DNA of 64,000 bases from Bugula neritina. Taxonomy: Eukaryota; Animalia; Bryozoa. The notes below the pieces were generated by a model. The model worked only from the letters and a program-made list of their open reading frames with translations, ran no database searches and was not told the DNA's origin. Where the stretch lies: the NCBI GenBank assembly GCA_964035545.1, contig OZ037766.1:30292274-30356273 (forward strand), written 5' to 3'. The position numbers and the translations under genes were made by a program. Below, in pieces: positions 1 through 64,000 of the stretch; within the stretch, counting starts at the first letter, position 1; the number at the start of each line of letters is the position of its first letter.

Positions 1-399
1 GCATCACTGAGTTTTTATTACTTTGCATGAATGAATGAATTTGTGGGTTCGATTTCCATTAACTGCTTATGGTAGTAGCTTCATTAGATGAAACTGTTAC
101 TAAACATCAAATGAAAAATTTACTTCAATAGTTGAAGCTTAGCAACGTAGTGTACATATCTACGCTGGATGAAAGCAGTGGTCTCTGGCTGCACTAGCTG
201 AAAAGCTTGCATTTAACAAAGCTTTTCTAAATAAAGTGGGTAATGAAACGGGCTATACCTACCTTAGATCTTATAAGGTAGCATATTATATTATATGTAA
301 TTAGTTGGCAATGCTATTACCAACCATTTGTCTTGCATTTAATGAAGCATGTGTAAAGTAAAAATTTACCTATCAGCAAACAATGTTTTGTCTGAGAAT

Positions 400-447
400 A
401 AAATGTGGTTTAAAACATATCCATGGATATGTTTTAAACCACATTTT
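400..447. repeat. Perfect 48-bp palindrome without spacer
   Basis: aaaatgtggtttaaaacatatcca is followed directly by its reverse complement tggatatgttttaaaccacatttt. Confidence 0.95.
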
Positions 448-1832
448 GCATACGTATGCATATGTTATTATAAATTGTGGGCAGCATGCTAGTTATATAT
501 ACTTATATGTGAATGAGCTCAAGTAAATAATACCAATACTAGGAGTTATGTCCTCAACCCTATATCATAAGTATTGGATTTCATAACTACTTTTTAACAT
601 TGATGAAACGGCAGAATGAGTCTAACCTGCATCTTAAGTCTTTGTAATTTAATAGATGCACGTAGTGTTGTATATAACATTAGGAAAACCATCACTTATA
701 ACAGAAGATATTGGGAAAACTATTTATATAAACCAAATGCAAACACATGAATATTCTAAGTTTTTTTTAAACACTTTAGATTATCTTTGAAAATTACTTT
801 TAGGCTAAATCAACATAGCTCAATTTGGCAACTTTTTGTTATAATGTGTTTACAGTAGAAAATTTGAATATATGATATTCATATCTACATCCCAAGCATC
901 AAAAAGATGCTAGCGCTGATTGCATCAAGAATGAAGAACCCACACATTTTGTCATGAAGTCTTCTAAAATTTAAAGTCACTAGCTATTGATTAGCATAAT
1001 TATATAGATAGCATATATATATAAACAGAAATTTCAGCAATAAAGAGTAATCAGAATGCCCTAATACTGACAACCAACAACATGTGTTTTAATTGACCCC
1101 CCCCCCCCACACAGAGCTGTACTTTGGTAAAATAGATGGAAGTTGTCTGTCCAAAACCAAGCTATTTTGTGCATATATATTAAAGTTGTCTTTCAGTGTG
1201 TTTGAATGCCATATTTAAAATTGTTTCAGATATATGTTGCATAATTAATGGTTGGTTCAAAGTGCCAACAAATCAATTTAAGGGTTATATAGTCAAGTTG
1301 TTAAGTTATTTTGATAATGATACAGAAAAGTAGTTAATTCATGTGATGTTATGTGATTTAGTGATGGTTTAATTTGACCCAAGGAAAGTGAAACTACATG
1401 TAAGTCTGCAAAAAAAATTGTTGCCAATAAAATAATTGAATGACAATAAATAACACCTAATATAGCCGCATTAATTTCCTGTAATATGTATGGCCATTAA
1501 TCTACAGTTATAACTGCCAAAATTACTGTGCATCATTTTCAGCAAACAGCAATGTTTAAAATAGCTCAAACATAAATATATTCAAGTTTTGAACTTTGAT
1601 TTTTATAATAATTAAAGAGTAGCAGAAGTTTAAGCTAAGAAAATTGATTCAATTCATGGCCTTAATTAGTAAGTCTTTATTACAACACTATTATAGAATG
1701 TTGCAGCCTAAACATCTGATTAGCTAATCTTTTGACTTGTAAGGTTTTTTGGGAATATGCCTCAAACTTGGAGTTAGAAGTTGATTAGACATGGTTCAGG
1801 TTATTCTCAAATTTAGATTTCTTTGCTATTAT

Positions 1833-2580
<748 letters not shown>

Positions 2581-2640
2581 GTTTATGCTCTAGATTTATT
2601 TCTATAGAGCACTCTAGTAACGTTTTATAAACACTCATTT

Positions 2641-2643
<3 letters not shown>

Positions 2644-2673
<30 letters not shown>
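2644..2673. repeat. (TA)n microsatellite
   Basis: Read directly. Confidence 0.95.
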
Positions 2674-2674
<1 letters not shown>

Positions 2675-5600
2675 CACTTGTAGTCTACTATACAAATTTG
2701 AAATGTAATCATCTCTCAAACAACCTAAAAGAATCTAAAGTACAAACCTCTTTTTATAGATTTTTGGTTTAAAGTTGTAAATATTACACTTTGAAGCTAA
2801 CTAAAAAGTCTAGTTTTGGGTTTACTCAGTAGTTCTTAGGTGCTTGCAAGAGAAGGGGGACAAAAGTCTAATACAAAGTCAATGTTATTGAACTAGCTTG
2901 CTGTTCAATGATTTTACTACAGTTTGCTATCTAGAACTACAATTACTTGTACTATACTATAACTATATTGCTCAGGGAAACTCAAGGCTTTTTCTTCCTT
3001 AAATATCTTTTATACAATCAAAGAGCAAGAATTCACCAAAGTAGAAACAATAAATCAGACTTTCATGTGACACATCATTAAACACTCTTCAAAGGCATTA
3101 AATTTGGCAATATACTTAGGTTAACGTCCTGAGTTAAAATCTATTTGGACTAACACTGCTTTGACTTAAAAAAAATTTTCTAACTAATATAATTTCCGAA
3201 CCATCAAATTATCAATTACCTGTCACCAGCTGTCAAAATAAAATAATTAGCTTAACAATTATATTATATCAATTACTTGGTTTAAAAAATCATTGTTTTT
3301 CTACATATAAGTAACTCCTGAGCCTTGAAAATCTGAATGTGAAAACTATTAGTTATATAACAAGTTAGCATAGTCTATCCATTAACCTTGTTAATAATTA
3401 TGAATTAATTAAAGTAATTACCTGTGCTATAAGGTGAGACTTCAGGAACTCTTTGAAAAGGTGTTGAATGGTTGCCATGACGATGCCTGTATCCTGTGAC
3501 AGTGAGTTACTTGACTTCCTTTGTAATAAGAGAGCCCTGTTTTTTAAAACATACCTAAATGTCTGCTATTTGAAAAAAATTGTTCAGATATTTGTATAGC
3601 TAATATGCTTTCTAGCTTCATTCACCCCCATGCTTTGCATTATGGGAATGAATTTAACTAAACCACCAACATAAGTTAATGCAAGCTCAATCTATGCCGA
3701 AAGAATCAGTTGAAGCATTGGAAACCCAGTGAGTTTCAATTGAATGAAGCCACAAGCACAGGTTAAGGCAACCATAAATTCATTTATACAGCATTTATGC
3801 ATCCATTTAAAGCATGAGAACATATAGTGAATGCTGATATATGATTTTACAGGTTTCAGTCACCAGGATTTGTGGTGGTTAAAATGTTGATAACATAAAT
3901 ACATATAGCATATGATGGTAATATTTTCTATGGCAAAATAGTTATATGCAACATCTTGAAAACTCATAGTAATTGAAAATCATGCATATAGTACAGCTAG
4001 AATTCCCTATAGCGTAATAAATTATGTAACATTTCAACTTGCTGTGTACAAATCTGTACTCTGTCGTCTGTTTATTAATATACTCTTCTCTGTCAGCATT
4101 TTAGTTACCAGAAATAAAGCAATTTATTTGTAGTCAATAGTGTTTTTGAGTGCATTTATAGCATATATAAAGTTTTAGCTTTTGATACCACTTACTCATT
4201 GCATCTATCAAATTGGAGTTTATAGTGAAACCTTAACTAAAAATGTAATTTACAAGTTTAAAAAACTTTCACATTTATATTAAGTTGCTTTTTTTGAATT
4301 GTTTAACAGTGTTTTATTCAATAAATTGGACTATTTTTCAGAAATTGCCTTTTTTAAATTATTTCTTTGTGTCAACTAAACATTCAAAAATAAAATAAAG
4401 TCTAGACATGTAATCCTGATAATGGTATTTTGAAAATTTTAGTTATGTAAAGCTTGCTTATATAACCTGGATTTTGCTTTAAATAAAAATAAACTTGTCT
4501 TGACTTTATTGGTAGGATAATAAGAAAACTATAACTCAAATGTGTCGCAAAAAATACCATAAACTTGAATATTTGCTACATATAACAGTTTTTGCAAAAA
4601 GTATAATTATACTGCCAAAATTTTATTCCAAAAACTATTCACTTCAAACATAATTTAGTTTTTAGACCTATAGAGAGAGTTATAGGTGGAAAAGTCACAA
4701 TTTTATATAATCTATATCCACAGAGGAAAAATATAATGTAATATATATGATAATATATATCTTCAAAGTTTTATAGAAGCGTCTATTTTAATATGCACTG
4801 CTAGAATTACTTGATTTATTTTGCTTTCCTCAACAATGATACATGGCTAATATCATTATATAAGCAGTGTTTAAAGCCTATATGCTAGCATATGCTCATG
4901 CCTGCTTATTTTATCAAGAATATAACCGCAACAACATTCTCATTAAAAAAATTGGCAGTTTGGTGAATGATCAGCAAAAGCAGTATAGATAAAAACCCCT
5001 AGAGCTACATAATGCAAGCTGCTGCACCAACATCATAGAGCGGCAAAATCGATGGCAAAAAAGCATAGAAGTGATGAAGAGCTGTATATGTATATGCTGT
5101 GTCCTTCAACTGCAGGCTTTAAAGATAACAAAAAAGCAATCAAGTTTACCACAATACATTCAAATTAAGAGTCGTGGTTAAACTAAACATGAACTTTATT
5201 ATAATAATTTTTATTAATATGTTTTAGAGACTTATTGTCACGACCTTATTATAGTCCTGAAACTGAAAAATCCATAGATAGGTGACACTTGCATGCCAAT
5301 TAGATTGTTTTCGTCACTTTAGCCTGAAATAAACATCCAGTTAGAGATAGCATCTAATTAGCATTTGATAAATGAGATGATCAGCATAATACAGCACAAA
5401 ATTTAGTATAAAAGCCATTCAAAACATGTAGAATAGTCAAAGAAAACTATAATTTGCGAAAAAAGACACGCTCATCAGGTATTCATATATAATTCATTTT
5501 TTCTCTCTATAAAAGTTTTCATTTTCTTGCTTTAATTTGGAAGTGCTTTTACTTTTATTTAAGTTGAATTGAGCAGGGTAATAATAAAACTTGGTGTTAA

Positions 5601-5785
5601 TTATGTCAGTGAATAGTTAGCAAAGTTTCTTAAAATAGGATTTTGACAAGAGAAAGTTTTTTAACTTGGCTTATGTGTATCTAAATTGAACGACACCAAA
5701 ATGTTGCAAGCAGTTTGTGTACGTGTGTGTCTGTTGTTTATATGTGTAGTTCTTTAAACTATCTTGTATATAGAAAACTGCAAAA

Positions 5786-6893
5786 ATGAGAACTCTGGTA
5801 TTGATATTCTTGTTGGTATGTGTGATGATAGCGGCCGCCTCTCAAGCTCATTTTAGACAAAGAGGGGGAAACTTTGTTAACCGTCGGCAAGGAGTTCTAA
5901 GTAAGTATAAATTGCTAATTTGTTGTATATACAAAGATAATTACTATAATCAAATAAAATGATGAAAAATATAATTTGTTGACGGATAAGATGCACTTAT
6001 TGTAAGTTTGAAGCAGCAAAATTATTCTGTCATTTAAATCCTGTTTAGTTCTTCAAAACCTTAATTGTATATTACTCTAAGAAAATTTTTTGAAATATTT
6101 GAAAATAAAAACTTGGATAAAATGGGATATGTTTTTAAATAAAATTAAATTATTTTCAATTGTTTATTTATGATACCAAAAAAAGCAATAAAATTATTTT
6201 TTATATCATATATATATAGAGCAGTGGAAAGTTTCACATATCAGTTTTAAAACTTACCATTGAATTAAAAATAATTTGGCAATTTTAGTTTAATTTATTT
6301 ATTATTTCATAAGCAATGAAATATGCAAATATCTTCAATTAATAAACATTTTAACTTTTATGACCAATTTTCTATAGTTCTGTTACCTGTATATACCTGT
6401 TTGTATCTATACTCTTCTTAGCTGATATTAAAAAGTGGGCTAAGGGTAGAAAGCCTTTAGAAAACATTACTAAAAGTCGGGTATAAAGTGAGAGTGTACA
6501 AATTGTCACTTGATTAATTTTGAATTTTTGTTAATTTTCAAAGAAAATTTAAATTATATCTTAATATTTATAAATATTTTCATGTTTATTTATGTGCATT
6601 ACTGCCATGAATTAAAGAAATGTTTTAGATTATGTTATTTTGCACAATACACGTGTGAATAGTAATAAGTTAATACATGCTATATATGAATGATTTGAAT
6701 GTGAACCATGCTTTCATACATTACAGGCAGAAGATGCAATAGCTGTTTCAGAAGAGCTGAGGCTTTTTGTCACAGACAGCATTTGAGTCACCAGAAATGC
6801 CGAATTGAGACGAATATTCGATGTGGACATATTTGCAACAGGAGGGGCCATAGACTTGCTTTTTCACAAAAAGCTTTAAATCACAAAAAGTAA
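5786..6893 (+). CDS. Secreted 6-Cys cationic peptide, paralog A (93 aa); join(5786..5900,6727..6893)
   Basis: Exon 1 MRTLVLIFLLVCVMIAAASQAHFRQRGGNFVNRRQGVL (hydrophobic signal peptide), donor gtaagt at 5901, phase 1, acceptor ttacag ending 6726. Exon 2 SRRCNSCFRRAEAFCHRQHLSHQKCRIETNIRCGHICNRRGHRLAFSQKALNHKK*. Start context nearly identical to paralog B. Confidence 0.85.
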
Positions 6894-8827
6894 ATTAAAC
6901 AGCTACAAATTGTCTTTTATTGAGTGTTTGCGTTTATTTTTGCTTTATTGCATCCTTGTAACAATTTGTTTTTTCTTTTGTTTAAATATTTGTAAAAGAA
7001 CAAGATTGATAAACATATTGTTTCAAGTTTACACTGTTTACATTGACTAAAATAGTTTTAAACCACACTTTAATTATATTTTGATGTTTTGGAAGAACAA
7101 ATATTTTGTCGTTTAAAATTAAATAAATAATATTTGCAATAATACATACCATACTATAGATTTGTCATCACATTGAAGATAATATCTTGAGCATAAACTT
7201 TATAAGACACAAATTGCTTGGTCTGAGTCTCTTATAATTTGATTCAACAAACTTTCAACTGTACTGTGAGATGCTTTAGTCATTACAATAAACGTTCTCA
7301 TAAAACTTTTAACTTTTAAATTGTGAAAATTAAACTTTTATTCATTCTACTATAAAAAAAACAACATTTTCTTCTTCTATAATGTAAGTCGTAAATTCAG
7401 CAGAAAATTATTCTCTTAACTGCTTTCCTTATTAAATAACTAAACATTTATTCGGCAAGATGCAAGTGCTCAAACCTAATGTTTTATTCAGTTTTATTTT
7501 TTTATATACAAAATGAGCTAAAATAGCAAAAACCTTTCCTTGAATAATCAACATAATTTTGCTATATACACTTTTTATTCCCTGCCTAATTTATTTCCTG
7601 ACACATATATACATCATTTCAATTTAAGAACACCTATAACACTCGTGTCTATTTGCATGTCTGCCAAATCTATATTATACCTGCATGAACAAATATTGTT
7701 TATTTTAGGACTTTTATATATATAATACTATTTAAAAACCAAACACTTAATCTCATGTGAAATATAAGAAACAAAGTGCTAAAGGTGTTCATTATAGAAT
7801 ACATAATAGACTTATGCAGGTGCTAGAGGCCTTGCTAATTTTGCTAACTGATTTTGCCTGTGTCTAAATAGCTTTTAAATAGTATAATATATATATATTG
7901 TAATGATTTGTATAAGCAATCAATTGTAAGTGGCAAAAACTTTCCCTATTTTTTCATTCATGTTAACCTTGCCATGTTTATAGAATTAAATATAGCATTT
8001 CTATAAATCAACTGCATGCCACCAGCAATGCTGTCTTTTTTAACTAGGAAAACCTTTGCAAGAAAACCAGCTTAACATACAGTCTTTTTTATAAATATTT
8101 TATCTGCTGTTATATATGTTTTTTAACAAAATTTTAGTATTTTCTCAGTTTCATGCTTTAAATTAGCATTTATGTATTATATTATAGTTGCTATATTGCC
8201 ATAGCCTCAGATTAAAGTTGGTGGCACTAAAACTACAGTCTATAATGTATAGATTCCAAGCTATCATTTTCCTTCTACCTGCAATACACAACATTTAATA
8301 TAATTTTGCTTTAGGTGTAATCAATTTGTTATAATTCTATTGGAAAATTTTAGCAGCTTATTGTACTTTAGGTGTTGTGATTGCATATCAATATAATTTC
8401 TCAAAATCTTTCAAGTTAAAGTTCTGTGCAACTCTTTTAATGCAAAAGTCAATTTGATTTCGGTTAATTAACTTTTTTGTTTGATTTTTCAGTTTCTTAT
8501 ATGCATTCAAATATACTATTAAATTTTTTATAAATGTGATAAAACTTTTGCTGTCAAAATTTATGGATCATTTTATTAACATTAAAAAACAAGCAATTTG
8601 CATTTAGTTCATGCAATAAAATAACATTTGAATGCAATTTCAATTTGTTATGAGTTGTTTTGCTCATAAACAATAAAAAATTAAAACAATGTTACTTAAC
8701 TTATATACTAATTTGAAATATGTTACCAAATAGACAATTAACTGGTTTAAACAAAAAAGAATAAACAAACACAACAATTCAACAGCTGGAAATAAAAGCA
8801 GACATGATCTAAAGTTCAAGTATTCTT

Positions 8828-9712
8828 TTATTTTCCAACTGCAATAGGTCTAGGGAAAATAGGTTGGCCAGGTCTAGGGAAGATAGGTTGGCCAGGTCGT
8901 CCAACAATAGGCCTGATAGGCCTGAATGGCCTAATAGGTCTGAATGGCCTGATTGGTCTAGGTCGGTTACAAATTCTTCTGCATCTACCAAAGAATGTGG
9001 TTCCGCATCTTCTGCTTTGATTTCTTCTTCCACTGCAGCGACGATCTTCCTGTCTGAAGCAAGCACCGCATCTTCTACCTAAAAATTAGAAACAATAATG
9101 TTCAGATTATCTCTAGAATAAGGTGTGATTATGAAATTTGCTTTAAAAAGTTCTCTAAGGTCTAAGGTGTTATTTTAATAAAAAATGGAGTTTAATTTTA
9201 TATAATAAATACACTTTATTTAACGTATGTTTTTTATCTTTAGTGTCTAAAACTTATTGATTGATTACAAAAATATTAGATTTAGCAACAAATAGTGTTA
9301 GAAACATTAAAATCATGCTTGTTTGATTTTTAAAATATTTTGAAATAATAAGTCTTGAAAGGAACAATAAAATTGGCACCGTGTGTTTAGTAATATATCT
9401 TCAGTTACGTGTTTTTAATTTTTAGGCTGTTGATTTCAATCAGTACTTCCATAGTGTCCTACATGGACCTCAAGTAATCTAATATTAAAATCCCACTGTA
9501 TGAAATAATTGAGAGAGCTATCAATTTACTGATTGCCATCTTATCATACAATGCAATATTGTTTTATTGTGTCATGTTGCTAGTTGTTCTAATTTAAATA
9601 AGGCATATAGTGCAATACACTTACTGCGAATTGCTCCTCGACGATCAAATTGAGCAGAAACCATCACCATCATCACACAGATCAACAAGGATACCAAAAT
9701 CAGAGTTCTCAT
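8828..9712 (-). CDS. Secreted 6-Cys peptide with Pro/Arg-rich tail, paralog B (112 aa); complement(join(8828..9078,9625..9712))
   Basis: MRTLILVSLLICVMMVMVSAQFDRRGAIR | SRRCGACFRQEDRRCSGRRNQSRRCGTTFFGRCRRICNRPRPIRPFRPIRPFRPIRPIVGRPGQPIFPRPGQPIFPRPIAVGK*. Donor gtaagt, acceptor tttttag, phase 1. The correct frame is absent from the ORF track because exon 2 has no start codon near its 5' end. Confidence 0.9.
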
Positions 9713-12591
9713 TTTTGCAGCTTTCTACAAGATCATAAAACTGCAATGCTCCTAAACTAGTTATTGGAAACATTTTCATAATTAGTTTAGTTAGCTAACA
9801 TATGTACATCTTTTTCTATTCACTTACCAAAAGGCTTTTTAGATAATTTAAATTTAACTAATGTGCACAATTTATACTTTATCAAATGTACATAAATTTT
9901 TGCCAAACTTTTAAATTGTTCAACTCAAAGCAAGGTGTTACAGTTGATGAATGCATTGAAATAAATTTGAAAATGCTTTCAACTTTTTACTATCTGCAGA
10001 ACAGTTTGAAAAAAAGTTTGTTTTATAAAAGTACCTGATAAGTTTTCTTCCCAAAAGTGCTTCTTTATCAAGATGATATCCTATGAATATTTCAGTCATT
10101 GCGCGACTTTTATACCTAATTTTTGTTGCGTTGGACATCCCATTCATCAAATACTGATTAGGTTCCTTTTTTCAATCAAAGATTTTTTAAATATTACAGT
10201 GCAAAAATTGACAGGTAAATTATAAATTTGATCTGAGTGTCCGTTACGTGTGAATTTTAATTGGAATACTGCGAGTGGTGTCAGTAGATTTCACTGTGTG
10301 ATTTAAGATGTATTAATGACTAATAAAGTGCGATTTTGTGTAAGGCAAGACGACTCCTAAAAAGCAATATAAAATATGCTCCGGATTGTAAGTTATAGCA
10401 TTCTAATATTTGTGCTTTTCAATTATTTAAAATTATTTACAAGAAAATTTGTATCTTTTAATTCAAGCTTTATTATTACCTAAATTGTTTAAAAAGCTCT
10501 AAAATTAGGTTATATATAGGCTATCATATATTATATTTGGTTAGCTTTTTATTAAGATCTTGTGCACGCTATTATAAAGCTGTACCTATAGTTACGTATG
10601 GGCATAACATTTTTTAATTGAATTTAATTCAATATTCTAATCAAGTTAAAAAAATAATCCTGCTGCATGGAAAGACTATAACAATTTTTTGTTTTGTAAA
10701 AGTTATAAATCCTAAGTTAGTATATTATTATAACAATGTACAGTGTTAAACATTGAATCTTTTATACCATCTTGAAAGTTCTGATATATAGTTGCCAGTG
10801 AAAAATTTTTAGTTTTATTGATTGCATTCTTTTAAAAAGTTGCTTGTGTGATTGTAAACTATATGGACAGCGTGAGTGAATGTAGAACTATTTAAAATAT
10901 TTTCACTGATGTACGAGGAATAATACTATTATATTTCCTTTAAACACATTGTGCAATAAATCTTATTTCTGATATTCTTTTTTTCTATTTATATAACCGT
11001 TGACAAGTTTATAGGTAAGCTGGATTTTCTAGATACTGCTTTCTGATAAATGTTTTTTTTTAAACAGGAAAAGATCTTATATTTATGACATTGCTTATAA
11101 ACATTGCCAACTTCTGGCCTTTAATGTCTATAATTGCTTAATGCATTACATATACTAGTAAAATATGTAAGGGTCAAATAAATTATTTCAAACACAAAAT
11201 TTAATTTTCCAAAGAATACCTAGCATTATCAAAATGCAAATACAGAAAATGTATCCAAACTATATGCCTTTATTGTACCTACAGATTTTATGCATGAGAA
11301 AAGTTACACAGCCTCTTATTTTAACTATACTGAAACATTTTTGAAATTAGAAAAAATGTTATTTAGTAATATGAAAGACATCTTTCCTAAAAGTGCTAAA
11401 GCTGCAATGATTGTAACTTGATAATTTTCATTGATATTTTAGCAGTTGACTTTTAAAAATATTATATTTATTTTTTTTAGTCAATTGTTAATTTAGTTAA
11501 ATTTTTTTAGAAATTCGTTTAATAAACAATATAAGTAAAAAAGTTCAAAGGTTAAACTGGGGCTACAATTTTTTTTTATATTTAGTGAGATGATCAAAGG
11601 TCTAAATCGAAAATTTCAAAAAACTTTATTAAATCTAAGTTGCAGCATTAAGCAAACTATATACTATAAATTTGTTGCATTTCATTTAGGTGGTTTGCTT
11701 TATTATATTTCTTGCTTGTTACATAATATGAAGAACAATTCTTTGTTTGTGAAAAATAGGAATCACACTTACTGTATGTATAATCAATCTTGCAAATATA
11801 AATTATATTGTATAAATAAAAGGAGAAAAAGTACAGAAGTGCAAAGACCAATACAATTATTGCAATAGGAAATTCTGATTGAATTACATTAAAGGATATC
11901 AAAATGTACATAGCTAGTCGCAATATCAGGCATCTACTTTCAGATCAATTGATTTCGCAACAGAATGTTATTTTCTCAGAACCGTCATCTTAAAGTTTTA
12001 TTGTGCTGTTTGTTGGCCTTCAGTCAAAAAACTAAATTATGTTTCAAAAACACAGTATATTTAATAGCATTCCGAGTCGGGTCACTAACTAAGGCACATA
12101 GGTGCCAAAAATATATATTATATCAAAGCAAACCAAATATGCTAACTTGGTGTTTAGTGTCATTTTGAGATCATCATTCATTTTTGCTTGCCAAGAATTA
12201 TTTTCAGTTACTTCTAGCAAACAGTTCTGAACACAATTGCCTGTAATTATGTGGAGTATATCATATATATGTTATGAGAATGTAATTATATTGGTGGCTA
12301 AAATGATTAAATCTACAGAGCCATAAATCTTCAGCTGTAGTGAGCCACTTCTTTGCGTTGACATGCTTATAGAGAGTATTTCCTAGTGGATAGTTGCGTT
12401 GAAGTATCTTCCCAGTAATTGTGCCACACTTAATGGAACTTTTAATATGTAGCAACTACTTGTATAACATTATAAGTATTTTCATATTTCCAAGCTATAA
12501 CTTAAATTCTTGAAGATAAAATATTTTAATGTTAGTTTAGTACTGTTAAAATCACTATTTAATTCTTTAGTGAATCAAGTTCTTTTCTATA

Positions 12592-12817
12592 AAAAAAAAA
12601 CTCACACAAGTCTATAGTTGCTATATATATCCTTGTGAGAAACACCTGATAGAATGGGTTTTGTTAGAACAAGCTAAGGACTTGTTCTGATGATGCACAG
12701 GAGTAATCAAGACTGGATGCTCTTCCTAACATCACCAATGGCCTTTGTCAAGGTTCGAACCCATGACTTCATGTTCACAACGCAAACGCTTTAACCCCTA
12801 AACCACGGCTGCTCCAT
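12592..12817 (-). mobile_element. tRNA-derived SINE with 18-bp target-site duplication
   Basis: Minus strand starts GGAGCAGCCGTGGTTTAGGGGTTAA (A-box-like) then GGGTTCGAACC (B-box). Flanked by direct repeat atcaagttcttttctata (12574-12591 and 12818-12835). Three more copies in the window. Confidence 0.85.
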
Positions 12818-15109
12818 ATCAAGTTCTTTTCTATATAAACTTAATAAAATATTATAAAATGCAAAGATATATTAATTTTCAACTGAGGATGTAAATTACT
12901 ATTTATTATACAGCTGCTAATTAAATCTCAAGAAACTTTTTTCTGAATTTCTATAATCCAACTTTTTTAAAGCAGATTCTATTTAAGCTTTATTATCTTG
13001 CACCATACTAATGTTATTTTAAAAAGAGTGCTGACCCAGTGGTCTGAGTCTAAGCACCAGCTGTGACGTTCAATAAGTGCATTCGATAGTAACTCTTCCG
13101 CCAAATCAGAAAAAAGCCTTTGCAACAGGGTTAATCTCCCAGGGCCTGTGATTATATAAACTCATCTGTATGTGTTTTCTTTGGGCTTTAGTTCAACTTG
13201 AATTGCTTTCAAAGTAACAAATCAGCTGTTACATTTATTAATTTTGTTCTGAGTATGTACGTTTTGACTAGTCAAATTGCATTTTAGTAAACTATTACTT
13301 CTTCTCAAAATGAAATATTAAAAAATCGAGCTCTTAATATACTACCTACTGTAAAACTAACTGCAATGCTTAGTGCTTGCAATAAGTTATGGTATTAAAA
13401 AGAGTTTATCAATAAAAACTGAATTAGATCACAAGGCTTGCCTTTTGTGATGTATAACTTTTCAAAAAAGCTGCATAATAAAGTATGTCAAGTCAGTTAT
13501 ATCTTCAAAGCTTTTGCTTATTTAAAATCAGTTTCAAATCAGCATAATTTACAGTTTATTTCTATCTATTTATAGCACTAACAACACTTCTGGTAAGAGA
13601 CTATAAGAGCATAGAAGTTGTAAGAAGTACTTGTATCTTTTTATCTTGGCATCATAAATTAAGAACCTTATTTTTGGTTAATATTTGTATGAAAATGCTA
13701 TATTTAACCTGTGTCACAATTTTAGTAGCAACAAAGCATTTTATCTTAGAAACTCCGTTGCTTAGCAACAGGCAAACAACTAAGCTAGTATCTAGGCTAC
13801 ATTCTTAAAGATGATAAGATATTATTTATTAGTATTTGACAGATGGGTTGGCACTGGGTTTGGGCAATATTTTTATATTTTACTTTTGAGTGAAAACCTC
13901 AAATTAATTTGTGTGACTCAATCTAATCACTGAAGTCATTTTAAGGAAGTCTTAAATTACCTTAGACAGGCGAGTTATTTATCATGAGTTCCACTTATCA
14001 AATCTGTGGACGTTGTGTCTGGGGATATGTATACAGTGTAGGCTATTCTCGTGAAAAACAAATTTTTCAATACACTCATTTGGGACTTCACTTCTGGTGC
14101 AATTGCAAATAGCTCTAGAGTGATTGAAAATGCTATGTTAATATTTTGTATTTTTATCAAATAATAAGTGCTTGCATGTACAGGTAATATAATGCTTTGT
14201 TTGATAGTCTAATAAAAATAATTAGGCCCTCATCTGGAATCTATTTAAACAAAACTATATGAGCTATATATAAATACATCTGACTAATAATTGATTAAGT
14301 CTGGCCATGCAGTTTCCAATTTATGGAGGCATTATTGCTATCTTTTGATGCCATTTCAGGCAGCTTTTGCTAGTCTGCATGGATGTCCTAAAACAAGAAA
14401 TCAATGCTCATCTCAATGTTTATAGACAGAGTAGTTTTTAAAAAATGAACCGTTCAAAACATTTGCTTTCACCAAAATGAAGACCGCTGGTTTGCAAGCT
14501 AGATTTCCATAACCATTGCACTATACGGGGTTACTGGGTAAGCTAAAAGCTACCATACTGTTTATTTTGGTAGATGTTTCACCATTATTAGAATTCATGC
14601 TAAATTACCAGCTCACAAAATTTTGGTTTGTAAAAACCATCATTAACTGGTAGAAGATTATAGAAATGATATGTAGATCAGTCCTGCTGTGTTTTAATGC
14701 CCAGATTATACTTGGTCTATTATATGAATATCAGCAATTATTACAACACATACATTAGAGTTATAAGCCTAATATTATTAACAGAATATAATTGCATATA
14801 CATTGCTATATAGTTAACTTTTACATTTCTGTTGACTACTAAAATGTTGTTACAAATACAACCAACACAACGGTAAATAAATAAGAAGGTATTTTTATCT
14901 TACAATTTAAATGACATGCAATGTCTTTATTCGAAAGTGCTTGCAATGGAAATTTTGCTAAATATAGCTTTTGGGGAGAAAGTTTTGAAGTTTTAGCCAT
15001 AGTTCCATTTTAAAGCGAAGAATGCCAGCTAGCCTTAATATAATCTATAGTGTTAAAGTTTGCTGTAGTTGGCAATCTTATATTTACTCATTTAATTCTT
15101 AATTGGCAT

Positions 15110-15409
15110 TTTGTCAATTTTATTTTAATTGATCCCTAAGCAGTGGCACGCGTCTGAAGAAAGAATCTAATCACTCAAAAATTTCAGAAGCGGACGTGGC
15201 TGTCACATTAATCATAAAGTTTTCAAATTAATTTTCTTTTTGCATCAAGATTTTAATAACTTAAAGAAATTGATTTGGCAATCTTCACTGAAGTTGCTTC
15301 TAGTTAAAATTCCTTTAGGTAAAGACATATATCTTGGGTTTGCATATAAAAGGAATCTAGCAAACTGAAGACGCTGTTCAATTTGTATCAGCTGACTCGT
15401 ACGTATCTT
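15110..15409 (+). promoter_or_regulatory. Promoter and short non-coding first exon of peptide paralog C
   Basis: TATAAAA at 15345-15351, donor gtgagt at 15410, acceptor ttttacag ending 15590. Several upstream blocks are conserved with the paralog D promoter. Confidence 0.6.
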
Positions 15410-15603
15410 GTGAGTATACATGCAGATTCACCTAAACAAAAGCCGTTTTTAGCAAGCCAATTGTTTTGTACAACTTATGTTTAATTTTTTCCAAAACATA
15501 ATCATCCTTTATGAAGTTTAATAGCATTTTAACTTGTTACTGTTTTTATGTTGAACACTTTTAATTTATTCTTTAATGTTATTTTTACAGATTTTTATAC
15601 AAA

Positions 15604-16514
15604 ATGAAAGTCAGCGTTTTGGCAGCAGTACTGTTAGTGAGCCTGGTCGTAGTGCTCACTTCCGCTCAACAGCTTGTCCACCCATCTGAAGATGGTAAGT
15701 AAATACGTTAAAATATAATAATTCTTTGTTATAATAATAAGTTATCAGTGTTGTGAATTAAATTAGGATTATGAAAAACATTGAGTAAGAAATTAGATTA
15801 TTTAACTTTCCACAAAATAACAATTGATTGCTAATTATTTGTTTAATACAATGTTATTGAGCTTTACAATAAACACAAGATCAGAGTTATGAGTATGCCT
15901 ATGCATGTATATAATATACACCAACATATAGAATAAGTGCTAAAACGGGAGTAAAAAGAAATTGAATTACCACATTGCTTATCGTAAATATAGTTACCAA
16001 AGCAAATAATTTCAATTACCTGTTTATTAATTGATAACATTTGAAAGTTATTAAAAGAAAAAACACATGATGGTACGGTATTGTGTTGTGCAAAATATTC
16101 ACATTGTCAGTGCATACAAATAATGTATTATTTCTTATTGCATAATATGTAATTTGTATTTCAATTTAGCATTGTTTTGTAAACATTTTGCTCTTTACTT
16201 ATTTATCAGGTCGAACGTGTCAGCAATGTCGTAGAATTGTGATAAACCGATGTCTGGGTTTTGGAACCCGACTTCGATCTAGATGTCAGGAGAAAGCAGA
16301 TCAACGATGTGCTATAGTTTGCCAAACAACCACGGCTTCACCAACCACAACTCCTATGATGACAACCTCAATGAAACCATTCTGTAAGTTTAGATGCGGA
16401 GGAAAATCTAAATTTGGTCGCAGAGGCGGGCGTAGAAGAGGAAGCTTCAGAAGAGGTCAAGGCAGCTTCAGAAGAGGATTCTCGGGCCGAAGAAATGGCG
16501 GAGCTCAACAATAA
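15604..16514 (+). CDS. Secreted 6+2-Cys peptide with Thr linker and Gly/Arg tail, paralog C (131 aa); join(15604..15694,16210..16514)
   Basis: MKVSVLAAVLLVSLVVVLTSAQQLVHPSED | GRTCQQCRRIVINRCLGFGTRLRSRCQEKADQRCAIVCQTTTASPTTTPMMTTSMKPFCKFRCGGKSKFGRRGGRRRGSFRRGQGSFRRGFSGRRNGGAQQ*. Phase-1 intron gtaagt...tatcag. Confidence 0.9.
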
Positions 16515-18944
16515 ATATATATTTATAGTTTTTCTTTAGTATTAGCTGGCACTTTTGTTTGTTGTGGAGAATGTTTCAATGTTATTGTTATTGTTTTTTG
16601 CTGTTGCTGTTTTTGTAGCTTTTTAAAGGTGTTTTTAAATAAGCAATGTTTTGGAAATAAACTAATGCACTTGAACTTTATTTAAACCACTCATTTTCTT
16701 TTAGTTTCATCAACTTAAAAAAATTGCTCATCTCAAATGCAAAAAATACTAAAATATAGTAATTTACTGATTCATGCATTCTAATATTTGTGCTGCAAGT
16801 GTTAAACAGAAGCATAGATGCTTTAGACAAAAAGTAATTGCAAAAGTAGGTACTGTTGCTTAAAAATCATATACTTGAATAGCTTGAATGTTCTAAGAAG
16901 CATGCAAGCAGCGTGAACATGCTGCCAAATTGTCACAAATATACATCTTAATATAGTTTGATTTGTTCACATACATTTTTTGGTGCAATGGTTAATAGAA
17001 TAATTCATATTTAATTGCATGTGGCAGTTTTTAATTTAAAAACTTAATGCAGTTATTTTGATAATTATTAAGCTGATTTACTATTTTATAGTTTGTGATG
17101 AATCAATTTATTTCTCCTTGGTAATATGAATGGTCGTTGTTTGATTCAAGAACCAGAACAAATAATAAGTTCTCTCTATTTAATGGTGTCTAAACTAATT
17201 TAATAAAACTAACAATATTAAAGTTTCCTGCTTTATAAGAGTATTAAGTTAAACAAAAGCTATTTCTATATTTTTTCAAAGTCTTGGAGTTTTAAATTTT
17301 TGAGGAGCTGATCATATATCTAACAAATCTGACATTTTTACACACAAAAAGAATATATTTAAAATACACGAAACCATAAATTAGCGCTTAATAAAAGTCT
17401 CAATTATATATATATAGGTATTATGTATATACTTAGATAATATTCAAATTAAAACGTTTGGCTGTTTATATGTTAAAGAATTTATCCATTTATTGAAACT
17501 ATTTTATAGAATGTAAATGCTGTGATTGCTATTAAACCTTCTATATAATCATATAGAAATATAAGAATATAATGATATTTCAATTAATTAAATTTTAGAC
17601 TGTGATTACTATAAAAATGCATAAGTTCATAAGTAAAATTATTAGGAGTTTAGTTTATATGTTGGTTTGCCATAGTTATAATATATAGAGAATGGCATTG
17701 GCATGTATCTCAAGCCCATTTCCATGCATGAGCTAAATTTCAAAGCTTTATTAAAATGTTTTTGTTGTTGAATGATATACATTTAAACTTAGCATTATCC
17801 AATTTTTTTATAGTTTTGATTTGTTTGAGGTTGATATATAAAAACTGAATATAGATCGTATTAGAATGTGCCAACAAAATAAGTAAGGCTTATGTTTTTG
17901 GGCAAATGTTATATATTCTATATTATAACTGCTATATTATATAGCTGCGCTGTTAAAAAATATACTAGCAGCTTATTGGACAATATTGCTGCAAGCCTAA
18001 TTTTAATAGACTGCCATTACAGGTGATCTTAAGATCATATAAAATATCTTCGTAAACCATAAATTAAAAGCAGGAAGCTAATGTATATTAAATTATGAGT
18101 AATTTATATTGGATTAAAAAGAAGGAAGCAGTTTTTCAACGTTAGTATTTCAAGTTAAAGCCACGCTGATTCAGCATATTCAGGTTTCAGTAAGACTGTC
18201 CATGTAAATTGATTGATATAGTGAATATTACAGTGGTTATTTTTTTTGGGTATCGACTGTAGGTTAAGTAGATTAGCATGTCTTACTAGATAACTCTTTT
18301 ACAACTAAGGAAGACCACTAATTCCTATTAACCATCATGGAATCAAAATTCAGGAAGCAATGCATTACAAATACCTCAACTGTAAATGGTCGTACTTCAT
18401 AATTCTAATTAAACAAGCTATGGCACGCTTTCTAATACATTAAAGAGGACATGGATGTGGTAAATATATCTATTTATGTTCCGTAATCAATCATTTGGAA
18501 AGGAAACTTGCAACTGTATTACTAGTTTAAGCAATTTTCTGGTTGCATTTTGAGCATATGTGAAAATGTATTGACAGACTATAATTAATCCTAACCCAAC
18601 TTTCAGGTCATATATGTATATGTAGTTTTTGTGTAGACAGTTTATGTTACTCATCTTGTAAAATGTTTTCTAGCATTTTCTGCTGGTATTGCAGCCTCAA
18701 CTGCTGTTAAACTTTAATTATATATTACTTAAATTTTCACAAACCAGGAGAAATCAAATGTTTTGATGTTAAAAAGAGTTGAATGCTATCGGCTAACTTT
18801 ATACATAGATAATAATTTTTGATACATGAAATATAATGTCTTTTTACGGACAAAGCTGTTTCTAAACATGAGATAAACACTACAAGCACTTCGGCCTATC
18901 TTCTTTAAAATACAACTTAACTGGAAAACAGACCGGTTGCACTA

Positions 18945-19004
18945 TATTACATCACCCCTGTGTTGACATATGCATGCATATGTTAATACAGGGGTGATGT
19001 AATA
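18945..19004. repeat. 60-bp near-perfect palindrome
   Basis: tattacatcacccctgtgttgacatatgca / tgcatatgttaatacaggggtgatgtaata; 2 mismatches. Confidence 0.9.
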
Positions 19005-22000
19005 ATTATAGTAATTGATATCCTTTGAAAAGACTCCTAAACATAAAACGGGTATATTATCATCACTTATACGCTTTTATCTAACCACAAACAATAAGAA
19101 AACTGGCTCTTCTTTCCGCTGCTAACAAAGTTTTTTTAAAAATGGTTTTGCTTTATTTTCTGTTTGCAGCTTGGTGAGTTAATTTGTCAATTGAGATTAA
19201 CTTATATATAACTCGCAGAATGTCAAAAACTACAGAATTAGAATATTATTAGAGATAAAATAGTTGTGAAATTGAAGGCAGATATAAAGTTATACAGATA
19301 ATTTGGTCTGTATTACATACATTACAGGAACAACCAAAGATAATGTAAAGTGAGTGTATGCATGTTAATGCAGTAGCATATATTTTGCTATCATTTCGCT
19401 ACATTTTGACTTCTTATCTTTTTTTCCCCAGCATTTATTGGGTGATTAATTTTATTGTGATGTAAATATTTTGCTTGTTTGTATACTCGATATTATTTGT
19501 TGGCCATACTTTGCTTATAACATGTATACAGCATATATATTTCCCTGCGCGGTTATAATCTTGTGAGCATTGTAGTTTAGTTGTAGAGCTTTCAATTGAA
19601 ATTTGAATGACAATATTATATAGTATAATATAACTTTTTATCTTATATTTCTTCTTTTTCTGTAACATAAAACTGCAATCAAAAGCTTTGAAGTTATGGT
19701 TATAGAAGCACTGAATACACTATAATGGCTATATAAAGTATCTCACAAATCTAAAAATTATTTTTTTTATTTTCATGCTTATATGTGTGTTAAATTTACA
19801 AAAAAATACTAAAAAGCAAATTAAAGCTGGATCGTGCAGTGTAATTATTTTCATACAATGTAGACAGTTGAAATTAAAAACTTTCTTGCATGTAAATTGT
19901 CAATTTCAAATGTAATATGTAATCTAATATAGTATGAAATACAACATATATAAGAAGCAATGCTTCAAATTTTATATTTTTGAGAAAATGCAATCACACT
20001 TATAAAGAAAGCACTGAATATATATGAGATTGATAATTTAGCTCTGATGCAGATTGAAGGTCACAAAATTGATTCTTACAAAATGAAAGGTTTTGCACTG
20101 AGTGAAAGAAGGTGAGGAATTTACTCATAAATTACCCTTTTTCTTTTCCTAATTAAAGAATAATAAATTATAAACCACTTCCTAAACTCTAATCACAGTT
20201 TGCTATTAATTATCAACATATCTGAAGCCATATAATCAATCATTTATATAGATATATATAATTATTAGTACAGTAAAAGTTGTAAAATATTACATTCTAT
20301 AGAAAAGTTACTATATAATTTATCTGCAACAGTTTTATATATAGTAGATGAGAATATATACATGTTGTGCTATATTCACTTTAGTAGAGAACATTCAGAT
20401 TTATTGTTTGTAGTTTAAAACTTTATGGAGTATATATTTCACTTTGAAAACAAATCAAACTGAGAAAAATAATGAGAGGTAAATTGATCATGGTATCACG
20501 TAATTGTATATTTGTTGTGTTTTAGTATATAGAAATATTTATTGTTGCAGGCTGAAAGAAAGTAGCAATGTGAAAAGCCTTTACATCATAAGTTATAAGT
20601 GAAGTTGCAAGTGGCAAATGTTATAGAGATAAGTGAAAATGCTGAGTTATTATGCTAGTCAAAAAGCTAGGTTAGCTATTGTGCAGTATTAATAATGAGT
20701 GTGGAAAAAGCATAATAATATAGCTGGTATTATAGCTGTATTGATACATGAAAAGCTATAATGAATTAGGGAAAAGCTTTCCCAGCTTATGCAATGTCCC
20801 AACTGCAGTATTTATTCTGCATTATACATTAAGCCATGATACATGCAGAGCACTTCCTGCAGACGAGCACTTTCTCAGTACAATTTCTTGTACTAGCAGT
20901 ACAAGAACTTTTTTAAAAATAGACAAATAAAAAAGCTCCAGTCAAATTGATAGCTTTTATAGTTTATGTACTTTCATTCAGTAAGGATTTTATTTACAAA
21001 TTAACAAAAATAAATAGCTAGGAGAGGTTTAAAAAGATTGAACTTTTTGTTTTCTTATAGTATAATTAATATCTTTGCATTATCAATAATCAATAGTTGA
21101 AAAACAATATAATCAAAATACATATACTATTATAATAATTGTATAAATTAAAATTTATAATAATACAGTATGCCATGACTATTCACGTAACATTTGTATA
21201 TGCAAGCATGTGTGTGTTCATGCAGTCTGTGTGTTACCTGTGTGATAATATATTTGTTTTTGTGCTGCTTTTAATTTTATACTTCATATATTATGTTGAA
21301 AAGCATCACTATATTCATCAAGGATTTTTAAAAAAAATTGCAAATATGTTTCAATAACATAGACCATCTCACCACATATAACATACATGTTAAACTATAT
21401 ATAATAAGCTCTTTAGTGCTGTTTACTCTTGTTGCATTTATTTCATTACATTATCTGATGCTATAGTAAATTTTTATATTCAGAGCAGACACAAGCACTT
21501 AAAACTTTTAGACATCAGTTTTTGCAACACATTATTAAAGGTCAATATACATATAAAAGGTCAATATACATATGACAAGTTAAAGCAAGTTTTTGTCTGA
21601 AATTAGGATTTACCTACTCTTGCTTTCATTTAGTTATTCTGTTACAATAGTTGAATTGTTACAAATACTCTCATAATTCTATATTGCTGTATAATTGCAT
21701 TTTATTACTGAGCGTTTTAATTATTTCTCGATTGTGTGCTCATATGAAAAGTACTTGAAATGCAAAGTACAGCTAAGATAAGAATTATTCTAAAAATAGA
21801 GTTGTAATAATAAGTGGTGCCAAAAGTTATAAGAAGTTTTATTATTGTTGTGTGACAAGCTTTGTTTGAAATATTGCCATAACTTGCTGTTGGATTGTCA
21901 AAATTACATGTTCACTTGGAGTAGTCTATTTCTTTTAATATATAAACAATATCAAATTCAATTAACAAACAAATGACCGCTTATTGGTCTAATCTTTTTA

Positions 22001-22344
22001 TAATAATTTTTAATCAAATATAAAATATGAAGTTTAAAAATCACTATACACCATAAAAAATGAACAGTGAAGGAGCAGTGGCCAGAAAAGCTGTCTAACA
22101 CTACACATTATGTAACTTAGTTAGTTTCAATGACATATCACTTTTACAATTCCACTACAGATTATATAATGAATGTTTTGTATTATATATGTTATGTAAT
22201 CAATTGATTTAGATATGAGTTCAAATTTATCTTAACTAGGTTTAGCTTTACTGACCACAAAAGCTATTAGTATAAAAGTTTCACAAATTTTAAATGAAAA
22301 ATGATTAATATATTATATACTGTGTTGTGATCAGGTATCAAGCT

Positions 22345-25300
22345 TTAGTCTCTTGCTATTAGATCATTATATTTTCTTGAGCAAGATGTTAGTCCATACG
22401 AAATAAGGAAGAGAATAAATTGGGCTATGGTATACACAAAAGCAATACCTAATACAAATACAGCTGCCAGCCCTGGAGTGTTTTCCCAATCGATAACTGG
22501 ATAAACAACTGTTCCAGTAACCCTCCACAAAATAATTGTAAAAAAAGCGTAGGACAAACCAAATATTACTGGCTGGTAAAAGTGGAGAATACGAGTGTTT
22601 ACAGAGCTAATGTATTGCTCAGTGACCATAAGGACAAAATTGACAACGTGTACTGTAATGTTGTTGTAGGTAATATCCTGGTCACTGTAGAACAGACCCC
22701 AGTAGGTAACTGTTACTAAACCAGAACTAGGCAGAGCAATGTTATAAAATAGCCATTGAATCTTCATAAACCAGGGTAAAGGAGTTTCTTCAATTCCATG
22801 AGCAGTCTCAGAATTTCCCTAAAATATTTTTTAAGAAACTGTAACAATGAGCATAAACTTTTAACTTGGAAAATGATCTTTGACTGTGACAATAACAAAG
22901 TATTTTTAATGGGGCAAGATGTTTTTAATGTTTTTCATGAAATAAATTATTGATTTATAATAATTATAAAAAGACAAAACTGTAATTTCTTTAATCTTAT
23001 ATACACTGCTATCATAAGCATGCATTATAGAGTTATTATTATATAGTTAAATTACTACATATTTTTTAAAATTCCTTACTGCAATGATGTTACCGCATGG
23101 TAGATTTGACATTTTGAAAAGTTTAAATTCATTTGTGTAGACGCATGTGTATAATAAACATATATTAAGCTTTAATTTATAATAAATACTTCTTCATACA
23201 CAGAGCAGACCTAAACATTTGAAAACTAATGGCTAGTTTATATACATATATTATAGCATAACAACACAACTTTTCTTTAAAACCAGGAGTTGCATTCCTT
23301 CAGGTCCTGCTATCAATTTTATTAAATACAAAAAACTAATGCAAGTGTATATAGTCATCATCTCTGTGAAAAAACCCACCTCTTCCCAAATGGAAAAAGT
23401 TTATTTTACTCGGCACAGGAGCAAATGTGACTAGATATTCTTCCTAACATGCATCACCAATGACTTTTACTGGGGTTTGCTGTATAACCCGTAGTCCACG
23501 GCTAAAAATTTTGCTGACCACTTTTTTTAAAAATGATATTTATGTTGTCTCAGTTTGTGTCATTGTACATTTGGCAGATTTTTCTACATATAATATATTC
23601 TTTTCTTATAGAATAGAAAAAAATGTTATTACATTCAGATTGCTATAGTGACCTCTCCTAATATATTGAGATTTGATTTTATTCTAAGTTATAATGAATT
23701 TCTAGTTTCTAACGGTTACGGTGAACTTTATTTTAAAAATTATGTTTGAAATTTGTCTTGGTAGATCAAAAATTTATCACAATTATTTGCATCTATATTA
23801 CCACATCTGCACTACTACCATACTTTAAATAGTAGAAAAAACATGTAAAAGCATCTAAAGCATTGTGTTTCAACTTCTATAATAATACAACACTTTGCTA
23901 CGATATATTTTGGTTTTATTTATTTATAGAATTTTGTTGAAGTCTTTAGCCACAATATATTGTGTTGAAATATTGTGGTTTAAATTTTTAATTACAGCAA
24001 TATAGCTTACTGCGTATAATATTTTGGTAAACTGCTCAATCCTAATTAATAGCTTGTTTTACTATACCATTATTTAAATCCAAAACTGACAACAGCTATA
24101 TTATGCAATATACAGCATAAATGTAGTAATATGCTTTTATTTCATAGAAAATGAATAGAAATGTATGAGTCATACCTGAGAGGCAGTTTCTGATGAGTCA
24201 GCAAGTTTTCTTCTTGCAGCACGTTGTGTACACAGATAATACACACTACAACAATGTTTAATACACTGGTGCACTATATATGCACAGATATATCATAAAT
24301 GAAGAAAAAAAGTCTTCTTTTCAAAACCTAATTTCTCACACTAAATCATACCATATTGTAATAAAATATTTTTCATGCAAACATATAAATTTAGCAACAA
24401 ATTTAGCGACAGTTTTTATATGGGCTAAAAGATCAGACGACTCTTAACAATTTTAACAAAAACTCTTATTAGAAGGCTCATCATGAAGCACTTGTAGTGA
24501 TTTTAAATTTAATGAGCAAGCATTGAGTTAATTATATAGATAAAGACACTTTCTTAGCTTTATTAATTTATGCAGTGACTGTACATTCATGTAAAAGTGC
24601 TAACGCATAATATATAAGGACTTTTAAGGCAGATATGAAAATTATAAGCATTCTGTAATTAATAAGAGCTGTATAATTTAATTTGCCTGCGGATTGTATT
24701 GAACAAATATGTCTATACCAGCTAATCTTTTCACTGCATATCTCTTCACAGTTTCACAGTAACAGTAACAGATTGTAATTACATAATAGCTTTACAGGTG
24801 TGAAGCAGTACAATCACAGGTGGTTACTTTAAACACTTGAGCAGTAAATGCTGCTTCAGGCCCTTAGCATTTAAATTAGGTAATTCAAAATTTCAAATTG
24901 CAAAATAAGTTTCAACTCCTTATCACAATGCATTAATACATTTTACCTAGCTGACCTCTACTCCTGAATGCATGTTTGACATCATATAGTACTACACACA
25001 ATGGAAAGCAAATATGTTTGTGTTAATCTGTTAAATACTCCGCAGTCGTAATAATAAAAGAAGAGAATGACTGAGTTTATGTGCCTCACTACTGAATCTA
25101 TGAAATCATGCATTAGCTTTTAATCTTGAAAAACAAGAGAAGCCATTGGCAAGCTTAACAATCATGGTTTTCATGCATTTTAATGGTGAGAAAACCAGGC
25201 TAATTGGGCTGCTTATGGCATATGTTGTACAATAGCAGTATAGGTTAGGTTGAAACTTTCTGCACTTTACAAATATTCATGGCGATCCAGCACTTTTTAT

Positions 25301-26421
25301 TATGCTTTATAAAATCCATATCTTTGAGATCTACATCTAAAATGGCGAAACGGCCTGCCACATAAAAAAAGTTTTCTCTTGTGCACAACCTTAGAAAAAG
25401 CAGCAAATTTAAGGTTTTGTGTACATATCATACGCTGTCAAAATGCAAAGGTGTTTCTAAGGTATTGTGATATAATTGACTGCGCATGGGCACTATTATT
25501 AGTTACTCTAAATTTTTGCCTGTGACTTTAGGGTTTTAGAATTTTAATAACCTATAATTTACGCATGAGAATTTCCAAATAAAATAATTTATAGCATATA
25601 GGCGGCAAATTCAGGCATGATTACAACCATGGGGTTTCAGTAATTATACTGTATGCAGCATGAAGCTTAATAGTAAAATTAACTTATAGTGCAGCTTCCT
25701 TTACAAAATATAGCTGCTTGGTGACTGCTTAAGATTGCATAAAATTAATCGACATTAATTTGTATTTTACGTGATTTTGTCTTTAACAGTTAATTAAAAC
25801 AATGTTGTCTATGACATGATTTTGTACATAAAAAATGTGTTATGTTTTGAAATACCTATGAAGGTATTTTTCTAGGCGAGATAAAAAGCACTTTGTATAT
25901 TATCGTACTTCTATAATTTTAAACTTTACCTTGAGATGGAAGCAAACAGGAAGTAGATGGTGATGCTCAAAAAGCTCCACGTTGTGAGGTAAATGTAGCT
26001 AAGGCCATAGGTATCAGCTGTAGCATCATCAACAATAGTTGTGATGAGAGTAAGGAGAAAGGCAGATACTCTGAACAAAGTGAGTCCCAACACCCAACCT
26101 TGGTGGCTGCAGAACTAAAAAAGGACAGACAACCTTATAGCACAAAGGCAGTGTTGATTATTAAAATGCTTGAAATGTGTTCTTGAAAAAATCAGTATGA
26201 TTGCATGAATACCCAGTGGTGACTATTCTAATCCTTCTTTAACAGAAGCTATAAATAGAAAAGAAAACAACATAATGCAATTATTTTAATAAATTTTGAA
26301 GCACAATTTATGCTTTAATTATTGTACTTACCCTAGGTGCTGACAACTCCCTTTGTGTGGCATCTTGAAAGAAAACTTTCCTTCTTGTAAATTCTGCTTT
26401 GAAAGCTTCCACACAGGCCAT
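22345..26421 (-). CDS. rost: Rolling-stone-like multipass membrane protein, copy 1 (~272 aa); exons 26332-26421, 25930-26114, 24176-24245, 22345-22818
   Basis: Four phase-consistent exons. Motifs YLTTW, LPWFMKIQW.FYNIA, VT.TYW, HVVN, YPVIDW are typical of the rolling stone / FAR-17a-AIG1-like family. Confidence 0.85.
23355..23505 (-). mobile_element. Degenerate copy of the tRNA-derived SINE, in an intron of rost copy 1
   Basis: Shares gcacaggagcaa..gactagatattcttcctaacat..catcaccaatgac..ccacggct with the other copies; B-box lost. Confidence 0.6.
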
Positions 26422-26971
26422 ACTGTACTATAGTATGTTTAACTTATATATACTCTGTACTCTAACTAGTAAGTATAAGTATAACTGAGACACCAGAACA
26501 CCCAACACAACTTTGCTGATTGTGGTTGGCAAGAGGATGAGGTGATTATATTCTGACCAGAAACTCATATAAACTACAACTGAAACTGCTTCTACATATC
26601 ATTTGAATAACAGCCCAGCCTCCTTATGGCTGCTTAGTAACTTAAAGCTCATTATAACATGTCCGCTGGGTCATTTGTCCACTCTCAATTGAGTTTTTGT
26701 CTAGTAGCTGATCATTCATAATAGCTTTTCAAACAAACATTATCATTATTGTAGTTGCCCTGATTGTAATCTAAAAACATGTATGATTGTGCAATGAACG
26801 TATTACATCATTCAGTGAAATAAAAACTATCAATATGCTATTATTTAGCTATTTTGAAAGCATTTGTAGTCTTTTGTTCAAGTTGAATTAAACAACTTGT
26901 TTATGGAATTTCTACCGGACTACGGCTTGAAATGGTGAAATTTACAACAACAAATTGATATATATAATTTT

Positions 26972-27013
26972 TGCACAGCAGCTGTTTCGGGATTTGTCCC
27001 CTCATCAGCACAG
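26972..27013 (-). ncRNA. Degenerate minimal hammerhead ribozyme motif (Penelope/retrozyme type)
   Basis: Minus strand reads CTGTG-CTGATGA-GGGG-ACAAA-TCCC-GAA-ACAG-CTG-CTGT-G-CA. Catalytic core and stems II/III are present; the cleavage triplet is GUG and stem I is weak. Confidence 0.55.
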
Positions 27014-27554
27014 AACAGAGTACCATGGCCCACACCTTCGCAATGGAAGAAACTTATAGATTTACTAAAGCATATTTAAAAAGTGTGTAAAACCAAGCCA
27101 GAAAACTCAAGTGACTCTAGGGGTCACCTATAGGAGTCACGAGCATTGCTAAATGCTAGCAGCTTGAGTTTGTGACCATATATGGCTAGAATTCTCAATC
27201 ACCTCATGTCATTGCTGAGCATCAAGTGTGAGCATAATATCTCAATATGTGTACATATATGTACATATATATATACATATACACATTTTATTTTACATTT
27301 GTTATTTTATTCATCATTCATCATAATTACATATCTTATTGCGCAGAGCAAGTACCAGTATATAAAGTGCACAAATAATGTACATGAGTTATACTACATT
27401 GTATCATATAAAACACAATTTGTGTAGGTAGAAGCAATTACAATAAAAACACTAAAATGTGACCCCAGATGTAGAAAAACCACTGAGCACAAGAAAATAT
27501 GAAACAAAAAAATATAAATTCAGTTTGATTACAATGTCATATTAAGCCTCAAAA

Positions 27555-30500
27555 TCATGTTTCTACGCGTTCATATCTTTTTGCACAAACTGCCAGTCCA
27601 TAGGAAATAAAGAAGAGAAGAAATTGGGCTATAATATACATAGCAATTATACCAAGCACAATTCCAGTGGCCAGCCCGGGACTGCTTTCCCAATCTAGTA
27701 TAGGGTAAACAATGGTCCCCGTTGTACTCCACAAGATTACAGTTAAGAGAACATAGGCTGTACCAAAGATGGCTGTATGATAAGTATGAAGGATACGAGT
27801 GTTCACAGAGCTCATGTACTGCTCACTGAACATCAGTATAACATTAGCGGCATGAGTGGCAAAGTTGTTGAAGGTTACAGGCTGGCCATTGTAGAGCAGA
27901 CCCCAGTATACGATCGTTACTATACCAGAGCTAGGCAGAGCAATGTTATAAAATACCCATTGAATCTTCATAAACCAGGGTAAAGGAGTTTCTTTAATTT
28001 TTGGAGCAGTCTCATTATTTTCCTATAATATTGATAGCAGAATGCAATAATGTGCACATGTGATTTCATTTTGGATAATCATTTTTGAAAAAAATCATAT
28101 GCAATTTATTTCTATTATCATGACTAGAATGTAATTTAGAATAAAAGATTTTCAATTTTGACTAAAAATGTTTTTACAATAAAATTAGGCTAAGAAAAAT
28201 TATTTAAACAATTTTTGTTTTGGCAAATTTACTCTTTTGCTCAAGCACATAAAAATTTATTAGTTAAAACGTTGCAAATTGATTGCAACGAAAGCTGATA
28301 GAGAAATTCACTGACAAGATCTATGTATTATAATGACTTTTTATGCTTCATAACACATTTGTTAAAATTTTGATTTATAGTATTAGGTTAGTTAAGAAAT
28401 ATGAAAATATGTTGCTATGATAACATTTTTTGTAACATTTAGTTATAGTTTGACCTAATAATAGTTTATTTCAACAGTTTTCAGTTAAAACAATTGTTCA
28501 TATAATAATATTTGAGTATACTGCGTTTATAGCTGCAATACTTATAGTTATATAATGATTATGTCAACCGGAAAAACAACAGTTATTATACGCAATAAGC
28601 AAAATAAACTTGATAATTATTTTGTTTTACAGCAAAGTAGAAGTATTTGTATGAGTCATACCTGAGAGGCAGTTTCTGATGAGTCAGCATTAGCTTTTGA
28701 GTCAGCAAGCTTTCTTCTCATTGCGAGTTGTGTACACAAATAATACACACTACAATAATATTTTATAGCAATGCCAAATATTGTATATGAACACACAGTA
28801 GCTTTGTAATCTAGAGCAATTGCTTTACTATAGTATAGGACCTATACAATCTGATTTCTCACCTTTCTCCGCCATGTCCTTATCTGATTGAAATCATTAA
28901 TTTATTAAAAGCAACTTGGTTTTTATACATACAAGAATATGAGTTTGGTAATTTTTATGCATGGCAGCTTTCATGCTTACAAAACTTGACCATTATATAA
29001 TTGCTCAACAATAGAGAAGATAACTCCTGATAACCGAAGCTCAAAAATCAATAAAAGGTGCATAAGGAAGCATTATAATATCTTATATATGGTTCAAAAT
29101 TTTAATTTCTGAATTGTTGTATATATATATAAGCTCAATTATATATTGCTATATGTTATATCACATTATGACCACAATATAAGATGTAAGGCACCAGGTG
29201 TAATAATACATTTTGTTTTAACTGATTCAAATGCTATATATATACACATATGCGCCTATATTTAAAAATATAATTCTATATAGAGAAATTTTCAGTAAGA
29301 CTATATAGAAATCTTTACACATTTGCTATAATTGTAAACCATAGTGCATTAATAAATTTCGAAAATTGTATACAAAACCAAGGTAATTGCTAAAGAAGAG
29401 TTTTGAAACTTAACTATATGTGGCGGCTAATAAATAATAATGTATAGAAAGTAGTGTGTGCAGGACTCGATGTATATTGCTTACAGTATGGCTTGTTTAC
29501 CCTGCAACTAAGCTTCAGAGATACATAAAAAACGTGGCTATATAACTACTATAAGCACTAGGGGGCAAGTATCCACATTTGAATAGTCACAGGAATGTTT
29601 AGTAAACTATACAAAGAAATTGCTTTCAAAGGTGAACAATACATGGTACAAAAGTCAACTTGTTGTTTACAGAATCTAAATTAAGTTGTATCTTATTGGC
29701 TGAGCAAATATAGAAAGAATGACTTATAGGTTAAAGTTTTATTTATGAAGAGAAACCCTAAAGGCATGAACAATAGCAATGTAATTGAGAAGGTTCACAA
29801 TGTATGCCTTAAATGTTTGTATATCATATATTACAAGTCTTTTAAAATAAACATATGCTTTATTGAACAAAAATATCAGAGTATTAAAAAGCAGTTACCC
29901 TCACATGACTCTAAGCAGCTTTGCCTACTTATTCTAAATATGTAAATAGTTTTTTCCTCTAGTTATTGCAAGCATCAAACGCAGCAGCACCGCCATTTCG
30001 CCACATAATAAAACTACTGCCAAAGCAGGCTTCAATTCGTTATTAGCTTTTATCAATGTTAAAGCTACAGCTATTGGCTGAGCAGTAATAGCTTAACTGA
30101 ACACAAAATACTAAGATTCACAATGAACATTATAGGTGATTAGAAGATGACAACACGTAGCTTAGATTACAACTTGTATCCTTTGTATTTTATATTATGC
30201 TTTGCTTAACATCCTTGAAGCAAATGCAAGCTATAGATAGACTAATGTTGCAGTTACCCTACACTGAAGTTCTTCAATTGGTTCTTGTGATATAGCTACT
30301 AAATGAATGAAAGCTGTAACATGCATCTACAAGACACCTGAAAGCAACGGCCTTGTTATATGCCATGATATTCAAATTTCTTAACTCTAAATTATGTGAA
30401 GTACATTTTAAGCAATAGAATAAACTTCATAAACTTTACCTTGAGATTGATGCAAAAAGAAAATAAATCATGATGCAGAGGAAACACCATCTTGTAAAGT

Positions 30501-31422
30501 AAAAGTAGCTAAGCCCATAGGTATCTGCGGTAGCATCATCAACAATAATGGTGATAAGAGTAAAGAGAAAGGCGGACACTCTGTAGAAAGTGTGTCCCAA
30601 CACCCAACCTTGGTGACTGCAGAACTGAAGCACACAAACAAATAAACTAGGTAAGCTTGGTGTAAAGGCAGTAAGTTTATAGTCTATAATCTACATATTG
30701 ACCTTCATTATAACCGAACAAACTTGCTATAACATTTGTAGTAGCCTATTAAAGAATCCTGACCTACTTCACTTATGCAGTATTAAAATATTTTTATACA
30801 TTTTTGTGCAAGTATTGAAAATTTAAACTTTGAATTTTCAAATCATCTCTGTGATCAGGTTGTGCAGTGCAGCAGCTAAAAATAGCGTGCATAAGTTAGC
30901 TATAATTAGTATAAGTTTTATAGTTGGGGTGAAGTCAAAGCCAACTTGAAGAGACATCTATAAGCCATCAAAAATCCCACCAAATCATTTCAGCACACGC
31001 TCACACAAAATTCATTGTAAAACAAAATTGTTTAGGAATACAATCTTAAAACAGTATGTAAATGAAAAACAATATATATAATAATATTTTATTAATGTAT
31101 AAGTGAAGTGTGTCAGGGATTTTTTAAGTTTAACCAGAGATCCAGTGGTGTATTTGTTAGCACGCCTGCTTGCAATTGGGAGGTCTTGGGTTTGAATTTC
31201 AGTGGGAGCAAAATTATTTTCTAGCATTAAATGTTTTAATTACTGTATGGTAATAGTTTCTGAGAAGAATTTACACATATTCAATAAAATTATGGTTATT
31301 GTAAAAAAGAGTTCACACAAATTGATATTTACCCTGGGTGCAGACAACTCCTTCTGTGTTGCATCTTGAAAGAAGACTTTCCTTCTTGTAAATTCTGCTT
31401 TGAAAGCTTTTACACAGGCCAT
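27555..31422 (-). CDS. rost: Rolling-stone-like membrane protein, copy 2 (~276 aa); exons 31333-31422, 30440-30624, 28662-28749, 27555-28022
   Basis: Same exon structure and phases as copy 1. Motifs YFTRW, LPWFMKIQW, THAAN, YPILDW. Exon 3 carries an 18-nt in-frame internal duplication (ADSKANADS). Confidence 0.85.
31141..31210 (+). mobile_element. Decayed tRNA-like sequence (SINE head or tRNA pseudogene) in intron 1 of rost copy 2
   Basis: gtggtgtatttgttagcacgcctgcttgcaattgggaggtcttgggtttgaatttc has A-box/anticodon-arm/B-box-like order but is degenerate. Confidence 0.4.
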
Positions 31423-32109
31423 GCTGTACTATAGTATGTTTAACTTATATATACTCTGTACTCTAACTAGTAGGTATAAGTATAACTGAGACACTAGAAC
31501 ACCCAACACAACTTAGCTGATTGTGGTTAGCAACGTAGGAAGAAGTGATTATATATTCTAACCAGAAACTTATATAAACTACAACTGAAACTGCTTCTAC
31601 ACATCATTTGAATGACTGTCCAGCCTCCTTATGGCTGCTTAGTAACTTAAGGCTCACTATATATAATATGTCAATTCTATTAGTTGTCAGCTTTCAAAAA
31701 GGCATTGTTCATTCGTTGTTCACACATAATAGCTTTTCCAATAATGATCATATTATTGCACTTTTTTATCTGATTGGATGTAAAAACATCCATGCTTAAG
31801 TAATGAATGTATTATATAAGCTCAATCCCGTTGCATAAATACTTTTCCAGTTTAAAGTTTATTCTATAAATTTTTGTATTTTAAAATAAAAAAGACAAAA
31901 TGTATTCCATGGAGTAAATTATTTGCAGAAAATATGCAGTGACATTATAGCTATAAAAGTTGAATAAAATCTGCGATAGCGTTTATTAAATTCCTAGCTT
32001 GACAAAATTAGAAAATAAAATTGTTTGGAAAATAACAAAACTGAGAAACAAACAGGACGAAGCATGAGCTTAGGCAACTTAATGAATGGCTTTACTATTA
32101 AGGAATAAA

Positions 32110-33336
32110 AATCTCACGGAATATAAAAAAGGATCAATACTTATTGAAAGATGGTAGGAGGGGTAGTCCATGTTGGGTAAGCGTCTCTTACTCAGAAAGA
32201 TCCCAATTGATATTTGTAGAACTTCAACTACATACTGAACTGATTCTAACAGAAGCAACAGTATGCTGTTAAAATAACACTGGTAACTGCTGCCAGTACT
32301 ACAAGTACTACTACAATACTACTACAAGTGCTACTAGCAAGGCCAATTGATATTGTTAGCATAGTTAGGCGTAGATAATAATATATCAGAGCTCAATTGG
32401 TCTTGTTCTATTTAATTTGCAGAGCTATCCAATATCATCCAGTGTGAGTTATTTTTGTTGATCATGAATGCAGTGTTTTAACAAAGGAGTTATCCTACCT
32501 AATCTTGCATGTCATGTACTCTGAATGACAACCAACTGCACTACTGTAGGAGCAGATAATCCCAGAAGAATGTGTACAGGTTTAGATGGGTCACTATTCA
32601 GATTTCCAGCAACCTAAAACATAGCAAGCAGTGGCTAAATTGTGTCAAGAGGTAATAGCACTAAGTTTTGCACTCAACTAGCCACGCTTTGGTATTATAT
32701 AATAGAATGTTTGACCCAATACACGGCATTGGTAGAATTCATCTTGTTAATACTATTATATGAACAAGAAATACCCAAGCTTTGATTAATAGTTTATGGA
32801 ATTACACAGTTCATAAAGATTACAGTGAATTAATATCTAATTATTCATTATTCAGCTTGATTGAACAGCTGTAACTAATGATTTGTACCAATTACCACTA
32901 CCTGGCCATGTACCCACACACACCCACACACTTGCAGCTCGCACAGAGTAAAAACATGTTAAATACTTTAAAAGCATCAATTTCTCTGGTAACAGCATCT
33001 GCTATATAATAAATTATTCTAAGTATAGTTGATATTCTGTCTTCAAAATCACTCTTGAAATTATCAAAAGCAAATTATGCTGCTATTTATAGATTTTAAA
33101 TCTGGGCTACACAGTTTTCTGGTAATAAACAATCTCAGCAGAATAAATTAGAAAAACTACAAAAGTAAAAGTTAGTAGAAAAGTGTACAAACAGCTGTGA
33201 TATTTTATGAATACATGCAAACATGCAGTAGCCTACTGAAATCATAACTCACAGAATGGTGTGCAAGCAGCTGCGCAGTTGAAGGTTTGTAAAATATAGC
33301 AGATCCATCTGGTCCAATATTGTCATCAGACATCAG
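32110..33336 (-). pseudogene. Duplicated, decayed 3' fragment of nocturnin
   Basis: Remnants of the last exon (RLPNMDYPSYHLS, ~32110-32256), the GDLNSDP exon (~32498-32612, internally deleted) and half of the NIGPDGSAIFYKP exon (33252-33336). The intervening exons are missing. Confidence 0.85.
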
Positions 33337-33694
33337 ATAAGCCTATAAAAGATAATTTTAAAGAAACTGGCTTGTTAATTTTTAAACTTTGGTTGGCTGC
33401 TGAAAGTTTTTCCTGTAAATAAAATTAGTACAATGATACTATGATAAATAAAAAAAATTGTCACTTGATTTAGTGTATACTTGTAATACTTTTTTTTCAG
33501 CGTATGCTTTCGTAATAAAAGTTTTTGCTAATAGACATTACATGCACATATAGCCTAATTTGAGGAAAAAGATTTGAAAAATTCTGCTACAATATCGATC
33601 GAGTTAGAAATGTTAGCTCTGATACAACTCACGGTGTTAATACCCGCTATGGTTGACAGTTCTATTTATTTCCTTATTTTTTGATTACCATCAC

Positions 33695-33997
33695 GTCAAT
33701 TTTACTTTAATTGATCTGTGTAAGCAGTGGCAGGTGTCTGGAGAAAGAATTAAACTATTGGAAGTTTTATAAGTGTAGACATGAATGTCATATTATTTAT
33801 TAATCTGTCAAAATTTTCTCTTTTTTTGCATCAATTTTAAGGATAAGAAGAAATTGATTGGACAAGTTTAATTGAACTTACTCAGTTGAAATTCTTTTAG
33901 ACAAATTTTGTATCTCTTGGTTTTCATATAAAAGCAAAAAAATTAAAGGCGGTGTTCAATTAGGCTCGTGCAGTTATAACTTCGTATTTGTTAGCAG
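33695..33997 (+). promoter_or_regulatory. Promoter and non-coding first exon of peptide paralog D
   Basis: TATAAAA at 33927-33933, donor gtatgc at 33998, acceptor ttacag ending 34204; colinear with the paralog C promoter. Confidence 0.55.
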
Positions 33998-34218
33998 GTA
34001 TGCAATTTGGCTATTATAGCAACACTTTTAACTCTAATTTTTAAGTTCAAAATGCTTTTAGCTGACTAATTGTTTTGTACAAATTATGTTCAAACCTTTT
34101 CAAAGATAAAACACTCATTTATATAATTTAATGATGACTTGCACTAAATTTTTATTGGTTTTTTTATTTCTTTAGCAATTTTTTTATTCTATGCATGCTT
34201 ACAGATATTTGTATAACA

Positions 34219-35112
34219 ATGAGGGTCAGCATTTTGTCAGTGGTTCTGGTAATGAGTCTGGTGGTGGTGGTTATTTCTGCTCAGCATCGGATTCACCCAG
34301 CTGAAGGTGGTAAGTGAAATATTTATACATATATATATATATATATATTATATATACTAACTCTGATGAAATCAAAACAAATAATCAGTATTTTATAAGT
34401 TAAATTGAGTGAAAAATTAACTTACTTATCGAAATTGTTGCAAAACAACAACTGGTTGTAATTATCATTTTGTACCAATTTAAAAATATGATAAAACTAA
34501 TTAGGTACATGATTTTATGTAAACCAAAACCCAAAAAATTCATAGTAAAAAAATAAAAAACATTTAAAAGTGTTCTCGTATTTTTTTCAATATACCTGCC
34601 AAAATACATTATTTCTCTTTGTCGTGTAATCAATATTTTTAATAGAAAAGTATTTTGAATATCTCTTTTGTAAATAATAATTGAGAATAAAAACACAAAA
34701 TATAATATATTACTGCTGCATCTTGCAAATTAAACATTTGCATTGCAGCTCAATGCTAATATAGCATTATAATATTTTGCATGCTGTACCTATATTATTA
34801 TGTATTCTGTCCTTCTATTTAACATCATTTCTATAAACGTTTTAAAAAAATTTATTTACCAGGTAGAACTTGTCGGAATGTCGTCAAACGGTGATGCACC
34901 GATGCCTGCATTTCGCACACAGGCCGCGACATATATGCCGAGAGAAATCGCATCATAGATGTGTCCGGGCTTGCCAAAAAACTACGGCCCCACCAGCCAC
35001 CACTAGTACTACGACTACTCCAGCGAAACCATTCTGTAATTTTAGCTGTGGCGGAAAACCACATTTTGGTGGACTTAGAAGAAGAAACTTTAGAAGAGGT
35101 CAAAAGCATTAA
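34219..35112 (+). pseudogene. Peptide paralog D with a 1-nt deletion near the start of exon 2; join(34219..34309,34863..35112)
   Basis: Exon 1 MRVSILSVVLVMSLVVVVISAQHRIHPAEG is intact. The spliced frame gives GRTCRNVVKR*. Adding one base at ~34877 restores GRTCRxCRQTVMHRCLHFAHRPRHICREKSHHRCVRACQKTTAPPATTSTTTTPAKPFCNFSCGGKPHFGGLRRRNFRRGQKH*, colinear with paralog C. Confidence 0.8.
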
Positions 35113-36459
35113 ATTTTTAAAGCAAATAGAAGAGCTCAGCAATAATTATAGATGTAAACTTTTGGTGTTGATTTTATCTACATTTGATTTTCACTGCTGT
35201 TTGCGTTGCTGTTCTTGTAACATTTTAAATAATTTGAATAAATAATGCAAAATAAACTACTAGACTTAATTTTAATTGATCCCTTAGTTTTATATTATCA
35301 TAAACTCAAATAGCCAACTCAAAAACAAAAACTTATACATGTAAATCATTCACTTGATCACATGAGAAGCAGAGGATATGCATTGTAATTGTTAGCATAT
35401 ATAATGGTAAATGAGAAAAAATATTGCAGACTGTCCAGAATCTAGTACAGTAGCCTGTTTTAATAAATTAAAAAGAAAAGTTAATTTTTTTGTTTTGAAG
35501 CATTATAAGACTTGTTTAATAACAACAGCTAAAATATATTGCAAAGTTATAGCCAACACAGCTTTTTTGAATTTGTTGATGCTATAGCATTATTAAAATT
35601 GCTATATAGCTAAATAGCTATATAATTATTAAAATATTTCAAAGTTTATTGCACATATTGCAATATTGACTTTGATAATTTAATGCTACTTTTTCAATTA
35701 AAAAAATAATTTGTTTTTTATATTGTTATAGAAACTTGAAGTTTGATATTTTTTCAATATATATAAATAGCTATTATTATTTAATTAAAAAGCAATGACA
35801 TATTCTATTTGTATCTTGAAACTAATAATTTTATTGTTTTGTCAGGTTTCACAATTTTTAAAAAAGTGTATACCACATTTAGCTAATATGAAAAAAGAAA
35901 TAATATTTTTATAAAATTTGAAAGCATATATTATAGTTAGGGTATTATAGCTAAAGTAAGGCATTTGCTTTATATGTTTAGAGTTTATTTTGTTTATGGA
36001 AAGTATTTTAATTAAACATAATTATAGATCTTTTAGATAATACATTTTCTGGCCATATATAATAAATCAAGAACATGCTTTGTAAATGATCAACTTTTTA
36101 ATTTGTGGTTAATATGAAATGGTACGTTTCTTACTTTCAAATTTTGAATACAATTTATATATCTTTCATAGCTGATTGAAATAGGAAAAATGACAGTGAC
36201 ATATTATATGTAACGCTATAGCACAATTTATGACCTGTATAATACCAAGTTTATTTTATTTTTATATTTTCAAAGAACCTGTATTTAAAATTCCCATTAT
36301 CCAAGTGCTCCTTGTAGGTTTTCTATATAATCTTGATTTATATTAGAATTTCACATCCTAAGGTAAGACTGAAATAACTTTACAGTTAAAGAGATGATGT
36401 TTTGCAGGTGTTGTTTTATTGAGCAGATGTTTTATATTTCATATACATACTTGTTATAA

Positions 36460-36680
36460 AAACTCATTCACTAAAGTTTATAGTCGCTATCTCTGTGAGA
36501 GACCTCTGATGGAAGGGTTTTTTGTTGTAAAGCAGGCTAAAGACTTATTCAGATGGGGCACAGGAGCAATTATGACTGGATATTCTGCCTAACATCATCA
36601 ATGGCCTTTGTCTGGGCTCGGACCCATGTGACCTCATGTTTACTAGACAGCAGCTCTAACCCCTAAACTATGGCTGCTCC
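36460..36680 (-). mobile_element. tRNA-derived SINE copy
   Basis: Full-length similarity to the 12.6-kb and 45.7-kb copies. Confidence 0.85.
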
Positions 36681-38547
36681 CTCATACTCGTTATAGCTGT
36701 CGTCATAAATATACCGGCAGCTAGCACCTTGAACATATAGTTCTGCAAGTCTGCATTGAATTGACTGCCATTAAAAGTAATCAAAGTTATATAGAATATT
36801 TTTGTAAGTTATATAAGCGTAAATTAGAGGCAGGCAGCTAACGTATATTGAGTTATGAATCATTTATATGGATTAAAAAGAAGGAAGCAGTTTTTCAATG
36901 CTAATAGCTTGATTTATAGCTGCAATAATTCATCATAGAGAGCAACACTGCCCAAAGCACTATTTACAGCCTGATATAGTAAGTATTAAAGTAAGATTTA
37001 GTGGTCAGTGCTTTGGCATTTACTGCGTAGGCTTAGTACCTTAAGAAGTCTTTCCAACAACTTCTACGCAACAAAGTGGGACTACCCCACAAACTTCGAG
37101 ATTAAGTTTCAGGATGCAATGCATTACAAATGCTTCAACAGTAAATTGTTATTCTCCATCCTTTGAACTTCGACAGAAAATTTAATGCGATTATAAAGTA
37201 AGGATGTGGTGAAAATAATATCTATTTACGTTTCCTATAATTTTAATATAGTTATATATAGTTACTTATATAAGCAACTTATTATATATGGCACGCTTTT
37301 AATACTATTGCAAAAACAAGAATGTGGTAAATAAATTATCTATTTATGTTCTGCAATTAATTATTTGGAAAGAAAACTTGCCTTTATATATATATTAGAT
37401 GTTCTGATTGTTTCTTGAATATGTAGAAGGATGCATTAATATACTATGTATATGAATAATTTTTATAACCCAAAGAGACAACTTTCAACTTTGCTTGTGT
37501 AAAGACATGCCTACGCATGTAGCTAAGTTTTATTCATCTTGCAATTAGAGAAGCTGTTTTACAAATTGCTGCCTAAACTGATGTTGCTGCTGCCTTAATT
37601 AAGCTTGATTGCTGCCAGTTCTTACTAACCGGGGAAAATCAGAGTTTCCAATTCACACTTGTTGTATAAACTATTTAGGGTATAAACTCCCCTTTAATCT
37701 CTTTTAGTCAAAAATGTAGATAAAAACAAAACATTAAAGCAATAGATGCACTGCTGCTTTACTTTATTTTAAAGTAGTTTAGCTGAAAAACCCCATGCTT
37801 ATTGATGGTTTATTTATGAAAGACTCAAAAGTAGGTCAGAGTCTTAATGCGTTTAAGTTTAGTGTAAAATCATTATAATCTAAAAAGTATATTAATAAAA
37901 ATACAACTTTGTTTGATTAGAGAATACAATTAATGGTAACAGAATTAGGTTGGAATTTTCATGCTAAAGTATGTTAATTATATTGATGTTGACATACGTA
38001 GGTATTTTTGTAAAAAAAAGTTGACTTGAGGAAAATATATTTCTTCAGCAAAATATTGTTATGCTATAATACAGTAGTTGTACCATATTGTATTTTATGC
38101 GTGTTCTATTATACATATCATAGCATTTAATTCTGCAGTAAATATAGTAAACTAAAATTATTAAAAAAAAATTTGGATGACAAAAAACGCAATGAAATAG
38201 CTACAGAAATATGTTTTCTTTGATCATCATATTTTGTTATAATAGTACTATATGTAAAGTACAATGAAATATCTTTATTTAAAAAACACACTGATTACAG
38301 CAAACACATCTTTAAGATTGACAACATATACAATTAGTGTGTCTACCATATTGGCCACACTGGTTGCTTGCAAAACCACAAGAATAAAGACTATATAGGA
38401 CATAAAGGAAAACAGCACAATTATAATATTGTAAATTTACAAAACAGCTTACATGACTGCATGATGTAATGTCAGGCACATTACATATTTTAGGCTTTAA
38501 AATATGTTCCTCATATACATGTCAATTTACTTCTCTTTGAAACATTC

Positions 38548-38974
38548 TTATATAGCCAGTGTATGTAAAATAAAGAAGAGAAGAAATTGGGCTATAATAT
38601 ACATAGTAATAATACCAAACATGACTCCAGTAGCCAGTCCAGGGCTGGTTTTCCATGTTAGTATAGGGTAAATAATGGTCCCTGTTGTACTCCACAAGAT
38701 TACAGTTAACAAAACATAGGCTGTACCAAAGATGGCTGTATGATAAGTATGAAGGATCTGAGTGTTCACAGAGCTCATGTACTGCTCACTGATCATCAGT
38801 ATAACATTGACGACGTAAAAGGTGAATTAAATGTTAAAGAAAAGAAGAAAAATGTGATTAATGGCATAAAGAGTTTACCTACATTGATACTTCACCCTAG
38901 GTGCTGACAACTCCCTAGGTGCTGACAGACTTCCTTCGTGTGAATTCATGTGTGAAAGCCTCTACACAAGCCAT
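38548..38974 (-). pseudogene. Rolling-stone copy 3, internally deleted
   Basis: Damaged exon 1 (~38897-38974, with duplicated ccctaggtgctgaca) lies only ~90 bp from the 3' half of exon 4 (38548-~38810, close to copy 2). Exons 2-3 and the 5' part of exon 4 are absent. Confidence 0.85.
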
Positions 38975-39642
38975 ACTGTACTATATGTTTAACTTGTTAT
39001 ATATAATATACTCTGTACTCCAACTAGTATAGGTAGTCTAATTGAGTCGCTATAATCCTAACATAACTTAGCTGATTTTGGTTAGCAACAGGAAGAGATG
39101 ATTGCATCCTGACAAGAATTTCGGAAACAACAACTGAGACTACTTCTACACGTTATTTGATTAAATTCCACCCTCTGTATAACTGCTTAGTAAATTGAGG
39201 CTCGTTGCAATAATATAATGCCAATTCTAGTTTTTGTTCACTCCCAATAAAAGCATTGTTCAGCAGCTGTTCTAATGATTGTATTATTGTGTTTTTATTT
39301 CAGTGTGATATAAAAGCATACATGTTCAAGTAATGGATATATTATATTATTCTATGAAACTGAAGCTTAACTCTGCCATGTAAAAACTTGTATTAAAGTT
39401 TCAGGATTTTTTTTTGAAATCTCTTGTATTTTACAATGGAAAGAAAATATTACAAAATATATCATAAAATCAATTGTCTGTAGAAAGACAATAGTAATAA
39501 AGAGTTGAGCAAAGTTTACTATGGCTTGTCAAAATAATAAAAATTGAAGAAACGGTTAAAAAACAATGAAAATGGCGGACAAAATGTAGTTGGAATAAAC
39601 GTAGGCAACTGATGGATGGATTTACAAGTCTCGTTAAAAATT

Positions 39643-39834
39643 TCATTGAATCGCAAAGTCAGTTACCATTGAAAGATGGTCGGAGGGGTAGTCCATGTTA
39701 GGTAGACGTCCCTCACCTAGACAGATCTCATTTGGGATTTGTAGAACTCTGGCTACACTGAACTGATTCTATAACAAGAAGCAACAATATATTGTAATGA
39801 TACTGGCCATGGCAGCTACTGCCAATATTACTAG

Positions 39835-39877
<43 letters not shown>

Positions 39878-42800
39878 ACTACTACTACCACCAAATCAAA
39901 TGAACTATTGCTGTAAATAGGCAACTTTTAATGACAAAAACTTTACCTTTTTCTTGAGATTTTTATAGTAGATATAATCTTCAGTCTTTTTCTGCAGAGT
40001 TTCTACTCCATCCACCATCCTAGGAGAGTGAACAGATGAGAATGAGAAGTTATTTGCTAATGAATATGAAATCAGACATCATTACATAAGACAGGCTGTA
40101 CATGGTAGAAGAAAGTAAGAATAAATTATCCTATATAAATGACAATCAGTAAACTATCATAGATCTATCACAGGGAGTTTTATTCATTTATTAGGCCTTC
40201 ATCAAATTCAACACATTCCATTGAAAGGGAGTTGTCATACTTAGTACTATACATGTAAAGTGCTCAACAAGGATGGAGCTGCACATCAGATGTTACGCTA
40301 ATGTGGTCCATACTATTGTCTAACACAAAAAATATCATCCAAGTACTTTTCATGACTAAGTTGTAACTCTGTTATAGGTTTTTGCAACTTAATGACTTTA
40401 AAACTGAGTGGCATGTACCGAAAATGTAACCCAAGTGGAATACAAAGTTGAGACTCTAAAACCTGCTATTTTAAGCAAATAAAACTGTGATCTTATAAAT
40501 TGTAAAGCATGTAATAGCGTATAGAGAATATTATAAGGCTTTAGGTGTTTTTGGCTCTCAGTAATGCAATTTGTCTGAAGAATGAAGGTATACATTAGTA
40601 TGAACTAAAACCTACACTAACACTGAAGCAAATATTATAAGGCAGGCTAATATCAGTTAAACTATAAGAAAAGTCTAAGAGTAACAGCTGATAAATGTAA
40701 AATATCATTACAACTAGTATTTGTGATAGTTGTAATAAGTATTGGAGTCGAATTCACTTTGAGAACAGAAAGTTAACAGCTGGTCAGTTCGATTTTACAC
40801 CACTACTTGCTAACAATATAAATTGGCCGAGCTGTATTTAATATTTTAATATCATCCAGTGAGTTATTTTTGCTAATTGTGAATGCAGTGTTTCAACAAA
40901 GGAGTTATCCTACCTAATCTTGCACGTTGTGTACTCCGAATGACAACCAACTGCACTACTGTAGGAGCAGATAAACCCAGAAGATTCCAGAAGAGTGTGT
41001 ACGGGTTCAGATGGGTCACTATTCAGATCTCCAGCAACCTAAGACATGGTAAACAGTGGGTGAACTGTGTCAAGAAGAGCCATGCTTTGTTATCATAAAA
41101 TTTGGGGAGAGTATAATAGAATGCTTCAGCATGGAGTCAGTAGAAGTACTCTTATCACTATAAACAAAGGATAAACAACTCTAGTTTAAATATAACAATC
41201 TGTAACATCAAATAGTTCATAGAGGTTTATTGAATTCATGTATAACTATTCAGTATCTCAGTGTCCATAGGTGATAATGATTGTAATCAATAGAGACTAA
41301 GACATAATTAGTATAACACAAACACACACGCACACGAACACACACAGAGTTAGAACACTGTTAAACGTGTTGAAAACATAAATTCACAGTATTTACTAAT
41401 AGGTCAACTAAAGCTATTGATATTCATCAAATAGAAGTTTTAGCAATCTTGTAGAATATTTCAACTAACTACTGTGAATTAGAATTGTATACTTCATCAA
41501 ACAGATTGAGACATGTTACAGCTCCCTTGTAAATAAAATAAAGACATAGTAACTCGACTACGAAGTGATACGTACTATGACAGTGTCGCATTCATCAGAG
41601 TTAGTTTCTATGTATTTGAGAATTGCCCTCCCCTGCTTTTCTCTCAGCTGACTATGGGGACTCTTAGCCTTGAGGTGAACACAGACTACGAGCAGCTTAA
41701 CGCCAGCACTTAGCTTTAGGTGAGCAGCCAGTAACACCTGACCAGTTGCCTTCCCATCAGCCTCTATCACTTCCTGTTTATAACAAGCACTGATATTGCA
41801 TAGCAACTGGTGCCAGCAGAGGACTTGAAATTGTACAGCAATTACAAGATGCCAGGTTATTAAATCCACTTGAGCAGTTGAAGTTGATCGTGCAATAAAA
41901 GCAGGTACAATAAACTTCATCCCTCTCTAAGATATGAGTTGTGATGCACAAAGCTAACGCCTACTGCAAAATATTTCCTCAGTGTTACTGAGTCACACTA
42001 TCCAATAAAACATGACAGCACCTAGCAAAAGCACCAAACAATTGCGACATTCTCAAAGCGATATTGATATTTATTCCGATATATTCACAATGCGCAGACA
42101 ATATGATTGATACTATTAGCGCATCATCATGAGGAGGTAGCACTGTAAAAAATAAGGTACAACTGCAAGCCATCTTACTCAATTTATTCAAGCATACTGT
42201 TTTCAAAATCCTCTTATCTTTGACTAACCATCAATATGCTACATCAGAACTTAAAGCCGCGGCACAACATTTTATAATAATAAACATTTTCCGCAGGAAG
42301 AATTTGTGTAAATAAATTACAAGAGTAAAAGTTAGCAGAAATTGCACAAACAGCTGTGATATTTCGTGAGTACATGCAAACATGCAGTAGCCTACTGAAA
42401 TCATAACTCACAGAATGGTGTGCAAGCAGCTGGGTAGTTGAAGGTTTGTAAAATATAGCAGATCCATCTGGTCCAATATTTCCATCAGACATCAGGCACG
42501 GTGACGTAGGCTTCGGCACCCACAATCCTTTGTAGTCTGCAACAGTTACCGTCAGACTTGAAACTTATTACCAGCAGATGTCTATTAATTCAACAAGTTT
42601 ATAATAAACATGGGTTGTTCATCAAAATTGTTGATGTTAAGTCAGCTCCATTGCTGTACTACCTGACTTTGCAAGAAGCCACAATTGCCGGGCTTTTTAT
42701 TACAATGCAGTTTTATAGTAAGAAAGTATTATTAAGTGCAGATAGATTTTCTAAAATACTGAGATATGTGGACTTAAACTTCAACTCTTCAATGCTGGTG

Positions 42801-43316
42801 TGTTTAAATCAAAGGTTTTACAAACCTGAAAGCTTCTCCTTCAACTGCTCAAACATGTCTACTTCCTGCAAACAAATGACGTCTGCTGAATAACGGGTCA
42901 ACTCGGTCACAATCTCACCCAATCTTCTGTCAAACTGCAACGCTTCTGGAGGACATCTAATAAATGAGTCAGAAGACAACCCTAAAAAGGCAACTTCTAT
43001 CAATTCTAGCAAAACTTGGATCAGACCCATGAGGAAAAAAGAAGCAGTTGGGAATTTGTATCATGAAGAAATGATTTCAACTGTTTAATAAAATAAGCTT
43101 ACCCTGAGCCAAAACGTTGAAAGACATGACCCTGAACGTGCACTTCTGCTGACTCGCTGCATTTGGATTCTGTATAGAATACATATTTATTAAATAGACA
43201 CAGGAGAACATTGATATTTGGTGGTGAAGGTAACTACTGAAAATATCGTGACCCACATTGATCATGTCAATACGATGACTGCAGTTACATTGTTGATGAA
43301 TTGATGTAAACGCCAT
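39643..43316 (-). CDS. NOCT: Nocturnin (CCR4-like EEP family; NADP(H) 2'-phosphatase); exons 43257-43316(?), 43103-43169, 42826-42981, 42412-42536, 41576-41773, 40914-41038, 39947-40019, 39643-39768
   Basis: Phase-consistent exons carry RVMSFNVLAQGL, DVICLQEVD, PKPTSPCL..NIGPDGSAIFY, VHLKAK, AGDLNSDP, EDYIYY and LPNMDYPSDHLSM. The first-intron assignment is uncertain. Confidence 0.92.
39828..39892. repeat. Compound (CTA)n(CTG)n(CTA)n microsatellite in the last nocturnin intron
   Basis: Read directly; an eroded counterpart lies in the duplicate at ~32297-32338. Confidence 0.9.
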
Positions 43317-43540
43317 TTTTAGTTTAAAATTTTCAGGGCGACTCTATGTATAATGTGAAAAGACGGTGATTGTCATGAAAAGCCAAATAACAATGCTGCA
43401 AGTGAAATTATATGAATATAATGGCAATCGAGAAATCTGTAAGTGAAAAAATATGCAATGAACCAAAAACAATATATTATATATTATCACAAACAATTAA
43501 TTAATTTTAATTACTATTAATATTAATATCAGTAGCACAC

Positions 43541-43774
43541 TGGTGGTGATAGCGGCGGCGGCGGCAGCAGCGGCAGCAGCAGCAGTAGTAGTAGTAGTAG
43601 CAGTAGTAATATTACTAATACTACTATTGCTACTACTGCCACTGCTACTACTACTGCTACTGCTACTGCTACTGCTACTGCTACTGCTACTGCTACTGCT
43701 ACTGCTACTGTGCTACTACTACTAGTGTGCTATTACTAATACTTTTAGTAATAGCACACTAGTAGTAATAGCAC

Positions 43775-43824
<50 letters not shown>

Positions 43825-43858
43825 CAGTAGCAGTAGCAGTAGCAGTAGCAGTAATAAT
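43541..43858. repeat. Compound tri/hexanucleotide microsatellite arranged as an inverted repeat
   Basis: (GCG)(GCA)(GTA)...(CTACTG)n-actagtgtgctattactaa-tactt-ttagtaatagcacactagt-(AGT)n(AGCAGT)n; centre of symmetry ~43742. Confidence 0.9.
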
Positions 43859-45481
43859 AATCATAATCATAATGCGATGATATTGATTGTCAGTATCAAT
43901 ACCAATACGCCATATGAATACTGATACGGCAATACGGATACCTCACTATTCTTTTTATCACTTGGCTTAGGAGTGAAACTGCGATGGTTAGAAATCATGG
44001 TTGTTATTTCTTAAAATGATCACCAGTAGTTCCAACGGCAACTATCAGTTACTAGTTTAGTGTAACCAATTAACTACAAATGCAACTAGCATTCGGGAGT
44101 CGACCGTAGCAACCATATTCGAAAACGGAAACTGTCGTTGTCGCATTATTGGACTCGGTATAAGGCCCCCCCCCCCCCGATGCCAAGCTTCTAGTCCTGA
44201 AGTTATTACTAACACTAACAGTAACTACCGAGTACGGTAATATTTATTTTATTTATGTTAACATTTCTCATTAGACTTAGTATAATATTAATTATTATAC
44301 TACAAGTACAAGTATATGTATTTTATTAGGTTTGCGGATAATTCAAATATTGTTTATGCTTATGCTTTTGATACTCATACTGATACTCACACCGTATTAC
44401 TAAATATTGAATTGATATACAGTTTCATTTTGACTTATGCAAGTATTGTAAATGTAATATGAAATTGAATGTTAATATGAATATGGTACATGTTGAACTT
44501 GATGTAGACATCAGTCACAGTCATACTTATAGTTGTTGATTATAAATTATTATTAAATATAATAGTTACAATAAGTATAACTTATAAGTGTACTATTAAG
44601 AAATTAAAACGTAGTTGAATTTTAGTGTTTGAAATTGATTATCAAAGTCAAAGTGAATTATTGAAAATCATAATGATAATCACTTTAGAATTATTAATTT
44701 ACAAGAATGGGATAACTAAAAGCAATGCTATAACATAACAATTATAAACATATCAGTATGATAATAATGTTTACCAATGAGCATGACTGTATATCGTATA
44801 CTGAGTAAGTATAGCATCAAATTGAACTTGAAGTAAGTAATTAAAATATTTTTTAATTTTATCAAATCGTCCTATTAGCATTACACTTATGTTATTGTTT
44901 ACCCAACTCTAAAAGGGTTCAAACTTCAGGTCACTGCTCTCATAGCTAGCAGCGTAAGTGTATCTTGTACTGATGAAAATTGAGTATTTTCAGCTACTCA
45001 ATAACTGCTCAGTAACTTACTAATAGGCATTAGTTCACTCTGATTCTCTATTCACTGCTTCCACTTTGACATAACTATTGGCAACGACATATGTATTTTA
45101 TAAATATATATTCCTAAATATCTCGTTTTATCAGACTTGAGGTATTTTACTGTACAAAATCAAATAAATGATATTGTCGGACTTGAATTAGTGGTATCTG
45201 GGAGTTTTCGTTTTTTAAACTCAATAACATTAACATATTTTCTTTTTAAAACAACTAATCACTGTTAGTGCCTGATACATTATACAGCACAAGATATTAG
45301 TTTACTGTTCAAAGTTTACCTCAATTCTAGTTGAAATAAAATTTTATTCCAATACATTTGGAAACATGTTTCAATTTGTCAAGTGTCTTTGGTAGATGGA
45401 TAGCTGTCTTCAACATATATTTGTTAAATTTTAATGATAAACTACTCAACTTTTATGTTTTAGAATACATTGACATCAATA

Positions 45482-47932
45482 ATGGCGGGTCTTGCTCTAT
45501 TAAAAGATTTAAACAGTAAGTACACACTTATTAGTTATAATCATTTCTTATTCACATTTAAAATATCTCGGTAGGCCTAAGTTTTCCTGAAAAAGTGAGT
45601 CTACTAAGGATAGTTTCATTTTTGCAATGCAACTGCCACTCATATAACTCACACCAGTTTATAGTCGCCATCCCCGTGAGAAACCCCTGATGGAAGGGCT
45701 TTTTGTTGAATTGGGCTAAGGACTTTTTCAGATGAGGCACAGGAGCAATTATAACTGGATGCTCTTCCTAACATCACCAATAGCCTTTGTCAGGGCTCGA
45801 ACCCATAACTTCGTGCTTACTAAACAAATGTTCTAACCCCTAGACTACGGCAGCTTTCTTTTACCTGCTCTCCCTCTTACAATTACTCCAACCCTGCTAT
45901 TTGTGCAGCTCTCGGCCACTCTTATGTTGTAGTCAATTTATATCATTACTAATTCAAATTCAAAGCTGACTTCCATTGTAAATACTTTGTATTGTTTTTG
46001 CTGATATTTAAACTTTAGCCTTTTTGAATAAAAACTAGCCATTTCTCCAAACTGGTTGGAATATTGACTACAATTAACTGCAATTGGTCATGAGTCAACA
46101 GATTTAACGTTCGAAATAACCCTTTACTTCAAATTTAGCTGCTTGCGCTGTACTAGTAACTATAGTTGAGGTGCTCTACATTTGATTCATAGATGCTACA
46201 GATCCTGTGAATGAACGCATTATCTGGTTGGACCTAGAAATGTCTGGACTGGAAATTGAGAAGGAAAGAATTATTGAAATTGCAGTTGCTGTAACTGATG
46301 GAAATCTGAGAGAGATTGCAAAGGTTAGAGGTGGATCTTGTAAATGTGTTCAATATCCTGCGTAAACTAATAACCAGTTATGTTGGTTGAATTGTAAGTC
46401 AGTAAAGAAATTAAACTTGCCTTGGGTACAACTTACTTTGCATTTGATTTATTTTTATTTAAATTCCAGTATTTGAGTTCCATGAATGTGTTTTTGATAT
46501 TTTTTCACTTTATCTTATGCATAGGGCATTCTGGTACTTGCCATATGATACCTACACAGGCCTAACTGTTTCCTGCCATCATTCTTTCTAGTTTAGAAAG
46601 AATATAAGTTTTGCACATTCTCTCTCTGATTCTAGATATTCATAGTTAGTATTGTTGTTCTTGTTATAGGCTGTCTCAATGCTAATGTTTCGAAATACAG
46701 AGCATTATGTTAAACGACTGTACATTAAATTTGAGAGTTTATCAGTGATGCATAGCAACATGAAATATAAAGTGCCCTTATGGTAGAGGAGGATTGTTTG
46801 CTTTTAGATAAGAAATATATGCCATTTGAGTTTGTATATTTTACCGGCAATGGTGATAAAATAAGGTGTTCTAAACATTGCAGGGACCAAACTTGATAAT
46901 TCATCAGGATGACGCCCTAATGGAGGCAATGGACCCCTGGTGCATTGAGCACCACGGGGCGTCTGGTCTAACCCAGGCCGTTAAAGATAGTAAGATCACT
47001 GAGGCTATGGCCGAAGAGCAAGTATTAAGCTTCGTCAGAAAATATACTAATAAGGGTTAGTACTGCTCAGTTATTGTGACCACCCAATACGTGATCAGCC
47101 ATTAATGAAAATTGCTGATTATTGGTCTATTCTATCATACATTTGTCATTTTTAAGAAATAACTTTGAACATATGAATAATGATTTTAAAAAAGTTGCTA
47201 ATATGGATATTAAATTAACTGTAGTAGCATAGAGTATTTTTTACCAACTTTTTTTTAAATTTCATCCTTTTGAATTGACATTTTTTTAAGTGACAAACTT
47301 TGGGCTTGTTGTTTTACTGTAACTTATTGAAGCTAAAGTGAAGTTAGACATTAAACATGGTGTACCACTGTCTGCCTTGCCAACCTAGTGTATGCAGATT
47401 AGGAACTTAGTGGAGTTGGCTGAGGAATGGAAATGAAAAACACATGTACTGTAGTGTATACCATTGTTATTGTCATATTTTAAGATGGTTTGAATGCCCA
47501 AGTTGTAATGCACTCAGCAACTTCCGGTTAATTTTTAATTTTTTAAGGAAAATTAGCTGCTAAATTTAGCTGGCTTAAGCTACTTCACATTTTGCTGCAT
47601 GTGCATTTGTAAAGGTATATATATTAATTTTGTATTTTTGTCATTTGTACAAAGAAAACAATTGAATTGTATTGGCAGGTAAATGCGCTCTAGCAGGTAA
47701 CTCTATATACATGGACAAGATGTTTCTAATGAAGTACATGCCAAGGTTTGTGGAACATCTTCACTACAGACTTATAGATGTCAGCACGTTGAAAGAGTTG
47801 GGCAAAAGATGGATGCCTAATGTCATGGCCAAGGCACCTAAAAAAAATGACAAACACAGAGCACTAGATGATATTTTAGACAGTATCGCTGAGCTTCGTT
47901 TTTATAAGGAAGCAATGCTGATTTCTCATTAG
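45482..47932 (+). CDS. REXO2: Oligoribonuclease (DEDDh 3'-5' exonuclease); join(45482..45515,46193..46323,46884..47055,47679..47932)
   Basis: Motifs [66 protein letters not shown] and [17 protein letters not shown], with consistent phases. A further upstream exon is possible (acceptor at 45463, frame open before the ATG). Confidence 0.95.
45647..45855 (-). mobile_element. tRNA-derived SINE copy in a REXO2 intron
   Basis: Minus-strand B-box GGGTTCGAGCCC; body matches the other copies. Confidence 0.85.
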
Positions 47933-49863
47933 ACACAGCGTTTTCTTAGTGTTTATTGGTTCAATTGCCACAGAAAACTTCTGCCTACTAGATTTTTCAC
48001 TACCTGTTATAACCCAGCGAAAATTAACTAGGACTATATAGGATCTAATGCTTTGTTTACCAGGTTAATCTTAACTATAAATTGTACCTATAGCTTCTTT
48101 TACAAAATTAATAGAATGTTCCTCTTTGAAAAGTGCCCCAAGGGAGAAACCTTTAGCTTGGAAACTATTGAAATTAAAAGGTTTGCATGCGCAATAACCG
48201 AGTATATCAATTCTTCTAAACCTACAGCTTCTAAATAAGTTACTTTCCCTGGTTTAATTCTAGTATTTTCCTGGCTTGGAATTTGAATCAGCGGGAGATG
48301 AAGTATTTTGTAGACTTTGCAGTTAGAATGCTCTGAAGCACCCAAATGGTTATTCGAGTAGTACAATTGAGCCACAATATTTTTTGCATTAATTTTACTT
48401 TTTTGGCAGTTTTTATCATTTTATTGTAAAAATGTTTTTATTGCTGTTGAATTTGTAACATCAAACTTGGAGGAGGGTAAAAGAATGTTAAATTTAGCAC
48501 AGCTGATCAAACTTATGTTATATGTAAATTCAAGAAAATTGACTTTTATCAGCTCAAAAGAAGAGCTGAGTGTCTCAAACTCTAGTGAGCTACAATCTAG
48601 ATATTTTTACAGCTGAAATTAACTATAACAAGCCTGTAAAATGCTTCCAAATATTCCACTAAAATTGGTTCAATTTATAAATTAGCTGATATTTTGAAGA
48701 CATGAAGTGACATTGAAGTAAAATTTATTAAGCTTAGTATTAGCCAATTTCTCACTTACGGATTGTAATATTGTAGAACTGTGCTTTTACTTTGTTTCAA
48801 TTATTCTGTAATATGTTGTAACTCTTTAGAAATTATCAGGACAATAAACTTGGAAGGTATTTTGTAATGCTGAACAGATGATTTTAAGCTTGTATTTTTG
48901 TTGAAATTTCATAGATGCCATCTCTATTCTAGTGGTACAAAAACACCTAATAGTTTATCGTAGAAATAAAACATACACCATATATGAATTAAATAAAGCT
49001 ATTGTTTTTTTAGTTTTACTTCTTTAAAACAATAGAATGCATACATCTACTTGCACTGACACTGACAGCTGAAATTGATCATCGATCATTTTATTTCCAA
49101 TCAAACTAGAAAGAAGGTACATAATTGTAGCAAATTCAAACAAAGCACAATCAATGCAAAATATTATAATGTAGTGAAACTTATTTTTTTAGTAAGATAA
49201 TAAAATTCATTACAAGGCACTCTAAAATAACTGGTTACTCTAATATAATATCTCGTTACCAAAAGTTGGTGATAAATATAATTCAAGCATAAACAATCTT
49301 CATTATAAAAATATGCAAAATTATGACAGCAAAAATATTTTAATTTTCAATAAAAAAAAAGGTGTGCACTAGCTGCAAAAACTATTACTACTATGATAGA
49401 AGTTTTGTGTTAAAATCTTGCTCAAAAATAATCCCAAGAACCACCACACGGTACATAAATATAAAGCATTTCTGTTTTGCTGATCAACCACAATAGTTTT
49501 GATTTGTGCTCTTTGAAAAAATTAATGTGGTGTTAAAAATAAAGCCATGAATGAAAGATGTATAACCAAATATAGCCGGTCTATTGTGAAGCGAGATGAT
49601 GCAAGTGACATATGAGAATGCTATAGACTTGCAAGGTTCTTATCTAATACTGGTATTATCTATGGAACATTCAAATAGGGATCGGAATGTTACTAGGAAT
49701 AGTATTACAAATATTACAAAGCATAGTGCGTAAGCCAAAGTTTAGCCTTCTAATGAAAATTAATGCAAATAGTTAGTATTATTCAGTGTGCAACCTGAGT
49801 TAGGCAGTTGCTGAGAGAGTCGTGTCAAAATGTAGAAGTTAGTTCTTTAAAAACATTTTGAAT

Positions 49864-52800
49864 TCAATCACTTTCAGCTGGGATGCCGTAAGGTGGAATC
49901 TAAAATAGAATACAACTTAATTTGGCAGACTGAAAACTGGAAACTCAATTGCAAATGAAAGGTTAAAATGTAAGGGAACAGTAACGAGCAGGTGTAAAAA
50001 GAGCAACCAATTTAGCGGCGTATAAGTACAGTACATCCTGTCTAGACTCTAGCACAAAGGTCAAGTCAAAGTATTTAATAAAATAATAATGTAAGACTAT
50101 TCAAAACAAGAGTTTTAAAAACAAATACTATTCACATTAAAGGTTTCTAAATTCAAATTGTTCATCTAATATTTAGCAGGGTATAACTTTGGATTCAACC
50201 ATATGTATGTGGGTCATTAGCTTTTACTCTTTATTTTCACCAAAGATCACAAGAATATCAGCTATTTATCAACAGGTTGTATTAATAAATGTTATAAGCT
50301 TGAAACTCAATTTAATGCTGTACAATAAAATATCTTACATACAAATTAATTCAGAGAATAGAGATGCGCGATTTACCATTCTTAAGGCCTGGAATTTCAA
50401 TATTGGGACTATTTTAATTGATGAAATATACTTTTTATAACCCAAACTCTCATTGTCAACATAAATACAGACATGTTGATGTTGAGCAACATGCCAACAA
50501 AGAGGATACTTTGCACAAACCTCTGTGTGTGATGCTATGATCTCATCAAATATTTGGAATTTCTCTGTGGAATCAGTAGGCTGGTCAGAATGAGTTTCAT
50601 TTTTCCATGACTCTGTGAGCGACTCTAGATACTTATAGAGGTCGTCTTGCTGAGTAAGCAGCTTGGAATCATCCCCAGCGTCACTGAAATGTGCAGTGAA
50701 GAAGATTTACACCAGATGTGAAACATATTGCGGCTCTGCTGAACCTAGTCAGCAGATTGTTTCGAGCAATAATGATTTTTTAGACAGGAATTCTAAGAGA
50801 AAAACACTTACTAATTCAAAAAAGCAGAAAAACCTGGTCATAGAGTAAAGCTAACTGCAGTGTAAAATATTACTGGTTAAAGAAAAAATTGTATGAACAA
50901 CAAAACAGAACAGATATAAAAAGCTATGTCAGTGAGTTTCATTGCTTGTGTACTTTAAATTACATCATGTAAAGACAATATCTAGGTATGTTAGTTACTA
51001 ACCTCTGAGCATTCTTGTAAGAACAATAGTACTTGTCCAAGCTTCTGTAGAGCCGCTCAAACTTGTGATTATCAAGTTCAGGATGACTCTTATCCGACCC
51101 ATTCTTTAAGGAAAGCCCAAGTTGTTGCATAGCCTTAAGAATGTATTTAACAGCTTCACCAGACTTGCCACAGTCGGATAGAAACTTGGCGTAGTACCTA
51201 ACAAATAATAAACCCTGTAGATGTCTGTTTGAGAGGATCGGGCAGAAACAAACTTGCTCACAACACTAACTGGCATCTGTTAGAGAAAATGACTTCCAAA
51301 CTAACATAATAGGAAAAATTATGTCTTATTTATTCTTCCATTATTCTACGCTTCTCCCATGTACCTAAGGAGCTACACTCTCCATAGTTGAATACAAACA
51401 ATACAATAAAGAAATGGTACTACTATTAAAGCGCAAAACACAATCTTTTAAAAAAATATGATAACAATAAATATCTTTTTTTACAAGTATAGTATAATAT
51501 ACAGAGAATAGTATAGTATACAGGGTATAGTATAATATACAAAGAACAGTATAGTATACAGGGTATTGTAGTACAGTATACAGAGAATAGTAAAGTATAC
51601 AGGGTATTATAGTATAATATACAGAGAATGGTATAGTATACAGGGTATAGTATACAGGGTATAGTATACAGGGTATAGTATACAGAGAATAGTATAGTAT
51701 ACAGGGTATAAACAATAGCATCAGTGACAACTTTTATTAATTGAAATTAAGCGTGGAGATCTTTAAAAAATATGGCAAAAACACACTAACCAGTATAAAT
51801 CGATGAAAAGAGGCCACCATTGTTATACCACACTTTTTAAGAACACACAGGAAACTAGTTTTTAGCTAACAATATTAAGTGACAAAAAATAGCCTAAAGA
51901 CAAAATCTCATCTAGCTGAAGAACCCATTATCTGTTAGGATAGGATACTCGAATACCTGTAACAATAACAGAGGGCGCTATTTTTGAACACTTGCTTCTT
52001 GGCTAGTTCTTCCACTTGTGTCAGCAACTGCTCTCCGCTGGCAAAATGCTGCTCCTGATTAGCTGGTTCTAGCTGATACAGTTTACCTGTAATAAGATAA
52101 TCAAGTCTCATCCATATATTATTCATGGCAGTCGTAGAATTGTCATTTCAGCTTGTGGATTATTAGTTTCTATGTATACTGTATGCAGTAATTTATGCCA
52201 CAACAGCTTTAGGACTAGTGGCCAACGCTAAGTTGGATGAGCATAGTCTATGAATTTTACAGCTCTGCAAGCAAGCAGCATATCCTACATGCAACATCAA
52301 CGGAAAATGTATATTGAATAAATAACTAATTTGAAAAAATAATGATGATTAAAAAATTAAAAGCAATTACAATCAAAGCAATATTGAATACTGAAAAAAG
52401 ATGCCCGTTAAATATATTCTGCCATCAAATAATTTGTTATTAAAAGTCGTACCATAGCAGTTGATTTTCCATTCAGCACAAATCATCCTGTGGTAGTCAT
52501 CATATTTCAGGTCTGATCTCATCAGCCCTGCTTCATACGCATATCTTTTAACATCATCCTCACCAACATTGGACAATTCTAAAAGAAGTATTCTACTTTA
52601 ATCACTGTCACCACATATTCATATACCAACTCATCATATGACATGATAAAGTTGATACTAATACAACCGGTAGATTGACTGGTCAGAATTCCGAGACACA
52701 AAAAGTGTTGCAAACAGATGTTACCATCCAGTTGGTCTTTAATAGAGTGGAGTTTATCAGAAGAATCTTCTTGATCAATCGCCATGGCCAACCTTTCTCT

Positions 52801-55800
52801 ATCAGTGATGAGACCAGCCAACAGGAAAACACCATTTTCTTCACACAACTTTCTGGAAACTTCCAAAGCAGCTTCTGACTGCCGTATACACTCATCTACT
52901 TCTTGAGTGTCTGCAAGTGAACAGGTAATGCACGTCTATAAGCCATGATAATAACACAATTACACTTAAAATACACATTTATATATATAAGATACAAATG
53001 ATGATAAATTGTTTGAAAAAAAACTGGGCATATCACAGCATTCTCTCACTGTTAAGTGCAAAGGATAAAACAAGTGGCATTTATTGAGAAATATATCATT
53101 TTCATTGCTTGGCACTGAGTTACTTTGACAATGTTTAAGTATGCATAATACATCGGGATAAGTAAGAATGGTGACACTTTCCAACCTCTATATGAAATAT
53201 ATTTTATTGAAACCTAACTCAAAATTCAGACCTTAGAATGTATTCAAAGCAAATACAACAAAATTGAAAAAAGTAATACTAATCCAAGTAAAGTGATGCA
53301 CTCACAGCTATGAGTCTTGGACCACACGCAGAATATTTGCATCAAAAGTTCAGCCATGGCAACTTGAACCATAGTATCTTTGTCTAGAATTGTGTCTATT
53401 CCCTTTTCACTGCCTCTTTCTTTAAATAATTCCAGCTTCCTATCAAATGATCATAGCAGACAAGTTTTAAAGTTAGTATTTTATGTTAAAAAATTATGTA
53501 AAGAGTATAGTAAAAACTATATTTTCTGAATAATAAAAAGAATATACTAACTGCTATCATATTTAAAAGAAGACTGTTAGTAGAATAGCACACCATTAGT
53601 AACACATTCCAGTCATAGATTTAATATGACAATGCTCAACGTATCTTTACAATCCTAAACTAAAATGGTACTGTAATATCTTGCATCCATAGCACACAAC
53701 GACTAGTTTCACTGTGACAGTCTATATTTGAACAACTAGAATTCCAATGATATCAGAAATTCCCTTATTCAGCACTCCAATAAGTTGGATCAATATTTAA
53801 ACTGGTGAAATACTAAACTATTTCTCATATATTAGCCTAGCACTCATATTGGCAGTAACTTAGCAATGGACATTTGTAACAGAACCAAAACGAATGCTTA
53901 CTACTAGCAAATTCAGCGATACATGTAATTACGGCTACTTCATTGTTGACAAAACTAACACCGATTAATTAGGCTACATTAAAGTTTCAGGAACACTTAC
54001 TCTCTGGTTAAATGGCCATTCACAAGGTCTTTGTCTTCACAGACATTCAGCATGTTTTTCAAATCTTTTTTAGTCAGCCGGTGGTATTGAGGCAACTCAT
54101 CAATGAAAACTCTGTACTCTTTATCTTGTATTAGGGAGTGTTGTATACCAGTTTCATACAGAATACATGCCACCTCTTTGTGTCTCTGAGAGCCATCCAC
54201 ATTACTAAATACCACAAAGTACACTGTCATTACATGCAATAAACAGTTGACTATTACAGCAGCTACAGCACTGTGAAAAACTTCAAAGTAACACACATAC
54301 CTTTAAAAATATCTAGACAGAAATAAATTAGGTTGTACCTTTGTTCCTTTAACAGACGATCATAACTATACCCGCCTCCCTTAACCAGCTCACAATATTT
54401 GTCTCTTGCTCCCTGAAAATATTCCTTTCCCTCTGTGGAGCCACTTGACTGGGACAACAAGCAGTAACCAATCCCAACCAGTAAGTTGCAATGCAGAAAC
54501 TGAAATATTCACTCTAATATAATTAGTTAACCGAAACACACCATTGTGGTGACAGTGCGGACATTGCTGAATGAATATACAGTATTTAGGATGACTATAG
54601 AAATCTATCAACAAAAATACCTTTGTGAAAGGTTTCACACTGCCCTTCTTAACAGTCTTATCAAGGGCAATTCCATGCTTAGCATAAAATTCCAAGAATC
54701 GAGCTTCATGCTTACGACCATCTTTGGGAAGAATCCGGTTGATTCCAATCAAAGCTTTTCTGTAACCATAACACATTTATACAATATAACGATAACATAA
54801 GATACTTATATAATATAACGCTGACCAGTGAAACTGACGAAATCACCCAACCAGCTGGTAGTTTTATTTTAACCAATGAATGACAAGACAAATTAATTTG
54901 ACGTAAAACAATATTGAAGCAACAGATCAAAAACAAATACTACCTACAACTCAAATATATATATATATATGTATTTCTTTCTAGCAGTCACCCTAAAGCT
55001 TTTACTTGTATATTACTTTTCCATAAATCATCAATAATATTGTCATAGAAAACCGAAAAAAGGTCACGTTTTATATAAATTACAAGAAGCTAGTCGAATT
55101 GCTGTGATGTCATACTTTTTTGTGAAGATTATGCTTGATTACTAAAAACAATTTACAACTTGAGATAAAGTTGAAATAAGAACTAAGAAGAAAATAATTT
55201 GATTTACGTCAATATCTCTATTTTCTCCTCTTCCTTTTTACAGAACAGTTTCAACGACTGCTTCACAAGTTTATGCAGACTCAACAATCTGCTTTTGTTC
55301 TCAGTTCTCATCACACAGATTCCTCGCTCACATAACCGATTACTTACTAATCTGGTAACTTCTGTAGCCTAAAACACAACAAGTATTAATCAAGAGAATT
55401 GGAATCACATCGTAATGAAAAGGGTGAAGACATTTTTCTCTAAAAAAGGGTAAACTTTACATATGCAATCTATGCATTGTGAGAATTTATACAAAATCTC
55501 ACCAGACCATCAGTATTTGAAACAGTTTCCGCACAAGACACTATCAATTCCCGAGGCAGATCCCTTTCACTGAAGAAAGACAGAACTTTAAGCAACTGCA
55601 TTGACTCCTCAGGATAGGGTAGATCCCTTACTAGCCGATCTATAGCTATCTTTATGGCTACGAGTGCACTTTGTTCACGAGCTTCAATTTCACCAACCCT
55701 ACCTTCTTCAATCAAAGACTTGGTTTGTGATTCTATATGTTCCAGATAACGGTTTAAAAAATCTTCACCATCGTCGGCCTTAAAAAAATAATGTGAAAAA

Positions 55801-57310
55801 AATTACAAAAATTTCTTTTTAAAAAAATGTTTCTAGTATAACAATAACAGACTACCACCATACCATATCAATAGCAGAGTACCATCACACCATACCAAGT
55901 ATGAACACATTCGGAAGCATTTGTACTATACCATCATTTAAATCTCCCATTTAAATAAATACAACCCAATTTCAACAAATGCAACATTAGGCACACATGT
56001 GTAACCTAGTAGACTTAGGAATCAAACCTTGAATGAAAAAAAAACAGAAATTATTGACTAAAAATTTAAAGAGTTTATTTAGAGAAAAGGTGTTTAGAAA
56101 GCTTGATGGACCAACCATAGACTAGCTAGCTAACTTGTCTATACTTGGAAACAAACTTTAAATTAATACACAACACAAATATAATGAAGAAAAATAATTC
56201 AGATCGTTTATAGTTGAAAGAATTCACCTGCTCGGACTCAAAACTTTTCAAAAATATTCGCAAAGCTAGAGCCATTCCACCAAGTTTATCCACAAGCTTT
56301 TCTAAAGAATCATCATCCAAACGTGTGAACTTGAAAAGTATCTTGGCTTCCTCTAAAGTGAAGGGAGACACTTGAATAAAACCATCTTTACCAATGTGCT
56401 GATATACAGCTGGTCTCGGGACACTCTTCATGCTAGTAACAAACATTGTCCAAGTAACCAGATCAGGGACTTTAGTAGCAGAAGTTTGTTGAGAAGATTT
56501 CATCTCCCTGGCAATGTGATCCAACATGATTAGCAACTCTTCAAGTTTTTCAACATCATCAAAGATAAAGATTTTGTGATGGTCAGGGTAATGGGAATTT
56601 AAAGTTTCGAAAAAGGTAGTGATAATATGCCAAGTTTTTGGCCTATCATCTGAGACTGCTCCAACAGGTATGTCTAGGTCTGTAAAAAGCTGGTGAAGGT
56701 CGTTGTAGAGTGCCTCAATACTGGTGCAATCAAATTTACGATAAAGCCTTTTGCCACTTTCTTTCAAATTATCCCAAACCTTTGCAGATTTATGTCCAGC
56801 AATATATGACTTTCCCCGACCAGGAGCACCTATAAAAATATCTTGGTATCAATAATTAATAATGAAAAACATTACAAAGCAAACAAATACGTGATATGCT
56901 GAAAAACAAAATCATTCGTTTTGCCTTATATGATACTCTTGGTACTTGTTGTTGAAAAAAATAATAATATTTTTGTAGCCATAGTTCATTATAAACAACG
57001 CCACAAAGCAGACAATAGCACAAATGGATAGCAAAACATGCTACAGAACAAATTTGGAAAAATAAATATCATTTAAAGAAATATTTATCTTCAATCACTC
57101 ACCCAGCTATATTTATACTATGATAACAATGGTGTCATCATTGAACAAAAAAGCGCTCTATCTATTCACATTTTGAAAATACTGATCAAATAATTAAGCA
57201 ACTATACCAGTTAGAACTATGATGGAGGACCCTGGAACTTCCAAAACTTTATCAACATCTTTGGCAGCTTCTGTTTCAACAAAATCATGGTTGTATATTG
57301 GTGTATTCAT
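49864..57310 (-). CDS. NB-ARC/STAND-class P-loop NTPase with helical (TPR-like) C-terminus, ~871 aa, 14 coding exons: 57208-57310, 56228-56829, 55503-55778, 55208-55368, 54621-54759, 54339-54499, 54001-54204, 53306-53439, 52725-52910, 52453-52578, 51957-52086, 51003-51197, 50521-50683, 49864-49899
   Basis: Splicing creates Walker A IIVLT-GAPGRGKS. Also Walker B KIFIFDDVE, MFVTS, VSPFTLEEAKILF, LGGMALAL (GLPL-like) and SLHKLVK (MHD-like). All junctions are GT-AG and the phases sum to a multiple of 3. The last two exons are less certain. Confidence 0.8.
51488..51708. repeat. Intronic minisatellite of atagtatacagggt / atagtatacagaga variants
   Basis: Read directly; about a dozen variable units of 14-24 bp. 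Confidence 0.9.
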
Positions 57311-57827
57311 GTTGTCTACTCAGCTTCTCTCCAGGGAAGATGCCTTTCTGAGTAGAAACATATAAATATATCCATAATGACACATAAAACACGTCATGCA
57401 CTTGCTATGAGAAATTAAAATATGCATCTTTCAGAATTGAAATTCCTGTAAAATGCAGCTACTAATACTATTACTTACCGCCATCGACAATTTCACGATC
57501 ACAGCAATAAATTATTATATTTATTACTCTTACACTTACAGTTATTGTAACTATATGAATAATCTTAAAATTACGAGCATAAAAGTTAAAAACTAATATT
57601 TTCAATAACAATTATCTGAGAAACTATTTGTTTAGTGTTATTGGTATTCCAATAATCATGATGATAATGATGATCATAATCTGATAATGATAATTATAAT
57701 CTTAAAGTCAAACTGAAAGCAAAAGTTGCATATATTTTACTTTAAATTATTTTAATTCTCATTATCAATATTAATTAAATTATTATTACATTGCTTATTA
57801 GTTATTACTTTCAGTATTACTCAACTA

Positions 57828-57892
57828 TTAGTAAGTATTAGTAATTTAGTATTACTAAATTAGTATTAGTATTACTAAATTAGTATTAGTAT
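57828..57892. repeat. Short AT-rich tandem repeat (tagtattactaaat-like) at the retrotransposon insertion point
   Basis: attactaaattagtattagt occurs twice, plus partial units, immediately left of the LTR. Confidence 0.7.
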
Positions 57893-58303
57893 TGTTGTAG
57901 ATTCGCGCAAATATACCATGTCCTTTTTTTTATTTAGAGTTATATTCCCTCGCACTCGTTTTCTTTTTTTTATTATTATTATATGTAAACCGAGACTCGT
58001 GCGAAGTCGGAGGCCGAAGACACGATATCGGAGGGGCCTGCCCGAGATCGGGCAGGTCTTCCTCCGATGTCGGTCGGCGGAACTCCGACGTTCGCACGAG
58101 TTTCGGTCTCTCATTAAGTGGCGGGAATTCCCCCCTATATAAGTGCGAAGTTTTTCCAAAGCAATTCATTCTTGTACTGGAGCTCGAAGCAGTCAGAAGT
58201 AATAAATACTCATAGATTCATTTTAATCAAGACTCTTTATTTCTATCACAATAACTGGCATGCAGACTACTAGTCTATTCTTATAATCCACAAAATCACA
58301 ACA
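57893..58303 (+). repeat. 5' LTR (~411 bp)
   Basis: Starts TGTTGTAGATT and ends AATCACAACA (short inverted termini, TG...CA). TATATAA at ~58136, AATAAA at 58201, PBS 1 nt downstream. The left boundary cannot be confirmed without the 3' LTR. Confidence 0.75.
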
Positions 58304-58304
58304 T

Positions 58305-58323
58305 TGGTGGCAGCGGTGGGATT
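58305..58323 (+). promoter_or_regulatory. Primer-binding site complementary to tRNA-Leu
   Basis: TGGTGGCAGCGGTGGGATT is the reverse complement of AATCCCACCGCTGCCACCA, the 3' end of metazoan tRNA-Leu(AAG/TAG). Confidence 0.85.
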
Positions 58324-58375
58324 AGAATAGACTAGTACGACAAGCAGCCATTAGAGAGAAAGAAAGAACAGCACA

Positions 58376-59299
58376 ATGGGGGACGAAGAAGAAGAAGTCA
58401 TGGTAGAAGGAGAAGAAGAAGGAGAAGGGGACCGTCTCACCATGGAGACGCTCATCACGGCTCTCCGAGAGGTCGGAAAGACCGCACAGGCAGCACCTGG
58501 AGACAGGTATCGCCTGAGGCCTCCGATTTTCGGAGGCGAGGGAGATATCGAACAATTCATCAGAGAGTTTGAGGAGGTAGCCACCCTCGCCGAATGGCCG
58601 GCACCGGTGCGCCTCCTCCACCTCCGTACCTGTCTGACAGGTCAGGCAAAGAGTTATGCTCTGGGACCCAATACAGCGCACATCTTTCAGGCCCTCAGGT
58701 CGCGTTTCGGGCTAACCGCCCGCGCCGCCAGGGACAGATTGCGCACCATACGCCGAGACCGGAAGACCTCACTCCAAGACCATGCAAACGCTATTGAGGC
58801 ACTAGTACCAGTAGCCCATAGCGACGACACACCGGCAGCACAAAGAGGTGCTGTGTATGAAGCCTTCTTCCACACAATCAATAACCCTGGACTACAGCGT
58901 TATTACTTGGCAGCCAAGGTCACCACTATAGAGGAAGCCTTAGCCCTGGGCAAGGCTTACTACCAAGTAGAGGGACCTCAGTGTGCGGATTTCACCGCTT
59001 GTCAGATTGAGGAACGACCCGAAGTCGCTAAGCCGGATCAGCCAAACCCACAGGCCGTGGCGGCTGCTACTACTTCGTCACCTGACCAGATGACCATGCT
59101 GATGGACATGGTAAAGGGATTGCAGGCAGAGATGAAACAGATGCAGAGAGAACAGGCTGATAAACGAAACCCCCGACCCTGGGGTGAACCAGCCGGTACT
59201 ACCCACCTCACCTGCTGGGGGTGTGGTGCCAGGGGACATGTACGAAGGCAATGCCCTCACGAAAGAAGGATGCCTTTTAACACCCGGGGCTCGCGGTAA
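58376..59299 (+). CDS. gag: Gag (307 aa) with CCHC zinc knuckle
   Basis: ORF directly after the PBS; capsid-like PPIFGG..FIREFEEVA..W..L...LTGQA; knuckle CWGCGARGHVRRQC. Confidence 0.93.
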   Translation: MGDEEEEVMVEGEEEGEGDRLTMETLITALREVGKTAQAAPGDRYRLRPPIFGGEGDIEQFIREFEEVATLAEWPAPVRLLHLRTCLTGQAKSYALGPNTAHIFQALRSRFGLTARAARDRLRTIRRDRKTSLQDHANAIEALVPVAHSDDTPAAQRGAVYEAFFHTINNPGLQRYYLAAKVTTIEEALALGKAYYQVEGPQCADFTACQIEERPEVAKPDQPNPQAVAAATTSSPDQMTMLMDMVKGLQAEMKQMQREQADKRNPRPWGEPAGTTHLTCWGCGARGHVRRQCPHERRMPFNTRGSR

Positions 59300-62200
59300 C
59301 CTCCGCCAACCGTGAGCCACCAGCCAACCCCATCCAGGAAGAAATGACCCAAGGAGCCTTTTCCAGGCCAGCCGAGGCTGCGTGGAGACGTCGGAGACCC
59401 CAAGGTCTGCCCGACTCTCCAACCCAGCCACCTACGACCCGGATGGGACTCCTAGATGCAGGATGGCAGGCACCTCGGAGATCTCGGAGACCGCAAGGTT
59501 TACCCGATCCTCCGGCCTGGCCACTCCAAAACCGGTTCGCGGGGTTGCCCGAAGAGGCTGTGGAGGAAGATTCAGCTTACTCGCGAGAGTATCCAAAGCT
59601 ACCCTCCCAGCCTCAGAAAACCCCCGTTGTCTGTAGGACGAAGAGGAGGCCCGCTGTAAGGACCCAAGAGGTGTCCCCACCAGAGACTGACCGACCCAGG
59701 AGCACCCAGCCGTATGGAAGCAGCTACTTCCTGCCCGGAAAGATTTCGGGCAAAGCTGCCACCTTCCTGCTGGACACAGGGTGCACTACAAACCTGCTAA
59801 GTCGGCGTCTCTTCGACACCCTTGGCGCCCGAGAGCGGGCGAGCCTCGAGCCATACGAAGGAGCACACGGTACGTTGGCGGACGGATCGTGTATCCCCTT
59901 CTACGGCATTATCACACTACCTGGACGAGTCCGTGATCAAGTAATTCACGAGACGTTCATTGTCAGCCACCTGAAGGAAGACGCCATTCTGGGAATGCCC
60001 TTTCTGGAGAAACACCAGTGTCACATGGGTTTCCAGAAGTCGGCGGTGGTGATGGCTGGGAAGGAACTTGCATGTGTGGACAAGTTTGGTAGGCCCTTGG
60101 TGGGCGGAGTGCAGGTAGTGCAGGACTGCACGATTCCAGGGAGATCCCAGGCTACTCTCCGATGCAGGGTCAACTGCAAGGAGATCGCCGCACTGGGGGT
60201 GGTGGAGGGAACGCACGGAGCAATTCGACTGGCAAACAGCCTAAATCGGCTGGACTGTCGAAGGGAGCTCCTCGTGCAATGCATCAACCCCTTTGCGGAA
60301 TCGGTCCGATTATCGGCTGGTGCACTGGTGGGGAAGTACCACTCCATCCATGAGGCGGATGTGGGTCCGGCACTGGAAACAGTGAGCGACACCCAGGGAA
60401 ACCCCCCTCACAACCACCGAGAAGCAGTCCCGGAGCATGTGGCTGGCTTGTACAGTGGAGCGTGTGGAAACTGTACGAGTAGTACCGAACGCCAAACACT
60501 GGCTCAACTACTCGCGGAGTACAGTGATGTCTTCAGTCGTGGTGATGAAGATATGGGGCTGACTAAGGTTATCTCCCACGAGATACCCCTGGCAGCTGGC
60601 ACCACTCCCATCAGGCAGCCAACCCGACGTCTGGGCCCGGAGAAGGAGAAGGAGGTGAGCTGGCAGGTGCAAGATCTTCTCGACCGGGATCTGATTGAGC
60701 CTGCCCACGGTGCGTGGAGCTCTCCAGTAGTCCTGGTCAAGAAGAAGGATGGTAGCTGGAGGTTCTGTGTGGACTACCGCAGACTCAACAGCGTTACCAT
60801 CCAGGACGCTTACCCCCTCCCGCGGATAGATGAGTCTCTGGATGCCCTCGCGGGTAGTAAGTACTTCAGTACTCTGGACCTGCTTAGCGGGTACTGGCAA
60901 GTACCCCTCAGTCCTGATGCTCAGGACAAAGCAGCATTCATTACCCGCGATGGGCTCTGGAAGTGGAAAGTACTGCCGTTTGGACTTACGTCCGCCCCGG
61001 CAACTTTCCAAAGACTCATGGAGCAGGTCCTCAGTGGGTTACACTGGAAGACCCTCCTAATCTATCTGGATGACGTCATTGTCATCTCCCCAGACTTTAC
61101 GACTCATGTCAGTCGTCTGCGGGAGGTCTTTGACCGACTCCGGGCTGCTGGACTGAAGTTGAAGCCCTCCAAGTGTGCACTCCTACAGCAAGAAGTCACG
61201 TACCTGGGCCATGTGGTTGGCCGTGACGGGGTCGCTACCGACCCGGAGAAGGTACAGGCTGTGAAGGAGTGGGCCGTCCCCCGGGACCTCTCTGAATTGC
61301 GGGCATTCCTGGGCCTGGTAGGGTACTACAGGCAGTACGTACCCGGGTTTGCAGGGGTGGCTCAGCCTTTGAATCGGCTAACCGCCAAGGGAGTCCGGTG
61401 GCAGTGGACACAGGAGGAGCAGCAGGCATTCGACCACCTCAAACAACGGCTAATGGAGGCGCCGATTCTGGCGTTTCCTGATCCAGCCAAAGAGTACATC
61501 CTGGACACCGACGCCAGCGACCACAGTGTGGGAGCTGTTCTGTCTCAAGTCCAGGGTGGAAGTGAGGTGGTCGTGGCTTACTACAGCAAGACTCTCGCGG
61601 CTGCCGAGAAAAACTACTGCACCACTAGGAAGGAACTCCTAGCAGTAGTCAAGGCGGTCAAGCACTTTCGGCCATATCTGTATGGAAGAACGTTCCGGTT
61701 GCGAACAGACCATGCATCACTGATATGGTTGTGTAAACGTGCAGAGCCCTCGAGTCAGGTGGCCCGTTGGCTAGAGATTCTTGCTGAGTTTTCCTACCGG
61801 ATAGAGCACCGTGCCGGCAAGAAACACGGGAACGCTGATGGCATGAGTCGCCGACCGGTAGAGAACTGCAAGCAATGCCTACACATCGAGAGGCGTGATG
61901 GGGGACCTGCCCGCCTTGACGTCGAGGCACAGTTGGGAGACGGCAACGTCTATCGTTGGGAGCACGGCCATCTTCGGCCTGAAACCCACTCAGACGACGT
62001 CCAGGCACTCCGTGCTAACCCCACACTGTACCAGAACGTCAAGGAGCTGTGTCGACTGCAAGAAACACTCCCTGGATCAGTAGCTGACATCTTCCGAGCC
62101 AAGAAAGAAGGCAGACGACCCTCGAAGGAACAGCAACGGCAGGGAGACGCTGAGTTTCAGTTCTTCTGCCGCCGCTGGAATTCTCTCCAGATTCGTTTAG

Positions 62201-64000
62201 ACGGCCTCCTGACGATGACACTCGCAGCAGACAACCGGCAACAAGAAAGGGATCGCGTCATATGCCCACGCGCTCTCCGTCGGGAAATCATCTGGGACAC
62301 CCACAAACAGGCCCATGCGGGAGCCAGTCGGGTCATCAGATTCCTGCAGATGCGATGGTATTGGCCCGGGATGACCAGGGATGTGCGACTGAGAATTCGG
62401 CACTGTGAAGTCTGTCAGGCCAGCAAACACGGACGCCCCACCGAAACCACGGGTCGGCGCCGGCTATACGCCGGCCGGCCTTGGCAGGTCGTGGCGGTAG
62501 ATCTCGTGGGACCCATGCCCACGACCGAAAGGGGAAACTCTTGGATCTTGGTCCTTACAGACCACTTCACACGATGGGCGGATGCCCTGGCTATCCCCGA
62601 CGCATCGGCACCCACAGTAGCCCGAGTCCTGGACCAGCATGTGTTCTGTTACTTCGGCCTACCGGAACAGATACACACCGACCAGGGCGCTCAATTCCAA
62701 TCACAATTAATGAAAGACCTCTGCCAAGTATGGGGGGTGAACCAGAGCCGGACCACCCCGTATCACCCCCAAGGAAATGGGGTAGTTGAAAGAAACAACC
62801 GGATGTTGGGTGATGCTCTCCGGAGCCTCTTGTTGGGAAGGAGTCAAGAGGAGTGGGACGTCATGCTACCACAGATTATGCGAGCCTATCGAAGCACCCC
62901 CCACTCCAGCACACAGGAAACACCGAATCTGATGATGTTGGGCCGAGAAACCAGGGTACCAGAACACCTCGCGTACCACATTCCTAACCCAGAATTCCCA
63001 GTACATGAGTACGTGGGAAAGTTAGTCGAAACCATGAAGAAAGCTCATGACGCACTGAGAGAGAAACAGTGGCTGGTACGAACAGAAGATTCCGAGGAGC
63101 CGCCTCTGTATCGCGAAGGGGACTGGGTGTGGATGGTCAGCTACCGCAGGCGGCGCGGACAATCGGCTAAATTACAGCCTAAGTTCGTCGGGCCCTACTG
63201 CGTGGTAGAGGTTTTACCAAACCATACATATCGTGTGGAACGCTCGGGACAGATATCTGTTCAGAACGAGCAGCGGTTGAAACCTTACCACGGAAGCCCG
63301 GAAGCCGCGGGACAGGCACCACCACTGCTGGAACCAGCACGACAGCCCATCTCCCGTGGGAGGAGGAATCAACCCCGAGAGTGGGAAATAATTGTTCGTG
63401 ATCCCAGGGAAGTCCAAGACACCTCCGACGCCCCCCCACGGAGCCTGCCACCCGCTCTACACACCCATGATTTACCCAGCCAGACCAACCAACCAGAGAC
63501 ACCCACCTCGCTAACACCGGCCCCAGAGGACCTCCCCTTGCCGCCGACGCCTGTCCCAGACGATATACCGCCTCCACCAGACACCCCACATCAACCAAGC
63601 AACCCTACCAACCTCACTCTGGGGAGAGGAAAAAGAGACAAGAAACCGCCGGGTTATTTGGCTGATTATCACGTGGGGTGCATGACTGAACTTCACCCTT
63701 CGAATCATTACACCCAACTGGACTCGAATTCAGACTGTCACCTCAGATCAACCATAAACACACTGACTACCCAAGAAAATCAAGACCGAAATTCGGAGGC
63801 GGCCCGACACCCGGAGTTGTCTAATTTAATTGACCACTTGACCAGTCACGTGATCGGCGATCGCACGAGTTTTAAAATTAAAAATCAAAACTCGGCCATT
63901 TGCACTTCAACTTTGAACGATACAGCACGCTATTTTAAACTCAATTTGAAAAATTTGACAAATATGGAGCCTGTGACAAGTAAACAAACCCAGCTCGCTA
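59281..64000 (+). CDS. pol: Pol polyprotein (protease, RT, RNase H, integrase), -1 frame relative to gag, open to the window end (>1570 codons)
   Basis: FLLDTGCT (~59764), WRFCVDYR, LPFGL, IYLDDV (~61060), LDTDAS (~61501), H..H..CEVC (~62300-62415), DLVGP / HTDQG / VERNNR. The ORF track lists no terminated ORF in this frame, consistent with no stop before 64000. Confidence 0.95.

Follow-up and report, generated by a model that had tools for sequence, protein, structure and literature searches.

A two-exon gene of Bugula neritina predicted to encode a secreted polycation with a six-cysteine core and a Pro-Arg repeat tail

Among the peptides with which the locus described here can be compared, some penaeidins are modified at their termini, by pyroglutamate or amidation, PR-39 is an amidated peptide whose precursor ends in Gly plus basic residues, and several of the plant alpha-hairpinins are Arg-rich defence peptides. 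For the proline-rich antimicrobial peptides (PrAMPs), Welch et al. (2020) gave a definition that includes a content of at least 25% Pro, a net cationic charge and an intracellular target, either the 70S ribosome or DnaK (PMC7736402). PRP motifs occur widely among PrAMPs without being obligatory, and full-length penaeidin-1 was left out of the class on the ground of its Pro content (PMC7736402). Chimeric defence peptides, consisting of a proline-rich and a cysteine-rich part, are known in crustaceans, and the proline-rich domains of penaeidins have been proposed to contribute charge, reach and protease resistance (PMC11678341). For Bryozoa, no description of a gene-encoded antimicrobial peptide was found in the literature searched.

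In the window, by which we mean the whole stretch of 64,000 nucleotides of the Bugula neritina genome that was analysed, we identified a real two-exon bryozoan gene on the minus strand, hereafter gene B, together with three paralogs (Table 1). Its structure, reading frame and repeats are read directly from the DNA. An earlier sequence-only reading of this DNA had claimed that a frame missed by the ORF track encodes a Cys core, a Pro-Arg tail and a terminal Gly-Lys; minus-strand translation of 8825-9079 gave one uninterrupted frame running from the core through the tail into Gly-Lys-stop, in agreement with the sequence quoted there. The precursor comprises approximately 112 residues, of which 90 follow the signal peptide. 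For this 90-residue chain we counted 25 Arg and 3 acidic residues, as the same reading had estimated, together with 14 Pro (16%) and a net charge of +22, the counts being the sum over three pieces (from Gln to Ser, core and tail) with the two exons handled separately. Taken as a whole, the earlier observation was confirmed and the earlier interpretation was partly supported.

Table 1. Positions of gene B, its parts and its paralogs in the window
Feature	Position	Strand	Remarks
Gene B, exon 1	9712-9625	-	
Gene B, exon 1, part 1	9653..9712	-	Start codon (9712-9710) and 20-residue signal peptide; hydrophobic core; small residues at -3/-1
Gene B, exon 1, part 2	9625..9652	-	Gln-Phe-Asp-Arg-Arg-Gly-Ala-Ile-Arg and first base of a split Ser codon
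Gene B, intron	9079..9624	-	546 nt; GT...AG; phase 1; GC 21-30%
Gene B, exon 2	9078-8828	-	
Gene B, exon 2, core	8966..9078	-	Ser codon completed, Arg-Arg, six Cys, Asn; net +10
Gene B, exon 2, Pro-Arg tail	8837..8965	-	43 residues; from translation and Tandem Repeats Finder; unique in the genome
Gene B, exon 2, Gly-Lys-stop	8828..8836	-	Candidate amidation signal, would leave a Val-amide; stop TAA at 8830-8828
Paralog A	exon 1 5786-5900, exon 2 6727-6893	+	Same Cys frame; short basic tail without Pro repeats
Paralog C	exon 1 15604-15694, exon 2 16210-16514	+	Cys frame with 10-residue loop
Paralog D (C-like)	34219..35112; exon 1 34219-34309, exon 2 from 34863	+	Frameshifted

The signal peptide of gene B ends with Val-Ser-Ala and is followed by Gln, and the signal peptides of the paralogs show SA or QA at the same end position. 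The donor, A/GTAAGT at 9625/9624, interrupts the frame in phase 1, and the acceptor, TTTTTAG/GT at 9080-9079, completes the Ser codon and leads exon 2 into the Cys frame, C-x2-C-x7-C-x9-C-x7-C-x3-C (Cys codons 9070-8969). All four genes A, B, C and D carry GTAAGT donors and phase-1 introns, the distance from the acceptor AG to the first Cys codon is exactly eight bases in each of them, and A, B and C can be aligned at all six Cys. The GC content of exon 2 is 43.5%, against 20-29% in the flanks. The open frame around exon 2 amounts to 85 aa and begins only about 2 codons ahead of the acceptor; since it contains no ATG, GTG or TTG start, it is missing from the mechanical ORF list, where its place is taken by an acidic ORF of 85 aa that lies in a different minus-strand frame (8809-9066). 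An AG at 9076-9075, four bases past the acceptor, would open the whole exon into this acidic frame. As a candidate product the acidic ORF was rejected, because in paralog A a stop closes the corresponding alternative frame inside five codons; stop-free repeats rich in AGA and AGG are, by their composition, expected to leave an open +1 frame as a by-product.

The repeats of the tail carry further information on the frame. The tail contains 14 Pro (33%) and 10 Arg (23%) among its 43 residues, with a net charge of +10 and three PRP motifs, and is composed of Arg-Pro-(Ile/Phe) triplets, six in tandem at 8959-8906 and one more near the end, and of two copies of the 8-residue unit Arg-Pro-Gly-Gln-Pro-Ile-Phe-Pro at 8899-8852, followed by Arg-Pro-Ile-Ala-Val. 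The earlier statement that this tail is built from 9-nt and 24-nt DNA repeats agrees with Tandem Repeats Finder, which detected periods of 9/18/27 nt at 8906-8960 and of 24 nt at 8846-8898 (96% match). When the seven 9-nt units are compared, variation falls on the three third positions of the codons and on a single first position, where Ile and Phe are exchanged; the two 24-nt units differ at two places, CGA/AGA and ATC/ATT, both synonymous. Variation of this almost wholly synonymous type between repeat copies is expected only if the Pro-Arg frame is translated and under purifying selection. With the architecture shared among the paralogs and the stop in the alternative frame of A, this makes three independent lines of sequence evidence by which the frame of gene B is well supported. 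The tail was found nowhere else in the genome after genome-wide search, and it may have been born locally by tandem duplication of the 9-nt and 24-nt units and then been kept in frame by purifying selection.

Gene B is a member of a family for which at least 10 loci were counted on a single chromosome: four in the window, five at 30-130 kb upstream and one approximately 0.5 Mb downstream, the last six identified by a scan for the Cys frame through 140 kb of upstream and 60 kb of downstream sequence plus a block approximately 0.5 Mb downstream. The family is characterized by a signal-peptide exon, a phase-1 intron located just ahead of the Cys domain, and a C-x2-C-x7-C-(loop)-C-x7-C-x3-C frame, all three of which are carried by gene B; in 7 of the 10 loci the signal peptide begins with Met-Arg-Thr (MRT). 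Paralog A stands tail-to-tail with B, and the 5' leader and first codons of the two genes are nearly identical. Past its Cys frame, paralog C has a linker of Thr/Pro, one more CxxxC and a tail in which Arg-Gly and Phe-Arg-Arg-Gly are abundant. Paralog D, which also carries a Thr/Pro linker, has lost one base relative to C between Cys1 and Cys2, so that the frame from exon 1 stops at TGA 34892-34894 and the other five Cys lie in another frame, open to 35112; over the rest of the sequence dN/dS of D against C is 0.44. Paralog D is probably a pseudogene.

The five upstream loci (L010, L015, L016, L017 and L023) have the MRT signal start and the phase-1 intron in common with B, as illustrated by L010, in which the signal exon starts with Met-Arg-Thr as in A and B and is followed by a phase-1 intron. 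In these five loci the two halves of the frame, C-x2-C-x7-C and C-x7-C-x3-C, are separated by 65-88 residues of Arg/Lys/Gly, and the tails are Pro-rich (Ile/Phe-Thr-Pro-Ala-Pro) and mucin-like, (Pro-Thr5)n. The downstream member, L030, has a 10-residue loop and an extra Cys and lacks a tail. Loop lengths in the family are 9, 9, 10, 10 and 65-88 residues, and tail lengths range from 0 to 145 residues, from 15 basic residues through Pro-Arg repeats to mucin-like stalks of 140 residues. What the family keeps is the signal exon, the phase-1 intron and the Cys frame; the loop between C3 and C4 (9 to 88 residues) and the C-terminal tail vary freely. What B carries as its tail may represent just one version of a Pro-rich stalk common to the family, and not an antibiotic module made for the purpose. 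As a set, the family offers a compact natural experiment in modular peptide evolution, with one signal exon, one Cys frame, varied tails and a hairpin loop that accepts insertions of up to 88 residues. In genome-wide searches using exon 2 of A, B and C and the core profile, matches were obtained only at the loci inside the window.

Relatives outside this genome were sought by several procedures, and the family is unmatched in every library searched. Pfam gave sub-threshold noise only for exon 2 of B and of A, with no cathelicidin, penaeidin or neuropeptide-family match. The word-indexed protein search was blank both for exon 2 and for the tail alone. When 1.84 billion representatives were searched exhaustively by HMMER for the core profile, a single match came back, to a 1302-residue repeat protein with 13 matches on a 13-residue stretch, which was judged spurious. 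The metagenome scan with the core alignment gave no relatives, and neither the core profile nor the tail retrieved anything meaningful from the PDB sequences, among which are the ribosome-bound PrAMPs. By features, the ESM Atlas gave no usable match and, by structure, generic helical hairpins only; Foldseek against PDB and a VIA wide search with the whole-exon model gave no match. Since the peptides of the window itself came back from neither of the two protein libraries, confinement of the family to one species cannot be concluded from these negative searches, and small bryozoan peptides may simply be absent from the libraries. For the same reason, expression of the gene has no support from predicted or transcript-derived proteins.

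The fold of the core was predicted with AlphaFold2. For exon 2 alone the model (pLDDT 66) showed the core as a beta-hairpin plus helix (pLDDT approximately 78), with the tail below 60, as is predicted for an extended or disordered segment. A 3-sequence core alignment gave instead a helix-loop-helix with helices 2-15 and 21-37 (pLDDT 76.5), so that the single-sequence and 3-sequence models of the core disagree. The helical hairpin is favoured because the Cys spacing is mirror-like, with 3 and 8 residues on one side and 8 and 4 on the other placing C3/C4, C2/C5 and C1/C6 opposite each other, and because large insertions in the family are tolerated only between C3 and C4, that is, at the hairpin turn. 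The core is thus probably, as modelled, a disulfide-stapled helical hairpin with three ladder disulfides, C1-C6, C2-C5 and C3-C4. The sole whole-chain structure matches in PDB were Nigellin-1.1 (Z 5.0), Luffin P1 (Z 4.8) and the vicilin-buried peptides (Z 4.5-4.9), at 13-21% identity, and matches at Z of about 5 do not rise above those of generic helical hairpins. These plant alpha-hairpinins resemble the predicted core of B in being helix-loop-helix structures of approximately 38 residues with ladder disulfides. They carry two disulfides in the arrangement CxxxC...CxxxC, however, whereas B has six Cys for three, C-x2-C-x7-C...C-x7-C-x3-C, of which only the C5-x3-C6 half fits, the N-terminal pair being C-x2-C, and common ancestry of the two is not plausible.

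Regarding the N-terminus, the prediction that the mature chain begins with Gln after Val-Ser-Ala stands as far as the end of the signal peptide is concerned, cleavage there possibly exposing a Gln that could form pyroglutamate. Directly ahead of Cys1, however, gene B carries RSRR, a match to the furin consensus R-X-K/R-R, so that a propeptide of ten residues may come first and the N-terminus may not be pGlu-Phe; the second part of exon 1 encodes either such a short propeptide or the N-terminal stretch with which the mature chain begins. At the junction between core and tail, Asn-Arg-Pro, inspection of the sequence revealed no dibasic or other recognisable cleavage site, and the tail is therefore expected to stay attached to the core. 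Arg-Pro bonds resist trypsin-like proteases. At the C-terminus, the Gly-Lys proposed as an amidation signal is indeed present, the precursor ending with Gly-Lys-stop at 8836-8828. Such an end suits processing by a carboxypeptidase and an amidating monooxygenase, and the genome gave 24 matches to PF01082 (copper type II monooxygenase, PHM/DBH family), a count in which PHM and DBH-like members are not separated. Gene B thus combines the Gly-plus-basic end of an amidation-type precursor with PHM/DBH-family genes in the same genome, and its Gly-Lys is probably trimmed and the chain amidated. Ends of Gly plus a basic residue were found in three family members, B, L015 and L023.

Comparison with the crustacean chimeras gives the closest likeness in design. 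Like penaeidins, arasin, stylicin and hyastatin, B has an extended proline-rich domain joined to a compact disulfide domain and is cationic and predicted to be secreted, and like the penaeidins and other crustacean chimeras it belongs to a set of duplicated genes in which the Pro-rich part evolves fast (PMC11678341). In penaeidins the proline-rich domain is N-terminal and the six-Cys domain C-terminal, whereas in B the Cys core comes first; the reversed-penaeidin order proposed in the sequence-only reading is thus borne out by translation. B also differs from penaeidins in its Cys spacing, in the lack of a Pfam penaeidin match, in a core that is far more Arg-rich, and in phylum.

With Bac5, Bac7, PR-39 and Tur1A, the tail of B shares the Arg-Pro-hydrophobic periodicity, the high content of Pro and Arg and the PRP motifs, and as in the cathelicidin PrAMPs the Pro-Arg part forms the C-terminal side of a precursor whose N-terminal part contains Cys. 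B lacks a cathelin domain and any sequence similarity to Bac5, Bac7 or PR-39, however, and it is not a cathelicidin: its repeat is the triplet R-P-(I/F) and not R-P-P-(I/F) as in Bac5, no elastase-type release site is found, and the N-terminal part is cationic instead of being a neutralising pro-region. The description of the tail as bactenecin-like therefore holds for composition and fails for precursor type and repeat unit. Astacidin 2 of crayfish, a short Arg-Pro-Arg-Pro...Ile...Arg-Pro peptide ending with Gly-Lys (PMC11678341), is also similar to the tail of B; astacidin measures 14-20 residues without a Cys domain, and no homology to B was detected. As far as the sequences go, the likeness of the tail to Bac5, Bac7 and arasin is compositional only. 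In agreement with this, the earlier suggestion of convergence is upheld by the finding of no homology to mammalian or arthropod proline-rich peptides in Pfam, PDB or the protein search. By analogy, B would come nearest to the chimeric Pro-rich/Cys-rich peptides of crustaceans in the way it works, and in appearance it comes nearest to repeats of the Bac5 and Tur1A type, being a member of neither group.

As the most likely function of the gene B product we propose, at about even chances, that of a secreted host-defence polycation. This assignment is based on the signal peptide, the extreme positive charge and the tandem gene cluster with fast-diverging tails, and in addition on the agreement of the tail with the PrAMP composition and the precedent of crustacean chimeras of Pro-rich and Cys-rich parts (PMC7736402, PMC11678341). 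The signal peptide would send the precursor into the secretory pathway, from which we infer secretion, leaving a polycation of about 90 residues (net about +22) made up of the Arg-rich six-Cys core and the Pro-Arg tail. The core would then fold as a stapled helix-loop-helix hairpin with the tail extended, the Gly-Lys end would be trimmed and amidated, and the molecule as a whole would bind and damage anionic microbial surfaces, the tail adding charge, reach and protease resistance as proposed for the penaeidin proline-rich domain. Should gene B prove to be expressed and active, one more phylum would be known with independently evolved Arg-Pro repeat peptides, and the placing of the Cys core ahead of the tail would be a new order of domains, on a scaffold absent from the libraries searched; its practical value stays modest until expression and activity are demonstrated.

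The alternative that survives best, which we regard as rather unlikely, is that the family is structural and not immune, consisting of secreted polycationic, Pro-rich or mucin-like proteins of the cuticle, the mucus coat or the larval adhesive. Its members would bind polyanions such as sulfated glycans or the chitin-associated matrix, with B as a short member. The five upstream relatives, in which the Cys frame is joined to the 65-88-residue Arg/Lys/Gly loops and to long Pro-rich and mucin-like tails, point just as well to a matrix or mucus role as to defence. The Thr/Pro linkers in C and D agree with such a role, as do the repeats of B themselves, since Pro repeats of short period in tandem are a usual feature of structural proteins outside the cell. 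Both B and A are small, however (approximately 90 and 70 mature residues), and their tails contain no Ser or Thr for O-glycosylation; B also lacks Tyr or Lys of the type that is cross-linked in marine adhesives, and the tails of the family diverge faster than is usual for matrix proteins.

It is distinctly unlikely, in our estimate, that the tail acts as an intracellular PrAMP, either freed or still attached, entering Gram-negative bacteria by SbmA-type uptake and blocking the ribosomal exit tunnel. The tail alone exceeds the 25% Pro threshold (33%) and has a net charge of +10 and three PRP motifs, and its Arg-Pro-hydrophobic periodicity resembles the sequences of Bac5 and Tur1A (PMC7736402); an N-terminal Arg-Pro-Arg-Pro-Ile stretch and a precursor end of Gly-Lys are found also in astacidin 2 (PMC11678341). 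Against this, the whole mature chain, although cationic at +22, falls below the threshold at 16% Pro, so that, by composition, assignment to the proline-rich peptide class, as claimed earlier, applies to the tail and not to the chain. The tail has no sequence relative in PDB, ribosome-bound PrAMPs included, or in the protein library, and the relatives of B carry uncharged Pro/Thr tails at the same position. In the absence of a cleavage site between core and tail, a free tail importable by SbmA is not expected, and the active form would be the 90-residue disulfide-bonded chain, a poor substrate for the transporter, which weakens the ribosome-tunnel mechanism. We regard it as quite improbable that bryozoans have independently evolved a ribosome- or chaperone-targeting proline-rich peptide fused C-terminally to a new three-disulfide helical-hairpin fold; were this true, one family scaffold would deliver interchangeable effector tails. 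Speculatively, and by analogy with the NCR peptides of legumes, such peptides might police the vertically inherited bacterial symbiont of the colony through a BacA/SbmA-type importer.

That gene B is not functional as read, being silent, decaying or spliced through the downstream AG into the acidic frame, appears very improbable. Among public sequencing runs we found a single run holding the locus, which is DNA-like, and no RNA run; paralog D is frameshifted, and the acidic frame is open across the whole exon, all of which would fit this reading. The repeat units diverge almost only synonymously in the Pro-Arg frame, however, none of the six Cys is lost, four paralogs keep the acceptor-to-Cys distance, and the alternative frame is stopped in A within five codons while the open +1 frame of B is expected from composition. 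In that single run, one contig spans 5600-9900, exons, introns and intergenic DNA alike; a single difference, located in an intron, was seen there and no variant in repeat number, and this run may be the assembly's own sample.

The least probable of the alternatives is a precursor cut at Arg-Arg sites into a C-terminally amidated signalling peptide (neuropeptide, hormone or pheromone), for which the Gly-Lys-stop end, RSRR ahead of Cys1, several Arg-Arg pairs and the many PHM/DBH-family monooxygenase domains encoded in the genome could be cited, whereas most Arg-Arg pairs fall within the disulfide frame, no short conserved peptide recurs from paralog to paralog, no neuropeptide family was matched in Pfam, and the tails are wholly unconserved while receptor ligands are usually constrained. 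Around the downstream family member L030, we observed an array of genes for Tyr-rich peptides, which was considered and set apart as a separate family with the Cys pattern CC-x7-C-x8-C-x6-C-x3-C.

Five relatives with the Cys frame of the peptide family were found on the same chromosome (G000:C2), 30-130 kb before the window. In each of them the insert between Cys3 and Cys4 consists of 65-88 residues of Arg, Lys and Gly, and the tail is Pro-rich with an additional mucin-like (Pro-Thr5)n stretch. The members in blocks L010 and L017, and likewise those in L016 and L023, form near-duplicate pairs, which suggests that a segmental duplication lies behind them. A G-rich microsatellite (L010:9140-9260, minus strand), whose (GGGCA)n units give way gradually to (GGGTA)n, (GGGAA)n and (GAGTA)n, precedes the start codon of the L010 member by about 400 bases. 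On the downstream side, a small further member was identified in L030 (for positions see the table), carrying seven Cys without a tail and surrounded by an array of unrelated Tyr-rich peptides of the pattern CC-x7-C-x8-C-x6-C-x3-C with Gly-Tyr-Tyr at the end.

Within the window, at 34863-34894 on the plus strand, paralog D is one base shorter than paralog C between Cys1 and Cys2, and because of this loss the frame of its signal exon ends at TGA, while the remaining five Cys stand in another frame that is open as far as 35112. The dN/dS between paralogs D and C is 0.44. Paralog D is probably a young pseudogene, but the one-base loss could also be an assembly error.

In exon 2 of gene B, which encodes the six-Cys core and the Pro-Arg tail, a second frame is open over the entire exon, and its acidic ORF is the charge mirror of the cationic peptide read in the Pro-Arg frame. 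Splicing at an AG 4 bases downstream of the acceptor (window 9075-9080) would lead into this acidic frame. In paralog A, the corresponding frame meets a stop within five codons.

Features identified inside and outside the window
Feature	Location	Strand	Remarks
Acidic Leu-rich ORF, 85 aa	window 8809-9066	-	one base off Pro-Arg frame
Small family member	L030:1548-2298 (G000:C2 about 30851500-30852300)	+	Met-Arg-Val signal exon, Arg-Arg-Cys start
Family relative	L010:8035-8373	-	same Cys frame
Family relative	L015:6711-7007	+	same Cys frame
Family relative	L016:2808-3077	+	same Cys frame
Family relative	L017:453-728	+	same Cys frame
Family relative	L023:8742-9011	+	same Cys frame
Exon matching Pfam Rost (rolling stone) and FAR-17a/AIG1	window 22345-22767	-	E 1e-7 to 1e-8 across two exons
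Exon matching Pfam Rost (rolling stone) and FAR-17a/AIG1	window 27555-27971	-	E 1e-7 to 1e-8 across two exons
ORF, 307 aa	window 58376-59299	+	weak CCHC zinc-knuckle match

Between the peptide genes, the two exons with Rost and FAR-17a/AIG1 matches look like tandem membrane-protein paralogs. The 307-aa ORF, which falls in a part of the window with higher GC content (56-64 kb), is probably a retroelement gag.
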